From assembly GCA_963674705.1 (NCBI GenBank), contig OY771506.1, forward strand, positions 1,888,001-1,952,000: DNA of 64,000 bases. Direction: 5' to 3'. Shown in pieces: positions 1 through 64,000 of the stretch; the first letter of the stretch is position 1, and each line of letters starts with the position of its first letter. The notes beneath the pieces are model-generated. The model was given only the letters and a program-made list of their open reading frames with translations. It was not told where the DNA came from and did no database searches. The translations under genes and the position numbers were made by a program. The DNA comes from Phycisphaeraceae bacterium (GTDB taxonomy: Bacteria > Planctomycetota > Phycisphaerae > Phycisphaerales > Phycisphaeraceae).

Positions 1-353
1 AGCACCGCATCGGGCTTGCCGTAGTTCTCGGGTAAATACTCGTAGTCGGGACCCAGTAAGCATTTATCAAAAGCCATCGCCCCGGTGTCGTGATTGATCA
101 GTTCTTCCAAGCTCTGCGGTGGTCGACCCACTTCATTTTTAAATGCGATGATGTAGCCCAGTAAATTTCTTTGGTGATGAGCACAGTCGTACACATCCTG
201 TACAGCACGCCCGCTCGCAGAGTCGCTTTCAAACAGGTTTAGTACATCCACCGGTGTCCAGAACAGGTAAAACTTCAACCCCACGAAAAACAGTACTACG
301 ACAATAATGCTGCTCAGAGCAATACGGCCCCAGTATCGTTTTCGCTCGTGCAT
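1..353 (-). CDS. Hypothetical membrane-anchored protein, loosely pseudopilin-like (partial, runs off the window start)
   Basis: Manual translation from the ATG at 353 gives MHERKRYWGRIALSSIIVVVLFFVGLKFYLFW...CAHHQRNLLGYIIAFKNEVGRPPQSLEEL...YEYLPENYGKPDAV, open to position 1. It has an N-terminal TM helix and a 'P.SLEEL' pseudopilin-like segment. Confidence 0.6.
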   Translation of the reverse strand, partial: MHERKRYWGRIALSSIIVVVLFFVGLKFYLFWTPVDVLNLFESDSASGRAVQDVYDCAHHQRNLLGYIIAFKNEVGRPPQSLEELINHDTGAMAFDKCLLGPDYEYLPENYGKPDAV

Positions 354-485
354 GCCTAACCTTAGATCAAACAATGACCCGAAGCAATAGAGATGTATCT
401 GTTTTGCGGTTTCCCTGGAATCAATGGATGGCATCAAAGTGAGGCGCCTGCTGCGCTTGGATTGAGAACGCTCTAATTGGTTTTA

Positions 486-941
486 TCAATTTTCAATAGA
501 TAAGAACGTGGCTTCAGCGTCGGCGAGCAGGTCATCATTAAAACGCAGTTCAGCCTTAAGCTGATGGCGTTTGCCATCGGTGTCCTCTAGCCACGCACGG
601 ACTTGCAGTGCTTGATCGATTGGCACGGGTCGGCGGAAGCGTGTGTGAAGCACGGCGGTGACAGCCTTTGTGTTCTGTGCAAACAGACACTGCGTCATCG
701 CGCCGTCCAGTAAGGCGCTGACGATCCCGCCGTGCAATTGACCTGTGAAGCCGGCCATCCAGGGCTTGGGCTCGAATCGTGAGCTGACGCCGCCGTGATC
801 GTCTGCCTTGCAGTTGAGATTCAGGCTGAACGGGTTGGCAGGATCACAGACCACGCATGCGGGGTGCTGCGTCTGGCGATGATGATCCAGTGCTCGCTGG
901 CGATCTTGCTTAGTGTCGGCAGTGTTTGTGCTCGTGTTCAT
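486..941 (-). CDS. PaaI/hotdog-fold thioesterase
   Basis: HPACVVC..NP N-terminus, LHGGIVSALLDGAM hotdog motif and TRFRRPVP. Start set at MNTSTN (941) rather than the longer ORF start. Confidence 0.8.
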   Translation of the reverse strand: MNTSTNTADTKQDRQRALDHHRQTQHPACVVCDPANPFSLNLNCKADDHGGVSSRFEPKPWMAGFTGQLHGGIVSALLDGAMTQCLFAQNTKAVTAVLHTRFRRPVPIDQALQVRAWLEDTDGKRHQLKAELRFNDDLLADAEATFLSIEN

Positions 942-1278
942 GATCGGCACACGCGTTGGGGTGTTCTGCTTCGGGATTAGCCAGGTAATGGCGTACGGCA
1001 TCCTCGGGGGTTTTGCCCGAGTGTCCGGCCGAAACGGTGATGCCGTATTCCGACAGACGCTGTTGGGCTCCGCCACCGATCCCACCGGCGACGACACATT
1101 GTACGGCCATTTCATTCAGCCAGTTGGGCAGGCTTTCACAGCCGGAGGCGTTGCGTGGAACGATCCGTGGCCGTTCTATAGTCCCGGTTTCAGGATCAAC
1201 CTCGCACAGGAACACACTATCACACTTGCCGAAGTGAGTACAGAATTGGTCTTGGATTACGGGCGCAGCGATCAGCAT
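910..1278 (-). CDS. NifB/NifX (dinitrogenase FeMo-cofactor biosynthesis-like) family protein with His/Cys-rich tail
   Basis: IAAPV....FCTHFGKC and VVAGGIGGGAQQRL..GI.V motifs, C-terminus CADHEHEHKHCRH, AAGGA RBS before the ATG at 1278. Confidence 0.85.
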   Translation of the reverse strand: MLIAAPVIQDQFCTHFGKCDSVFLCEVDPETGTIERPRIVPRNASGCESLPNWLNEMAVQCVVAGGIGGGAQQRLSEYGITVSAGHSGKTPEDAVRHYLANPEAEHPNACADHEHEHKHCRH

Positions 1279-1296
1279 GGCAAATTCCTTGGGGGG

Positions 1297-1323
1297 GATA
1301 CATCTATATATAAATAGTGTATC
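1297..1323. promoter_or_regulatory. Palindromic candidate operator GATACA-N15-TGTATC upstream of the NifX-like gene
   Basis: Perfect 6-bp inverted repeat around an AT-rich spacer, just upstream of the RBS. Confidence 0.4.
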
Positions 1324-1398
1324 AGTCTTAGATGGTCTCGGACGGGGCAGTTCTGCCCGACCTGCGATTGTCTCGCAGCGCAAGGCTGATGCCCCAAT

Positions 1399-1818
1399 TT
1401 ACTGCCGCAGTGACTTGCCGGTGGTTCCCGCTGAGAGTTTGGCAAGCAGCACACCTTTTTCCCGGCGGAGGCGATCCGCCAGGGCCTGGATCTGGTTCCC
1501 CTTGCCCTTGACCATAATCATTTCGGCACAGAGGTGCTCATCCAGGTGGACGTGCGTCGTCGCTAGGACCTTGCCGATGAAGTGGTGCTGGGAGTGGGTT
1601 AACCTGGCGCTGAGCCCGGGGGCATGGTGGTCGTAGATCAGCGTGATCGTGCCCAGCAGGACCTTGTTGGACTGCCACTCATCGTCGACCAGTTGATTGC
1701 GGATCAGGTCGCGGATGAATTCCGAACGGTTGCGGTAGTCACTTTTACCGACCGCTTTTTCCAGCTTATCGAATAACGATTGCTCGATAGAGACGGTGAA
1801 TCGCACCAACTCTGACAT
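1399..1818 (-). CDS. nikR: Nickel-responsive transcriptional regulator NikR
   Basis: Ribbon-helix-helix start (RFTVSI...Y.NRSEFIRDLIR), then GTITLIYDHH, HSQHH and THVHLDEHLCAE with the Ni ligands. AAGGAG RBS before the ATG at 1818. Confidence 0.95.
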   Translation of the reverse strand: MSELVRFTVSIEQSLFDKLEKAVGKSDYRNRSEFIRDLIRNQLVDDEWQSNKVLLGTITLIYDHHAPGLSARLTHSQHHFIGKVLATTHVHLDEHLCAEMIMVKGKGNQIQALADRLRREKGVLLAKLSAGTTGKSLRQ

Positions 1819-1846
1819 CGCAGGCTCCTTATACCGGATGAGCGAC

Positions 1847-1874
1847 ATCGTAGGAGATAAGCAGCCCGCGTCAA
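1847..1874 (-). promoter_or_regulatory. Sigma70-like promoter of nikR
   Basis: Minus strand reads TTGACG-N16-TACGAT, ending ~29 nt before the nikR ATG. Confidence 0.55.
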
Positions 1875-2018
1875 TACTAAGTTAAAGCTTTTCTAAACTA
1901 TGCGGGGGTTTTATGCCGGGCAAATGTATTTGAATGTTTCAAAAGTATTGGTGACGCACACCCGAGGTATGCCCTGCGCGAAGTAACAGATGAAGTAACA
2001 ATACTTTTTGGAGCCGTT

Positions 2019-2618
2019 CTAGATAATTGTCGCTTCCAGAAAGAACAGGTCTTCACGATCAATCCGTTGCACTTGCTGGAGACGGGCTTGCTCCAGCAGG
2101 GGACGCCATTCATCGCCGACCGGCAGCAGGTCGCCCTGCACTGGGCCCTCCATACCGGCATGGAAGCTGTTGATATGGTCGCTGCCTGCCAGGTGCATGA
2201 CGATGAGTCGGCCGTCACCCGTCAGAGCACGTGAGCAATTCCGTAACGCGGCCGCCTGATCCCTGAAGTGCGGGAAACTATGCAGGCACAAAATGGTGTC
2301 GAAGCAACGGATACCGGGCGGATCCAGGCAGATATCCATGCACTGAAAATCGGCATCGATCTGTTTATCCACCGCCTGGATGATCATTTTTGGAGAAAAA
2401 TCGATCGCGGTCACACGACCCGGGGCAACCTGGCTAGCCAACCAGCTAGTGGTTTTCCCTGTGCCGCAGCCGACCTCGAGCAGGTCCGTGTCGGGCTTCA
2501 GATTTAACAGTTTTCTTTGCTTGATCAGGCCTTCGGTCATCGAGTCCCTGGAAGGATGGATGCCGTCCCATCCCTCAGCAAGGCCGTCAAAAAACGCGAT
2601 GCGGGGGTCAGAATTCAT
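2019..2618 (-). CDS. Class I SAM-dependent methyltransferase
   Basis: FFDGLAEGWD, LLEVGCGTG motif I, IDFSPKM and FPHFRD. Start set at MNSDPR. Confidence 0.9.
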   Translation of the reverse strand: MNSDPRIAFFDGLAEGWDGIHPSRDSMTEGLIKQRKLLNLKPDTDLLEVGCGTGKTTSWLASQVAPGRVTAIDFSPKMIIQAVDKQIDADFQCMDICLDPPGIRCFDTILCLHSFPHFRDQAAALRNCSRALTGDGRLIVMHLAGSDHINSFHAGMEGPVQGDLLPVGDEWRPLLEQARLQQVQRIDREDLFFLEATII

Positions 2619-2673
2619 ACGATTTTGAAATTTGTAATACTGGAAGGATAACACTAATATACAGATCGTATGA
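2615..2673. promoter_or_regulatory. Two tandem candidate NikR operators in the divergent promoter
   Basis: TCATAC-N13-GTAATA (2615-2639) and TAACAC-N13-GTATGA (2649-2673). Both are imperfect palindromes with 13-nt AT-rich spacers. Confidence 0.55.
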
Positions 2674-2740
2674 TCTTTTATGTGCCCGGGCAAACCGTGT
2701 CGTTTTACCCGGGCACTTCACGCCCGGGAAGGAGAAACCG

Positions 2741-3985
2741 ATGCCCCGCTGGATGATTGCCATTCTTATATCTACCACCATCCTCAGCCAGTCTGTTATC
2801 GCTTTTGCGGATACGGTTTGGGACACGGTGCCTTACATCACCCACAGCGAATACCAGGCCGTCAACGCAGACGGAAGCGCCGCTTACGACGGCACATTCC
2901 CCGTTCGTCTGATTGGTGTTGTCTTGAACAATACCGAAGACTGGCTCGACCCGACGCCAGGCTATACCTCCAGCTACGTCGCTTTCGCCATGGGCGGCCA
3001 GGCGGAGGTTTACTTCCAGGCGGTTGATCTCGACGGAACCGCATGGGACACCGACACGACTTCCGCATTCAATGACCACGGCGGAACCGCCGCATGGATG
3101 GGGCAGAACTACGGCAACCGGCCTTTCATCGGCGACCCCGCGTTTAACTACACCGATGCGCAGTGGACCAGTGAGCTTGCGCGTCTCGGTTTGTATGGTG
3201 GTGACGGTGTGACCGAACCGCTGCGCGCCGGGGACTTGATCGAAGTACGCATCAGAGCCGGCCTGCACTACGCCGGCAAATACAACGTCAATGAACAACA
3301 CTCCATCGATCCGTCCGTCGACTTCGAGATCGTCGTGCTTCAGCAAGGCTACGGCCTGCCCGATGCGACACAGATCACGCTCAGCGATCTGAAGGACGCG
3401 AACGACTTGTTCATCTTCGACTCAACGCGTCAGAGCGGTGGCGAGTTGTACCAATCAACGTTGGTCGAACTGCAGGATGTCTGGATCCAATCAGCAGCAA
3501 CCTGGCAGACGGATAGCACGCTTGTCGTGACCGATGGCGTCCGGACCTTCGATGTTCAACTGTGCCTCAACGATAGCTTCGATGGCACGGAATTGTTCGC
3601 CGTGGGCGAGCACTTCAACGTCACCGGCATCCTCGATCAGTCAGCCAGCAGCGGTGTATACAGCACCGATGGTTACCAGTTGCTGGTTATGAACGCTGAC
3701 AGCTTCAGCGCCGCCGCTTTGAGCGGTGACTATAACGATGATGGTTTCGTAGGTCTCGGCGATCTGGACATTGTGCTAAGTCACTGGAATCAGACCGTTA
3801 CGCCGGGTGATGTGCTCGGTGGCGATAGTAGTGGTGACGGTTACGTCGGATTGGATGATCTGGATCCGGTGCTGGAAAACTGGAACGCCGGCACGCCACC
3901 AACTACAACAGTTGTACCGGAACCCGCGACAGCGTTGTTTTTGCTAGCAGCATCCATCGGTGCGCTGCGTCGACGCCGATCCTGA
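2741..3985 (+). CDS. Secreted PEP-CTERM surface protein with dockerin-like tail
   Basis: Signal peptide, GDYNDDGFVGLGDLDIVLSHWN repeat (twice), and VPEPATALFLLAASIGALRRRRS sorting signal. GGAG RBS. Confidence 0.9.
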   Translation: MPRWMIAILISTTILSQSVIAFADTVWDTVPYITHSEYQAVNADGSAAYDGTFPVRLIGVVLNNTEDWLDPTPGYTSSYVAFAMGGQAEVYFQAVDLDGTAWDTDTTSAFNDHGGTAAWMGQNYGNRPFIGDPAFNYTDAQWTSELARLGLYGGDGVTEPLRAGDLIEVRIRAGLHYAGKYNVNEQHSIDPSVDFEIVVLQQGYGLPDATQITLSDLKDANDLFIFDSTRQSGGELYQSTLVELQDVWIQSAATWQTDSTLVVTDGVRTFDVQLCLNDSFDGTELFAVGEHFNVTGILDQSASSGVYSTDGYQLLVMNADSFSAAALSGDYNDDGFVGLGDLDIVLSHWNQTVTPGDVLGGDSSGDGYVGLDDLDPVLENWNAGTPPTTTVVPEPATALFLLAASIGALRRRRS

Positions 3986-3999
3986 ATTGAGTTTATGCC

Positions 4000-4644
4000 A
4001 TGAAGCCCCGGCCCGCCCAACACGGCTTTACGCTCATCGAGCTGCTTGTGGTCATCTCGATTGTGGCGCTACTGATCAGCCTGTTGCTGCCCGCCTTATC
4101 CGGCGGGCGGCGGGCGGCGGTGCGTGTCCGGGCACACGCGGACCTGCGCTCGATCACCCAGGCGCTTGAGGTCTATCGCAACGATAACAAAGACGATCTG
4201 CCGCCAACCCGTTTTTCATGCAGTTCGCGGACCGCGTACGAGTTGCCGATCGAGCTGATGCAGTACCTGCCGGACAGGAAGCGGGACCTGGTTGATATCA
4301 TCGAGATGCCCGATGTGTACAGCGAAAAGGGTGAAAGCTACCGCTACCGTGCGGTGGGTGATGCGATCCTCAATGAGTACACCTGGCTGAAGAACAGGGC
4401 CTCGCTTTGGGTGCCGGACGGTTTCCCTTACGATGAGCAGGAGACCGGTCAGTATTACTATGACCCGCAGCAGAGCCCCGTGCGTTACGCGGTGTACAGC
4501 CCCGGGCCCGACCCGGGCTCGACGTTCTTCGATATCCCCGGCCGACTACCCGTACCCGAAAAGTACTGGTTGCGGAGCCAGTCTGATGCCGGTGTTGTGG
4601 TGCATATGGAAGACCAATACAGACAGATGCACCTGAGCCCGTAA
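4000..4644 (+). CDS. Prepilin-type N-terminal cleavage/methylation domain protein (type IV pilin/GspG-like)
   Basis: HG/FTLIELLVVISIVALLISLLLPAL and a GspG-like YSPGPD motif. Confidence 0.9.
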   Translation: MKPRPAQHGFTLIELLVVISIVALLISLLLPALSGGRRAAVRVRAHADLRSITQALEVYRNDNKDDLPPTRFSCSSRTAYELPIELMQYLPDRKRDLVDIIEMPDVYSEKGESYRYRAVGDAILNEYTWLKNRASLWVPDGFPYDEQETGQYYYDPQQSPVRYAVYSPGPDPGSTFFDIPGRLPVPEKYWLRSQSDAGVVVHMEDQYRQMHLSP

Positions 4645-4656
4645 GTAGAGATCGTT

Positions 4657-5478
4657 ATGTTCAGCGCCGGCCGTTTTCTTCTGTTACTCCTGTTTCTATG
4701 TTCATTGCTTGGCTGCGGTGACCAGGCTCGACAGCCCGCCACGGACTTTGTGGTGACCAGTTCCTATCTTGAATGTGCATTGAATGATGTGCTTGGTAAG
4801 CAGGCTGCTTGCCTCAGGCTCGCGGAGCCCGGCACGTGCCCGGGGCATTTTGATATGCGGCCGAGCCAGTTGCAGGCGATCCGCGAGGCGCGGTTGCTGC
4901 TGAGGCTGGACTTCCAGGCCTCGCTCGATCGTAAGCTGGCGGACCTGCCCGGCAGCGACCTGAAGATCGTCGCCGTTCATATCGATGGTGGCGTGTGTGA
5001 GCCCGCCAGTTATATGCAGGCATGCAAGCAGGTCGCCGATGCACTGGTCGATTGTGGTTTGCTGTCGGCTGAAGCGGCCGAGCATAGATTGATGGAGATC
5101 GAGCAACGTCTGGCGGAGCGTCAGGCTGATTGGCTGAAGCAGATGGAGCCGTTGCGTGGGACGCATATCGTGACCAGCACGCACCAGGAAAGGTTCTGCC
5201 GCTGGCTTGGATTGGAAGTTGTCGGCACGTTCAGCGCGATGGACAGTGCCCGCGTCGGAGAGGTCAACGACACCATCGTGGCCGGCGACCGTGAAGGGGT
5301 GAAGCTTGTCATCGCCAATCACCCGGAAGGCCGTACCGCCGCCGACGCCTTGGCACACCGCCTGGATGCGAAGGTTTGCGTCTTCAGCAACTTCCCGTTG
5401 ATGCGTGACGGGCAGGATACATTCGATGCGATGATCCAGGACAACATCACAGCTCTGTCCAAGGTAAGCCAGCCTTGA
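4657..5478 (+). CDS. Metal ABC transporter substrate-binding lipoprotein (ZnuA/TroA family)
   Basis: Lipobox LLGC, CPGHFDMRPSQ (counterpart of DPHxY/FxxxP), IVTSTHQ, and context with an ATPase and permease. Confidence 0.85.
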   Translation: MFSAGRFLLLLLFLCSLLGCGDQARQPATDFVVTSSYLECALNDVLGKQAACLRLAEPGTCPGHFDMRPSQLQAIREARLLLRLDFQASLDRKLADLPGSDLKIVAVHIDGGVCEPASYMQACKQVADALVDCGLLSAEAAEHRLMEIEQRLAERQADWLKQMEPLRGTHIVTSTHQERFCRWLGLEVVGTFSAMDSARVGEVNDTIVAGDREGVKLVIANHPEGRTAADALAHRLDAKVCVFSNFPLMRDGQDTFDAMIQDNITALSKVSQP

Positions 5479-6287
5479 ATACGCCGGCCATTGATATCCA
5501 GGGTTTGCGTGTCCACGCGGGGCAACGGCCGATCCTTTCGATCGACAGACTCGAAGTCGATGCGGGCGAACTGATCGGCGTGCTCGGCCCCAACGGTGCA
5601 GGCAAGACGACGCTCTTGCGGAGCATCCTCGGCATGCAGCGACACATCGAAGGGGCTGTGGGCGTGAATGGTTCATCGATGGTTGATACACCCGAAAGTC
5701 TGCGGGCCAAGGTTCGCAGGCGCATCGGTTATGTCCCGCAGTTATTACCTGTCCCAAGTGAAACACCCTTGACCGTGCGCGATGTCATCCTGCTCGGTAG
5801 AAGTTCCGCCAAGGGCTTTTTCCGTACGACCGACAGGCAGGACAGGCTGGCGGTGGAAACGTGGATCGAACGTTTGAACCTGTCGTCGCTGGCGGATCGT
5901 GGTTACGGCGAAGTCTCCGGCGGTGAGCAACGCAAGACCTTGATCGCCCGCGCGATGGTGCGCGAACCCAGCCTGATGCTGCTGGATGAACCGACTGCCA
6001 ACCTCGACCTTGGCTGGCGTGAACAGATTGTTAACCTGATCGATCAACTGCATCACGAATACAACATCACGGTTCTGCTGGTCTGCCATGAGCTTGAAGT
6101 CTTGCCCGCCGGCTGCTCGCGTCTGATTCTGCTGGAGACTGGCGCGATAGCCGACGAGGGATTGCCGCAAACCGTGCTGACATCGCAGATGGTCGAACGA
6201 TTCTATGGGCCCGGCCTGGTGCTGCAGCAGCAGGGCAGGCGTTGGGCGGTGGTTCCGGATGCGAAAGTGGGGGCGTCGCATGCTTGA
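5475..6287 (+). CDS. Metal ABC transporter ATP-binding protein (ZnuC-like)
   Basis: GPNGAGKT Walker A, IGYVPQ, VSGGEQRK signature, LLDEPTANLD and LVCH. Confidence 0.95.
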   Translation: MNTPAIDIQGLRVHAGQRPILSIDRLEVDAGELIGVLGPNGAGKTTLLRSILGMQRHIEGAVGVNGSSMVDTPESLRAKVRRRIGYVPQLLPVPSETPLTVRDVILLGRSSAKGFFRTTDRQDRLAVETWIERLNLSSLADRGYGEVSGGEQRKTLIARAMVREPSLMLLDEPTANLDLGWREQIVNLIDQLHHEYNITVLLVCHELEVLPAGCSRLILLETGAIADEGLPQTVLTSQMVERFYGPGLVLQQQGRRWAVVPDAKVGASHA

Positions 6288-7098
6288 CCTCGTATTCTGG
6301 GCACCGGTGTTGGTTGCGGGGTTGGTTGCGGGGGCATCCAGTGGTTTATTGAGCGTGTACATCGTTGGGATGCGTGTTCCGTTTCTGGGGATCTGTATTT
6401 CACACGCTGCGCTGGCGGGCGCGGTGTTCGGCGCGTTGTTTGGATTGGAAGGGCAGGCGTTGATGCTGCCCGCATTAGGTGCATCTGTATTGACCGCGTT
6501 GGCGTTGGGGCTGGCGTCGCCGAACCGTGTGCGGATGGATGACAACATCGTGATGGGTTTGCTGCTCTCATTAACGATGGGGTTGGCGTTCCTGGGGTTT
6601 GGACTATTTAGCGTATTCGGGCGCAGTGATAATGAGGTACGCTCGCTATTGTGGGGCAGCCTGACGTTCTGCGGCTGGGATGATGTATTGTGGATGTGCA
6701 TCAGTGCTGGGGCATTGGTGTTCTTTGTGCTGCTGTTTGGTAAGGAGATGCGTGCGATCCTCTTTTCGAGAGTGGATGCCGAAGCGTGCGGCGTGCGCGT
6801 CGGATTCATCTGGCCCATCTTCCTGGTTCTTGCCGCCATGTTGCTGACGGTGAACTTCCAGACCGTCGGCGGGTTGATGATCTACAGCCTGATTACCAAC
6901 CCGGCCGCCGCGGCGTTCCAACTGACGCGCAGTGTAAACAGGGCGATGCTCCTTTCTATCGTACTGGGCGCAGTAAGTGGCCTTGGAGGTTTCTTGCTGT
7001 CGGCATGGACCGACCTGCCCAGCGGCGCGGTCATCGTGTTGCTTTCCTCGCTGCTCGTGGCGCTAGCGGCGGGTTGGCGATATCTGCGACGTAATTAG
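6280..7098 (+). CDS. Metal ABC transporter permease (ZnuB/ABC-3 family)
   Basis: ISHAALAG, LLWGS and VGGLMIYSLITNPAAAA motifs, PSGAVIVL, multiple TM helices. Start set at MLDLVF (6280). Confidence 0.92.
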   Translation: MLDLVFWAPVLVAGLVAGASSGLLSVYIVGMRVPFLGICISHAALAGAVFGALFGLEGQALMLPALGASVLTALALGLASPNRVRMDDNIVMGLLLSLTMGLAFLGFGLFSVFGRSDNEVRSLLWGSLTFCGWDDVLWMCISAGALVFFVLLFGKEMRAILFSRVDAEACGVRVGFIWPIFLVLAAMLLTVNFQTVGGLMIYSLITNPAAAAFQLTRSVNRAMLLSIVLGAVSGLGGFLLSAWTDLPSGAVIVLLSSLLVALAAGWRYLRRN

Positions 7099-7178
7099 TC
7101 ATTATTTGCGAATCCAGGCGGGAATACTTTGTGGGTTTGTCTGGTTGTACGACCTGAACGAATGATCTGCTAATGACC

Positions 7179-7187
7179 TGCTACAAT
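7179..7187 (+). promoter_or_regulatory. Extended -10 element (TGC-TACAAT) directly before trxB, suggesting a leaderless or near-leaderless transcript
   Basis: TGCTACAAT, then 8 nt, then the ATG at 7196. No SD sequence. Confidence 0.5.
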
Positions 7188-7195
7188 CCTCCGTT

Positions 7196-8230
7196 ATGAC
7201 AGACAACAACATCGAGAAAGTAACGATCATTGGTTCCGGCCCCGCCGGCTGGACCGCCGCCATCTACGCCGCCCGCGCCAACCTCAATCCCCTGATGTTC
7301 CCGGGTAGGGCCATGGGCAAGGATCTGATGCCCGGTGGCCAGCTTATGATGACCACGGAAGTCGAGAACTACCCCGGCTTCCCCAAAGGCATCGAAGGGC
7401 CCGACATGATGCAGGAGTTTGCCAAGCAGGCCCTGCGCTTCGGCACACGCGTGGTGACGGATGACGGCATCCAGGACAGCGAACAGGTCAATGCCGATGC
7501 TCCTTTGTATACACCTTTCCAGAACGTCAAGAGCGTGGACCTGTCCAAACGGCCTTTTACCATCACTGGTGACAACGGCATCGAGGTCAAGTCGCACGCA
7601 GTAATCATCGCGACCGGCGCCAAGGCCAATTGGTTAGGGCTGGAAAACGAACAACGGCTCGCACAGTCCGGCGGTGGTGTCAGTGCCTGTGCGGTATGCG
7701 ATGGCGCGTTGCCCGCCTTCCGTGACGCGGAACTGGCAGTGGTCGGCGGCGGGGACTCGGCTGTCGAGGAGGCAAGCTACCTGACGAAGTTCGCCAAGAA
7801 GGTGTACATGATCGTCAGGCGCGATGTCTTGCGTGCCAGCAAGATCATGGCCGAGCGCGCCGAGAAGAACCCCAAGATCGAATTCCTGTGGAACACGAAG
7901 GTTGTGGATGTGCTCGGCGAAAAGTTTATCAGCGGTGTTAAACTCGAAGACACCAAGACCGGCGAACAGCGCGAGATGCCGTTGGGCGGTTTATTCATGG
8001 CAATCGGGCACACACCTATCACCGAGTTCCTCGACGGCCAACTGGAAACTGATGAATCCGGCTACATCAAGCTGGCGGACCCATATCGCTCGACGACGAA
8101 GATCGAAGGCGTATTTGTGGCCGGCGACGTGGCGGACCACGTATACCGCCAGGCGATCACCGCCGCGGGCATGGGCTGCAAGGCTGCGATCGACGCCGAA
8201 CGCTGGCTTGCGGAGCAGGGCGTTGAGTAA
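7196..8230 (+). CDS. trxB: Thioredoxin-disulfide reductase
   Basis: IIGSGPAG, GGQL..TT.VENYPGF, SACAVCDG, VVGGGDSA and GDVAD..YRQAITAAG.GC. Confidence 0.97.
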   Translation: MTDNNIEKVTIIGSGPAGWTAAIYAARANLNPLMFPGRAMGKDLMPGGQLMMTTEVENYPGFPKGIEGPDMMQEFAKQALRFGTRVVTDDGIQDSEQVNADAPLYTPFQNVKSVDLSKRPFTITGDNGIEVKSHAVIIATGAKANWLGLENEQRLAQSGGGVSACAVCDGALPAFRDAELAVVGGGDSAVEEASYLTKFAKKVYMIVRRDVLRASKIMAERAEKNPKIEFLWNTKVVDVLGEKFISGVKLEDTKTGEQREMPLGGLFMAIGHTPITEFLDGQLETDESGYIKLADPYRSTTKIEGVFVAGDVADHVYRQAITAAGMGCKAAIDAERWLAEQGVE

Positions 8231-8784
8231 CGGCTCGGGTTTATTGATTTAATTCATCAAGACTTTTATTGCTGCGTTGGCGTTTTGGTGCGCGTGTCGC
8301 GGGTGTTTACTGCGCGGGGGGCTCGCGGGATTGCGCGCGCAGTGGGTGTGACCGTGTCCGCCTCCCCCGGGGAGTGTTTGGGCATTTGAGGAGTTATCTA
8401 CTTGTCAAAGAACGTTTTGCGGGTTGTCCGCTATTTGGGGGTAGGACGTCCGCCCCTTTGTTTTCAAGCTATGGATGCGGAGGGCGGACACAATCGTGTC
8501 CGGTCCTGCCAGTCTTGTGGTTGAGGTTGTGGGTGTATCGCGATCGTAACCAGCAACGATGTGACCGGCTCTGGCCGGGGGCCATTCTCTGGTGCAATGG
8601 ATGCACAATTTTCGGGTTTATGCGTGAGTCAACGATCATGACGCCTCCTATATAGGCGTGGTGCGACAGGTATGTGCGCAGAAAGGTGGCCCATATGCAG
8701 TTGGCGTGGATGTATGGGGTTGTAGATATATGGGCGAGTAAACTCGCCCGCTAAACGGGAAGCATGAAGCATGCATATCCTTTT

Positions 8785-8816
8785 CCAACCCCAACCCCAA
8801 CCCCAACCCCAACCCC
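8785..8816 (-). repeat. (TTGGGG)n hexamer tandem repeat with five G4 tracts
   Basis: + strand CCAACCCCAACCCCAACCCCAACCCCAACCCC, 13 nt downstream of the ruvA stop. Confidence 0.95.
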
Positions 8817-8829
8817 TGAACACGAAAAA

Positions 8830-9492
8830 TCATCCCCCGCCCTTGATCCGGTATACCTCGGCGACGAGGGATTCGACATCGCTTGGTGCGTCGTCCATCG
8901 ACAGGATGCGGTCGATCCAGTTGACAGCCTGGGTGCGGTTTTCGCCGAATTGAAGCAGTACTTGCAGGGCGTCTCGGGCTAAGCTCCCTGCCCCCGGAAT
9001 GTGAGTCGGTTCGATATCCGTGCCGTCGTCGGCGACGGTTCGATTGCCGGTTGGGATGGCGTCGAGGAAGCGGTCGACCTTGCCTTTGAGGGTGACGGCG
9101 ATGGTTTCGGCGGTGCGTTTGCCGACCTCGGGCAGGCTTTGCAGCAAGGCGAGGTCGCGGTCGGCGATTGCGCCGGCGATCTGGGCGGTGGAGAGGGTCA
9201 TCGCCCGCAGTGCCCGGCGGTGGCCGATGCCTTTACAGGTGACGAACAGCTCGAAGAACTGCCGGTCGATCGCGCTGGTGAAGCCGGCGAGGCGGGGGTA
9301 GATCGTCGCCCCTTGGGCCTGGGATTCCAAGTAATGCAAGGTGTGAAGGGTCACGGTTTTACCGATCGAGCCGGTGAGTCTGGCGGCGGTGTAGGCCGGG
9401 AGCAGCACTTCGTAAGTTAGCCCGCTGGGCAGGCTGATATAGCCCCGATCGGCTTCTATGGATTGGAGGATTCCTTCGAGTTTTACAATCAT
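8830..9492 (-). CDS. ruvA: Holliday junction branch migration protein RuvA
   Basis: MIVKLEG..., GLTYEV, LAGF....R.FF..FV..KGIG.R.AL, LQSLPEVGKRTAE.I...LKGK, and C-terminal domain DALQVLLQFG. Confidence 0.93.
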   Translation of the reverse strand: MIVKLEGILQSIEADRGYISLPSGLTYEVLLPAYTAARLTGSIGKTVTLHTLHYLESQAQGATIYPRLAGFTSAIDRQFFELFVTCKGIGHRRALRAMTLSTAQIAGAIADRDLALLQSLPEVGKRTAETIAVTLKGKVDRFLDAIPTGNRTVADDGTDIEPTHIPGAGSLARDALQVLLQFGENRTQAVNWIDRILSMDDAPSDVESLVAEVYRIKGGG

Positions 9493-9595
9493 GCGCCCGA
9501 TAATACCCGCCCTGAGCGTCCGCGTCGCCGGGTGGTGTGAAACTTTGCGCTTTGGGTTGTCAACTATCGGTCCTGACCGGCCGATGCTGGAGGAT

Positions 9596-10690
9596 ATGCG
9601 TATAGCCGGATACATGCTGCTGTTGTTCCTGACAGCGGGCCTGCTCATCGGGCTCGGTCTGAAAGGGGCATGGACCCAACAACGGGCCTTGCAGTCTTTC
9701 ACATCCGTAAACGTATCGATCAATAAAAATGAAGTGCGCTCAAGCCGATTCGGCGGTTTCGAGCCGGATGTGTCGTTCAGCTATCGCGCGATGGGCAAGA
9801 CCTACCAAAGCAGTCAGGCCGCGCCGCTGCTTATCCATGGGTCGCGCGACTGGGCGGAGTCTATCCAGCGCCGCATCCAATCGGAAGAATTGACCGCGCG
9901 TGTGAACCCACTCGACCCGGCCGATGCGTATCTGCTTCCGATCGGGAGGTTCCGGCCGTATGGTTTGGTCCTGTTTGGTTTAGCGATACTGGGTTTAGGC
10001 CTGATCCCGATCCGCATCGGTGGCGTGTTGTCGCACGAGCCGACGGCGATCACGGGTGGGCCTTACGACTGGTACGACCTGACGCCGGGCGAAACACCCG
10101 CCAATCTCGTGTTGATGTGGTCCGGGATCGCGGTGGTGTGGTACCTGCTTGGTTTAATGACGGCAGGGCATTACTACATGACGGTGCCGCCGGTGTATGA
10201 AGTGAAAGCACTGGTGGGGACGTCGCTTTTCGCGGCCGCGGGTCTTTGGCCGATGAGCAGGGCGCTAAGCGCGATGGGTATCGCGTCGCACCTGGGAACC
10301 CCCAAGGTCCGCATGACACGGAAGACCATCAGTCTTGCGGAGCCGGTCTTTGTGAGGATCGAGCAGCCGTTCATGCGTGATACGATCGTGCGCGAGGTGC
10401 GTGTGGCGTTAACGTGCATCCAGCACAATGGCCTGAATTCGGTGCGTTACTTCACCGCTTCGAGTGTGGCGGTCGCGGACCGTGCGGTGCGCAGCGGTGA
10501 AAAAATCAGCGGCGAGTTCAGCTTTGAAGTGCCTGAAAAGAAACGCCACCCGAGTTCGCTTTTTTCGCGCTGGAGCTATCCCCGTACGGACTGGCGTATC
10601 GAGATCACGGTCCGGACGAAGAAGTCCAGCACGACGGCGACCTTCCCGGTGATCGCGGAGAACACGAAGCGTGTCGCGAAAGCGGCGTAA
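9596..10690 (+). CDS. DUF3592-like integral membrane protein
   Basis: N-terminal TM, FEPDVSFSY...GKTY and VNPLDPADAYL (DUF3592 pattern), three further TMs and a beta-rich C-terminal domain. GGAGG RBS before the ATG at 9596. Confidence 0.7.
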   Translation: MRIAGYMLLLFLTAGLLIGLGLKGAWTQQRALQSFTSVNVSINKNEVRSSRFGGFEPDVSFSYRAMGKTYQSSQAAPLLIHGSRDWAESIQRRIQSEELTARVNPLDPADAYLLPIGRFRPYGLVLFGLAILGLGLIPIRIGGVLSHEPTAITGGPYDWYDLTPGETPANLVLMWSGIAVVWYLLGLMTAGHYYMTVPPVYEVKALVGTSLFAAAGLWPMSRALSAMGIASHLGTPKVRMTRKTISLAEPVFVRIEQPFMRDTIVREVRVALTCIQHNGLNSVRYFTASSVAVADRAVRSGEKISGEFSFEVPEKKRHPSSLFSRWSYPRTDWRIEITVRTKKSSTTATFPVIAENTKRVAKAA

Positions 10691-10736
10691 CGGGTGTTGC
10701 TAAATGCGATCCGTTCTCAGTTGCGTTGATGAAATT

Positions 10737-10827
10737 AAGCCACCGATAAACACGGATTAACACAGATGAGTATCAAAGACCTTGCGTCTGTACTCAATCC
10801 GTGTCTATCTGTGTTAATCGGTGGCTT
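10737..10827. repeat. REP-like long inverted repeat
   Basis: AAGCCACCGAT-AAACACGGAT-TAACACAGAT ... ATCCGTGTCT-ATCTGTGTTA-ATCGGTGGCTT, built from 10-nt sub-repeats. Confidence 0.75.
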
Positions 10828-11050
10828 TCCTTATATAGTCTATTGATCGTTCTCCCTTGTGGTTTTGTGGTTACTTAAATACCGTGCGGGAGTCTGTCAT
10901 CCCGTTACATTGGTATTGCATTTCCGGGAATTTCGGGTTTCGATAATTCAATACAGGTTCTTGTCAAACATTGGCTTGTCCCGTATCGTAATACGCAAGA
11001 GAAATCATTCTCTATTGTGTACGTAACACCTTTACTTCAGGGGATATAGC

Positions 11051-12067
11051 ATGTCGAACGACGGCGGTCACGGGCCCGAAGCGGACCTGAAGGCGTTGTG
11101 GGATTCTTTTGATGCGCTGAGCGATCAGCTTCGGGAGGTGGTCGTCGGCCAGGAAGTGGCGATGCGTCAGCTCCTGACGGGCTTGCTGTGCGGCGGGCAC
11201 ATGGTCATGATCGGCGTGCCGGGGCTTGCTAAAACCCTGATGGTCCGGGCGCTGGCGGAGGCGCTGGGCTGGTCTTTCCATCGGATACAGTTCACCCCCG
11301 ACCTGATGCCCGCTGACATCACAGGCACCGAGATTTTGCAAAGCGATGAGGCGGGCCGGCGCCGTGAGTTGGTCTTCCATAAGGGACCGATTTTCGCGAA
11401 CCTGATTCTCGCAGATGAAATAAACCGTACGCCGCCGAAGACACAAGCGGCTCTGCTTGAAGCGATGCAGGAACAGGCGGTCACCGTCAATGGCCAGACC
11501 TTCACGCTGGATAAACCCTTCGTCGTGATCGCGACACAAAACCCGATCGAACAGGAAGGCACGTACCCGCTTCCCGAAGCGCAGCTCGATCGTTTTATGC
11601 TGAGCATTCATGTCGATTATCCGGGCGCTGAGTATGAACGTGACATCGCATCTCGTTCGCCACGCATGCAGTTGCCGAAGATGCAGCAGGTTGCGTCGCC
11701 CGAGCAGTTCTCTCGCTTCGTCGACATGGTTGATGCGGTGCCCGTGTCGGATCATGTTTTGAATTACGCGGTGTCGCTCGTGATGTCGAGCCGACCGAGC
11801 GATCCGTCTGCTGATGATTATGTACGCAAGTACGTAGGTTGGGGCGTTGGTCCGCGCGGTGCACAACACCTGGTGACGGCTGCGAAAGCCGCTGCGTTAT
11901 TAGACAAACGGCCGACGCCCGAGGTGCGCGATGTTCATGATATGGCGCTACCCGTGCTGCGTCACCGCCTGATTGCCAACTACAACGCGATGGGTGAGGG
12001 GCTTGATTCCAAGGACATCATCGAGCATCTATTAAAGAACGTGAATGAGCCGGCGGCTGTGGCATAG
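11051..12067 (+). CDS. moxR: MoxR family AAA+ ATPase
   Basis: GVPGLAKT, RIQFTPDLMPADITG, LADEINRTPPKTQAALLEAMQE and ATQNPIEQEGTYPLPEAQLDRF. Confidence 0.96.
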   Translation: MSNDGGHGPEADLKALWDSFDALSDQLREVVVGQEVAMRQLLTGLLCGGHMVMIGVPGLAKTLMVRALAEALGWSFHRIQFTPDLMPADITGTEILQSDEAGRRRELVFHKGPIFANLILADEINRTPPKTQAALLEAMQEQAVTVNGQTFTLDKPFVVIATQNPIEQEGTYPLPEAQLDRFMLSIHVDYPGAEYERDIASRSPRMQLPKMQQVASPEQFSRFVDMVDAVPVSDHVLNYAVSLVMSSRPSDPSADDYVRKYVGWGVGPRGAQHLVTAAKAAALLDKRPTPEVRDVHDMALPVLRHRLIANYNAMGEGLDSKDIIEHLLKNVNEPAAVA

Positions 12068-12117
12068 ATCGGATATTGTGTGTTGGGGAATTTCGGGGAT
12101 ATCTGCAGGAAGTCGTG

Positions 12118-13026
12118 ATGGCCAAGTTTAACCACCCCTATCTGGATCTGGCGCGGATGGAGATGCTTCGGCGCGTGCGCCTGAAACCGCGTGGGATGGC
12201 GGAAGGCACGTTCTCCGGGCCGCACAAATCGCCGTACCGGGGCACAGCCGTCGAATTCGCCGACTTCCGAAGCTACACCGATGGCGACGACATCCGTCTG
12301 GTGGACTGGAAAGTCTTCGCCCGCACGGATAAGCATTACGTTCGCTTGTATGAAGCCGAGCGGAACCTGCTTTCGTATATCGTGATGGATACGAGCGGGT
12401 CGATGGAGTTTGCCGGCGTCGTCAGGCCAACCATGAGCAAGCTGGAATACGCGGGTCGGCTCGCCGCGGCGCTGGCGTACATGGTCGTGGATGCGGGCGA
12501 TGAAGTCGGATTATCGCTTGCCGACGAATCGGTTCATTTGCACCTGCCGCCACGATCGAGTTGGAGCCATCTTGCGACAATGGTCGGCTCGCTGGGCGAT
12601 GCGAAAGCGGAAGGCCGTACGGACCTGAGCGAATGTCTGATCGAAGCGTTTCAGCGGGCTACGCGCCGAGGTGTTTTGATTGTTCTCAGTGATTTTCTCG
12701 ATCATAGCTCCGACTTCTGGCAGCGGATCAACCTGTTTCGCAATTCGCGTTTCGATGTGATGCTGTTTCATGTTGTGCATCCGGAAGAGTTGGAGCTGCC
12801 TGACGTGCCGATGGCGCGGTTCATGGATAGTGAAGGCGGCAGCGGTTCTTTCCTCGCTGAACCCGAACAGGTGCGCAAGCTGTATCAGCAGCGGTTTAAC
12901 GAACACCTGAAAAAGATCGAGTCCGGCGCGAAGTATCGCGGCTGCGACTGGGTGCTGGCGCGTACGGATACGGACCCGTACCAGTTGCTTCAGAACAGTT
13001 TTCTTGAACGCGAACGGGGGCGCTAG
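12118..13026 (+). CDS. DUF58 domain (vWA-like) protein
   Basis: G.HKSPYRG..VEFADFRSY..GDDIR.VDWK, DTSGSM and IVLSDF. Confidence 0.93.
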   Translation: MAKFNHPYLDLARMEMLRRVRLKPRGMAEGTFSGPHKSPYRGTAVEFADFRSYTDGDDIRLVDWKVFARTDKHYVRLYEAERNLLSYIVMDTSGSMEFAGVVRPTMSKLEYAGRLAAALAYMVVDAGDEVGLSLADESVHLHLPPRSSWSHLATMVGSLGDAKAEGRTDLSECLIEAFQRATRRGVLIVLSDFLDHSSDFWQRINLFRNSRFDVMLFHVVHPEELELPDVPMARFMDSEGGSGSFLAEPEQVRKLYQQRFNEHLKKIESGAKYRGCDWVLARTDTDPYQLLQNSFLERERGR

Positions 13027-13028
13027 CG

Positions 13029-15149
13029 ATGATCGGTTTCACCAACGCGCTACTGCTTGCGGGACTGGTTGCGATCGGGCTGCCGGTCCTGATACACATG
13101 CTGACGCGCCCGCGTCCGAAGGTGATTAAGTACCCCACGTTCCACATGCTCGTCGAAGCGGGCAGTGGGCAGCAGGCATTGCAACGGTTGCGGACGATTC
13201 TAGTTTTGTTATTACGTTCATTATTGATCGCCGCGCTTGTGCTGGTATTCACGCGGCCGTTCTGGCAACGAGCTACGCATTCAAAAGTGGACGAAAACCC
13301 GAGTGTGGTGCTGCTCGTTGATGCGTCGATGAGCATGGGCGCAGCGCAGGGCGGCGTGTCATTATTTGATAACGCACGATCGCAGGCGGCGGATGTGCTC
13401 CGATCGCTGGACGACAACACGCAGGCGGCGGTCATTTTGATCGGCCGTAAACCACGCGCGCTACTCCCGGTCTTATCGCAGAACCATGCGGCACTTCACG
13501 AACACCTGATCGCTGCTAAACGCACATTTGAAATGGGCGATCCTGCCTCAGCGCTCGACTTGGCAGAACAGATGCTGGGTGAAACGGGTGGACGCGTGAT
13601 CATCTTGAGTGATTTTCAACGCACCAATTGGAGTGATGTTGCGCTTGCTGACCGCGCCGGGATTGAATGTGTGTTGATGCCGGTGTCTGACCAGGATGCG
13701 GAGAACGTCGGCGTAACCGCGATGAATGTCTCACCTGGTGTTCCTATCGTTGATGAAAAGATCAACCTGACGGTTACGTTATTCAACGCAACCCCCGCCA
13801 AACGCAGCGAGGTCGTTCGCTTGACGTTTGATGAATTGACGATGGACGCCGAGGTAGAGTTGAGGCCTTACAGTTCCGCCGACGCTTCGTTCAGTTTTTC
13901 GATGTCCACGCCGGGCTTCTATGGTGGGAAAGTCACATTGGTCGGCGATGGATTGCCTGATGACGATGCAAGATACGTCACGCTGCATGTGCGTGATGCG
14001 TTGCGTGCGCTTCTGATCAGCGATGCAGAGTCGACGGATTCCGACTACGCCGCATTTTATCTCGCGCGTGCACTGTCACCCTCTGAATACGCATCGACGG
14101 GGATCAAAGTCGCTACTCGTCGGCCCGCAGATCTGGATCGTGGTTCTTTAGAGACAGCCGATCTGTTCGTTCTCGCGCCACCGGTCCGGTTAACAGGTGA
14201 ATCGGTTGACGTTATTGCTCGTCGTGTGCGCGATGGTGCGGACCTGCTTTGTTTCATGGATGGCCCGCAGACCAGTGACGTGCTCAACGCATTGGCCGGA
14301 GCATCGCAAGGCCTGATCTCTCCGCCTTTCACATTGGCGCGACCGGTGCAGTCGCCTCGCGCAGACCTGACGTTTGCCAGCCGGCGCCTTGCCGATCCCG
14401 CATCGATGCGGCTTGGTTTAATTTCAGATACAGATTTTTCTTCATTGCACTTCAGCCGATACTTCATGACCGACAACGACCCGGCCAGGGAGCGCGAGTT
14501 GGTCATGTCTCATGCCGATGGCTCAGCTGCGCTTGCGATGTGGCCTTGCGAGCAGGGCGGTGTAGTGCTGATGAACTTCCCCGTCACACCCGATGCCGGG
14601 AACATCGCGGGCAATCCGCTGTTCCCCGTCCTGCTGCACGAAACATTGCGGGCGCTTCGCCAGGACACGGGCAGGGGTGAGGTTCGCCCGGGTAGCGCAT
14701 GGACCTTGGATGTGCCGGGCGGACAATCCGGATCAGATGGTGATGAGATTGCGTACCGCGTGATTGGCCCGGATGAAAAGCCCGTCGATGTTGATGTCAT
14801 CTCACGCGGCCGAACGGATAAGCTCTCGCTCGCGTCGGCAGAGTTACCCGGTCATTACCAGGTGCTGCGTGGTGACAAACCTGTCGATGCGGGTGTCGTG
14901 AACGTGCATCCCAAAGAAACGGACACGCGTCGGCTCAACCTGCAAACGTTGATCGAAGCGTCGGCCGGCGGCGTCAAACTTGCCGGACAAGCCGGCACGC
15001 GCATCACCACCAGCGATCAACAACCACTCTGGCCCAAGCTCTTAATACTTGCGGCACTGTGCATGACCACCGAGATGTTAATCCTTGCATGGTGGCCCAC
15101 AGCTTCGCGCTCGGTGCGTTTAAGTAACCAGCGGGGGGTGGCATCATGA
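13029..15149 (+). CDS. BatA N-terminal + vWA domain membrane protein
   Basis: LPVLIHML...P+F BatA start, LLVDASMSM MIDAS, ILSDFQ, and C-terminal PGHY / VNV.P.E / LWP..L + TM. Confidence 0.88.
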   Translation: MIGFTNALLLAGLVAIGLPVLIHMLTRPRPKVIKYPTFHMLVEAGSGQQALQRLRTILVLLLRSLLIAALVLVFTRPFWQRATHSKVDENPSVVLLVDASMSMGAAQGGVSLFDNARSQAADVLRSLDDNTQAAVILIGRKPRALLPVLSQNHAALHEHLIAAKRTFEMGDPASALDLAEQMLGETGGRVIILSDFQRTNWSDVALADRAGIECVLMPVSDQDAENVGVTAMNVSPGVPIVDEKINLTVTLFNATPAKRSEVVRLTFDELTMDAEVELRPYSSADASFSFSMSTPGFYGGKVTLVGDGLPDDDARYVTLHVRDALRALLISDAESTDSDYAAFYLARALSPSEYASTGIKVATRRPADLDRGSLETADLFVLAPPVRLTGESVDVIARRVRDGADLLCFMDGPQTSDVLNALAGASQGLISPPFTLARPVQSPRADLTFASRRLADPASMRLGLISDTDFSSLHFSRYFMTDNDPARERELVMSHADGSAALAMWPCEQGGVVLMNFPVTPDAGNIAGNPLFPVLLHETLRALRQDTGRGEVRPGSAWTLDVPGGQSGSDGDEIAYRVIGPDEKPVDVDVISRGRTDKLSLASAELPGHYQVLRGDKPVDAGVVNVHPKETDTRRLNLQTLIEASAGGVKLAGQAGTRITTSDQQPLWPKLLILAALCMTTEMLILAWWPTASRSVRLSNQRGVAS

Positions 15150-17380
15150 GTGAATGGCTCTTCCTGCCGCCGTGGTCGATGATTGCCATCGCGATCGGAT
15201 GTGTCGTGCTCGCGGTTTCAGCAGTGATCCGCACTATGCACGAACGCAAGCGCTTGTTTGTCAGGCGCTGGCCGCTATTACTCTTACTTCGCGCAGCGGC
15301 GATCTTTCTGCTTTTATGGATCGCACTGAATCCGACAGCGATCACACCTAAGGCGATGGAGGGCCGGCCGTCGTTGCTGGTCCTGCTCGATAGCTCCGCA
15401 AGCATGGCGACGCAGGATGTGGACGGCCAAAGCCGTTGGCTTGCCGCGGTCGATACGCTTATCGATCCGGATGTCCGCAGCGAACTGGAAGACCACTTTG
15501 AGCTGAAAATCATGTCTTTCGATAATGACCGGCTTGCGGTGGATGCAAACGGTTTGTCGCATGCAAACGCATCGGGGCGTGCAAGCGACCTATCCAGCGC
15601 ATTAACCGAAAGCATCATCGACCAGGCGGACAACAGCGCGCAGGCCGGCGTCTTATTGATAAGTGACGGCCGGTCGACGAACCCCGGTGCATTGGATGCC
15701 GCACGCCTCGGCCTGGCGCGAGCCGTACCGCTATGGACGTGGTGTCTCGGTGGCGACGTACCGCGGCGCGACCTCTGGGTCGAAACCCCGTCAACCGTCA
15801 CGCTCGCATTTTCCGATAGCGAAGTGCAGATCGGTGCGACCATTCACCAGATCGGCTTTGAGCACAGCACGTTTAATGTGCAGTTATTGCGGGATGATGA
15901 AGTCGTCGACACGTTTGAAGTCATCCCCGACGAAGCGGGTGTGCACATCAGCACGACGGTGACAGCCCCGAAAGAAGGCGAGCAACGCTACAGCTTCCGC
16001 GTAGTTGGCGCCTCGGGTGAAGCGGATACACAGAACAACCAGCGTTCGGTCTATGTCCGTTCGGTTGGCGACAAAGTACGCATTTTCCTTGCTGAAGGGC
16101 AGCCGCACTGGGATACGAAGTTCCTTGTCCAGTCATTGAAGCGCAATGACCGAATCGCGCTCACAGCCGTGTACCGCATGGGCCCGGACCGGCAGTTCGC
16201 TGTCTTTTCCGAGGGCGAACAGCAGCGACGAGAAGAGGGCGACTACTTCCCGCGCACGCTCGATGCATGGTCGGCCTACGACGTCGTCATCATGGGCCGG
16301 GGCTGTGAAGCCTTCTTCGACGATGATACCGAACAGATGTTGACGGAATACGTCTCCCGGCGGGGTGGCGGCCTGATCTTCAATCGAGGCAAAAGCTACA
16401 GCGGCCGTTTCCGTTCACTCGCCAAGTTCGAGCCGGTCGTCTGGAGTAACCAGACCACGCCCCTTGTCACGCTCGCCACAAACACGGTGCCCAAGACCGG
16501 GCCGCTTGTGGAACTGTCATCCGATGGCAATCTCGATGCGTTGATGGAAAGGCTGCCTACTTTTGACCAGACGCGACAGACAACGGGCGTCAAACCGTTG
16601 GCGGTGGTGATGGCGGGCGGGAAGCCGATCCAGTCGATCGATGCCGATCAACTCAATGATGATGACCATCTTGTCCTGCTGGCTTATCAACTTTACGGGC
16701 GCGGTCGGGTGCTGACCGTCAATGCGAGCGGGCTCTGGCGTTGGGCGTTCCGTGAACAGGGCGAACCGGAAGATGAATTCATCTACGATCGGCTGTGGGG
16801 CAGCCTGATCCGCTGGATCATCTCCGGCAGCGACTTTCTTGCAGGACATCAGACCGCCCTGCGCAGCGCTCAGAGATCGTACACCGATCAACAGCCCGTG
16901 CGTTTCATGATCAGTACTCGTGAGATCGATCCGCAAACCTATCAGCCACTTCTGACGATCGAAGGCGGCGACGAGCAATTGAAGCTCCAGCCCCGCCGTG
17001 AATCCGCGGACGGCTTACAAACCAGTTGGCTTGCTGAAGCCGGTCCATTGAAACCCGGCACGTACGAGGTCAAACTCACAAACAACATCGGCACACCCGA
17101 ATCGCTGACAACCACGATTGAAGTCATCAGCGGTTCGATCGAAGATCGTCAGCTCAGCGCTGATCCACAACTGATGCAGGAACTGGCCGACATCAGCGAA
17201 GGGCGTGTATTGAAAGCTTCAGAGCTGGCAAACTTCTCGGACATCTATAAACAGTGGCGTGCCGAGCAGCAGTTGGCGGATGATAAGCAGCCGATGTGGG
17301 ATCGCTGGTGGTTGTTCGCGATCATATTAGTATTGCTGGGAAGTGAATGGTATCTACGTCGGCAGGAGAACCTGCTATGA
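15146..17380 (+). CDS. vWA + glutamine-amidotransferase-like domain membrane protein (MoxR-associated)
   Basis: Two N-terminal TMs, LLDSSASM, LISDG, YDVVIMG...GGGLI, LWRW, and C-terminal PMWDRWW...EWYLRR. Confidence 0.8.
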   Translation: MSEWLFLPPWSMIAIAIGCVVLAVSAVIRTMHERKRLFVRRWPLLLLLRAAAIFLLLWIALNPTAITPKAMEGRPSLLVLLDSSASMATQDVDGQSRWLAAVDTLIDPDVRSELEDHFELKIMSFDNDRLAVDANGLSHANASGRASDLSSALTESIIDQADNSAQAGVLLISDGRSTNPGALDAARLGLARAVPLWTWCLGGDVPRRDLWVETPSTVTLAFSDSEVQIGATIHQIGFEHSTFNVQLLRDDEVVDTFEVIPDEAGVHISTTVTAPKEGEQRYSFRVVGASGEADTQNNQRSVYVRSVGDKVRIFLAEGQPHWDTKFLVQSLKRNDRIALTAVYRMGPDRQFAVFSEGEQQRREEGDYFPRTLDAWSAYDVVIMGRGCEAFFDDDTEQMLTEYVSRRGGGLIFNRGKSYSGRFRSLAKFEPVVWSNQTTPLVTLATNTVPKTGPLVELSSDGNLDALMERLPTFDQTRQTTGVKPLAVVMAGGKPIQSIDADQLNDDDHLVLLAYQLYGRGRVLTVNASGLWRWAFREQGEPEDEFIYDRLWGSLIRWIISGSDFLAGHQTALRSAQRSYTDQQPVRFMISTREIDPQTYQPLLTIEGGDEQLKLQPRRESADGLQTSWLAEAGPLKPGTYEVKLTNNIGTPESLTTTIEVISGSIEDRQLSADPQLMQELADISEGRVLKASELANFSDIYKQWRAEQQLADDKQPMWDRWWLFAIILVLLGSEWYLRRQENLL

Positions 17381-20115
17381 GCCGAACACAAAAGTCGAGA
17401 CACGTAATCGCACCGGTGTTAACGCGCTGGTACGCGCTGTTGACCTTCCGGACGTTGTTCTCGGTGTTGGCTTGTTCGGGATTAGCGTTGTTGCTGCTTG
17501 TGTTGCTGGATGTGGTATTCATTCTCCCGCAGGATGTGCGTGGATTAACAGTTGCGCTGTTGTTGTGCGCCGGGTTGTTGTCGGTTTTGGTCGGTGTGAT
17601 CGCCATGATCCGTCTAAACCCGATCCGTGTTGCACGGCAGATGGAAACACGCACCACCGACCTCGGAACGAGCCTGACCAATGCGGTGCAGTTAAGTGAA
17701 ACGCAGGACATCGCACCGATCACGGACTATCTGCGAGATGAAGCGGTCCGCCTTGGTCGATCGCGTGCCGAGTCGGCAACTGTTTGGCCCGTATTGAAAC
17801 GCAGCACGCTCGGTTTTGGCGCTGCGACTGTTGTTGTCGGCTTGCTTTGGCTGATCGGCATCGGCATATTCAATGATGTATTCGATGCGGTCTTCCCGCG
17901 ACTGTTTGACCCGACAGGCGATCACCCGCCATACAGCCGACTCTCGCTTGAAGTAGACCCGGGCTCTACTCATGTCATCTATGGCGGACAGATCGACATC
18001 CACGCCACCGCTCATGGCGCACCGGTCGACAAGCTCTATCTCGAATCTGAAACCGAGCAGGGCGTCACCCGCTCGGTCATGTTCCGCCGTCCGGACGGCT
18101 CATACCTGCAAACACTGACCAACCTGCGGCAGCCTACGCGCTATTGGGTGACCGACGGCCGGGCTCGCAGCCTTCGCTACCCGATCGATGTGGTTCTCAC
18201 ACCACGCATCGAACTCATCGAATACACAACTGAATTCCCGCAATACACCGGGCTCGCTTCGGTGAAGCGTGACCTCGATTCGCCCGAGATGAAACTGCCT
18301 AAACGCACGACGATCGATTGGCGTATCGCAAGCAACCGCCCGTTGGCTTCCGGCCAAATCAGTTTGACACCGCTATTGGGTGGTGATGTAAAGACCATCG
18401 AGCTTAAAGCGGATGCGGAGAATTCCAAGGTGGTGACCGGTTCGTTCGAGGTGGACGAAGCTTTGGCGTATGCGATCCGCGTGAAGGATGTCGATGGGAT
18501 CGAAAACGCTGAGCCTTATCTCGGCAGAGTCACGATCAAGCCGGACCGCAGCCCGCGCATCTATATATTAGAGCCCGGCCGACAAGCGGTCGCGACGCCT
18601 GAAAGCATCATACCCGTGCACGTTCGCGCTGAAGACGATTACAAGGTCCAGCAGGTGATCTGGTTCCGCGGCTTCAACGAATCCATCGAACGCCCGTCGC
18701 AAATGACGATTCAGCTATCTGAAAAACCCGGACTGGCCCATACCCAGGGCGAGTTTAACCTGGCCGACCTCGGCGTCAGGCCGGGCGACCGTGTGGAATA
18801 CTTCTTCGAAGCCGAAGACAACGACCCCGACGGCCCGAACATCGCGACCAGCCGATTGTACTCGCTCGATATCATTTCAAAGGCGCAGTATGAACAGGTC
18901 ATGCGCCGGATGATGGCGCAGCGCGGCCTACTCGAACGCTACATGACACTCAGCGACCATCTGCGGCGTCTGGCAGAACAAGCGCAGACGGCTGCCAGCG
19001 ATGTCAGTCAGGGTAATTCATCGACGCAAGACGCGGCCGAGTCTTTGCAGGATGCACTCGATAAGTATTCAGAGGCGTTAGAGAAAACACTCGCGGCGCC
19101 GGAGATGTTCGATGTTGAAGCGGCGTTTAATGAGCAATTGAAAGCGCAGCGTGCGCAACTTCGAGACTTGAAACAGCGCACCGCCTCTGCAGGTGAGTCC
19201 GGATCATCGTCGCAACAGCAGTTCGACCAGATCGCCGTAGACCTCGCCGAGATGGCGGGTATGACGAATGAAAACGTCGGCGAACCGGCCCGGCAGATCG
19301 TCGAAGTCGTGCGGCTGATGCGACTATCAGAGGAATACATTACACTCACGCGCCAACAGGGCGAACTCGCCAAACTCACCCGTCGCTTTGAAGATATTGA
19401 AGGCGAACTCAGCCGTTCGCAGCAGATGGCCTTGCGCGAGCTGGCCAGCGCGCAGCAGCGCATCCGCGATCGGTTGAATGAATGGATGGTCGAGGTTGAC
19501 GAAGCTGCCGACGATTTGCCGGACGATCCCGCGTTCAATTCGATGCGGCAGCAGGCACAAGCCTTTATACAGGCAGTTCAGGAATTGCAAATCCCGGAAA
19601 CGCTGACCATCGCAAACGGCGCCTTTGCCGATTCGGACGGCCCGAATGCTTACAACCATGCGCTGGTGGCTCACGAGTTAATGGATTCACTCATCACGCG
19701 CAGCCAGGGGATGCAAGGTGAAGGATCACAATGTTTGAACTTTAATCCCGCTTTACAGGAATCGCTGGGCAACTCGCTCGATCAGATCATGGCCGCACTG
19801 AATAATGACGGCAGTGGTTCATCCGGTTCTGCCAATGGATACGGCTTGTTTGGCGAAAGCGTGAATCTCTACGGCCCCGGCATCGAACTGCCTGAACCGC
19901 CTGAAAGCGGTGGCATGGCCGACGCGCTGGCCGCGGAGACATCGGGCTCCACGGATGCAGCAGTCGGCAGCGCCGATGATCCGCAGCTTCCGACAGATAC
20001 CAGGCCGACACGCGTCTCCATCCAGGAAGATGTGCCGTTCCCACTTTCGTACCGAGATCTGGTAGGCGAATACTTCCGCGTCGTGGCGGAGGATGAAACA
20101 GAAGAAGGGCAGTAG
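17377..20115 (+). CDS. Large membrane protein with Ig-like domains and coiled-coil C-terminus (DUF4175-like)
   Basis: Three N-terminal TMs, LTNAVQL, AEDDY and GDRVEY.FEA.DN, Q/E-rich helices, and P.SYRDLV.EYF end. ATGA overlap with the upstream stop. Confidence 0.75.
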   Translation: MSRTQKSRHVIAPVLTRWYALLTFRTLFSVLACSGLALLLLVLLDVVFILPQDVRGLTVALLLCAGLLSVLVGVIAMIRLNPIRVARQMETRTTDLGTSLTNAVQLSETQDIAPITDYLRDEAVRLGRSRAESATVWPVLKRSTLGFGAATVVVGLLWLIGIGIFNDVFDAVFPRLFDPTGDHPPYSRLSLEVDPGSTHVIYGGQIDIHATAHGAPVDKLYLESETEQGVTRSVMFRRPDGSYLQTLTNLRQPTRYWVTDGRARSLRYPIDVVLTPRIELIEYTTEFPQYTGLASVKRDLDSPEMKLPKRTTIDWRIASNRPLASGQISLTPLLGGDVKTIELKADAENSKVVTGSFEVDEALAYAIRVKDVDGIENAEPYLGRVTIKPDRSPRIYILEPGRQAVATPESIIPVHVRAEDDYKVQQVIWFRGFNESIERPSQMTIQLSEKPGLAHTQGEFNLADLGVRPGDRVEYFFEAEDNDPDGPNIATSRLYSLDIISKAQYEQVMRRMMAQRGLLERYMTLSDHLRRLAEQAQTAASDVSQGNSSTQDAAESLQDALDKYSEALEKTLAAPEMFDVEAAFNEQLKAQRAQLRDLKQRTASAGESGSSSQQQFDQIAVDLAEMAGMTNENVGEPARQIVEVVRLMRLSEEYITLTRQQGELAKLTRRFEDIEGELSRSQQMALRELASAQQRIRDRLNEWMVEVDEAADDLPDDPAFNSMRQQAQAFIQAVQELQIPETLTIANGAFADSDGPNAYNHALVAHELMDSLITRSQGMQGEGSQCLNFNPALQESLGNSLDQIMAALNNDGSGSSGSANGYGLFGESVNLYGPGIELPEPPESGGMADALAAETSGSTDAAVGSADDPQLPTDTRPTRVSIQEDVPFPLSYRDLVGEYFRVVAEDETEEGQ

Positions 20116-20116
20116 C

Positions 20117-20815
20117 ATGAAAGCAAGTAAAAAATGGATTGGTTTATTTGCCCTGGTCTTGTTGGCGGTAATGATCGGCATGTCTGTCACCGCCGGCGGA
20201 GAGGACGCGGAAGAAGCGCCCGATACCTCGTCAGAAGGCGACGCCGTCCAATGCGCCAATCTGATCTATGCCGGCACGCGCAGCAGCGTCTGCTTCAGCG
20301 ATAAGTTTCTGTCGATGCTTGCACGCGACACAACCATCAACACAGCCCGCAAATTCAAACCCGTCAAAGCAGCGGACTCGGAAGTCTTCGGCTTTCCCTT
20401 CATCGTGATGACTGGCGAAGGCGCTTTCACACTCACGGATGAGGAACGCGACAACCTCCGCCGTTATTTAGAGCGAGGCGGCTTCCTGCTTGCTAGTGCC
20501 GGCTGCAGTTCCAAGCCTTGGGATACTTCGTTCCGCCGCGAGTTGAAGACGATCTTCCCCGAGCGTGAACTTGAAGATATCCCCAAAGACAGCGTGATCT
20601 TCCGGACTGTTTACGAAATCACTTCGCTGAAGACCAAGGGTGCCGAGGCGACGCTTCAAGGCTTGACGATCGGCGGTAAGATCGTCGTGATCTATTCATC
20701 CGATGGCCTGAATGATACGTCGACAATGCACGGCTGCTGCTGTTGTGGGGGTAATGAAATCCAGAACGCGGCAAAAGTCAACGCCAACGTTTTAGCTTAC
20801 GCACTGCTTCAGTAG
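20117..20815 (+). CDS. DUF4159 domain secreted protein with a tetra-cysteine motif
   Basis: Signal peptide, FPFIVMTG....LT..ER.NLR.YL.RGGFLL, IYS..GL, HGCCCCGGNE and N.LAYAL. Confidence 0.85.
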   Translation: MKASKKWIGLFALVLLAVMIGMSVTAGGEDAEEAPDTSSEGDAVQCANLIYAGTRSSVCFSDKFLSMLARDTTINTARKFKPVKAADSEVFGFPFIVMTGEGAFTLTDEERDNLRRYLERGGFLLASAGCSSKPWDTSFRRELKTIFPERELEDIPKDSVIFRTVYEITSLKTKGAEATLQGLTIGGKIVVIYSSDGLNDTSTMHGCCCCGGNEIQNAAKVNANVLAYALLQ

Positions 20816-20846
20816 ATCCGCCTGAGAAAAGGAGTCTTTCAAGCAA

Positions 20847-22181
20847 ATGTCCCGGTCATGTAAGCTCAATCCGGTATTCGCTCTGCTCGTAGTAGCTATT
20901 GCGCTATTACTGCAAGGCTGTGCGGACGAGCCCGGCCAGGTGCGCATCCTGTTCACCGGGGAAACGATGGGCGAACTGGAGCCATGCAACTGTGCATCGC
21001 AGATGGCGGGTGGTTTGCCCGCACGTGCTGGCTATATTGCAAGGCAGACCGATGAGTTCCTCTTGCTCGATACGGGTTGCGTCTCGCGCGGCGCTCGTGA
21101 GTTCGAACGCTTGCGTGGCGAAGCAACCCTGCGAGCGATGAAAGCCATGGGCTACGATGCGGTCAACATCGGCGAGCATGAACTGTGGCTCAAGCCCGAT
21201 GAGTTAGCCGTCTTCGATAGAGTCGGTGTCCCGTTTGTCAGCGCGAATGCAACTATCTCCGATCAACCGGAGCTGATCCAAACCTATATCAAGCTACAAT
21301 GCGCTGGCAGGACTTTCACAGTCACAGGTGTTGTGGACGACACCTATACGCAAGTGGAGCCCACCTACCAGGTCGATCCACCAAGCGAAGCGATCGGCCG
21401 ATTATTGTCCGGGCTGCCTGAAGGTGCGGGGAAGATCATCGTACTCGCCGATCTGACAGAGCCGCAGGTGCGTGACCTGGCGCGTGAGTATCCCGAACTG
21501 GATGTGATCTTGTTCCGCGGCCGTGGCGATAGCCTTGCTCCGACGACGGTAAACCGCACGATCATCGCATCGGTGTATGGCGAATCGCGATACCTTGCGG
21601 ATATCAAACTTATACCCAATCCGCAGGCCGGATTTAGCGCGCAAGGCGAAGCCGTCCTGTTGGTAAACGATTACGCCGTTGCTTCGAACGTTAATGCCGT
21701 TTCCATCGATTGGTACAAACAACAGATCAACGGCCGAGAGTTCGACCTATCCGAAGCACGCCCGGGCTCCGCACTGATCAGGCCGATCCAGGCAGAACCC
21801 GGCAACGGCTACGTCGGTTCGGCCGCATGTGCCAAATGTCACAAATATGCCCATAACAAATGGTCGTCGCATCTGCATTCGGTGGCGATGAAGTCGTTAC
21901 AGGAATCAGGCTATGACTATTCGCCCGAGTGCGTGGTGTGCCATGTCGTTGCTTACGGCGCGAACGACGGCTATGTCTCGATGCAATCAACGCCTAAACT
22001 CGGGCACGTCGGTTGTGAATCCTGTCACGGCCCGGGCAAGCTGCTGCTAGACGGCAACTGCAATGGCATCGCCCGCCGCGGATCAGAGTCTGACTGTAAG
22101 CAGTGTCATTATGGCAAGCACGATCCCGGCTTCTCGTTTGAAAATGACTGGGCCCTTATCGATCACACGGAGCAACCATGA
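20847..22181 (+). CDS. Lipoprotein: degenerate 5'-nucleotidase/UshA-like domain fused to a tetraheme cytochrome c (c554-like)
   Basis: Lipobox LQGC, GELEPCNC....GG..AR, LLLDTG and GYDAVNIGEHE. Four CxxCH motifs: CAKCH, CVVCH, CESCHGPG, CKQCH. Confidence 0.85.
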   Translation: MSRSCKLNPVFALLVVAIALLLQGCADEPGQVRILFTGETMGELEPCNCASQMAGGLPARAGYIARQTDEFLLLDTGCVSRGAREFERLRGEATLRAMKAMGYDAVNIGEHELWLKPDELAVFDRVGVPFVSANATISDQPELIQTYIKLQCAGRTFTVTGVVDDTYTQVEPTYQVDPPSEAIGRLLSGLPEGAGKIIVLADLTEPQVRDLAREYPELDVILFRGRGDSLAPTTVNRTIIASVYGESRYLADIKLIPNPQAGFSAQGEAVLLVNDYAVASNVNAVSIDWYKQQINGREFDLSEARPGSALIRPIQAEPGNGYVGSAACAKCHKYAHNKWSSHLHSVAMKSLQESGYDYSPECVVCHVVAYGANDGYVSMQSTPKLGHVGCESCHGPGKLLLDGNCNGIARRGSESDCKQCHYGKHDPGFSFENDWALIDHTEQP

Positions 22182-25100
22182 ATAAGCTGGCCGCGTCCAT
22201 GTCGATCATGTGTCTGGTGTCCGCGACGTTTGCTGCGCCGCCGGCGCCGCCCACCTCGTCCACTCAGATTGATCCGATGGCGCAGCAGTTGCACTACAGC
22301 CTCGATACCGCATGTGAATCTGCCACGCAGGATGATTCACTCGTCCTGGTCGTGTTCTTTTCAATTACAGATATTAACTCCGCGCAACTCAGCCAGCAGG
22401 TCGTCTGGAATCGGCAGGTCCGACAGCAGGTCGGTGTGCTGCATACCTTTGAAATCGATATCAATCTGGGCTTCGAGGCCGGCAGGCAATTTGAATTACA
22501 ACAAGTGCCCACACTGGTCTTGATGACGCCGCAGCGCAAGATCGTCGCCCGCCACGATGGTCCTTTGGACGCTGCAGCTTTTCTTGAATGGATCAAGACC
22601 GGAAGGCAACGTGTGGCCGATGGCGTCTGGCTTGGCTTGCCTTTAAGGGCAAATGACAACCGCCGACAACAGAACTACATCAGCGATGCGATCGAACAGC
22701 TAAAGAATCGTGATCCTGAAGTTCGGCGTCGAGGCAAGGGGATATTGATCGACAGCCGAGAGGCTGCGGTTGAACCCCTGATCAAGACGCTTGATGATGA
22801 ATATCTCGGCTCGCGCATCGCTGCTTACGAAACACTCAAGGAGATGGCGCCCCATGTGCCCGAATACGAGCCTTGGCTCCAACAGGTAAGCCGAAACGAA
22901 CAGGCAGTAGCTATTCAGCAGTGGTGGTCGACCGAGGGCAGGCTTCCGGTCGAGACGCAGGTCCGCAAACTCTCCGCGGTGGAACTGCGAACGCTAAGCG
23001 ACACGATCGAGAACGTTTTCTACGGTTCGCCAGTGCGTCGAACCCGTGCGATGACTAACCTTGTGGATACAGGTTCCGCTGCGCTGCCCGCCATTCGCCA
23101 GGCGATCTTGCGGGCCGAGCGGGAAGACGATCTGGATGCGGTCCTGTTATTCGAAGATATCCGCTGGGCGATCCTCGTGCCTGATGCGGTGGAATCCGCA
23201 AAATCGGTCAGGCACGATCTGGCGCGAGGTACAAGTGAAAAACGTCAGGCCGCGGTTAAACGTCTCGGTGGGGCGGGTGTCGACGCTTTGCCGGCCCTTC
23301 GTGAATTGATTGATGACGGTGACTCGCTTGTCCGTGAAAGCGCGATACATGCACTATCTGAAGTCGGCGGGCAAGGCGCATTAGCGGCGACCGCCACGAT
23401 GCTTGAAGCGCAAGACCCCAACCTGCGCATGATCGCGGCGCAGGAGTTGGGTGGGTCCGGATCGCCTGAGGCGGGTAAATACTTGACCAAAGCAATCGAC
23501 GATACAGACGAGGTCGTCGCGATTGCCGCCATCGCTGCGATGGAGCAGGCCAAGGCGACAAGTCAGAGCGGCGCGTTGATCAAAGCATTGGATGATCCAC
23601 GCTGGCGCGTCCGCGCAGCCGCTGCGGAGTGTCTGGGTAAATTGGAAGTCAGTAAAGCCAAGCCCCATCTGGAAGACCTTTTGTCAGATGAAGACCCGTT
23701 TGTCGTCAAGGCGGCGCTGACCGCCTTACAGGAGATAGGCGTTAAACCTGATGCTGAGAAGTTGTACGACCTGGTGACACGTTACGAAGCGATGCGTCCA
23801 ATCGTCATCGAATTTCTGTTGGATGATGGTGACGCTGCAGCGATCGGCCACCTCATCGAACTATACCGCAACAGCGACGACGCCCAGAAGCAGCAGATCC
23901 TCTCGCTCATTGCAGCAAAAAACACTTACCATCGTAGTGATGATGCACAGTACCGCCCGTTGATCAACGATGCGATCGCATCTGAAAACCCAGCTATCAG
24001 ACGTATTGTGGTTTCTGTATTGAAAGCACGTGCATATCCGTTGGCGATTGAATATGTAGAAAAACTTCTCGCAGATACGGATGATCAAGTCCGCTCCGCT
24101 GCGACCGGCCTGGTTATTCCGTTGGTTGCTTTCCATTACGGTCTGACCGATTATGGCCGGGACCTGGCTGGTTATGGTGAACTGGCGGATAATAGTCAAC
24201 TGCAATCGCTGGGATCAGGACCCGCCCTTATCCCCTCTGTACAGGGCGACATGATGGGCGGTGGTTATGGTTACGGCGGGACGCTGCCTGAAAAAGCAGT
24301 ATCAAATACGGATGATGATTCGAAGCAGAAGAAAACGCTGCAACTCCATCAAACCTGGCACAAGCTTCTGAGCGAGAATCCCCCGAAAGAGGAGAATATC
24401 AGCTATCGTTTTGCTCTATTCATCACTGCATCCGGACAGGATCGGATCGATTTGCTTCCGGATTTGCCTGGCATGGAGCAATTATTAAAAGATAACTCGG
24501 AAACTAATTCAGATGTTATCGCAAGGTTACTGCTTACATGTACGCCCATGCCCGAAGGTGAAAAGCTGGTCCATGACTTGTTCAATCAGCCCGATGTGTA
24601 TGGTTTATTCCTGGCTCAGCGGGCACGGATGAACCCGGAACTCAAGAAGGTGCTGCTGGCGCCCGAACGTATGCTGCTGGCGCTGGAAGTCATCCCTGAT
24701 AATCAGCGGGATGACCTGGTCTATTCGCTTGTCGGCAGATACAGCGAACCGGGCGTTATCTCCAGCTTGGATACAGAACAAGCGAAAATATTCGTACAAC
24801 AACTGACCAATTCGGAGAAGCCACTACCACGCGCGGTTGGTTTTTTCCTTGCTGCAACTCGCCAGGATCTACTCAACAGCGATCAAATCATCGCCGGGCT
24901 TGCTGATGCCGATCAGTGGGTCCGCCGCGCCGCGGTTCAGGCTTACATTGCATCAGATCCTAGTATGGACGAGATCGAGTCGACGATAGGCCCGATGATT
25001 GCGGATGCTTCCTACGAGGTGGCTGCGGTGGCGGCTTCCACGATATTAACGCAACCGTTGCGTGATGCTGCCGAGTTACCTCCCCCAGATGCATACTTCA

Positions 25101-25525
25101 AGTACGAATCAACCAGTGTCAGCCGATCTTGGTCCCGCAATCGTCAATCGCGTCCTCCCGGTGTGATTGAACGCGAGCCGGTATTCCTGCCCGCGCTGCA
25201 ACAGCTTTCTACTCGTCGCGCGGATGATGAAGAAAGCGCGAACATCATCGCTTTGACACTGGCTCAGTACGGCGACTTTACCGCGTTGCATAAGCGGTTG
25301 GAAACATGGGAGGCCGGTTCACGCCAACAGGTCCCAGGCATTTTGTTGGTTGGCCTGGCGCTGACCAATGACGACCGCTACCTGGAGCCGTTGCGCGTCC
25401 GCGTTCAGCAATCCACTTCTTCCTATGACTTGCGGGAACAACTCCAGTGGTTGCGCGGCACGCGCAGCGATGAGGCTCGAGAGTTACGCCGAGAAATCAA
25501 CAAACGTATGCGGGAATTGAATTAA
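22178..25525 (+). CDS. Secreted thioredoxin-like + HEAT/PBS-lyase repeat protein
   Basis: Signal peptide, a Trx-like domain (VPTLVLM) lacking CxxC, and many HEAT repeats (e.g. LDDPRWRVRAAAAECLG, LLSDEDPFVVKAAL.AL). Confidence 0.8.
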   Translation: MNKLAASMSIMCLVSATFAAPPAPPTSSTQIDPMAQQLHYSLDTACESATQDDSLVLVVFFSITDINSAQLSQQVVWNRQVRQQVGVLHTFEIDINLGFEAGRQFELQQVPTLVLMTPQRKIVARHDGPLDAAAFLEWIKTGRQRVADGVWLGLPLRANDNRRQQNYISDAIEQLKNRDPEVRRRGKGILIDSREAAVEPLIKTLDDEYLGSRIAAYETLKEMAPHVPEYEPWLQQVSRNEQAVAIQQWWSTEGRLPVETQVRKLSAVELRTLSDTIENVFYGSPVRRTRAMTNLVDTGSAALPAIRQAILRAEREDDLDAVLLFEDIRWAILVPDAVESAKSVRHDLARGTSEKRQAAVKRLGGAGVDALPALRELIDDGDSLVRESAIHALSEVGGQGALAATATMLEAQDPNLRMIAAQELGGSGSPEAGKYLTKAIDDTDEVVAIAAIAAMEQAKATSQSGALIKALDDPRWRVRAAAAECLGKLEVSKAKPHLEDLLSDEDPFVVKAALTALQEIGVKPDAEKLYDLVTRYEAMRPIVIEFLLDDGDAAAIGHLIELYRNSDDAQKQQILSLIAAKNTYHRSDDAQYRPLINDAIASENPAIRRIVVSVLKARAYPLAIEYVEKLLADTDDQVRSAATGLVIPLVAFHYGLTDYGRDLAGYGELADNSQLQSLGSGPALIPSVQGDMMGGGYGYGGTLPEKAVSNTDDDSKQKKTLQLHQTWHKLLSENPPKEENISYRFALFITASGQDRIDLLPDLPGMEQLLKDNSETNSDVIARLLLTCTPMPEGEKLVHDLFNQPDVYGLFLAQRARMNPELKKVLLAPERMLLALEVIPDNQRDDLVYSLVGRYSEPGVISSLDTEQAKIFVQQLTNSEKPLPRAVGFFLAATRQDLLNSDQIIAGLADADQWVRRAAVQAYIASDPSMDEIESTIGPMIADASYEVAAVAASTILTQPLRDAAELPPPDAYFKYESTSVSRSWSRNRQSRPPGVIEREPVFLPALQQLSTRRADDEESANIIALTLAQYGDFTALHKRLETWEAGSRQQVPGILLVGLALTNDDRYLEPLRVRVQQSTSSYDLREQLQWLRGTRSDEARELRREINKRMRELN

Positions 25526-25535
25526 CGCTATCACA

Positions 25536-27188
25536 ATGTCCGCTGAAAGGATTATTCCAATGTTATTCAGAAGATCATCCGCCATAATGATGCTCCTGTT
25601 GTTGGCGGGTCTGTTATTAACAGGATGCACCCGGGTCGAAGACCATCTTACGATCAATGCCGACGGCAGCGGCACCATCGTGATCAAGACAATTCAAAGC
25701 GAACACATGCCGCCACAGCTATTCATGCAGCGAGGGATGATGGCGAATCAAGCGCCTATCCGCATCTACCCACCCATGAACAGCGAGGAAGCCGAAGTCT
25801 TGTTTCCCGGCGATGATTTTACGATAGAAGAATCGGCTGATGAAGATGGACCGGTTCAAACAATCAGCATCTCGTTTAAGAATGTCAATGATCTGCTAGC
25901 CAGCCCTTATGCCGACATCCGTGCGCTTTCTATCAGCGCCGATGCCGAATCAGGCAAACTGGTTGTTCAATCACGAGGCGGGCTCCACGCCATCGGCTCG
26001 ATAGTGTCCGCGCTAACGGAAGAGTATGCGGATCAGGCGATGAGCAGCATGGAGCTTGGTAAGGAAAAAATCGACGAGATCGAATCCGAGTTTTCCGCCA
26101 GTTTCACAATCACGCTGCCTAACGACGTAACTGCAGAAGATGGTGAAGCAGATGGCAACACTGTTGTCTGGACCGTGGCGCGTGCTGACTACGAATCACG
26201 TGATGCATTTTCTAAAGATCTTCAGCGTGTCATGGTTGCCAGTTGCAGCCTGAATAACATCACTTTTAAGCCGGATTCCCCTATGCGGATGAACCTGCAT
26301 AACTTCGATTCGCTCAAAGAAGGCGGTGTCGGTGAAGGTGATAAGGTCTCGATCGATACTGAAAAAGTGCTATCGCAAGCCGAAGTCAAGCCCTTGGTCG
26401 TGATGCACAGCCGGACCAGCAATTACACCGGCGAGAGCTGGGGTAATGAAAACGCCGGCTGGGTTGTGGCTTACGTAACGTTGCCTAAAGAGTTCAAGCC
26501 GCTGCGTTGGAGTGAATTTCAGGTCGACAAGATAGTGGACGACCAGGGTAACGATCTAATGCAGCAGATCGATGAGGATCGCATGGGCTACGGGGTTTAT
26601 GGCATAGGTTATGACCTGAATCAAGAGCAGGGCATGTTTGGCCCAAGCACGCCCAAAGATACCACTCAAGCCGTACGTTACTTTTATATTCCATTTAACA
26701 CACCCGAACCCACCGCCAAGAACCTTACGACCATAGAAGGTTCTATCAAGGCTATGTACGGCGGCCAGCCGATGCTTATCAAGCTGCCAGGCGTGATTGA
26801 ATCCATTGGCGACAGTAATGATTTTAACATGATTGATGATGAAGCCGGTATTGACAACCCCTCATTGAAGCAGGCGAATCTTAATCTGCAGGTCAGGTAT
26901 ATATCCAACGACGGTCCGATGGTGTCGATCATGCTGACCGCTGAATCGGACGAAACACTCATCAAGAACGTTCAGGTATTTGATTCAAAAGGTCAACCAT
27001 TCCCAACCTACAACGCGTCCGGCTACGGCATGGGAGACGATGACGATCTGCACTTGATGGTGGTGGGCCAGCCTGAGCCGCCGTTGTCTTTGGCGCTGCT
27101 GGTCGATGCGGCCAGCATGTCCGTGCAGGTCCCGGTCAGGTTCACCGATCTGCCCCTGCATCAGACCAAGGAAGGGGGGGGTGAATAA
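25536..27188 (+). CDS. Hypothetical lipoprotein (LppM-like N-terminal domain)
   Basis: Lipobox LTGC, LTINADGSG and FTITLP.DV.....ADGNTVVW. The start may be at 25560. Confidence 0.7.
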   Translation: MSAERIIPMLFRRSSAIMMLLLLAGLLLTGCTRVEDHLTINADGSGTIVIKTIQSEHMPPQLFMQRGMMANQAPIRIYPPMNSEEAEVLFPGDDFTIEESADEDGPVQTISISFKNVNDLLASPYADIRALSISADAESGKLVVQSRGGLHAIGSIVSALTEEYADQAMSSMELGKEKIDEIESEFSASFTITLPNDVTAEDGEADGNTVVWTVARADYESRDAFSKDLQRVMVASCSLNNITFKPDSPMRMNLHNFDSLKEGGVGEGDKVSIDTEKVLSQAEVKPLVVMHSRTSNYTGESWGNENAGWVVAYVTLPKEFKPLRWSEFQVDKIVDDQGNDLMQQIDEDRMGYGVYGIGYDLNQEQGMFGPSTPKDTTQAVRYFYIPFNTPEPTAKNLTTIEGSIKAMYGGQPMLIKLPGVIESIGDSNDFNMIDDEAGIDNPSLKQANLNLQVRYISNDGPMVSIMLTAESDETLIKNVQVFDSKGQPFPTYNASGYGMGDDDDLHLMVVGQPEPPLSLALLVDAASMSVQVPVRFTDLPLHQTKEGGGE

Positions 27189-28930
27189 TGACAATCCAAA
27201 GTATGAAGGAAACAATCATGCTTAAGGCTATATTTAAACTGCCTGTCCTCTTCGCGCTATTTCTATGCTGTTTTGTGCTGGCGGGTTGCACCAAGGAGTA
27301 CCACCTGACGATCACGATCAACGATGATGGTTCAGCCGATGTGCAAACACGTTACACCATGGATCGTGCCCAGATCGAACAGATGATCAGTTGGGATACG
27401 CGTGATGAGTCTGACATGTATATGCCCGACAACAACCAGCCCGGCTGGGAAGAAGTGGTCGAAGAAGGTGTTGTCATTGAGGATAAACCCGAGCCTGAAG
27501 TTGCTGAGCCGACCGAGCCGCAGCCGCTTACCGATGAACAGATTATTCAAGGCTTCACCAAGCTGTCTGAAGAAAACAGTCCTTTGAAAGATCATGAAGG
27601 TGTCAGCCAGGAGATGATATCGGTCACGGTGGATGAAGAATATCTGCATGCCGAAGGCAAGGCACACTTCGACAGCCTTGAATTACTTGTTAAGCACGGC
27701 GCCTACTACTGGGAACGTGCGGGTATCGATCAGTTCCGTATCGAGAAGAATGATGCCGGCAATATCGTGGCGGTAGCCACTCCCGACGAGAATTTTTCGG
27801 GCCGTGACCGGCAACTGCGCCGCGTCCTCTCAAGCCAGAAGTTCAAAGGCTCGTTCCGGTTGATCATGCCGGGCACAATTGTCTCCAGTCCGCTACCCAA
27901 TACGCAGGACAACGAAACCTGGCTGGATGTTAACGCAGAGGATTCCACCTCGCTCGATCAGCTTCTTGAGATGATGTCACAGGCGCTACAGATAGAAGCC
28001 GAACCGGGCACGATCGATCTCTCGGTCTTGCCTTTGGATTCTGAAGAGTTGTATGAGCCCCCGGTCTATTCCGAATCAGGTGTTGATCAATATTACAAGA
28101 GCCTTGAAGCCGTCGACGCGCCGGACGGCTACTACGCCGAAGCAATCAACCTGACCATCAACACCATGGTGTTGATGCCGGGCGCCAAGGAGCAACTCGG
28201 AGACCGCCTGGAATATCTGGGACGAGGCGAAAGTAACACCGCTAACATCCGCGCAAAACTGTTTGCTCCCGTCGGACAGAAACTGCTTGCGTTGTCTAAG
28301 GTTGAAGTTGAAGGGGCGGTAGACGATTTGGGTAATCAGATCGAATTGAATAAGAAAGAAAGTCCATATGGCATGTATGGCTACATGAGACACTATGGTG
28401 GCGATGAAGAAGCGAATGAAGCGCTGGACTTCAATGTGACGCTTGGCCTGCCCGATCCTGAAGCACAAGCGATCGAAGAAGTGTCCGGCATGCTGGAGGT
28501 GGTCGCGTTTGACGATTGGGCTGAGCACAAAATCGAAAATGTACGCGCGAACCCGGATCGTGAACATGATCTCTCTGACATACTCCCCGGAGCGATCTTG
28601 AAGATTAATCGCTACAGGCGACAGATCGAAACCGAAGGAGGCCACAGCAATGTCCAGGGTTATCTGGCGATTGAAATCCGGGGGGGGGGCGAGGTCCAGA
28701 CTATCCAGATAGAGGTTGTCATCCCCGGTTCCGATCGTGTTTCCAGTTATACAAACATGGATCAATCCAATACGAAACTTGATGTGACCACACGCACCTT
28801 ATTATTGAATTATCATGAATGGATGGATGGTGTACTGGACCCGGACTCGATTGTGCTTGTGATCCGTTATCCGAAAGGTATCCGTCGAGAGCGCGTGCCG
28901 CTATTCCTAGAAGCGCTGGATATGTATTAA
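27188..28930 (+). CDS. Hypothetical lipoprotein, paralogue of the upstream gene
   Basis: Lipobox LAGC, ITINDDGSA and LIMPGTIVSS. Alternative start at 27218 after AAGGA. Confidence 0.7.
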   Translation: MTIQSMKETIMLKAIFKLPVLFALFLCCFVLAGCTKEYHLTITINDDGSADVQTRYTMDRAQIEQMISWDTRDESDMYMPDNNQPGWEEVVEEGVVIEDKPEPEVAEPTEPQPLTDEQIIQGFTKLSEENSPLKDHEGVSQEMISVTVDEEYLHAEGKAHFDSLELLVKHGAYYWERAGIDQFRIEKNDAGNIVAVATPDENFSGRDRQLRRVLSSQKFKGSFRLIMPGTIVSSPLPNTQDNETWLDVNAEDSTSLDQLLEMMSQALQIEAEPGTIDLSVLPLDSEELYEPPVYSESGVDQYYKSLEAVDAPDGYYAEAINLTINTMVLMPGAKEQLGDRLEYLGRGESNTANIRAKLFAPVGQKLLALSKVEVEGAVDDLGNQIELNKKESPYGMYGYMRHYGGDEEANEALDFNVTLGLPDPEAQAIEEVSGMLEVVAFDDWAEHKIENVRANPDREHDLSDILPGAILKINRYRRQIETEGGHSNVQGYLAIEIRGGGEVQTIQIEVVIPGSDRVSSYTNMDQSNTKLDVTTRTLLLNYHEWMDGVLDPDSIVLVIRYPKGIRRERVPLFLEALDMY

Positions 28931-28952
28931 GGCCTGTATACCGAGAATTAAA

Positions 28953-29004
28953 AATCGGGGCGCTGCCTTTGATTCGTGAATCGACCAAACGCGGCGCCCC
29001 GATT
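28953..29004. terminator. Hairpin between convergent genes (bidirectional terminator or REP-like)
   Basis: AATCGGGGCGCTGC ... GCGGCGCCCCGATT, a 14-bp stem with one G-U pair. Confidence 0.65.
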
Positions 29005-29045
29005 GCTTTCGATTTGTATATTGATCGCTACTTACCGGGGGTGAT

Positions 29046-30698
29046 TTATGCCCAGGTTTTGCCGGCCTTATCCGTGCCGCAAAGTGTGACCTTCATGCCC
29101 ATCGCCTGCGCCATCGCCGCCTTGGTCAGCATCGCCTGGTCTGCCGACTTCGCATCCTTGGCATACGCGCAATGGATGTGGTTTGCCTGGTGACGCGCCA
29201 TCATCTGGTCGCGGCTCACGCCGTACGTTACACCGTGCATGATCGGCCACTGCACCGATGTTTCATTCCATCGTCGTTCGGTTTCCTGCTTCGGTAGCTT
29301 GACTACGCCGCCACGGCCAAGGTCCATGCACAATTGCCCGCCGGACTTCGAGCCGTTAATCCAGATGCGGGACCAGACAATCTCGCCCGGCTTGGCGATG
29401 CCACGCAGTGTCGAGCCACCGCCGGGGAAGTACATCGCCGGCTGACGGTGTCCGTCGCTGCCACGCCACCCACCGATATGATGGGCCGGCGGGGCGCTAC
29501 CCGAAATCAGGAACACCCAGACATACTCATCGGTCGTGCAGGACTTGTCGAAGTCGCCCCAGCGTAAGTCGTGCAACGTGTTTTCGACCGGCTGCTTTAG
29601 CGCCTTGTGCACGCGATACGTCATCAACGCGTCCAGACCGGCACACTCATCCACCTCATTAAAGTGCGGCACCGGTTGACCGCGATACAACTCGCGCTTG
29701 CCGTCTCGCGACTTCACGGGCGGCCGGCTCGTGTTATTGAGCATCCCTTCCACAAGATCGCTTGCGGGTAACAGGTCTTTGAGCCCCTGTTGATACTGGA
29801 TGCCGATGCAGTCGCAGCCGAAGTCGTCCGCGATCCGAACCGCGGCGATGTACATCTTGCATTGTTCGAGTATCTGGGATTCCGTCAGTTCGGTCTTAGG
29901 ATTCTTGCCGGTGTGGAAGGTCATGCCTTTGTCTGCGAGCCACTTGCGAACTGTTTTAGCCTCACTGTCTTTCACGCACGTCGTTTCGTAATACAGCGCC
30001 GACTGGCTGAGGCGTTCTTTATATACGCCCGTCGGATTCAGCAGGTGGTCGGGGATGATCGCGTTGAACATACCCATACAGCCTTCATCGAACACGCCCA
30101 TGATGGCTTTCTTCTCGGCAAGTTCACTGGCAAGTGACTTGCCAAGCTTGCTCGCATTCGATGGGACCTTCACTTTACCAAGCGGCTTTGTATGTTTGGT
30201 TTTGTGCTTGCACGAGCCGGTTTCGAGCCAGTCGCGGAGGCGCTTGATGAAGTATTTGTCATTGAAGTCCTCGCTCCAGAGCGTGGAATACTTCACGCCG
30301 GCTTTGGTCAGTGAGCCGTTAAGGTTCAGCATGCCGACCAACCCGGGCCAGGTTCCCGACCAGTTGGCGACAGTCAGGATTGGACCGCGATGGCTGGCTA
30401 AACCCGAAAGCACGTGATGCGAATACTGCCAGACCGCCTCGGCAACGATCAACGGCTGATGCGGATCGATCTTCGCGAAGACCTCCATGCCTTCCTTTTG
30501 CGAACCAATAAAGCCATGCTTCTCATCCTTCTTATAAGGATGCGCCCGGCGAACGGTATAACCCTCTGCGCGGATCCGTTCGCATAACGCCTGCTCCATC
30601 TCGTTTTGAGCTTTCCAGCAGGCGCGGTTGGCGGATAAACGCAAGTCACCACTGGCGATCAGTGCGATAGGTTGTTTTTTACGGTTCTTTTTTGGCAT
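29046..30698 (-). CDS. L-fucose/L-arabinose isomerase family protein
   Basis: [39 protein letters not shown] and WPIMH...HQANH. Start set at MPKKNR. Confidence 0.8.
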
Positions 30699-30882
30699 GA
30701 TACGTCTCCATCTTGAGCGGCCACGGAAAACACGACCTTCTTTAGCCCGTGTTATACCTTTAAACGGCTCGCGTATCACATCATAAACATCTGGAAATAC
30801 CACGATAGCAAAATCCTGCCTATAGCAGGATAATGCTATAGTTTGGGATTAGAGCCGATAGGTGTGACCTGCCTTGGGTGAG

Positions 30883-33315
30883 TTATTCCTCTAAGACTCG
30901 TCTATCCAGCAGTCTGACATCGAAAATCCCGCCCGCCATCGAGCCCGGCCTTGCCTGGAAGCGGATGGTCAGCATACCATTTTTTGACTTATTCACAAAG
31001 GTGGCGGGGATGGGGTAACGCACATCCACAAATTCGCCCGGCTGCGGCGCACTGAGCGATACTGACTCCAGCCGCACACCATTAATCAGTATTTCAAACG
31101 CGCGTCGGTCTGACCCGAAGTAAGTCACCATCAAGTCCAGCTTGTCATTACCATTTGAATTTAGATCGTAGCTGAACCAACCATGGGCATGGCGGAAACG
31201 TCGGTCCTGCCAGATACCCGCTTCGGAGTTTTCACCCTTGAAGTTGTGTTCGGTTTCAGGCTGTTGCTCGCCCGGCACCACGCGATCGACCGTCGCCCGA
31301 TCCAGACGCAATCGCTGCTGTTCAACTTCTGCGAGTTGCTTTACCACTTCCTGATACGCTTGCGGGTCCACGCTGCGCCAATACATCATGTAACGATGGT
31401 CATGCAGCCGGAAGAACGGCTCCAGTTTTAACGAATCAAACGTATCCGGCTCGATCGCCTCGCTTGCATCGAAAGTCAACGATTCACCCGCAACCGGTTT
31501 AACCAGCACGAGTAATTGATCCACCTCGGCAACAAACATCGGCGCTTGATCCAATGCCCGCAAAGGCCCGTGTGCTACGTGATCCATCCGCCCGGACCCA
31601 GCCAGCAAACCCGTCATATCTTCCCTGCTCGTCGGCGCCGCAAGCATCACCGGGCCGTACATCAACGCGACGTACTCATCCATGTAAGGCAATGGCTCGA
31701 CGCTGATTTGCATCGGTAACTGAACATCCACGACATCGCCATCATGCCACTCACGATCAACCGCAACATAAGAGCCCGGCCGTGCATCGATCTGAACCGT
31801 CTCGCCCCTAATCGAAATACTGAATCCGTCTGCTGACGCCCACGATGGATGTCGAATTTTCAGCGCAAACTGTCTCGGCTCTTCCAGATTCAATACCAGC
31901 TTTGTACTCGGTTCATCCGGAAAGCGTGTTTGCTGCGTAAGTGTCAGCCCTTTGTCCTTCCAAGTTAATTCAGACGCTACGAACAGGTTTACCCACAGGC
32001 TGTCATCTGAGTGTGCGTAGATAAATTCGCCATACTTGCCGTGGTTTTCCATCCCCGTGCCGACGCAGCACCAGAAAGCCTGTTCCGGTTGCGAATACAC
32101 CCGGTAATGTCTTGGTCGCGCAGGCGTGAAGTAAACATACCCGCCGTGCTCAGGATGCTGCGTAGAGAGGATGTGATTCAGCATTGCACGCTCATAGAAG
32201 TCGGCGTAACGTGCCTCCGGCTCCGCGCAGAATAGCTGCTCGCTCAATCTCAGCATGTTGTACGTATTGCACGTCTCCGGCCCTTCCCTGCTTTCGATCC
32301 ATCGGATCGACTGGTTCGGCGAAGGGAAGTGTTCAGAGGTGCTGTTGCCGCCAAACGCAAGCGTGCGGTGTTGTGTGACACGTTCCCAGAAGAAGCGAGC
32401 TGCCCGATGGTACGCATTGTTATGTGTCAGGTGAGCGATCCGCTCAAAGCCCACAACCTTGGGCACCTGTGTATTTGCGTGTAATCCATTGAGTTCATCC
32501 CGTTGTTGAACGAGCGGTTCCAGGATCGCACGGTGATTAAAGCGGCTGGCAAGCTCGATATACTTCTTGTTGCCCGTGATTGCACCGACATCCGCAAGGA
32601 CCTCGTTCATTCCACCATGCTCGGCACGCAACATGTCCTGTACCTGCGCATCCGACAAATCCGACACGAGTTTGCCACACCAGTCCGCCAGCTTGATCAG
32701 CACCTCTTTCGCTTGTTCGTTGCCGCCGATCAGATACGCATCGCGCAGCCCCGCAAACGTTTTGTGCAGGTTGTACCAGGGCACCCACCGGTCATTGAGC
32801 CCGAAGCCGGACGTACGGATGTCGCCTGCCGCTATCTCGTCCCACATCTGTTTGCCGTTGGGTATCCCGCCGACGTACCCGTCGCCGTGTGCTTCCTGAC
32901 AACGCGCAAGCTCTGAGACCATGTAGTCCAGACGTTGCTTGCACTCTTTATTACCGGTAGCGGCGTAGGTGATCGCTAGTGCGCTGATGTAATGCCCCGC
33001 CGTGTGACCATCCAACCCGTTGCTTTCCCAGTTCGGATACTTTTCCGCCTTCGGCTCCAAGCCCGCATCCGTCAGGAACGGCGCGAGCAATCGGTCAGGA
33101 TCAAACTTTAACAGGTGCTCCAGATTGACATCCATCGCATGCTTGAACGGCCCATCCAGCAAACGAACATCAGTAAGCGCAAACAGCTCAATCTCACCAG
33201 AAACAGTAGCTGTGGCGGTATTTAAATCTGTCTTATCCATGGCAGGCTCGGCGCAAGAAACTTCGATACAACATGCAAGCATCAGAATCCATGTGATTAT
33301 GCGTACCATGATCAT
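30883..33315 (-). CDS. Beta-L-arabinofuranosidase, GH127/GH146 family, secreted
   Basis: VRLLDGPF, GHTAGHYISA, EHGGMNE, HANTQVPK, ETCNTYNML, FWCCVGTGME and PFFRLHDHRY. Confidence 0.92.
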   Translation of the reverse strand: MIMVRIITWILMLACCIEVSCAEPAMDKTDLNTATATVSGEIELFALTDVRLLDGPFKHAMDVNLEHLLKFDPDRLLAPFLTDAGLEPKAEKYPNWESNGLDGHTAGHYISALAITYAATGNKECKQRLDYMVSELARCQEAHGDGYVGGIPNGKQMWDEIAAGDIRTSGFGLNDRWVPWYNLHKTFAGLRDAYLIGGNEQAKEVLIKLADWCGKLVSDLSDAQVQDMLRAEHGGMNEVLADVGAITGNKKYIELASRFNHRAILEPLVQQRDELNGLHANTQVPKVVGFERIAHLTHNNAYHRAARFFWERVTQHRTLAFGGNSTSEHFPSPNQSIRWIESREGPETCNTYNMLRLSEQLFCAEPEARYADFYERAMLNHILSTQHPEHGGYVYFTPARPRHYRVYSQPEQAFWCCVGTGMENHGKYGEFIYAHSDDSLWVNLFVASELTWKDKGLTLTQQTRFPDEPSTKLVLNLEEPRQFALKIRHPSWASADGFSISIRGETVQIDARPGSYVAVDREWHDGDVVDVQLPMQISVEPLPYMDEYVALMYGPVMLAAPTSREDMTGLLAGSGRMDHVAHGPLRALDQAPMFVAEVDQLLVLVKPVAGESLTFDASEAIEPDTFDSLKLEPFFRLHDHRYMMYWRSVDPQAYQEVVKQLAEVEQQRLRLDRATVDRVVPGEQQPETEHNFKGENSEAGIWQDRRFRHAHGWFSYDLNSNGNDKLDLMVTYFGSDRRAFEILINGVRLESVSLSAPQPGEFVDVRYPIPATFVNKSKNGMLTIRFQARPGSMAGGIFDVRLLDRRVLEE

Positions 33316-33573
33316 TAAACGCCCAAGTGGGCAGTGTTAGCGAACGTCAACGCTCGTTCCATCCCATCGATACCAGTCATACACGGCTGTCATGCATCAG
33401 GCATTCAACACGCGACCTATATAGACAAGCATGGCCTCAAGTTAATAAGCTCAAGAGATAGCGAGACTTTATCAAAATAAAGCCCAACAACAAGCGCGAA
33501 TCGCGTCCTAATCCTATCTGATTGCGATAGGGCTTGGGAGCGGCCATACATATTCACCCGATCTCAGATCGGA

Positions 33574-34773
33574 TCAGTCACAGCGTGCGGTGCGTCTGAA
33601 AACCGCGGGGGTAATGCCCGTGACCTTACGGAACACGCGGTTGAAGTTGGATGTGGCGGTGTAGCCGCATTGCCCTGCGATGTCATCAACAGATAGATCG
33701 AGTTGGAGCAGCATGCGTTTGGATTGCTCGATCCGGACACGCAGGATCTCTTCGTAAGGCGTCCTGCCGACCTTATCCACAAACTTACGCTCCAGCCAGC
33801 GACGCGTGACCTTCACATGCTCCATCACGTCGCGCACACTGCATGGATCGCATGCATGGTCGCGGATGAACCGGATTGCCGCTGCCAGGTCTTTGTCATC
33901 CACCGTCAGTTGGCTGGTACTGGTCCGCTGCTGAATCCCCAACGGCGGCATCTTGATGTGAGGCAACGTCTCGGATTCCAACTTCCCACGCATCATGCGA
34001 TGCAGGAGCTTCGCCGCCTCATACCCCATCCGCTGAAAATCGACATCAACACTGGAAATCGAAGGGTTCGCCGCTTCGCAAAGCAGGTCGTCGTTGTTCA
34101 CACCAATAACCGCAATACTGTCCGGGACTTTCAGATCTGCTTCATGGCAAGCGGCCAGCAGGTCAAATGCACCGAAGTCGTCGCTGGTCATGATCCCGAT
34201 CGGCTTGGGTAGTGACTGCAGCCACGCGATCAGGTCCGCGCGATGCTCAAGATTCATCCAGTCCACTTCGTTCTGCCAACTCACCGGACTCACAACACAA
34301 TCGAAACCACGCGATTGCAGTTCCTTTTCAAACCCGGTCAACCGCTGGTTGGCAAAATCATTGATCGTTCTGTTTTGCAGGCCGTAAAACGCGAAGTGTT
34401 CCAGCCCGCAGTCAATCAGGTGGTCCGCCGCCATGGCCCCGGCCGCCTTATCATCCAGCGAGATGACCGGCGTGCGCGTCGCATCATACGATCCCGAACA
34501 GCAGACCATGTGCCGGCTGTTTTGATACATCAGCTTGAATACCTCGTCGTCCGCCCCGACCAGGATCGCGCCATCGGTTTGCGGGAATTGCCCGAGTTTG
34601 GCACTGACACGCCAGGTATCGACGTGCAGTTGCCACTTCTGCTGCAAACTGGCGTACCGCAGGATGCCTCGCAGCATGTTTCGGCCATAGGCACTGCTAC
34701 AGTCCGACACCACGCCGATCACGGCACTGGGACGCCTGCCTTGAGATTTTCGACCGTTAGCTTTGCGCACCAT
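33574..34773 (-). CDS. XylR-family regulator (periplasmic-binding-fold sensor + AraC HTH)
   Basis: LPKPIGI, VPDSIAVIGVNND and SISSV. C-terminal R.LER.F...GRTP and IA..CGY....F.R.FRK.TG.TP..FR. Confidence 0.93.
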   Translation of the reverse strand: MVRKANGRKSQGRRPSAVIGVVSDCSSAYGRNMLRGILRYASLQQKWQLHVDTWRVSAKLGQFPQTDGAILVGADDEVFKLMYQNSRHMVCCSGSYDATRTPVISLDDKAAGAMAADHLIDCGLEHFAFYGLQNRTINDFANQRLTGFEKELQSRGFDCVVSPVSWQNEVDWMNLEHRADLIAWLQSLPKPIGIMTSDDFGAFDLLAACHEADLKVPDSIAVIGVNNDDLLCEAANPSISSVDVDFQRMGYEAAKLLHRMMRGKLESETLPHIKMPPLGIQQRTSTSQLTVDDKDLAAAIRFIRDHACDPCSVRDVMEHVKVTRRWLERKFVDKVGRTPYEEILRVRIEQSKRMLLQLDLSVDDIAGQCGYTATSNFNRVFRKVTGITPAVFRRTARCD

Positions 34774-35305
34774 GATATTGTTTAAGTTTGATATGCGACA
34801 TAGAGAAGTCAAGTCGCTGATTTAGCCAACCTGATCAGAATTATACACTTAATTCCGACGCAATTCGATACATGGCATAGACATACGCTAATCAAACGAT
34901 TTGCGTTTGCTTATCTAGGCACAGGTCTCAATCAGACATGTATTGCCCTACCCCAGCACGGGATTGAACCTCAGCACTTAGATTTGCCTCCGGCATTTTG
35001 CAATGTACAGCCCTTATTTAACGTCGTATTTTGCTAAATTTTACCATCAATATACGGCCGGAATTTGCATTGATGAATAAATATGGATCAGGTTGTTTGG
35101 ATTGAGTAATACACATAGTCATTAATATAAATTTTTTATTTTCATTTATATATAACTTTATGCCCTTGATGCTCTGGCCCATTCATGTTCTGCGTAATGG
35201 GATAAGAATAGAGTGTAATTTGATATTGCTAAATGTGGTGTGAATTGTCATTATTAAGTTAGGCAAATTTGCAGCACACGTCTCATCGCCACTTGGAGAA
35301 CCGTA

Positions 35306-35875
35306 ATGGGCAAGCGAAATACGTCGCTTCGTGGTTTTACATTGATCGAACTTCTGGTGGTGATCAGCAGCATCACCTTGCTCGTTGGCATCCTCCTGTT
35401 GGCTCTCGGTGCGGCACGTAAAGCCGCTGAAGGCGCACGTTGTCTGGCAAATACACGGTCACTCGGACAAGCTGCTGCGGCTCGCTTCGTTGACACCGGT
35501 GGCGAAGTGCTCGGACCGCTGGAAACCACTTGGATGCAAACCCTTGATGACTACGTCGATGGCTCGATCGATGAAGCACGCATCTGCCCGATAGCTACCG
35601 AACCCGATGAGGACAGTAAAACCAACAACTACTGCTACACCGGATCGGCAGATCATGCCCGGATGACTGATGGCGGGTACACGCTCAATGTTGAAACCTG
35701 GACGTTCATGTCCAGCTACGGCCTGAATGGCTTCTTCTACACGACCAAGGATGTTAATAAGAATGGCAGTGGCTAGGATGAAGCCGGTGTAATGTGGGCC
35801 AACGCATCCGAGTTCGACGAATCATGGTGGCAGACCGAGGGGCGGATCAAAACCACAACCATGTCCCGCCAATAA
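35306..35875 (+). pseudogene. Degenerate prepilin-type protein
   Basis: RG/FTLIELLVVISSITLLVGILLLAL has drifted from the consensus. After CP.A and SYGLNG a TAG occurs at 35774-76, and protein-like sequence continues in frame (DEAGVMWANASEFDESWWQ) before it collapses. Confidence 0.65.
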
Positions 35876-36072
35876 CAAGCGGGAAGTGCAGCACTTTGGA
35901 TTGTGAGTTTCGTGGCAAGCAACCCATGCTGCAAGAACAAATGGGAATCAGCCAATGTCCGGCTCGCCAGGGATCGGTGCAAGTGGGTTTGACCTGCCGC
36001 GGCTTGGTAGAGTTATTGATTCCCGATTGATGCGGTTTGTTGTCAGATGAATCTTATTGGTAAGGCAAACCC

Positions 36073-37559
36073 ATGCTTAAGCCCTTCCGATTCGGTGTAA
36101 CCAAAGCTTCTACCATTCTGACAATCCAAGCGGGTTTGTTCCTGCTTGCATCGGCGACACTTGCCAGCGCGCAGGTAAGTTCTGTCAATTTGTCGGATGT
36201 TGAGCTGCTTGGCGGAAACTACTACTGGCAGATGCAGGAGCTGAATTCAAGTTCAGCCGGCAACATGGAATGGCTGCAACCCGATGATTTACTGTACCAG
36301 TTCCGCCTGGAAGTGGGATTGCCACAGCCCGCCGGCGCAATCGATCTTGAAGGCAGATGGGAGGGCGACGATTCTGAATATGGTTTCGTCCGCGGGCATA
36401 ACGCCGGCCATTGGCTGACCGCTGCATCGAGATCCTGCGCGCTTACGGGTGATACGACATACTTGAACCGTGTTAACGACATGGTGGCGGGGCTGGGCCT
36501 GGTGCAGGATGCATTCACGCTCAACGGTGAATCGGGCTACCTGTCAGCCTTCCCCAAGCCGTTCTATGAAACGCATCACAAACGATACTCTGTCTATTGG
36601 AAGCTCAACGCCCCGGCAGGCACACACACCTGGCGAGGTGGCGGGATGGACTTGATCCAGGACGAAACGAACTGGGACGTTGCGACGGCAGAGGACGATT
36701 CCATTGTCTCCGACGCCAACCTGAGAACAACAGTCGACAACAACTAAGCTGCGGGTACAGCCTTCAACGATATCACCTTCGCTTCGACCGCTTCCGCTTC
36801 CACCATCGGTGGCAACAGCATGACGCTTCAGGGTGACATGTCCAATCTGTGGTCGCAAACACAAACCATGCAGGCCAACCTACAACTTCCCACCGGCAAC
36901 TACGCATTCAATGCAACGAACTAGCCCATGACTATCGGTGGCAATCTCTCGGGTAATGGCACATTGGTGAAAAATGGTAGCCACCAACTCACGCTCCTCG
37001 GCACCAACACGCGCGCCGCGACTGTCAGCAGCTTCGGTGGGAATATCAGCCCCGAAGAAGGCACACTTGCGCTAACAAGTGGAGCTTCGGTCACAGGCCT
37101 GACCAGTATTGATATCCAACCCGGCGCGATCCTTGCCTTGGAGTTATTCGACGCCGGCGATTTGAATATGCTGGGTGTTGACGGCAACTTTACAACCGAC
37201 GGCACGCTCTGCATCACGTTCGCCTCCGGGGCCACGTCGCCGCAATCCGGCGATACCTTCGATCTCTTCGACTTCGTCTCAATGACAGACGGATTTGATA
37301 CGCAGGATCTACCAACGCTTGCTGCGGGTCTATCGTGGAACACCAGCAATCTGCTCACCACCGGAGAACTATCAATTGAAGGCACGGCGCTTGCAGACGA
37401 CCTCGACGGCGACGGCTTCGTCGGCCTGGCGATCTGGACATCGTGCTGTCTAACTGGAACGCCGGCACACCAGCATTTAGAAACGCGAACATCCCCGAAC
37501 CAAACACATTGTTTGTCTTGGGTGTGTGTAGCGCATACATGATCCGGCGCCGCCGTTAA
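36073..37559 (+). pseudogene. Disrupted GH127/146-like + autotransporter-repeat + PEP-CTERM surface protein
   Basis: GH127-type start (RGHNAGHWLTA..GYLSAFP) joined directly to a C-terminal motif (PFYETHHKRYSVYW). In-frame stops at 36745 and 36922. A frameshift at ~37429 hides DLDIVLSNWNAG...IPEPNTLFVLGVCSAYMIRRRR*. Confidence 0.88.
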
Positions 37560-37681
37560 AACCAACCGTCGCTTAACGGGGCAGTATGCTGCCCCATAAC
37601 ACAATCCCGATCAACAGTTGTCTCGATACACCTGCGCGTTATAGTGCAGCATCAGATACACAACACTTCCAGGACTGAATC

Positions 37682-38479
37682 ATGCATAATACAACGCGAC
37701 ACAACCGCCTACCCAATGTGTTGAATCTTTCCCTGATTTGTGTCCTGGCGCTTGCAGTTTCGGCTTGTGCGACATCAAACAACGGAGGCCATGGTATGTG
37801 TCCATGTGAGGGTAAATGCGATGGACTTGGCGACGGCAGATGGGAAGTTGGCGAGATTATATACGAAGTCGACTTCAACAAACCGCTAAGCCAATGGCAG
37901 GCAGAACTCGAGAAGGGCGGCCGGGTTGAAGCCAACAACGGCAAGCTCGTGATCGATGTCCCCGCCGGTTGCAGCGTGTGGTTCAAGCCTGAACTGAAAG
38001 GCCCTGTCATGATTGAATACGACGCGACCGTCATCGGCAAAGGCGGTCCCAATGACCGCGTCAGCGATCTTAATTGTTTCTGGATGGCACATGATTCACG
38101 TAACAAAGACGACTTCTTCGCCGTTGAGCGTTCGGGACAATTCACGGATTACAACCAGCTCGTTTGCTACTACGTCGGTTACGGCGGCAACACCAACAGC
38201 ACCACCCGCTTCCGCCGATACATCGGCGACACCGATCGCCGACCGCTGCTGCCCGAGCACGACCTCTCCGATAAGAAGTTCATGATCGAACCCAATAGTA
38301 CGATGAAGATCCAATGCGTCGCCGCCGACGGCCGTATCGAATACTGGCGCGATGGCGAACTGATTTTCAGCTACGACGATCCCGACCCCTACACGTTTGG
38401 CCGCTTCGCTTTCCGCACCGTCACCAGCCATATCGAGATCGATAACTTCAAGGTTTATCGACTCGAGCCCAAACACTGA
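37682..38479 (+). CDS. DUF6250/YesU-like concanavalin-fold lipoprotein
   Basis: Lipobox VSAC, DVPAGCSVWF, RVSDLNCFWMA, YYVGYGGN.NSTTRFRRY and GRFAFRT. Confidence 0.8.
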   Translation: MHNTTRHNRLPNVLNLSLICVLALAVSACATSNNGGHGMCPCEGKCDGLGDGRWEVGEIIYEVDFNKPLSQWQAELEKGGRVEANNGKLVIDVPAGCSVWFKPELKGPVMIEYDATVIGKGGPNDRVSDLNCFWMAHDSRNKDDFFAVERSGQFTDYNQLVCYYVGYGGNTNSTTRFRRYIGDTDRRPLLPEHDLSDKKFMIEPNSTMKIQCVAADGRIEYWRDGELIFSYDDPDPYTFGRFAFRTVTSHIEIDNFKVYRLEPKH

Positions 38480-38494
38480 ACCCTAAGCAGGGCA

Positions 38495-39862
38495 TCAATC
38501 GTTCGGCTGGGTTTCCGACCCCCAGTAACGTGTCCAGTTGTATAGTCGCTTGGGGTGTGGCCGTTGTTTGCCCGGCTTCCTATCCACGGTCAACGATTCA
38601 TCAACCGCGAACAACTGCGCGACACCGCCGTCGGTATACGCGATGATTTGTGATTGGCCTACGCCTAACATGTCCGCCCACATGAAGTGCGCGTTGTTCA
38701 GGCTGTCAGGGAAGTGATAGACGCGCTGCATGTGCCCGTCGTACAAGCCGGGCTCCAGGTTCCCGCCACGACGATACGCAAGAAACAGATCGCGATCGTT
38801 ATTATCAAAGTGGCGCACGACCGTCGCGATCGAGCTCCAACCGGGCACTCTGCGTTTTTCTTTGTAGAGTTCCTTGCCGTGTGAATCGACGAGAAATAAA
38901 CCATCCAGACCCGGGTTCCCGCGATCGATCCGATCGAGCCCGCCGACTTCCAGACCTGGCAAGTCGGGACGGAATTCGCCGGGGAATGCGTTCTGACTTT
39001 CGACGGTTCCTTCATATGCCCAAAGTTGTTTGCCGTCACGGTTATACAGATACGAGCCGTCGCCGCCGACGAGTATCTCCATGCCGTTGCCCGGGTTCGC
39101 ATCCACATCTGCCACCCAGATCGCGTCGGCATGACCTTCCAGGTCCATCCGCCAACGTTCGCTGCCGTCCGCGTTCAGTACGTGATAACCGAAGATCAGT
39201 TCATCTTTGCCATCGCCATCAAGATCGTAAGGCCAACCATAATGCCCGATGTTTCCCTTGAAAGTAAACAGCACCTTGCCTTCACGATCCAGTGCCCAGA
39301 GCTGGTGATAACGATCTTTGACGATCAACTCATCCGGGTGATCATCGCCCGTAAGGTTGGCAATCATGATGCAGTCGTGTGCATCTTCATGTGGCAGTAG
39401 GATCGTGGTTTCCAGCTTGCCCGTTTTGCCGTCAAAGACTTTGATCTGATCGTCCATCGCTGCGAGCACTTCGAGCTGTCCATCATTATCAAAGTCATTG
39501 AGTTGACACGGGATGTCGCTGCCGCTGTGGGCACTTTCGCTGGGCGTGCCGATCTGCCAGAGTATGTTGCCCTCAAGATCGTAGGCTGTCAGCGCATTCA
39601 CACTGTGCGGATAGTACGCGTCATTAAACCCACCGTCCGGCTGCGCCATGACAAATTCATACCGCCCGTTACCAGTCAGATCGCCCAACCACATCCGGCT
39701 GCCGACACCGCCGGCGCTGATGTCGATCGTGGTCAATGGTTTCAACTCGCGGTCCGCCTGTGGCAACTGTTTTTCTGCACTTGTTTCGCTGGCGATCAGA
39801 CCACCCATGACCACACATCCAAGCGCGACAGAAAGTCCTGCGATTAGCCTGTTCCTAAGCAT
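38495..39862 (-). CDS. Secreted FG-GAP beta-propeller protein, distantly PL11 rhamnogalacturonan lyase-like
   Basis: Signal peptide and repeated DxDGDGxxE loops (GDLTGNGRYE, DFDNDGQLE, DLDGDGKDE), plus GHAD. Confidence 0.65.
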   Translation of the reverse strand: MLRNRLIAGLSVALGCVVMGGLIASETSAEKQLPQADRELKPLTTIDISAGGVGSRMWLGDLTGNGRYEFVMAQPDGGFNDAYYPHSVNALTAYDLEGNILWQIGTPSESAHSGSDIPCQLNDFDNDGQLEVLAAMDDQIKVFDGKTGKLETTILLPHEDAHDCIMIANLTGDDHPDELIVKDRYHQLWALDREGKVLFTFKGNIGHYGWPYDLDGDGKDELIFGYHVLNADGSERWRMDLEGHADAIWVADVDANPGNGMEILVGGDGSYLYNRDGKQLWAYEGTVESQNAFPGEFRPDLPGLEVGGLDRIDRGNPGLDGLFLVDSHGKELYKEKRRVPGWSSIATVVRHFDNNDRDLFLAYRRGGNLEPGLYDGHMQRVYHFPDSLNNAHFMWADMLGVGQSQIIAYTDGGVAQLFAVDESLTVDRKPGKQRPHPKRLYNWTRYWGSETQPND

Positions 39863-39907
39863 AATTCACCTTCAGGAGGGATGCTGATTGTTAAACGGAT
39901 GTAAACA

Positions 39908-41248
39908 TCAATCGCCCGTCGGCTTCTCTTCGATCGGCTTGATATACGATAAGGGCACATCAACCTGATCGGGCAGCGGCGGATTCGCCGGATCGAACGC
40001 CGGTAAATCATCTGCCAAGTCGCTTGCCAACGGCAAATCCAAGTCTTTGATCCCTTCCACCACACAGCGCGCTAACACATACGCGCCGTAGTTGTTGTGA
40101 TGCGTGTCATCCTTCAGACGCTTGTCCTGGCCCGGGAATGTCCCGGCCGGGTAATGCACGAACGCCGCCTTCGATCGTTCGGGGCCAAGCGCTTCATAAA
40201 ACGCTCGGCTCATCACCTGTAGATCGATCAACGCAACACCTTCCTGCTCTGCAAGCTGATGCATTGCTTCGGGGTAGTCGCCGAACGTCTGTTGGATCGT
40301 GCCATCCTTATTAAACCAGCGTCGATGCATCGACGTCACCAGCACGGGCGTTGCGCCGCGTTCACGGATCGCTTTGATAAACGCCCGTAACCCTTTCTGA
40401 TAATTCTGGAACGGCCCCATCCCCTCGCCTTTTTCTTTCATATCGTTGTGGCCGAACTGCATGAATACATAATCACCCGCCTTGAGTGTGCTCATGATCT
40501 TTTCAAACCGGCGCTCCGCGGTGAAGCTGCTCACCGCCCGCCCCGACTCCGCATGGTTCGCCACCACGACGCCCGGCTTGAAAAACACCGGCAGCATCTG
40601 CCCCCAGCCCGCCCAGGGTTCACCAAGCTGATCCACCACCGTCGAATCCCCCGCAAGGTAAACCGTCACCGCATCCGGGTCCGGCTCGATCTCGATCGCG
40701 CTGACCGCCGGCGCATCACCCAGAAACTCCAGCGTCAGCCGATCGTCCCACGTCCGCGTGCCCACCTCGCGCTTGGTGATCCTTACCTCGCCGCCATCCG
40801 GCAATGCAGGCGTGCGTACATTCACGCCGAATTCAACCCACTTCGTTTCACCCGCTTTCAGCTTCTGTGGCCGAACCACATAACGACGCAGTTCCGCCTT
40901 GATCGACGTCGCCGATTCAGCATCCTCTCGACCTACCAACACACGAACGCGGTAATCCCCCTCCGCCGCACGCACTGAAAACAGGAAAGGCCCGTCCGCG
41001 GTCACGCCGCCGTTCAGTTCTGCTCCATCATACGACACCGGCCTGTTGCCGCCATCAAACCCGTACGCCTGAACTTCACCATACACAACAGATGTGTCGA
41101 CACCGAAATAACCATCCACTGATGGCTGGTCACCCAGATCAAAGCGCATCTGCGTATCGCTTGTGCAAGCTGTTGTTGTAATGCAGAATGTCATCAATAA
41201 GATCACGAACACGCATTTTGTCGTGGTCATGGCTATTCTCTCAAACAT
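39908..41248 (-). CDS. Rhamnogalacturonan acetylesterase (CE12, SGNH hydrolase)
   Basis: YLAGDSTV, GWGQ, NHAESG, QFGHND and DDTH...YGA catalytic blocks. N-terminal beta-sandwich domain and probable lipobox TTAC. Confidence 0.92.
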   Translation of the reverse strand: MFERIAMTTTKCVFVILLMTFCITTTACTSDTQMRFDLGDQPSVDGYFGVDTSVVYGEVQAYGFDGGNRPVSYDGAELNGGVTADGPFLFSVRAAEGDYRVRVLVGREDAESATSIKAELRRYVVRPQKLKAGETKWVEFGVNVRTPALPDGGEVRITKREVGTRTWDDRLTLEFLGDAPAVSAIEIEPDPDAVTVYLAGDSTVVDQLGEPWAGWGQMLPVFFKPGVVVANHAESGRAVSSFTAERRFEKIMSTLKAGDYVFMQFGHNDMKEKGEGMGPFQNYQKGLRAFIKAIRERGATPVLVTSMHRRWFNKDGTIQQTFGDYPEAMHQLAEQEGVALIDLQVMSRAFYEALGPERSKAAFVHYPAGTFPGQDKRLKDDTHHNNYGAYVLARCVVEGIKDLDLPLASDLADDLPAFDPANPPLPDQVDVPLSYIKPIEEKPTGD

Positions 41249-41266
41249 TGTTAGTCTTATGTTGAC

Positions 41267-42358
41267 TCACGCGCCGCCTTCCACCCACTCCGCCGCGAGT
41301 TGCGCTTTAACACACAACTCCGCCACTTTCAGCGCGTGTTGTTGCGTCATCGCTGTTTCCGTACGGTCGATACAGTCGCGGATCAGTTGCCCGAAGTAAG
41401 GCTTGCCGACCTTGCCTTTCACATCGATGCGCCGCTCGCCCTCGCCGTTCACGATAAACACGTGATCGCCCTTGCCTTCATCCGCGATGTTGGTGTACTT
41501 GCGTGCTTCGATATAACCTTCCGTTCCGATCACAAACGTCCGCCCGTCGCCCCACGTGCCCAGTCCGTCAGGCGTAAACCAGTCGAGGCGGAAGTACATC
41601 GTCGCGCCGTTGTCGCCAACCAGCGTGCAATCGCCGAAGTCCTGCAGCTCGGGATAATCCGGATGGTTATAGTTCGCGACCTTGGCGTGCAGCACCCTTG
41701 CATCTTTCGCGCCGCTGTATTGCAAAAACTGTTCGATCTGGTGCGAACCGATATCGCAGAGGATCCCGCCGTACTTTTCTAATTGGTAGAACCAGTCAGG
41801 CCGCGACTTCGGATCACCGATCCGGTGAGGCCCAAACCCCGTCACCTGTATCACACGCCCGATCGCGCCGCGCTCAATCAGTCGACCCAGATAGATCCCC
41901 GCTTCCGAATCAAGCCTTTCGGAGTAATAGACCATGTACTTGCGGCCGGTCTTTTTCACCGCTTCCCACACCGCATCCAACTGCTCGAGCGTGGTCAACG
42001 GCCCCTTATCGACAAAGTAATCCTTCCCCGCTTCCATACATCGCACGCCCAGTGCCGCGCGCTGATCCGGGATGCATGCTGAAGCAACCAGCTTGACATC
42101 GTCATCATTCAGGATCGTCCCGAGGTCCGTCACATGCTGCGCCCCGTTCTCTGCAGCGAGCTTGGCAGCTTTATCCGGATCGGTATCGCAATGAACATAC
42201 TTAAGCGTCGCGCCGGCCTTGATCAGCCCGGCAGCCTGGCCGTAGATATGCCCGTGGTCCATCCCCGATACCGCAAAGCAGAATTCGCCCGGCTCAACGA
42301 CAGGCTCCGGCATCGGTTCAAACGCTTCCGCGATGATGTCATCCAGTTTCACAAACAC
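41267..42358 (-). CDS. Gfo/Idh/MocA oxidoreductase
   Basis: GMDHGHIYG, GKDYFVDKG, GGILCDIGSHQ and DWFTPDGL.TWGDGR. Confidence 0.9.
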   Translation of the reverse strand: MFVKLDDIIAEAFEPMPEPVVEPGEFCFAVSGMDHGHIYGQAAGLIKAGATLKYVHCDTDPDKAAKLAAENGAQHVTDLGTILNDDDVKLVASACIPDQRAALGVRCMEAGKDYFVDKGPLTTLEQLDAVWEAVKKTGRKYMVYYSERLDSEAGIYLGRLIERGAIGRVIQVTGFGPHRIGDPKSRPDWFYQLEKYGGILCDIGSHQIEQFLQYSGAKDARVLHAKVANYNHPDYPELQDFGDCTLVGDNGATMYFRLDWFTPDGLGTWGDGRTFVIGTEGYIEARKYTNIADEGKGDHVFIVNGEGERRIDVKGKVGKPYFGQLIRDCIDRTETAMTQQHALKVAELCVKAQLAAEWVEGGA

Positions 42359-42403
42359 GCCTTTTCATTTTTAGTGTGTGCTAGCTTTACAAACCATTAC
42401 ATG

Positions 42404-44860
42404 TTATTCGGCATTCGCCTTGGCGTTCTCTTCTGCGTACCTCAGGCTGAACAACGTGAGCCCCTTGGTTTCCTTTGCCTCGCCCGGCAGGATCAGGCTC
42501 ATAATTGTACCCACGCTGATCGTGACGATAGGCCCGATCACGATGTAAAGCCAGAACGTGATATCGCTGAAGTTCTTAAGCAGGATGATCGTCGCCATCC
42601 CCGCGGCCGCGCCGATCAACGCGCCAACTTCATGCGTCTTGCGCGTCAGCAAGCCCAGCATGAACAGGCCCAGCACACTGCTGCTGATCAGGCCCGTCAC
42701 CATGATCGCCAGGTCCCACACCGACTTCACATCTTCGATCCCCGCCAGCACCATCGCCGCGATCGTGCCGGATGCTCCTACCACAGCCGTCAGGATCCTG
42801 CCGAGGATCAGGCACTGATGGTCCGTTGCGTCGGCCTTGAACCTGCGATAGAAGTCGTTCGTCCCGAGGTCCGACACCGCGCAGATGCTCGAAGACACGG
42901 TCGACATCGTCGCCGCCAGCAGCGCCGCCACCACGATCCCCGACACACCGATCGGTAATTGCTGCGCTGCGAAGAACGGGAACACGCCGTCGTTATTAAC
43001 AATCGTCGGGCTCAACGAATCCGGATGCGCCCGATAGAAAAGCCACAACGCCGTGCCCAGCGAGAACAGCAGGATATTGATCGGCACCGCCACCGCCATC
43101 TGCATCGCCACCGCCATCTTTGTCTGCTTCAGGTCGGGCGTACTTTGCACACGCTGTACAAAGTTCTGATCCGAGATCCCGCCGAACGTCAGGAACAACG
43201 TATGCACCATAAAGATAAACGTCGTCGGCCCGATCCATATCTTGAGCAGATTCCGTTCTTCGGAAGTAACCTCCGGGAAGTCGAACATGTGGAACTTGTC
43301 ATACGATTGTGCCGTGCTCCACATCTCGTTGATCGGCATATCCAGTTTAATAAGCGCCAGGATCAAACACCCCACAACGGTTGTCACCATGACAAAACCC
43401 TGGATCGTATCCGTCCAGATCACCGCTTCCAACCCGCCGAGGTAGGTGTAAATCGTCGTGACGACTCCCATAACAATGATTGCAGTCATGATGTCCATAT
43501 CCGTGATCGCTTCGAGCGCGATCGCCGAGAGCAGCATAACCGAAGCGATACGCGACGCGACTTGCGTGAACATGAAGATAGTGCTGGCAAACAGTCGCGA
43601 TGTCACGCCGAACCGACGCTCCAGGTATTCATTTGCCGTGGAGATGTTCAGCTTTCGCACGAGCGGCGCCATGATAAAGATACCGATCGGCAGGCACAGT
43701 GCAGAACAGATACTGATCGTGAAGTATGTCCAGTCCGTGCCGAAGCCCATGCCCGGCATGCCCGCGAGGCTGATCGCCGACGCGCCGGTGGCAAACAGCG
43801 ACATACCCGCCGCCCACCACGGGATGCGTTGCCCGCCCCGGAAAAAGTCGTTCGAACTGTTTTCGCGTTTCGTGAAGTACCAGCCGACACCGACCATCCC
43901 GAGCAGGTAAGCCGCCACCACGGCGTTGTCGAGCCAGCCGTAGTTGGTTTTCAACTGCGCGGGCTTGATAAGCTTTGTATCATCCGGATCGATCAGGATC
44001 GCGCGCCCGTCAAGCAGAGCGACCGCCGGTGAGGTGCTCAGTTTAACATCGAGTTGACCAAGCGTGATCCATGTGTCGGTAATTGCGTGGTAGGCAAATA
44101 CCTCGCCCCTATCACCACCCGGTAACTGTTTGAAAAAGAGGATATGCGACAAGCCAAACGGCACACTGGCGGGATGTGCCGGCCAAACCTCGGGCGGCGC
44201 GATTGGTTTCCATGCTTTCACATCCGCATTGTGTTGTGGATCATAACGGAACGCCGCGTAACCATCCTCCGCTTTCCCGATCAGGTAAAGCTTCTTTTGA
44301 AGGCTGACCAATGCGGGTTGTGTAACACTTCTACTTAGCGTTGCCGACAGCGGCTGCCATGTTTTGTCGCCCGGCTTATAGGTCCATACTTTCGCCCCGT
44401 CGGTCAGATAAATCTTGGAATCGATGGTCGCCGCTGCAAGCATGTTCGATGCGACCGGCGCATCAGGCTGCTTAACTTCTTCCAGTTCCAGCGCGATCGT
44501 GTTCCACCGCACAAGTGTTACCGTGCTGGATGGTTCATCGTCCGCCACGCCGCCGATGCAGTACACGCCATCGGTCGTTCCGACTACCGACGCTGGAATC
44601 CTGCCGTCTTCTAAAGAGCCCGCCTTCGTCCAATTGCTGCGGTCCGCGTTCATGACGTAGACCGATTCGCCTGCAAAGACCAGCACCTGCTCATCGCTTA
44701 CACCGACCTTCAGAACAAGATCCTCACCCGCCTCAACAGGTAACGCCGGCAATGATTCGATCTCAAACGCAGCATCACCCGCTGCCCGAGCCTGGATCGC
44801 AAACAACATCAACACCAGCAGACAACCCAGCCACTTCGCTCGCATCGAATGTGTCCTCAC
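42404..44860 (-). CDS. Sodium:solute symporter with N-terminal periplasmic Kelch-repeat domain
   Basis: Signal peptide and Kelch-like repeats (VYCIGG, LYLIG, YHAITDTW), followed by an SSF core (FFRGGQRIPWW, EYLERRFG, GGLEAVIWTD, DQNFVQR, AATMST.SS). Confidence 0.92.
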   Translation of the reverse strand: MRTHSMRAKWLGCLLVLMLFAIQARAAGDAAFEIESLPALPVEAGEDLVLKVGVSDEQVLVFAGESVYVMNADRSNWTKAGSLEDGRIPASVVGTTDGVYCIGGVADDEPSSTVTLVRWNTIALELEEVKQPDAPVASNMLAAATIDSKIYLTDGAKVWTYKPGDKTWQPLSATLSRSVTQPALVSLQKKLYLIGKAEDGYAAFRYDPQHNADVKAWKPIAPPEVWPAHPASVPFGLSHILFFKQLPGGDRGEVFAYHAITDTWITLGQLDVKLSTSPAVALLDGRAILIDPDDTKLIKPAQLKTNYGWLDNAVVAAYLLGMVGVGWYFTKRENSSNDFFRGGQRIPWWAAGMSLFATGASAISLAGMPGMGFGTDWTYFTISICSALCLPIGIFIMAPLVRKLNISTANEYLERRFGVTSRLFASTIFMFTQVASRIASVMLLSAIALEAITDMDIMTAIIVMGVVTTIYTYLGGLEAVIWTDTIQGFVMVTTVVGCLILALIKLDMPINEMWSTAQSYDKFHMFDFPEVTSEERNLLKIWIGPTTFIFMVHTLFLTFGGISDQNFVQRVQSTPDLKQTKMAVAMQMAVAVPINILLFSLGTALWLFYRAHPDSLSPTIVNNDGVFPFFAAQQLPIGVSGIVVAALLAATMSTVSSSICAVSDLGTNDFYRRFKADATDHQCLILGRILTAVVGASGTIAAMVLAGIEDVKSVWDLAIMVTGLISSSVLGLFMLGLLTRKTHEVGALIGAAAGMATIILLKNFSDITFWLYIVIGPIVTISVGTIMSLILPGEAKETKGLTLFSLRYAEENAKANAE

Positions 44861-44887
44861 AAGTGATCTAAAATAGATCCGTACGTT

Positions 44888-47701
44888 TTACCGCATGCCC
44901 TTTTCTACGCGCGGATCGTTCGGGGGTAAAGCATCACCCACCAGTTCCAGATCCTGGATCGCTGCAAGCCCCCATTGCGCCGCATCGTTCGTGCCCATCC
45001 AGGGTGTTTCTTCCACCGGGTTCAGGCTGTCCACTCCGGAGAACGTATTACGCTCAAACGTCCACCGCGACCTTGCCCAGCTATCATCTTTAAAGAAGTC
45101 GTTCCACGCTCGCTTGGCAAGTTCAGGGTCTTTCAACTTCCACGCGGCATACGCGGTCAATCGCGAGTGCCCGTTGATCAGAATGCCCGTACGGAAGTCG
45201 AGGCCGATATCTTCCTTGCGCTTGCCACGATCTTCTGAGTAATACTTGCAGTACATCAGCCAGTTCTTCTCAAAGCCCGGCACATCAAAGTTCTGGATAA
45301 GCTCTGCGCAGATCTCCATCAGCCCGAACACAGCCGACAGGTGCGACATGCCCCCAACGCTCGGATCCTTGTTCCATTCAACATACTTGCCCGTTTCAGG
45401 ATCAAATAATGGCCCGGCTGTGAACCAACCAAGCTGCATCTGTCCGATCGTTTCCATGCTGTTTAACAGCTTCTGCTTGATCGCCTCATCGCCCGTGCGC
45501 TCCCAATGCGTGAACCACGCCATAGAAAGCCCGCTGAAGTCCGTGCCCATCCCGACCGACAGCGCGTGCGGCTTCGGCTCATAAGGCTCCGTCCTTATCT
45601 TGCGGATCGGGTCCAGCCCGAGGAATGTCTTCTCGCTGTCGATCTGTTCATCCATCAGATCGCCCGTGCGTTCGTCGGCGGTGAGGTAGTAATAGAACCG
45701 ACGATACGCCACCGTGCTGATGCGCAACTGCTTCGCGCTGCAGCCCCAGTGCTGGACGTTATGCCTTGTGCCCAGGCCTTCAAATCGGCCGAGGTGATAT
45801 ACGTCGACTTCGCCCGTATGCCGACACATCGCCTCGGCAAAACGGAACACATCCGCCCGCCCTGTTCGGATCGCGAAATACCAAAGCCACAGGTCCGGCG
45901 ACAACTCCGAGTTGTCCCACGCATACCCGCCCACGTCATACCGCCACATGTGACGATCCGGGTCATATGAATGCATCACGTCGCCGTAATCCCAGAAGCC
46001 GTACCAGCGACGCTGCTCGCGTTGTGTTTTATATGAATCAAACACGAAGTCCAGGTTTTCTTCAATTGCTTTCTTTGCAAGCGTCGAACGATCAGGCAGC
46101 GACCAGATCGGCCCGAACACCTGCGCCCGATGCAGCGACTGCGGCGAAGCTGCCAATAACGGCGGTGTCATCACGTCCATCGCAAAGTCGACGATCTGCT
46201 GGTTCTCAGGCGTCGCTTCGGTTACCCATAAGTTGAACTCCGTCGTCCGCGCAATACCATGCGGTGTCCCGAAGCCCGGCTCGTAATCTTCATACGTGAT
46301 GTTCAGCGCATCGAGTTGCTTCTCGTGCGTGTCCTGGCCCATCCCGTCGTGATAGAAACGCAGGTCCATCGCTTTTGCCTGCGGCGACCACATCCACATC
46401 GTCACGGTCGCGCTGTCCGTTGCTGCATCACGGATGTCGATCTGCGATGGGTAGCGTTGCCAGAAGTCGCGCTGCCCGAAGACGACGCCGCCTGTTACCC
46501 CGCCGACATAGCCCACGCCCGCGGCGCGCGTCCCGCCATCGGATCGTATCCAGCCGCACCCCGGCTTCGTCCGCTTGTGAATGATGAATCCATCCGATGA
46601 TAGCTGGCTTAGTGTCAGGTCGCCCCAATCCGGAATCCAATGCAACCGGCTCGTTACGCGCGAGTCCCACGTCGATTCCTCCGGCAGCTTCTTACCGAGC
46701 GGCTGCAAGCGACGCACCTCTGCGCCCGGATCGCGACGCAAGCCCGTGATGCCCTTCACTGCTTCAGACCACAAGCCGCCATCTGCGCTGACGAAACGGG
46801 TGTGACGGTTATACAGTTCATCCCGCATCGGTACCTGGAATTGCAAACCGAGCCCGCGAATAAAGTCTTTGTATTCATCGCCATCAAAGATGAAGCTGTG
46901 CATCACACGCACGTGCTCGCTGCCCGCGTAGAAGTACAAGCGAACGCTGAACGGTAACCACTCCCGTTTGCCATTCACATCGCGATGCATCCCATCGATC
47001 TTCACCACCGCACGCACCGGGCCGGTCTGTTCGACCGTGACCTTCTCGATCCGGCTTTCATATTCCGTGACCTTCAGCTCAGCGCCCTCGTTCGGCTCGC
47101 TCGGTTGGTCCTGACTCATCGCAACCAGCTTCGCGCTTATCAGTGTTGGCTTGCCAGCACGCTCGATGCTTTCGATCAGGTTCACGCCTTCATTCGGCAG
47201 CGTGCAGCGTAGCGGCCCGGTATTCACAACGACAGCGTCGCCTTTTTCTTCCACACTCACTGCCGTACCGGGTTGGGTTGGTTTTACCCCCGCTCGCACC
47301 GCCAGCACCTTCGCGCCCTTGTCGCGCGGCGCCGCCGCATGCCCGGACCACTTCACCGACCCGTCCGGCCAACGCGCGAGCATCCAGCTCTGGCTTGGTA
47401 GCTGTTCGCCGCTGTCATCGAAGATCGCAAAGTCGCTGTCCGCCTTCACCCGTCCCTTCGGCCAGGCGACGCCCCACGTCACGCCCATCACAGCCGAGCG
47501 GTCCTGCCCGTCGAGCCAGCGCAGCGGAATGCCATCCACCTTCGGTTCATCTGTTTCCCCGGGCACTGGCGGCGCAACCGGCACCGGGTCCGAGGCCCCA
47601 TTGGCTTTGCCCATCGTGGCCGCCGCCGCCGGCAGGGCGATGCCCGTCATCGCGGCATGGGATAAAAAAGTCCGACGTGTCAGGTGAGGAAGGGGGCTCA
47701 T
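44888..47701 (-). CDS. Tat-exported exo-rhamnogalacturonan lyase (PL26, YetA-like)
   Basis: TRRTFL Tat motif, LARWPDGSVKW, WYGFWDYGDVMH.YD..RH.WRYDVGGYAWDNSE, LGTRHNVQHWG and TNDAAQW. Confidence 0.88.
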   Translation of the reverse strand: MSPLPHLTRRTFLSHAAMTGIALPAAAATMGKANGASDPVPVAPPVPGETDEPKVDGIPLRWLDGQDRSAVMGVTWGVAWPKGRVKADSDFAIFDDSGEQLPSQSWMLARWPDGSVKWSGHAAAPRDKGAKVLAVRAGVKPTQPGTAVSVEEKGDAVVVNTGPLRCTLPNEGVNLIESIERAGKPTLISAKLVAMSQDQPSEPNEGAELKVTEYESRIEKVTVEQTGPVRAVVKIDGMHRDVNGKREWLPFSVRLYFYAGSEHVRVMHSFIFDGDEYKDFIRGLGLQFQVPMRDELYNRHTRFVSADGGLWSEAVKGITGLRRDPGAEVRRLQPLGKKLPEESTWDSRVTSRLHWIPDWGDLTLSQLSSDGFIIHKRTKPGCGWIRSDGGTRAAGVGYVGGVTGGVVFGQRDFWQRYPSQIDIRDAATDSATVTMWMWSPQAKAMDLRFYHDGMGQDTHEKQLDALNITYEDYEPGFGTPHGIARTTEFNLWVTEATPENQQIVDFAMDVMTPPLLAASPQSLHRAQVFGPIWSLPDRSTLAKKAIEENLDFVFDSYKTQREQRRWYGFWDYGDVMHSYDPDRHMWRYDVGGYAWDNSELSPDLWLWYFAIRTGRADVFRFAEAMCRHTGEVDVYHLGRFEGLGTRHNVQHWGCSAKQLRISTVAYRRFYYYLTADERTGDLMDEQIDSEKTFLGLDPIRKIRTEPYEPKPHALSVGMGTDFSGLSMAWFTHWERTGDEAIKQKLLNSMETIGQMQLGWFTAGPLFDPETGKYVEWNKDPSVGGMSHLSAVFGLMEICAELIQNFDVPGFEKNWLMYCKYYSEDRGKRKEDIGLDFRTGILINGHSRLTAYAAWKLKDPELAKRAWNDFFKDDSWARSRWTFERNTFSGVDSLNPVEETPWMGTNDAAQWGLAAIQDLELVGDALPPNDPRVEKGMR

Positions 47702-47991
47702 TGTAAGTACCTGAAAATGATTAAATTAGATATCCAAATACGAATACGTCGAGCTGATTTTTAATAGCTAATCTTTGATTATATCTCGGTTTAAGATAAA
47801 ATGCCATAGTGCGCCATTTGGAGGATAACTTCTGTCTCAGAAACAGCTCTACGGCGATGGGTCGTAGCAAGATTGCGATAATGAGGAACTAAAAAAATGC
47901 ACCCGCTGATCGCGGTTCACCGCCTCAACTGTGACCCGATCATGCCAACTTAGATCAAACCTGAATTGCCCGGTTTAACACAGAGCCCACC

Positions 47992-49956
47992 ATGAAGCGA
48001 ATAAACCACCGACTGCTTTCATCAACCATGCATCTATATAGATACATCACTGCGTTTGCATTTGCGCTGGCTCTGACGGCGACGCCGCTGTACGCGCAGT
48101 CTTCGATTATGGAACGGCTCGATCAAGGTCTGGTCGCCGTGCCCACGCCGGATGGCATCTTCCTCAGTTGGCGTTTGCTCGCGACCGACGCTCCCGACAC
48201 CGCGTTCAACCTCTACGCCATCGACGACGCCGGCCGAAAGAAACGCCTGAACAACACACCGATCGACGGCCCGACCTGGTTCCTCGATAAACAAAACAAA
48301 GACAACCCGCCCAAGGCTTACGAAGTCTGCCCCATCATCAAAGGTAAAGACGGCACGCCGACCAAGGCACTCTGGTTCAACGATCACGATGGCGAGCATC
48401 CTTACCTGAGCATCCCCCTGCAAACACCCGAAGGTTACGGCCCGAACGACGCATCAGTTGCCGACCTTGATGGGGACGGCGAATACGAAATCATCCTGCA
48501 CCAGGCCGGCACGACCCACGACAACTCGCACTCCGGCATGACCGATCCGCCCATCTTCCAGGCTTACGAACTCGACGGCTCACTGCTCTGGCAGATCAAC
48601 CTCGGCATCAACATCCGTGACGGCGCGCATTACACACAGTTCCTGGTGTACGACTTCGATTGCGACGGGAAAGCCGAGTTTGTGTGTAAAACAGCGGACG
48701 GCACGACCGACGGCGTCGGCAATGTACTCGGTGATAAAAACGCAGACTATCGCGATGAGGGCGGCCGCATCCTCAAAGGCCCGGAATACCTCACCGTTTT
48801 CGACGGCCTGACCGGCAAGGCGCTCGACACCGTCAAGTACATCCCCGGCAGGCATCCCGACACGGATAATCCCACCGGCGACCAACTCAAAGCCGTCTGG
48901 GGCGACAACTATGGCAACCGTAGCGATCGTTTCCTTGCGGCCGTGGCTTATCTCGATGGCAAACACCCGTCGATGGTTTTCTGCCGCGGCTACTACACGC
49001 GCAGCGTCCTCGCCGCGTTCGACTTCGAGAACGGCAAGATCAAGCACCGATGGACGTTCGATTCCGCCAGCGGTAGCGACCGCGACCGCGCTTTTGCCGG
49101 TCAGGGCAATCACAACATTTCCGTTGCCGATGTCGATGATGATGGTAAAGATGAAATCATCTACGGCTCGATGGCGATCGACGATGATGGCCGCGGCCTG
49201 TGGTCTTCTGGTTGGGGCCACGGCGACGCGCTGCACGTCTCGGATATGGACCCCAAACGCAAAGGTCTGGAAGTTTTCGTCCCGCATGAATCATCTAGTC
49301 AGTATGGCGCTTACGCGGTGGCGTACTTCGATGCACGCACGGGCCGACCGATCTGGGGCGTCGTCGGCTCAAAAGATATCGGCAGGGGGGTGGCGTTCGA
49401 TGTCGATCCACGTTTCCCCGGCTACGAGATGTGGGCGTCGTCCGGTATCGGTGGGCTCTACAACGCACGCTCCGCTGAACGTGATGACAAACTCGGACCA
49501 CGCGGCAAGGAAGTCTCGTCCAAACGCCCCGGCATGATCAACTTTGGCATCTGGTGGGATGGCGACCCCTTACGTGAAATGCTCGATGGCAACCACATCG
49601 ACAAGTGGAACTGGCAGACCGAATCCACCGACCGAATGCTGACCGCCACCGGCGCGACAAGCAACAACGGCACCAAAGCCACACCCACCCTTTCCGGTGA
49701 CCTGCTTGGCGACTGGCGCGAAGAAGTCATCCTTCGCGAAGAAGACGGAAATGCAATCAGACTTTACACTACAACCATTCCAACCGACATCCGACTGTTT
49801 ACATTGATGCATGATCGTCAGTATCGCCTCGCTATTGCTTGGCAGAACGTTGCTTACAACCAGCCGCCGCACCCCAGCTTTTTCCTCGGCCACGATATGG
49901 ACCAACCCGATTGGCCCGACATCACAACCCCCGGCAGAAGGGGTAGAATGCGTTGA
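47992..49956 (+). CDS. Rhamnogalacturonan lyase, PL11 (YesW/YesX-like)
   Basis: MERLDQGLVA...FLSWR, NDASVADLDGDG, NIRDGAHYTQF, CRGYYTR, GQGNH, GHGDALH, NGTKATP and YNQPPH. Confidence 0.95.
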   Translation: MKRINHRLLSSTMHLYRYITAFAFALALTATPLYAQSSIMERLDQGLVAVPTPDGIFLSWRLLATDAPDTAFNLYAIDDAGRKKRLNNTPIDGPTWFLDKQNKDNPPKAYEVCPIIKGKDGTPTKALWFNDHDGEHPYLSIPLQTPEGYGPNDASVADLDGDGEYEIILHQAGTTHDNSHSGMTDPPIFQAYELDGSLLWQINLGINIRDGAHYTQFLVYDFDCDGKAEFVCKTADGTTDGVGNVLGDKNADYRDEGGRILKGPEYLTVFDGLTGKALDTVKYIPGRHPDTDNPTGDQLKAVWGDNYGNRSDRFLAAVAYLDGKHPSMVFCRGYYTRSVLAAFDFENGKIKHRWTFDSASGSDRDRAFAGQGNHNISVADVDDDGKDEIIYGSMAIDDDGRGLWSSGWGHGDALHVSDMDPKRKGLEVFVPHESSSQYGAYAVAYFDARTGRPIWGVVGSKDIGRGVAFDVDPRFPGYEMWASSGIGGLYNARSAERDDKLGPRGKEVSSKRPGMINFGIWWDGDPLREMLDGNHIDKWNWQTESTDRMLTATGATSNNGTKATPTLSGDLLGDWREEVILREEDGNAIRLYTTTIPTDIRLFTLMHDRQYRLAIAWQNVAYNQPPHPSFFLGHDMDQPDWPDITTPGRRGRMR

Positions 49957-50025
49957 AATCTTAGGTGTCAGCCACGTCGTTCGGCTGACAGGGCTCTGCC
50001 AGAAATCCACTTTGAGGAAACCCGC

Positions 50026-51513
50026 ATGGGTGCCAAGACCTCCGTCGTCATCTTAGCTCTGCTCAGCGTCGTGCTGGGTTTTATCCAGATGGGCGATCGC
50101 GTTTCGCTCGTGCCTGATGACAAAGTCATACGTCTGAACTTCTGGAACGGATTCACCGGCCCGGACGGCCGAACCATGCTGCACATCATCCGCGAGTTCA
50201 ATGAAGACTATCCCAACATCGAAGTCACCATGCAGCGGATGGAATGGTCGATCTACTTCAACAAGCTTATGGTCGCCGGCATCGACGGCCGTGGGCCGGA
50301 AGTTTTTATATTGCACGCCAGTGAAATGCCACGCTTCCAACGCGCAGGCTTCATGGCAACACTCGATGAAGTCTATGAAGGCGAAGACGCACTACCCGTC
50401 GACGACTTCGATCCCAACCTCCTCAAGCAGATGCGATACGACGGGCACATGATCGGCGTGCCGATGGATATCCACCCGCAGGGGCTTTTCTACAACGCAA
50501 AGATGTTCCGTGAAGCAGGCATCGTTGATGAAAACGGCGTCGCAAAGCCGCCGACCAATCGCGAAGAGTTCATGGATGCGGTCAGAAAATTACGTATCGA
50601 CAAAAACGGCGACGGCCGACCCGAGCAGTGGGGCTTCGCACTGACCATGTGGCGCAACAACTTCACCTCCCTCTTGCCGCAATTCGGCGGTAACTACTTC
50701 GATGAGTCAGGCCAATGTGCCATTGATTCACCGGAGAGTATCGCCGCACTCGAGTTCATGGTTTCACTCGGTGGCGACGATCCGCTCGTGCCCGCTCCGG
50801 AAAATAACCTCGGCTGGGTCGGCTTCCGGCAGAAGAAAGTCGCGATGGTTTTCGAAGGCATCTACATGCTCGGTGACCTCAAGCGGCTTGAGGGCGTGGA
50901 CCGCCAGTTGGAGCGTTTGAAAAGGATGGGTGGCGATCCGAAGCAAATCATAGAGTTGGAAAAGCAAGTGCAACGCTTGCACGAGTTGGAGAGCGAACTG
51001 GAGCAGTTGAAAGGTTCGGATGGCGACCCGAATCGCTTGAAAGAACTGGAAATCGAAGTGGATCGTTTAAAAGGTTTGCAATACATGGCCGCCCCGATGC
51101 CCGTGATCGGCAAGCAGCACGGCACGCATGGCGATTCACATATCCTCTGCTTGCAGAAAGACCTCGATCCGGAGGTTCATGAAGCCGCGATCGCGTTCCT
51201 CAAATTCATCTCCAACCACGACATCCAATGGGCGGATGCAGGCCAGGTTCCCGCTCGTAACAGCGCACGTGAAGCGGAAGTATTCAAGGACATGCAGGTT
51301 CAGTACGCATTCAGTCATCAGATCCCGTATGTGAATTACCCGCCACGTTCACCGGCCGTGTTCGAGTTGCAACAACAGATCGATTTTGCAGTGGAGAAAG
51401 CGTTGCGCCGTCGCGCGACAGCGGAAGAGGCGCTGAAGACCGCACGTAAAAACTTTGAAGACTTCGTACGAAAGGCGGAACTGCCGATGCTGATGGAAGA
51501 GGAGGCGAAGTGA
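50026..51513 (+). CDS. Sugar ABC transporter substrate-binding protein with coiled-coil insertion
   Basis: FWNGFTGPDG, GLFYN, PPTN.EEF, WADAGQVPAR and an N-terminal TM anchor. Confidence 0.92.
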   Translation: MGAKTSVVILALLSVVLGFIQMGDRVSLVPDDKVIRLNFWNGFTGPDGRTMLHIIREFNEDYPNIEVTMQRMEWSIYFNKLMVAGIDGRGPEVFILHASEMPRFQRAGFMATLDEVYEGEDALPVDDFDPNLLKQMRYDGHMIGVPMDIHPQGLFYNAKMFREAGIVDENGVAKPPTNREEFMDAVRKLRIDKNGDGRPEQWGFALTMWRNNFTSLLPQFGGNYFDESGQCAIDSPESIAALEFMVSLGGDDPLVPAPENNLGWVGFRQKKVAMVFEGIYMLGDLKRLEGVDRQLERLKRMGGDPKQIIELEKQVQRLHELESELEQLKGSDGDPNRLKELEIEVDRLKGLQYMAAPMPVIGKQHGTHGDSHILCLQKDLDPEVHEAAIAFLKFISNHDIQWADAGQVPARNSAREAEVFKDMQVQYAFSHQIPYVNYPPRSPAVFELQQQIDFAVEKALRRRATAEEALKTARKNFEDFVRKAELPMLMEEEAK

Positions 51514-52388
51514 TACAACGATTACGTAATGCTTGTGCGTATCTCTTTATCGCGCCGTTCGCGGTGTCGTTCTTCAGCTTTGTCATCCTCCCGTTCTTTG
51601 TCGCGCTCGGGCTGGCGTTTGTGAAGCTGGACCTGACCTCGCACGAGCCGGTCGCATTCGTCGGGCTTAAGAACTTCCAGGAAGCGCTATCCGATCAGTA
51701 CTTCTGGAAAGCCGTGTGGGCGACGTCGTACTTTGTCGTGATGGCGGTGCCCTTGACCGTAGTCCTCTCGACCGCCGTCGCCGTCGGCATGCACAGCATG
51801 ACCAGCAAACGCGGCAGGCACACCGTTCGCGCCATGTTGTTCCTGCCCGGCATGGTCAACGTCGCCGTCGCGGGGATCCTCTGGCAGTGGTTCTATAACG
51901 GCGAGTTCGGCCTGTTCAATCACTACCTACAGGAATGGGGCTTCAGTGGTGTGCCCTGGCTAAGCAACCGAGCAATGGCGATGCCCAGCGTCGTCTTGAT
52001 GACGCTCTGGTGGACGATCGGCGGTTCTGCGATCCTCTTGCTCGCAGCGCTCCAGCAAATCCCCGGCGAACTATGGGAAGCCGCGTCGCTCGACGGCGCC
52101 GGGCCCTGGCAACGTTTGTGGGGAATCTCGCTGCCGTTGATACGCCCCGTCATGCTGTTCGTCACCATCATGACGACGATCGGTTCGTTCCAGGTATTTG
52201 GTCAGCCATATCTGTTAACCCGAGGCGGGCCCGAACTCGCGACACGTGGCGTCGTGCAATACATTTACGAAACCGCATTCAATAACTACCGGCTGGGTTA
52301 CGGCGCCGCGATGAGCTGGCTGCTGTTCGTCATCATCGCGATGTTCTCATTGGTCCAGGTCCGCCTGATGTGGGGGTCGAGGAAATGA
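51510..52388 (+). CDS. Carbohydrate ABC transporter permease
   Basis: FVGLKNF, EAA loop EAASLDGA, SFQVF...T.GGP and GYGAAMS. Confidence 0.95.
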   Translation: MIQRLRNACAYLFIAPFAVSFFSFVILPFFVALGLAFVKLDLTSHEPVAFVGLKNFQEALSDQYFWKAVWATSYFVVMAVPLTVVLSTAVAVGMHSMTSKRGRHTVRAMLFLPGMVNVAVAGILWQWFYNGEFGLFNHYLQEWGFSGVPWLSNRAMAMPSVVLMTLWWTIGGSAILLLAALQQIPGELWEAASLDGAGPWQRLWGISLPLIRPVMLFVTIMTTIGSFQVFGQPYLLTRGGPELATRGVVQYIYETAFNNYRLGYGAAMSWLLFVIIAMFSLVQVRLMWGSRK

Positions 52389-53209
52389 AACTGAAAAAAC
52401 GTTCTGGTATCGACCTGCTCATGTACTTCACCGCGGCTTCATTCGTGCTGCCTCTGATCGTGATGGCGCTGACATCCTTCAAGCCCGAAGGCGAAGTGCT
52501 CAACCCCGAATCCATCATCCCCGACCAATGGACGCTCGCGAACTACAAGCACGTGCTCGGATGGTCGGAAGAAGCGCCGTTTATCCGTTGGTTGATCAAC
52601 AGTATGTTTATCTCGACGACCGTTACGCTGCTCGTACTCGTCTTCTCTTCCATGGCCGCGTTCGCCATCACCCGCCTGAAACTGCCCGGCACCGGTTGGT
52701 TCTTCGGCCTGGTCATCGCGACGATGATGCTGCCCGCGCAGCTCTTCCTCGTCCCGGTCTACCTGATCCTCAGCCGGCTGCACCTGCTTGATACACCTTG
52801 GGCATTAATCATCCCGGCAACATCAGGCGGCTTCGGTGTCTTCCTCATGGCGCAGTTCATGCGTGCGATCCCAAGATCGCTCGAAGAGGCCGCGATGATC
52901 GACGGCTGCTCGAAGCTTGGCGTTTACCTGCATGTCGCGCTGCCGCTCTGCGGACCCGCACTAGCGACGCTCGGCATCTTCACCTTCATCGGCTCGTGGA
53001 ACGACTTCGTAGGCCCGCTTATCTTCCTCGACTCGATCCGTAACTACACGCTGCCCGTCGGTATCGCGCTCTATCAAAGCTCATACGTCACCGAGTACGG
53101 CCTGACGCTCGCGACCAGCGTCCTTGCGACCCTGCCCCTGATCCTCGTCTTCATGGTCTTCCAGAAGCAGATCATCGAGAGCCTGGCGACCTCAGGCATG
53201 AAGGGGTAG
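52385..53209 (+). CDS. Carbohydrate ABC transporter permease
   Basis: IPRSLEEAAMIDG, WNDF and TLPVG. ATGA overlap at 52385. Confidence 0.95.
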   Translation: MKLKKRSGIDLLMYFTAASFVLPLIVMALTSFKPEGEVLNPESIIPDQWTLANYKHVLGWSEEAPFIRWLINSMFISTTVTLLVLVFSSMAAFAITRLKLPGTGWFFGLVIATMMLPAQLFLVPVYLILSRLHLLDTPWALIIPATSGGFGVFLMAQFMRAIPRSLEEAAMIDGCSKLGVYLHVALPLCGPALATLGIFTFIGSWNDFVGPLIFLDSIRNYTLPVGIALYQSSYVTEYGLTLATSVLATLPLILVFMVFQKQIIESLATSGMKG

Positions 53210-53226
53210 TCCAAGCGTTACGAAAT

Positions 53227-53307
53227 GGGCGCCACACTTTGACTACGCAGTAGCAAAGTGTGCGTTGACAGAACACACTTTGCCCTTCGGGTCAAAGTGC
53301 GGCACCC
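53227..53307. repeat. REP-like double hairpin between convergent genes
   Basis: CACACTTTG-N12-CAAAGTGTG and CACACTTTG-N10-CAAAGTGCG, enclosed by GGGCGCC...GGCACCC. Confidence 0.7.
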
Positions 53308-53369
53308 GATACAGTTGGATTAATATTGCCTTTCATGGCTGCAAAGCGACGCTTCGCAGGCAGGCAACC

Positions 53370-56300
53370 CTACGCTCTCGGCAACACAATCAGTCGCTGC
53401 GTTTCGCCCGATCCTTTTGTATCCGGGTTGTAATACTCATACGCCTTCGGTGCCGGTGTCGTGATCTTCACCGGCATCGTTGCCTGTAATTGGTATTCCA
53501 GTTCCAGTGTCGCGCCCGGCTTCAAACCACGCAGGTAAACGATCGTGCTGCGTGGCGTCACCTGGTACTTCGAGATGATGTTTTGCTTCACCGCCTGGTC
53601 GAACGAATCACGATTCACCGTGAAACCGGCCGGGACGGGCAGGTCCAGGATCACCATCGGCGCCTCAGCGCTCTGGTTGTTCACCACCGTCGCCTTGGCG
53701 GACAGTACATCACCGACCTCCAGATCGCTGTCATCGTATGCAATGTCGATCGACAACGGCTGCTCTTGCTTGGGCTGCGCCGCATCCTGCACGTGATACC
53801 GGAACACCACCTGGTAGCCACATGCCGTGTCAGTCCGTTCACGCAACACGACCTGGTTCTTCCCGGTCTTCAGGTATTGACTCACATTGATCTGCCGGAT
53901 GACGTCTGATTCCTCCGCGGTCAACGCCAGCGTGTCGACCCGCTCCCCGTTCACCTCAACATCAACCATCCTGCTCTTGCCATCACCCAACGGCTTACCC
54001 GTCCCGGCGAGTAGCGCCTTGAGTGATAGCACCGTCGCCTGAGTCGTGTGCCACGTCCCCCGCGCGTCTTTACGGTTCACCAACCACGCCAACCCCCCGC
54101 GTGTCAGGTCCGGCCGTGTGCCGGATTTGATCAGCGCCAACAGCGCCGTTGCCGTAGTCTCGATTTCACCGCTGCGCCCCATCCCGTAGAAAGTGGTTGG
54201 CGTATTGTTATGCCGATTCCAGAACACAAACTTGCCGTTGCTGCTGATCTGTGCTTCCCGCACAAGCCGTTCCAGGTAAGGCCGTGCATCGTTCCCGCCC
54301 GGGTCGATCGCCAGCAGCGCATTAGCAACCAGCGCCAGCGTGTAAGGATCGTTGATGCTGTTCGCCGAGTGTCGCAACAGGTAATCGCGTGTCTGCGCGG
54401 CGTCCGTCCGGTCGTTCTGGAACACCGCCCAGGCAATGTACGCCGTCGTGGATAGTTCAAGATAATTCATACTGGTCGGGTCCTGATGCATTCGATTGCC
54501 AGGATACTTCCAACCGCCATCCCTTCCACGCTGCTGCATCAGCCACCGACGTGTACGTTTGATCAGTTCAGGATCAACATCATGCACGCGCGCCATGTCC
54601 TGGAACTCCATCAGGCCATAAGCTGTGAGTGTGCGGTTGGCAGGCGGACGCCCGAACCAATCGAATCCACCGCCAGCCACCTCAAAACCAAGCAGCCGTT
54701 GATACCCCAGGTGGATGTACTGCTGCGCCTTGGCTTCAACCTCCGGCGCGTTCTTATTCATCTTGCGCAGGTAATCCAGCGCCAGCACGTTCGGATACGT
54801 CGTCGATGAAGTCTGCTCGAAGCAGCCGTAAGGCCGTTGGAAGATCGCATCCAAACCCTCCACGACCTGGCTGAAACTCGACGGGTACAGTTTAACAACT
54901 GCAACCACGCTGCCATCGATCGCATCGCTCGGCACATCCAGTTCGATCTGTCCCGGCTCTTCCAGCGAGCCGTTCACTACCTGCTCGATCTTCCGCCCGT
55001 CAGGACGAACCTCGATCTCGCGACGGATCGCATCCGACAGATCGCTGCCATCAGCACGGACCTTGACTTCATGATCGCCCACGCGCATCACCCGGATCGG
55101 GCAATGAATCGAACGCACCTCGCCCGGCTCAAGCGATAATTCAAAACGCGCATCTCCCAGGAACTCAAACCAGTCCCCGCCGCTTACCATGATAGACACG
55201 TCCTGTTGTTTATCCAGATAGTTGTAGACCACGATAGGCAGGCCCACCTCGTCCCCGCGCGTCATCGATACCGGCAAATCCAGGTCGACAAAGAACGGCT
55301 GGAACACGCGCAGCGCCGACGTTTCACCGCCAAGCCGGCCATCCGCGGTCACGGCGCTGGCGCTCAGACGCCAGCTCGTGATCGAATCCGCCAACGGCAC
55401 ATCCAGTTGCACGATTCCCCGATCATCCGTGATCAACTCCGGCCGCCAAAGCAACGTCTCGGGGAACCACTGCCGCACACGCACGGGTTGCTGACCGGTG
55501 GATGTCTTCTGATTGACGGCGCCGCGATCTTCCAACGATTCCAGGCCGATGGCCATTTGACGCAGTTCAGACATAGCCACTAAGGAACGTGCCGAATGCC
55601 GCGCCGCGCCGAGCGCCGGTAGCAGGATCCCCACCAGCAGCGCGATGATGGACACGACAAACAGGTATTCAATAATCGTCGGTCGCCTGCCCGAGCCCGG
55701 CAGCATAACAATTAGCAGGTAGATCAACACGATGAATAGCAACACCCCGATGATGCTCCATAGGGTATTGATCGTGTTTAAACCTCTGCGCCGCTCTGCA
55801 GCGATCCGTTGCTCCTTGGAAGGATACGTGCGCGTCTGGAGCGAATACAGGCCGTCCGATTCCCCGCGAAGTATCGCGATGACATCTTCCGAAACCATGC
55901 CATCCAGGCTCTCAAGTGCCTGCTCAAAATAAGGCGAATCGATCGCGTCCAGCATATCGGGCGAGATCATCCCCTCATCCACCAACTGCTGAAGCAAAGC
56001 GTCTCGGCTGCTGCCGACCTGTTGCACCGTCGAGGCGAACAGCGCCAGCTCCAGCATCCTGCGGTCGGATTCTTTCGCTGTGAGAAAAACGCTCGGCGAC
56101 CAGTGGTAGATCGCGTACACCGGCTGCAGCAGTTCCTGCTCCAGGCTGAAGAATGTCTTTTCTGATCCCGGTGATTGCGTCAACACGCTGAAAACAGACT
56201 CATCCACAGCAGCGAGACTGATGGCCCCCCGGATGGGGCTGCCATCAGTCCCGGTTAGTTTGAGCCGCAGGCTCGCCGTCTCACCCGGGCGATACACCTG

Positions 56301-58169
56301 CTTGTCCGTTTCCGCGCTGATCCGCACTTCGTTCGCCTGATCGACATAGATTGTCCGCGACTTTTGCACGGGCAAGCCCGCCGAACCGAAGCGGTATGTC
56401 ACCACCCGGATCGTCCCGGACATCTCGGCCGGCAGATCGAATGCGTACTTGCCTTGCCCGTTCTCGATCGCGATCGATTCGGTCAACAGCGTCTGATCGT
56501 CTTTGATCAGGTCCAGGAAGATCGGCGCGTTACCGCTGCCGACCGCTTCGATCGAAACCGTTTCACCCCCTCGATACACCGCTTTATCCGTCCGCACGAT
56601 GTAGTCATCGTTGGCCTTGCCCAATTCGAGTTGTTTCGTCTCCTGTACGCTCAAACCCGCTTCGTCTGTTGCGCGGACCGTCAGGTGCAACTGTCGTGAC
56701 ATCGGCGTCAGCCGGATTGTCGCGACACCCAGCGAATTGGTCTGGACCTCGTAAGGCACACCCGTGACCGCGAGCCGCGTCTGCGCGGGTTGGCCGTCCG
56801 CATACGTCGTGATGACATACACGCGGTTCTCAACATTACGTACCAGGCTCCCGCTTTCCGGGATCACCTGCACGCGCAGCGGTCGATTCGTCACCAGCCT
56901 GCGGATCTCGCGCGTCTGCACCTGTTCGGCAGAATCCGTCACCTTCAGCCAAACCGTCATCCGCGCGTCGCCGCCGTCCTGCTCCCTGCCGAAGAGCTTG
57001 TCAGGCAGACGCACCTCGAACACCGCCGTCCCGTCCGCATCCGTCTTCAAACTCGGCACCTGAATGATCTGTTTATATGCCCCAGCAAAGCCAACCTCCA
57101 CCTCAACACGTGCGCCGGCAACGGGCTTGCCGAAGAAGTAATCCACATCCACCTTGCCGTACACCACGTCCCCGGGTAAGTAGTAGCTGCGATCAAGCTC
57201 CATCTCCACGCGAAACTTCGGCAGCACGTATTCACGCACCTCGACCGTGTTCGCCGACTCCGTGTCGCCGACTTTGCACCGGACCGTGTACGCACCGTGC
57301 AGGATCTCATCGGCCAACGCACAATCGATCGACGCGATGCCGAATTCGCTGGTCACCCCGGTCTTGCGCAGGATGACGTTGCCCTTCGGATCACTCACCG
57401 AAAACTCAACCGATTCACCCGCGACCGGCTTAAGGTCCGGCTTACGCAACGCAAGCGATCGGCAGTGGATCGTCTGGCCCGGCTGATACACGGGCTTATC
57501 CGTACTCACCATCAACTTCCAACTGCGCGTCAGCTTGATGGTGCGCGTCAGTTCTTCTTTTCCCTCACGGCCGCGCGCAACGACTTTCAGTTCATAATCG
57601 CCGGAGGCCCAATCGGGTAGATCAAAACGCGGATTCCCGCTGCCGGTCGCATCGGTTTTAAAGCTTACAAGCTCGACCGATTCGCCCGTCCTCGGGTTAC
57701 TCAAAACGACATCAACCGATGCGTCGGGCACGACCGCGCCCGATTCATAATTAGTCAGCACGATCCGGATCGACCCGCTCGTTCCGCCCTGCAGCGTGCT
57801 TTGTCCCATGACACGCAGGTCGTACGGATTCGGCGCAAGGTTCAGGTAATACACGTTAAGCGTGAACAGGATCAATATTGAAGCCGCGACAGCCGCCGCC
57901 GCCGTCCACCTGACACCCCGACGCCAATGCATCTGTGCCTGTGCTTTGTTATTCACCTGGGTGATCGTCCGCTCAATCAGTCCGCTGGGCGCTTCAACCA
58001 CGGGCACCTGCTGCATCGCTTCAAACCGCTGAACCGCGTTTTGGTAGGCCAGCTTCCAGACCTCATCCTCGTCGATCATCCGCTCGACGTAAGCGATATC
58101 CTTCGCCGACAGCAGCCCGTGCAGGTACGCATCGGTCATGTAAACCGGGTTGTCTCTTTGGTCAGTCAT
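53370..58169 (-). CDS. Membrane-anchored alpha-2-macroglobulin family protein with N-terminal anti-sigma-like domain and internal pilin-like TM hairpin
   Basis: TDKPVYQPG, EYVLPKF, AAVDESVF, VRQWFPETLLW, DSITSW, QPFFV.L.LP and thioester PYGCFEQ. Receptor-binding-like end (DLPVPAGF, AYEYYNP). The ATG at 58169 overlaps the sigma stop. Confidence 0.93.
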   Translation of the reverse strand: MTDQRDNPVYMTDAYLHGLLSAKDIAYVERMIDEDEVWKLAYQNAVQRFEAMQQVPVVEAPSGLIERTITQVNNKAQAQMHWRRGVRWTAAAAVAASILILFTLNVYYLNLAPNPYDLRVMGQSTLQGGTSGSIRIVLTNYESGAVVPDASVDVVLSNPRTGESVELVSFKTDATGSGNPRFDLPDWASGDYELKVVARGREGKEELTRTIKLTRSWKLMVSTDKPVYQPGQTIHCRSLALRKPDLKPVAGESVEFSVSDPKGNVILRKTGVTSEFGIASIDCALADEILHGAYTVRCKVGDTESANTVEVREYVLPKFRVEMELDRSYYLPGDVVYGKVDVDYFFGKPVAGARVEVEVGFAGAYKQIIQVPSLKTDADGTAVFEVRLPDKLFGREQDGGDARMTVWLKVTDSAEQVQTREIRRLVTNRPLRVQVIPESGSLVRNVENRVYVITTYADGQPAQTRLAVTGVPYEVQTNSLGVATIRLTPMSRQLHLTVRATDEAGLSVQETKQLELGKANDDYIVRTDKAVYRGGETVSIEAVGSGNAPIFLDLIKDDQTLLTESIAIENGQGKYAFDLPAEMSGTIRVVTYRFGSAGLPVQKSRTIYVDQANEVRISAETDKQVYRPGETASLRLKLTGTDGSPIRGAISLAAVDESVFSVLTQSPGSEKTFFSLEQELLQPVYAIYHWSPSVFLTAKESDRRMLELALFASTVQQVGSSRDALLQQLVDEGMISPDMLDAIDSPYFEQALESLDGMVSEDVIAILRGESDGLYSLQTRTYPSKEQRIAAERRRGLNTINTLWSIIGVLLFIVLIYLLIVMLPGSGRRPTIIEYLFVVSIIALLVGILLPALGAARHSARSLVAMSELRQMAIGLESLEDRGAVNQKTSTGQQPVRVRQWFPETLLWRPELITDDRGIVQLDVPLADSITSWRLSASAVTADGRLGGETSALRVFQPFFVDLDLPVSMTRGDEVGLPIVVYNYLDKQQDVSIMVSGGDWFEFLGDARFELSLEPGEVRSIHCPIRVMRVGDHEVKVRADGSDLSDAIRREIEVRPDGRKIEQVVNGSLEEPGQIELDVPSDAIDGSVVAVVKLYPSSFSQVVEGLDAIFQRPYGCFEQTSSTTYPNVLALDYLRKMNKNAPEVEAKAQQYIHLGYQRLLGFEVAGGGFDWFGRPPANRTLTAYGLMEFQDMARVHDVDPELIKRTRRWLMQQRGRDGGWKYPGNRMHQDPTSMNYLELSTTAYIAWAVFQNDRTDAAQTRDYLLRHSANSINDPYTLALVANALLAIDPGGNDARPYLERLVREAQISSNGKFVFWNRHNNTPTTFYGMGRSGEIETTATALLALIKSGTRPDLTRGGLAWLVNRKDARGTWHTTQATVLSLKALLAGTGKPLGDGKSRMVDVEVNGERVDTLALTAEESDVIRQINVSQYLKTGKNQVVLRERTDTACGYQVVFRYHVQDAAQPKQEQPLSIDIAYDDSDLEVGDVLSAKATVVNNQSAEAPMVILDLPVPAGFTVNRDSFDQAVKQNIISKYQVTPRSTIVYLRGLKPGATLELEYQLQATMPVKITTPAPKAYEYYNPDTKGSGETQRLIVLPRA

Positions 58170-58791
58170 TGCTTGGCTCCGTGCTTGCCGACCACTGGCT
58201 CGATACATACGAGGACAGGGGGCGGCGAAGAGCCTTCAAGGCTTGGTGCATGTGAGCACGAATAGTCGATTCCCGCAGGCCGTAACACTCGGCGATCTCC
58301 GCGTAAGGCATGCAACACCAGATACGCATCACCACCACCGCCCGTTGTTTCTCCGGCAGCTTCAGCACAGCCTGCTCCACGATCTCGGTCGATTCATCTC
58401 GGATCAGCGCGTCAACCGGATCGTTGTCTGCCGTGTTGTCGGCCGGTTCATCCAGCTCGAACGTCGTCGTGATGAACCGCCGCGTTATCTTCCGCCGCAG
58501 CCGCGACCTGCAGGCATTGCGCGCGATCTGGAAGACCCATGGCCTGAACTTGCTGCCCCGCTTGTAGGTCTTGCGTTTCGTCCAGACGGCCATGAAGACT
58601 TCCTGGAATATTTCTTCGCTCTCCGCGTAGTTGCCCATCATCCGACAGATAAATGTCAGCAACGGATTGGCGTACCGACGAACCAGCGGATCGAGTTTCT
58701 CGGATTGCCCACTGGCGACCCGGCCCATCAGCGATTCGTCGGATTCGTGTGCGTGTGTCAGTTGCATATGACGCGGTGGTCCTTCACTCAT
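58162..58791 (-). CDS. ECF (sigma-70 group 4) RNA polymerase sigma factor
   Basis: SDESLM, EEIFQEVFMAVW, FRPWVFQIARN and LPEKQRAVVVMR....PYAEIA....ESTIR. The start may be at 58767. Confidence 0.93.
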   Translation of the reverse strand: MSEGPPRHMQLTHAHESDESLMGRVASGQSEKLDPLVRRYANPLLTFICRMMGNYAESEEIFQEVFMAVWTKRKTYKRGSKFRPWVFQIARNACRSRLRRKITRRFITTTFELDEPADNTADNDPVDALIRDESTEIVEQAVLKLPEKQRAVVVMRIWCCMPYAEIAECYGLRESTIRAHMHQALKALRRPLSSYVSSQWSASTEPSND

Positions 58792-58955
58792 GGATATGCG
58801 CATGGACCGCAAAGCGCGTAGCCAAACCCCGTGTTTGACCCGGTAAATAGCCATAATAGTAGTGGATTCAGGTGTTTACCGACATCAAAAAAATTACCCG
58901 GATGCTTGCACGTTTTTGAGATCGGTCCGGGAGCATCGCTTAGGCGCAAGCATAT

Positions 58956-58984
58956 AAAAAGACCAGCCGCGGTGGGCTGGCCTT
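58956..58984 (-). terminator. Rho-independent terminator of the GH51 gene
   Basis: Minus strand GGCCAGCC-caccgc-GGCTGGTC followed by TTTTT. Confidence 0.75.
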
Positions 58985-59021
58985 GTAGTGTTGGATTGTC
59001 GGGCCGCTTGGCCGCCTTCGT

Positions 59022-61547
59022 TTACGGGATGATCCGTATGACGGAAAGCGAATGCGCCGGCGCTTCATACGAAAGCTCGGGCTGAACCGGTATCGCCTTC
59101 GTCTTCGGCACAACGATCTCAGGTTCTTCCATCGTGTTTGTCGCCATCGGATCGCCGGCGAGTACCGTCAGGTTAGCGACCTTCGTCTCCGTGACCCACT
59201 GACTCAGGTCGACCTTCAGCGGGTATGCCTTGTCGCTGACGTTGACGATCTTGACCATCAGTTCCCCGGTCTGAGCGCGCCGGACCGCCGATGCATACAA
59301 CGGCACGGGCAAGGTGAATGCCTGTGCTTCAATCTCATGCACCAGTTCATCATCCAGGTAGCATCGCACCTTTTCGCCCTGCACTTCGATGCGGATGTCG
59401 TACCAGCGGCCGGTTTCGATCTGACCTTGCACTGCGCGCCCGTATTCATCACCGCCACCGCCGGACGTTATTTTTTCAATCGCGTGTCGGCTGTTGCCCC
59501 ATCCGCCGAGGTTCCACCAGTAGTATTGATCCTTGCTCGAACGCTTGAAACCGATCAGGAAACCTTCGTGCCCTCCAAGCTTGCGGGCACGAAGTGAGAT
59601 CGTGTATTCACCGGCGGGTGGTTCGATGTTCAATACGGATAACGCCGGCTGGTGCCTTTCGTTCTGGCGGTACGCACCAGCTTCCACGTGCCAATCGCCG
59701 GATGTAACCGTCCAGTTCTTCGGTTCACCCTCAAAGGTTTCCTCCGCGATCACCTTATCGCCGCTCGTGATCCGCACATCGTCATATTCCGACTGCGTGC
59801 CCCACGTGCCCAGCAGCACGCCTTCGCCTTGCAACTGTTCAGGCTGAAGCGACTGATCGAACTCACTTTGAATGTAGTAGTCGCCGCCGTTGAGGCTGAA
59901 TAACTGCTGCACGTAATAGTTGGCGGTGCGCAGGATGCGCTGGTTGTCGAAGTAGATCATGTTCGGGTTCCATTGCGTCCGCCCGATCTTGCCGAGCATC
60001 GGTGCATAGGAACTGAACCGAACGATATCCGCGTTGCGCTCGAGAGCCGTCAGGTAAGCCGCTTCGGCAAGCGCCGAACGCAGCGTGTTACGCCTGCCCA
60101 CATCATGCGCCGCGTATTCCCCGAGATAAACCGTCGGCCCGGTACGCGGATATTGATCGTAAAAATCGTTGTGTGTCAGGAACCAGTCCGGCGCGACGTA
60201 GTAATGCTCATCGACCATGTCGATGTCAAGCTCGCGCGCGATCTTCCAGCCTTGCTCATAATCGTAACCCGCCCAGAACGGCCCGCTCGTACCGATTACG
60301 GTAATCTCAGGATGCTTCGCCTTCACCGCCGCGTTGAGCATCGCAAAACGTTCGCGGAACACGTCTGTGATCTGATCCTCGTTACCCACGCCGATATACT
60401 TCAGATTAAACGGTTCAGGATGCCCGGCCGCGGCACGCTTCGCGCCCCACTGCGAATCCGCAGGTCCGTTCGCCCATTCGATCAGGTCCAGTATCTCCTG
60501 AACGTATGCATCCATCTCCTCCATCGGGATGCCGCGCTGCCCATGCCCCCAATCGCCGCGTGAGTTCTGGCAACACACACCCGCCGGTACGACAGGCAAC
60601 GGCTCCGCGCCCATGTCTTCACAGAACTGGAAGTACTCGTAATAACCCAGCCCGTATGTCTGATGATACCCCCAGATATTGCGCTGTCCCTTGCGCTGCT
60701 CGACCGGGCCGATCGTGTCTTTCCAGCGATACATGTTGTCTAAACCGTTGCCGTGCGCGACACACCCGCCGGGGAACCGCATGAACTTCGGCTTAAGGTC
60801 CGCGATCGTCTGCGCCAGGTCCGCACGCAAACCGTTTCGATGATTCATAAACGTCTTGCGCGGGAATAGCGACACCATGTCCACCGCCGTTTTGCCGTTG
60901 CCTTGAAACTCGATCACGAGCGTCGCGTTGTCCGCCGCCTTCGTCGCCTTCAGGCTTGTTTGATACTGCTTCCAGTTGCCCCCGATATTGGGTAGCTTCG
61001 CAACCGCCAGCACATCACCATCAGATGAAACCAGCTTCACACGCATCGGCCTCAGCCCACCCTCGATTTGCCGGGCGAAAACCGAGAAGTCATACGCCTC
61101 CTTGGCTTTCAGTGGCATCCCTTGGAACCCTTCATTCACCAGGCTAAGCGTTTCGGTCGTGTCTTTCTTTTCAACAACCAGGTAATGCGGGTTGTTCGTG
61201 TCCAGCGGCTCGTCCGATTCGACCTTGATCGAACCCTTGCCCTCTTCCACACCCTTCATCGACCACGCGGTCAACGGCTCGAACCTTGGATTATCCGCAT
61301 GGCTGAACTCGAACGAACGGTTACGCACCAATTCTGCATACAGTCCGCCGTCCGCCGCATAATTGATGTCTTCATAGAAGATGCCGATCAGGTCCGGGCT
61401 GATCGACTTTTCCTGCTTCGAGATCGTCAGCGTGATCGGCTCGCTCTTCGCCGCGTCGGTCTGCGCCTCGGCATGCATCGCACAACCTAACAAGACAGAA
61501 CCTGTGAGAACAGCCAGCGACGCAAACATTTGGGTGCTTGTCTTCAT
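59022..61547 (-). CDS. Alpha-L-arabinofuranosidase, GH51, with CBM-like and inserted beta-sandwich domains
   Basis: GIFYEDINYAADGGLYAELV.NRSFE, RFPGGC, GVGNE (acid/base), DEHYY, LGEYA (nucleophile) and LERNAD.V..SYAP. Confidence 0.94.
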   Translation of the reverse strand: MKTSTQMFASLAVLTGSVLLGCAMHAEAQTDAAKSEPITLTISKQEKSISPDLIGIFYEDINYAADGGLYAELVRNRSFEFSHADNPRFEPLTAWSMKGVEEGKGSIKVESDEPLDTNNPHYLVVEKKDTTETLSLVNEGFQGMPLKAKEAYDFSVFARQIEGGLRPMRVKLVSSDGDVLAVAKLPNIGGNWKQYQTSLKATKAADNATLVIEFQGNGKTAVDMVSLFPRKTFMNHRNGLRADLAQTIADLKPKFMRFPGGCVAHGNGLDNMYRWKDTIGPVEQRKGQRNIWGYHQTYGLGYYEYFQFCEDMGAEPLPVVPAGVCCQNSRGDWGHGQRGIPMEEMDAYVQEILDLIEWANGPADSQWGAKRAAAGHPEPFNLKYIGVGNEDQITDVFRERFAMLNAAVKAKHPEITVIGTSGPFWAGYDYEQGWKIARELDIDMVDEHYYVAPDWFLTHNDFYDQYPRTGPTVYLGEYAAHDVGRRNTLRSALAEAAYLTALERNADIVRFSSYAPMLGKIGRTQWNPNMIYFDNQRILRTANYYVQQLFSLNGGDYYIQSEFDQSLQPEQLQGEGVLLGTWGTQSEYDDVRITSGDKVIAEETFEGEPKNWTVTSGDWHVEAGAYRQNERHQPALSVLNIEPPAGEYTISLRARKLGGHEGFLIGFKRSSKDQYYWWNLGGWGNSRHAIEKITSGGGGDEYGRAVQGQIETGRWYDIRIEVQGEKVRCYLDDELVHEIEAQAFTLPVPLYASAVRRAQTGELMVKIVNVSDKAYPLKVDLSQWVTETKVANLTVLAGDPMATNTMEEPEIVVPKTKAIPVQPELSYEAPAHSLSVIRIIP

Positions 61548-61678
61548 GTTGAATCTTTGTGTTAATGTTGGTTGTCGTTGAGTATCATTACAACACAGCG
61601 TTGCACGCCGATGCCCCGCACGGCGTCGACAGTACAGCCATCAATCAAAACGAATCGCATCCTCCAAGTATAGCAGCG

Positions 61679-64000
61679 TTACTGCTCCTTGATCCATACC
61701 TTTGATACCGGCCCCTGCTCATCCTTCTTGATCCGGTTGCTGCGAGCGTAGAAGGGGATCGCCTGTAAGTCGCTGCCGTCCGCCCATTTGCCCGTGATCA
61801 CCATCACCCCGCCCAGCAGGTTCGGCTTCCACTGCGTGCTCAACTCGGCATCGCTCGCAAGCGCTTTATCCAACGGCTGGTCCGCGCTCTCGAACGTGTA
61901 GATCAAAGGCCCGTACCGTAGCGCCACCTGCCCGCGCGTCGCTGCGATCTTTTCAGACGCATGGATACGCTGAATCTTCATCGGCAACTCAAACTCGACC
62001 GTGTCGCCTTGCTCCCACATCCGGTCGATCACCGCGTAGCCGTTCTCGATTGCCGGCTCGATCGTTTCGCCGTTCAGCTTGATCCACAAGATGCCATCCG
62101 CATCAGGTTCAGCATCATACAGTTCACTGACATCGCGCACCGGTCGGCGTATATGCAGCGCAAACTTACTTGCTTTGCCGGGATTCACCGTCAGTTTGAT
62201 GTTTCCGTCCCACGGATAATCCGTTTTCTGCACCATCTTCACGTCCGTCCCGCCGACGCCCGTCACGGTGATCGTGCTGCCGACGAACATATTCACATAA
62301 ATATCGCTGGCATCCTTGGCATACATCCACGTCGGCAGCATCAACAGCACACGCGGGATGTTCCCCACGCAGCACGGGCAGACGTGCCAGGGATACCGCG
62401 CCCCGTGCTCGGTTAGCGCGTTCGTGTAATAGAAGTTGTTGCCGTCCTGATCGAGCGAACCAAGCAGCGCGTTGAACAACGTCTCTTCGTAAAGGTCCGC
62501 GTACTTCGCTTCGTGGTACGCCATCGTGAGCTTGTGCTCGAAGTAAATCAATCCGCAGCTCGAGCACGATTCGCAATACGCTTCATGCCGAAGCGAATAG
62601 TCCGGCCCGAAGCCTTCCGACGTTTCGCCGCTGCCGATCCCGCCGGTCACGTAGTATTTGCGGTTGATCATGTTGTCGAACAGGCTCATCACCGCGCTCT
62701 GGTAATCGATGTCCTGCGTCTCCATCGCGACATCTGACATGCCCGCGTAGTTGTACGAGGCACGCACCGCATGCCCGACCGCTTCGTACTGTTGTGTCAC
62801 CGGCACGTGGCTCTGTGAATATTCATTCCCGCCCGATCGGCAATCCAGCAGGAACTTGGCAAGCGCGATGTACTTATCTCCCTTGCCGTCGCCTTCGACC
62901 GTGTTCACGAAACGCCCGAAGCGCACCAGCGCCATCTCCATCGCCTGGTGCTCATCCCACCACCTCTGCTTCGGCGGCGGGCCGATCTGCGCTTCCCAGC
63001 AATCCGCCAGCTTCTTCGCCGCGTTGTACAGCCGAAGGTCTTTCCCGCCGGTCATCATGTAGTGCGACACCGCCGCCTCAAGGAAGTAACCCGCGACGTA
63101 CCCTTCGTGATATGTCCGGTACTTATCCGACCAGCGTTTTCGATCCGGGTGCAGCGTGAACGCCGTCTGTAAATACCCGTCCGGTTCTTGCGCCGCGAGG
63201 ATCTTCGGGATCCAGTCTTCCAGCGTGTCGTGCATCTTCTGCTGCACCGCGATCATCATCTGATCGCCTTGCGGATCGAGCATCTGCGCAACGCACATCG
63301 CCTCGATCGTGTTGTAAACCCACGCGTTGGAGAAGATGTACCCGCGGTGCTTCTCTGCATTTTCGCCGCGCAGTTTCTTCGCCGCCTCGACGAAGTTGTT
63401 GATCCCGCCTTCTTTCAGATCGGGCTTGCTGATCGTGTCGATGCAGTGGGGAATCCAGTTTACGATGATCGACCTGGCCCTCTGATTCCAAAGCGGGCTG
63501 TCGATCTTGTAAGGCATCGTATCGACCGGGCTCAGGTTCTCCGCAGGCGGGCCGTGCACGACTGTGACATGCAGCGTGTCTGCTGTCGTTTCTCCGTTCT
63601 GCGTGGCCATGAGTTGCAGTTCGTATTCGCCAGGCTCGCTGAATGTCGCGGTTGTGTCAACATCGCCGCTATCGGCAAACGTCACCACGCCCGGCCCGGA
63701 AACCTTGCTCCACTGAATATCACAATCACCGGATAGCGCGGATACATCGCCGCCCAGGTACGTCTTGCCGTTCAGCATGACCGAGCGGTCCGCATTGGCC
63801 TTGACCCGCGGCGGGAATGTCGACGACTTACCGCTGTCAAACACTTTCCATTCGAGGATGCCTGTGGAGAATTCTTCGTTGCCATCGATCTCAAGACGCA
63901 GTCTGGTCGTGATGACCTCTTCAAAGCTAAGGTCGTTCCACTGATCACGCTCGACGCCGATCGCGCCGCTCGCCTTGACCGGCTTGAACGCTTCGCCGTC
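61679..64000 (-). CDS. Beta-L-arabinofuranosidase GH127 with PKD-like and discoidin-like N-terminal domains (partial, start beyond the window)
   Basis: HEGY.AG, AVGHAVRA, YVTGGIG, YCESCSSC, YEETLFN and CPCCVGN. The frame stays open to 64000 (…TTRLRLEI…ILEWKVFD…WSKVSGPG). Confidence 0.92.
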   Translation of the reverse strand, partial: DGEAFKPVKASGAIGVERDQWNDLSFEEVITTRLRLEIDGNEEFSTGILEWKVFDSGKSSTFPPRVKANADRSVMLNGKTYLGGDVSALSGDCDIQWSKVSGPGVVTFADSGDVDTTATFSEPGEYELQLMATQNGETTADTLHVTVVHGPPAENLSPVDTMPYKIDSPLWNQRARSIIVNWIPHCIDTISKPDLKEGGINNFVEAAKKLRGENAEKHRGYIFSNAWVYNTIEAMCVAQMLDPQGDQMMIAVQQKMHDTLEDWIPKILAAQEPDGYLQTAFTLHPDRKRWSDKYRTYHEGYVAGYFLEAAVSHYMMTGGKDLRLYNAAKKLADCWEAQIGPPPKQRWWDEHQAMEMALVRFGRFVNTVEGDGKGDKYIALAKFLLDCRSGGNEYSQSHVPVTQQYEAVGHAVRASYNYAGMSDVAMETQDIDYQSAVMSLFDNMINRKYYVTGGIGSGETSEGFGPDYSLRHEAYCESCSSCGLIYFEHKLTMAYHEAKYADLYEETLFNALLGSLDQDGNNFYYTNALTEHGARYPWHVCPCCVGNIPRVLLMLPTWMYAKDASDIYVNMFVGSTITVTGVGGTDVKMVQKTDYPWDGNIKLTVNPGKASKFALHIRRPVRDVSELYDAEPDADGILWIKLNGETIEPAIENGYAVIDRMWEQGDTVEFELPMKIQRIHASEKIAATRGQVALRYGPLIYTFESADQPLDKALASDAELSTQWKPNLLGGVMVITGKWADGSDLQAIPFYARSNRIKKDEQGPVSKVWIKEQ

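Follow-up and report, generated by a model that had tools for sequence, protein, structure and literature searches.

A CD109-like thioester protein of a planctomycete with a prepilin-type helix between its LNK region and probable bait and a putative anti-sigma domain

A single gene in the 64,000-nucleotide stretch of a Phycisphaeraceae genome analysed here (hereafter, the window) encodes a 1612-aa thioester protein whose trigger region is interrupted by a predicted membrane hairpin, the second helix of which is homologous to the prepilins of the same genome. The protein is a real, conserved variant of the thioester-protein family and is undescribed as far as our literature searches reach. The explanation that we favor, tentatively and with slightly less than even confidence, is that this CD109/TEP-like protein crosses the inner membrane in three predicted passes, is the likely anti-sigma factor of the adjacent ECF sigma factor, and has its bait tethered by a non-cleavable copy of a host prepilin helix; that is, it would be a protease trap that signals to the ECF.

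Results

A bacterial thioester protein closest to CD109

The anti-sigma/CD109-like thioester protein is encoded by a single ORF at 53370..58208 on the minus strand (as are its parts, the ECF gene and the candidate promoter given below), with its likely start at M14 (58169), overlapping the stop codon of the ECF gene. Pfam finds the full A2M domain series in it (MG series, CUB-TED, and MG8). MG1 to the first half of MG6 (56214..57833), including the channel motif Y327-P330 (57219-57230), are assigned by Pfam, AlphaFold2 and conservation, and the LNK region with a small helical domain (55827..56213) by AlphaFold2 helices and by its position between the MG6 halves; the thioester domain (PF07678; 54012..54881) and the MG8/receptor-binding-type domain (PF07677, PF17973; 53412..53756) follow. 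In comparison with the sequences of solved structures in the PDB, CD109 is the best relative (E 2e-62), with human A2M, A2ML1 and TEP1 also matching, while YfhM of E. coli is a much weaker match (E 2e-18) and the type I bacterial A2Ms (YfhM/ECAM, Salmonella A2M) match only at E 1e-18 to 1e-16. CD109 and C3 also take the top Foldseek ranks (TM-score 0.59) for an AlphaFold2 model of residues 90-1100 (pLDDT 81, pTM 0.68, 47 sequences in the alignment).

The thioester motif CxEQ is found in all 103 aligned homologues and reads C1129-F-E-Q1132 in the window copy (54813-54824). H1241 (54486-54488), conserved in 88/103 homologues, aligns with a His of CD109, and we take it to be the catalytic His by equivalence with that of C3. 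A thioester-associated His of this kind is described in PMC9156758. The protein is a member of the A2M/thioester-protein superfamily and resembles CD109/TEP1 far more than it does YfhM of E. coli; judging from its motifs, thioester formation and the trapping of proteases after a cut in the bait are its predicted functions. The N-terminal lipoprotein anchor, a feature of type I bacterial A2Ms, is absent, the N-terminus consisting of a ~95-aa soluble domain followed by a TM, and no PBP1c occurs among the recurrent neighbour clusters listed, the neighbours in the window being the ECF gene on one side and, on the other, an ABC permease gene in convergent orientation. The C-terminal half matches 83/301 genomes of the phylum at E<=1e-40, with no member of the same class among the 16 listed.

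The wider surroundings of the gene are not recurrent in relatives: a sugar ABC transporter operon (47992-53209, plus strand) converges on the A2M gene, and an alpha-L-arabinofuranosidase gene and another glycosidase-like gene (59022-63844, minus strand) lie upstream of the ECF.

A predicted membrane hairpin in the MG6 insert

A sequence-only reading of the window had placed an insert of ~235 aa with a TM, a basic loop and a pilin-like helix between the motifs AAVDESVF and VRQWFPET, and our analysis bears this out: the insert is 237 aa long (the motifs lie at residues 666 and 911), splits MG6, and contains the three elements at residues 816-891. Hydropathy peaks at residues 98-125 (KD 1.94), 809-842 (3.16) and 842-872 (2.77). 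The first of these peaks is TM1 (57834..57917), predicted from hydropathy to run from inside to outside, which is hydrophobic in 103/103 homologues with a median of 5 K/R ahead of it. Within the insert, a long helix (residues 795-836; 55701..55826) recognised by hydropathy, conservation and AlphaFold2 ends in TM2 (816-836), which is predicted to run from outside to inside and carries an invariant W817. It is followed by a short basic loop (55683..55700; pLDDT <50), predicted to be cytoplasmic, with at least one K/R in 98/103 homologues and, in the window copy, without the G|F site of prepilin peptidase. The proposal of the sequence-only reading, that the chain passes the membrane three times and exposes both A2M halves on the outer side, fits the hydropathy and the positive-inside rule, this being a topology predicted purely from hydropathy and charge.

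The two hydrophobic halves of the hairpin are present in 102/103 aligned full-length homologues, an alignment that was retrieved with the insert as query and is hence biased toward hairpin carriers. We ruled out that the hairpin is the product of a chimeric assembly based on this recurrence, on the 526 homologues that the insert finds at E<=1e-3 (the best 120 of the 526 being listed, at ~40% identity), and on contig X3, from another study, which covers 55200-56400 unbroken with 60 substitutions and 0 gaps.

The probable bait follows the hairpin and precedes a conserved plug

In the AlphaFold2 model, helix 795-835 leads through a low-confidence loop into a continuous helix, 845-891, that gives way to disorder at 893-914. 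The stretch of residues 892-910 (55479..55535) is disordered (pLDDT <50 at 893-914), poorly conserved and hypervariable, and is probably the true bait. Directly behind it lies R912-x-W-F-P916 (55461..55475), in which R912 and P916 are invariant in 103 homologues and which we regard as the counterpart of the trigger plug of A2ML1. According to section 13 of PMC9156758, this trigger consists of a plug, Arg730-Pro734, held in a channel lined by Tyr214-Pro217. The residues of both the channel motif (Y327-P330) and the plug (R912-P916) are invariant or at least 90% conserved. Comparison with the closest relative, P0002 (96% identical), reveals a steep contrast along the segment, with 6/19 differences in the disordered stretch and 3/8 at pilin positions 1-8 vs. 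0/41 at pilin positions 9-49.

The disorder after the helix and the fast evolution of that stretch indicate that the hairpin was inserted between the LNK region and a surviving bait. Accordingly, the suggestion that the hairpin puts the bait itself in the membrane is not supported, given that the disordered, fast-evolving stretch comes after the pilin helix and immediately before the conserved plug. By the predicted structure, the hairpin occupies the position of the anaphylatoxin domain of C3, and the bait is predicted to be external, with the pilin helix linking it to the membrane. The helix is thus likely to be not the bait but the inner-membrane anchor of a trap that senses proteases.

The second hairpin helix derives from DUF1559 prepilins

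Residues 843-891 (55536..55682) correspond to a pilin alpha-1 helix of the DUF1559/prepilin type, comprising TM3 and an outer stalk, as indicated by matches within the genome, homologues and AlphaFold2. In the pilin register, P843 is position +1, E847 is E5 and P864 is P22. The helix matches 77 other places in the same genome at E<=1e-3, the best with 60-70% identity. The resemblance to the pilin N-termini at 4000 and 35306 that had first been noticed is real, but these two are among the weakest matches (44% and 51%). They belong to a set of 88 prepilin motifs in the host genome that share a common lineage signature after P22, two of which fall in the window (4000-4644 and 35306-35776). The embedded helix follows the consensus of the 88 motifs from position 2 to about 33, except at positions +1, 3, 6, 8, 10, 29 and 32, and departs from it also at Cys36. 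The Pfam N_methyl scan gave no match on the window helix; PF07596 matches at the position of the helix in many homologues. On sequence grounds, the embedded helix is derived from DUF1559 prepilins (N_methyl plus SBP_bac_10). Prepilins of this type are heavily expanded in Planctomycetales, according to PMC8567305.

Type IV prepilin features present in the window copy are E5, the hydrophobic alpha-1 and P22, and those missing are an N-terminal class III leader with G|F and a globular head, the helix ending at 891 in disorder. The earlier observations that E5 is kept and that R|P replaces G|F at the peptidase site are both correct for the window copy (E847). Among 192 prepilin-type segments placed in register, 93 keep E5, 11 have F1, 2 have G|F, 11 have a permissive site ([GAS]|[FMLIV]xxxE) and 3 have Cys36, the latter being present in 166/198 host pilins. 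The host genome has two matches to A24 prepilin peptidases. Based on these counts, the helix is mostly not a substrate of prepilin peptidase, and release of the thioester half by this enzyme, one of the routes entertained previously, would be a minority route at most. Natural split genes that start with an intact prepilin were also sought and rejected, with none among the 120 shorter matches listed of 1351, and no intact leader was seen to head a separate C-terminal half either, G|F being absent from all 32 shorter matches compared. Features needed solely by real pilins (G|F, Cys36) have been dropped, which counts in favor of a non-cleavable mimic. Two observations described next, that the helix tracks its host and that two further pilin modules occupy this slot in relatives, add to the support for such a mimic.

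The helix matches the prepilins of its host

The set used to assess host tracking comprised 11 genomes, two having been dropped (one without the helix and one with a single usable pilin). For positions 20-36 of the embedded helix, the prepilins of its own genome rank first in 7/11 cases, and those of its own lineage group in 10/11. None of 20000 permutations reaches the observed value, although only about four independent lineages stand behind this result. Matching between helix and host is shown at the level of sequence comparison, with selection and recurrent conversion as its candidate causes. In this set, G007 and G008 were grouped with Verrucomicrobiota by their pilins, against the titles of their records.

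Recent gene conversion from one pilin gene was considered and rejected, as no donor exceeds ~80% over 87 nt (DNA identity of the helix to its best paralogue is ~80%). On the core tree (FastTree), the signature of the helix clusters with some nesting, requiring 10 changes vs. a minimum of 4 and a shuffled mean of 41.5. The nesting suggests that the helix may have been replaced several times following horizontal transfer, but simple co-divergence was not rejected by the AU test with 32 rows (p 0.163). A grouping of P0001 with Pirellulaceae rows in an early tree was gone in a later one. The titles of L045 and L046 (the loci of G007 and G008), L022 and L027 (Acidiferrales, Saccharimonadales, Alcaligenaceae) conflict with their positions in the A2M tree, and those of G007 and G008 also with their own prepilin sets; these are possibly mislabelled records or transfers.

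Other modules fill the same slot in relatives

To describe the slot across the family, homologues from several searches were pooled and dereplicated into 350 slot segments, of which 195 are prepilin-type (192 of these being the segments put in register above), 15 Flp-type, 6 lipobox-like under a strict rule, 99 other TM, 13 GspG-like and 22 other TM-less. In the sample retrieved by thioester motifs, which is unbiased by the insert, the DUF1559-type helix occurs in just 11 to 13 of 30 clade loci. A helix resembling Flp/Tad pilins forms the second hairpin TM in P0215, P0255, P0325 and P0252 and, more weakly, in L021, L022, L026-L028 and L035. Flp-type segments were called by a custom HMM built from 10 host Flp pilins at a cut-off of >7 bits (the maximum in 355 membrane-protein controls being 4.3); Pfam Flp_Fap gave 0 matches among 14 candidate proteins.

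The head of the pseudopilin GspG lies in the bait slot of L040, L044, L068, L069, L074 and other TM-less loci, which come from Armatimonadota, Acidobacteriota and other phyla; PF08334 matches 20/31 TM-less loci at E<0.05, 11 of them over the Pfam cut-off. The Acidobacteriota copies with a GspG head also carry a carboxypeptidase-regulatory-like domain. A model of L068 (GspG-type) shows a long helix and short strands, its fold search being dominated by MG domains and uninformative on the insert. In Chloroflexota and others the number of TMs is four to seven, with a six-TM form in Chloroflexota. A lipobox-like sequence, which may be an internal site for signal peptidase II, terminates the final TM of the slot in L019, L031, L052, L050 and L083. 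None of the module types seen has lost the disordered bait.

An ECF sigma factor and a putative anti-sigma domain

The ECF gene (58162..58854; true start probably 58767) encodes sigma70 regions 2 and 4 (PF04542, PF08281). The N-terminal domain of the thioester protein (57918..58169) is cytoplasmic and anti-sigma-like by prediction: HxxxCxxC is found within the N-terminal 85 aa of 89/103 homologues, and zf-HC2 matches (E<0.1) in 8/14 relatives, 3 of them over the cut-off. In the window copy, the zinc ligands have been lost, with neither HxxxCxxC nor a zf-HC2 match. The layout is that of an anti-sigma factor, i.e., a cytoplasmic domain, then a TM, in a gene behind the ECF. Thioester motifs retrieved 80 loci, 32 of which form a clade titled mostly Planctomycetota (6/32 without upstream DNA). 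An ECF is directly upstream in 23/26 clade loci that have upstream DNA, vs. an ECF match in only 2/48 loci outside the clade (and a third by blastp). The small subclade of L018, L023 and L032 has no upstream ECF, and L023 also has no anti-sigma domain. Sequence and gene order suggest that the protein likely serves as anti-sigma factor to the neighbouring ECF, which its N-terminal domain would bind and inhibit. Four loci outside the clade (L039, L045, L046 and L060, two of them titled Verrucomicrobiota) have the pilin helix without an ECF or anti-sigma domain, and hence the helix is not needed for signalling.

A promoter motif with the consensus TTCAACR-N13-GCGCATA precedes the ECF in 15/22 relatives, which is consistent with autoregulation. 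Its candidate counterpart in the window (58795..58821; 6.7 bits) has an intact -10 (GCGCATA) and a degenerate -35. No regulon of the ECF emerged from the host genome (44 motif sites, about the number expected by chance) or from 16 other genomes, where 5 extra exact sites vs. 5 control matches do not constitute evidence. Three extra sites (L267, L268 and L270) precede genes of exported proteins, one a vWA lipoprotein, the number of such sites being at chance level.

A TGA codon at the thioester position

The codon of the thioester Cys, TGC in the window copy, is an in-frame TGA in 13/30 loci (L215, L218, L220-L223, L225, L227-L231 and L234), where it is the only stop within about 700 aa. selA is present in 12/13 genomes of the TGA type vs. 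10/17 of the Cys type, and a stable hairpin lies behind the TGA (mean z -2.7 vs. synonymous recodings, compared to -0.1 for Cys copies). RNAalifold found no consensus stem behind these codons. TGA at this position likely encodes selenocysteine, giving a selenoester. The host genome has selA (C1:1813216-1814586).

Discussion

Under our preferred explanation, a periplasmic protease would cut the disordered stretch 893-910, after which the plug would retract, by analogy with A2ML1 and C3, and the exposed thioester would tag the protease or a nearby surface. ECFs can be released by regulated proteolysis of their anti-sigma factors, and, by analogy, the altered ectodomain may license proteolysis of TM1, release of the ECF and upregulation of its own operon. 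Structurally, the pilin helix would stand in for the anaphylatoxin of C3 or for an N-terminal bait, and its pilin likeness may have been kept to place the trap among the membrane pilin pool or the type IV filament machines or, alternatively, to disguise the trap before an attacker. We count in favor of this explanation the CD109-like matches, the conservation of plug and channel, the AlphaFold2 layout, the linkage to an ECF with its promoter, the host match, the loss of pilin-only features and the presence of several pilin modules in one slot. Against it count that the pilin helix is optional (as the clade loci and the 99/350 segments with an unrecognisable TM attest), that E5 is kept in under half of the segments, that host tracking rests with about four lineages and an AU p of 0.163, that the four loci outside the clade carry the helix with neither ECF nor anti-sigma domain, that the window copy has neither zinc ligands nor a good -35, and that a regulon was not found in the host genome.

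The main rival keeps the trap and sensor but makes the helix a mere N-in/C-out signal anchor whose pilin identity has no function, abundant prepilin genes continuing to overwrite the segment. We consider this unlikely on balance, yet it deserves serious weight: potential donors are plentiful (the 88 prepilin motifs of the host genome and dozens in others), lipobox-like and plain TMs fill the slot as well, pilin positions 1-8 drift (the 3/8 differences to P0002) and E5 is lost in half, and the host match would be explained nearly as well as by the preferred explanation. However, Flp donors are few (2-7 per genome) and yet used, the form with a GspG head is entirely TM-less, there is no near-identical donor at the DNA level, and positions 9-49 are unchanged (0/41) where the bait has changed (6/19). 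A less probable alternative, which we regard as improbable, is a contact of the pilin module with the assembly platform or with pilins inside the membrane; a pull or a stall would then take the place of proteolysis in tripping the plug or the anti-sigma domain, with the ECF reporting on filament assembly. Three pilin-family modules in one slot, host-matched sequence in TM and outer stalk alike, and the precedents of PilS, which senses pilin, and of pilin-triggered AlgU activation speak for this; on the other hand, genes for type IV filament assembly are not among the recurrent neighbours (scattered prepilin genes occur in four loci), and a disordered bait is retained throughout while the plug model requires a cut. 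Finally, the routes of the sequence-only reading, in which an intramembrane protease cuts a membrane bait or prepilin peptidase splits the chain into a pilin-anchored thioester half (an analogue of C3 furin processing), appear very improbable: 11/192 segments keep a permissive site and 2 keep G|F (e.g., P0248), and lipobox-like ends in some relatives would permit a similar split by signal peptidase II, but the site is missing in the window copy and 181/192, intact-leader halves are missing as described above, and cleavage at the cytoplasmic face would keep the helix membrane-embedded and, under the plug model, would leave the plug unfreed.

Returning to the protease trap, a bolder extension, which we consider doubtful at present, is that complement-like sensors of one family are widespread in bacteria and that pilin parts were recruited into their trigger slot three times (DUF1559 helix, Flp helix and GspG head), host-matched as a self-decoy or docking tag. 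If the pilin pool came under attack or failed, a C3-like thioester (a selenoester in some members) would be tripped and, in Planctomycetota, the ECF switched on; this family would perhaps be the bacterial sister of animal CD109/TEP.

Wiegand et al. 2020, who reportedly define 30 planctomycete ECF groups, may describe this ECF. In the re-classification of ECFs in PMC7826278, the word "macroglobulin" is absent from the main text and one supplement. In searches of paper listings and the openings of abstracts, we found no A2M fused to an anti-sigma domain, no pilin segments in an A2M and no selenocysteine thioester protein. If our explanation is true, this would be a signal-transducing thioester protein, with a complement-like trap joined to transcription, a design that we did not find in print. 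It would also open an initial, testable way into the question of why DUF1559 prepilins are maintained by the dozens to hundreds in planctomycetes, since something in the cell appears to copy their helix. Further, the origin of the A2M/complement family is placed in early animals by PMC9156758, and a CD109-like family that spans many phyla of bacteria and retains intact the trigger motifs of the animal proteins bears on this origin, either direction of transfer being possible.

With CD109, A2ML1, insect TEP1 and C3, the window protein shares the order of domains, the split MG6 with LNK and bait insert, CxEQ, the aligned His, and the plug and channel motifs; in contrast to them, it is bacterial and has an N-terminal anti-sigma domain and TM, and where C3 has its anaphylatoxin domain it has a pilin-helix membrane hairpin between LNK and bait. 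Type I bacterial A2Ms (YfhM/ECAM) are likewise thioester proteins of the envelope that carry a bait region and are attached to the inner membrane (PMC5764988), but the window protein has internal TMs instead of a lipoprotein anchor and an ECF instead of PBP1c as its neighbour. Planctomycete DUF1559 prepilins share with the embedded helix an alpha-1 segment bearing E5 and P22 as well as the outer motif specific to the lineage; the embedded helix differs in being internal and without G|F, Cys36 and head domain. Lastly, zf-HC2 class I anti-sigma factors resemble the window protein in their short cytoplasmic domain of the HxxxCxxC type, one TM, a gene behind the ECF and a conserved upstream promoter motif, whereas here the zinc ligands are lost in the window copy and sensing would fall to a thioester trap of 1500 aa that contains two additional TMs.
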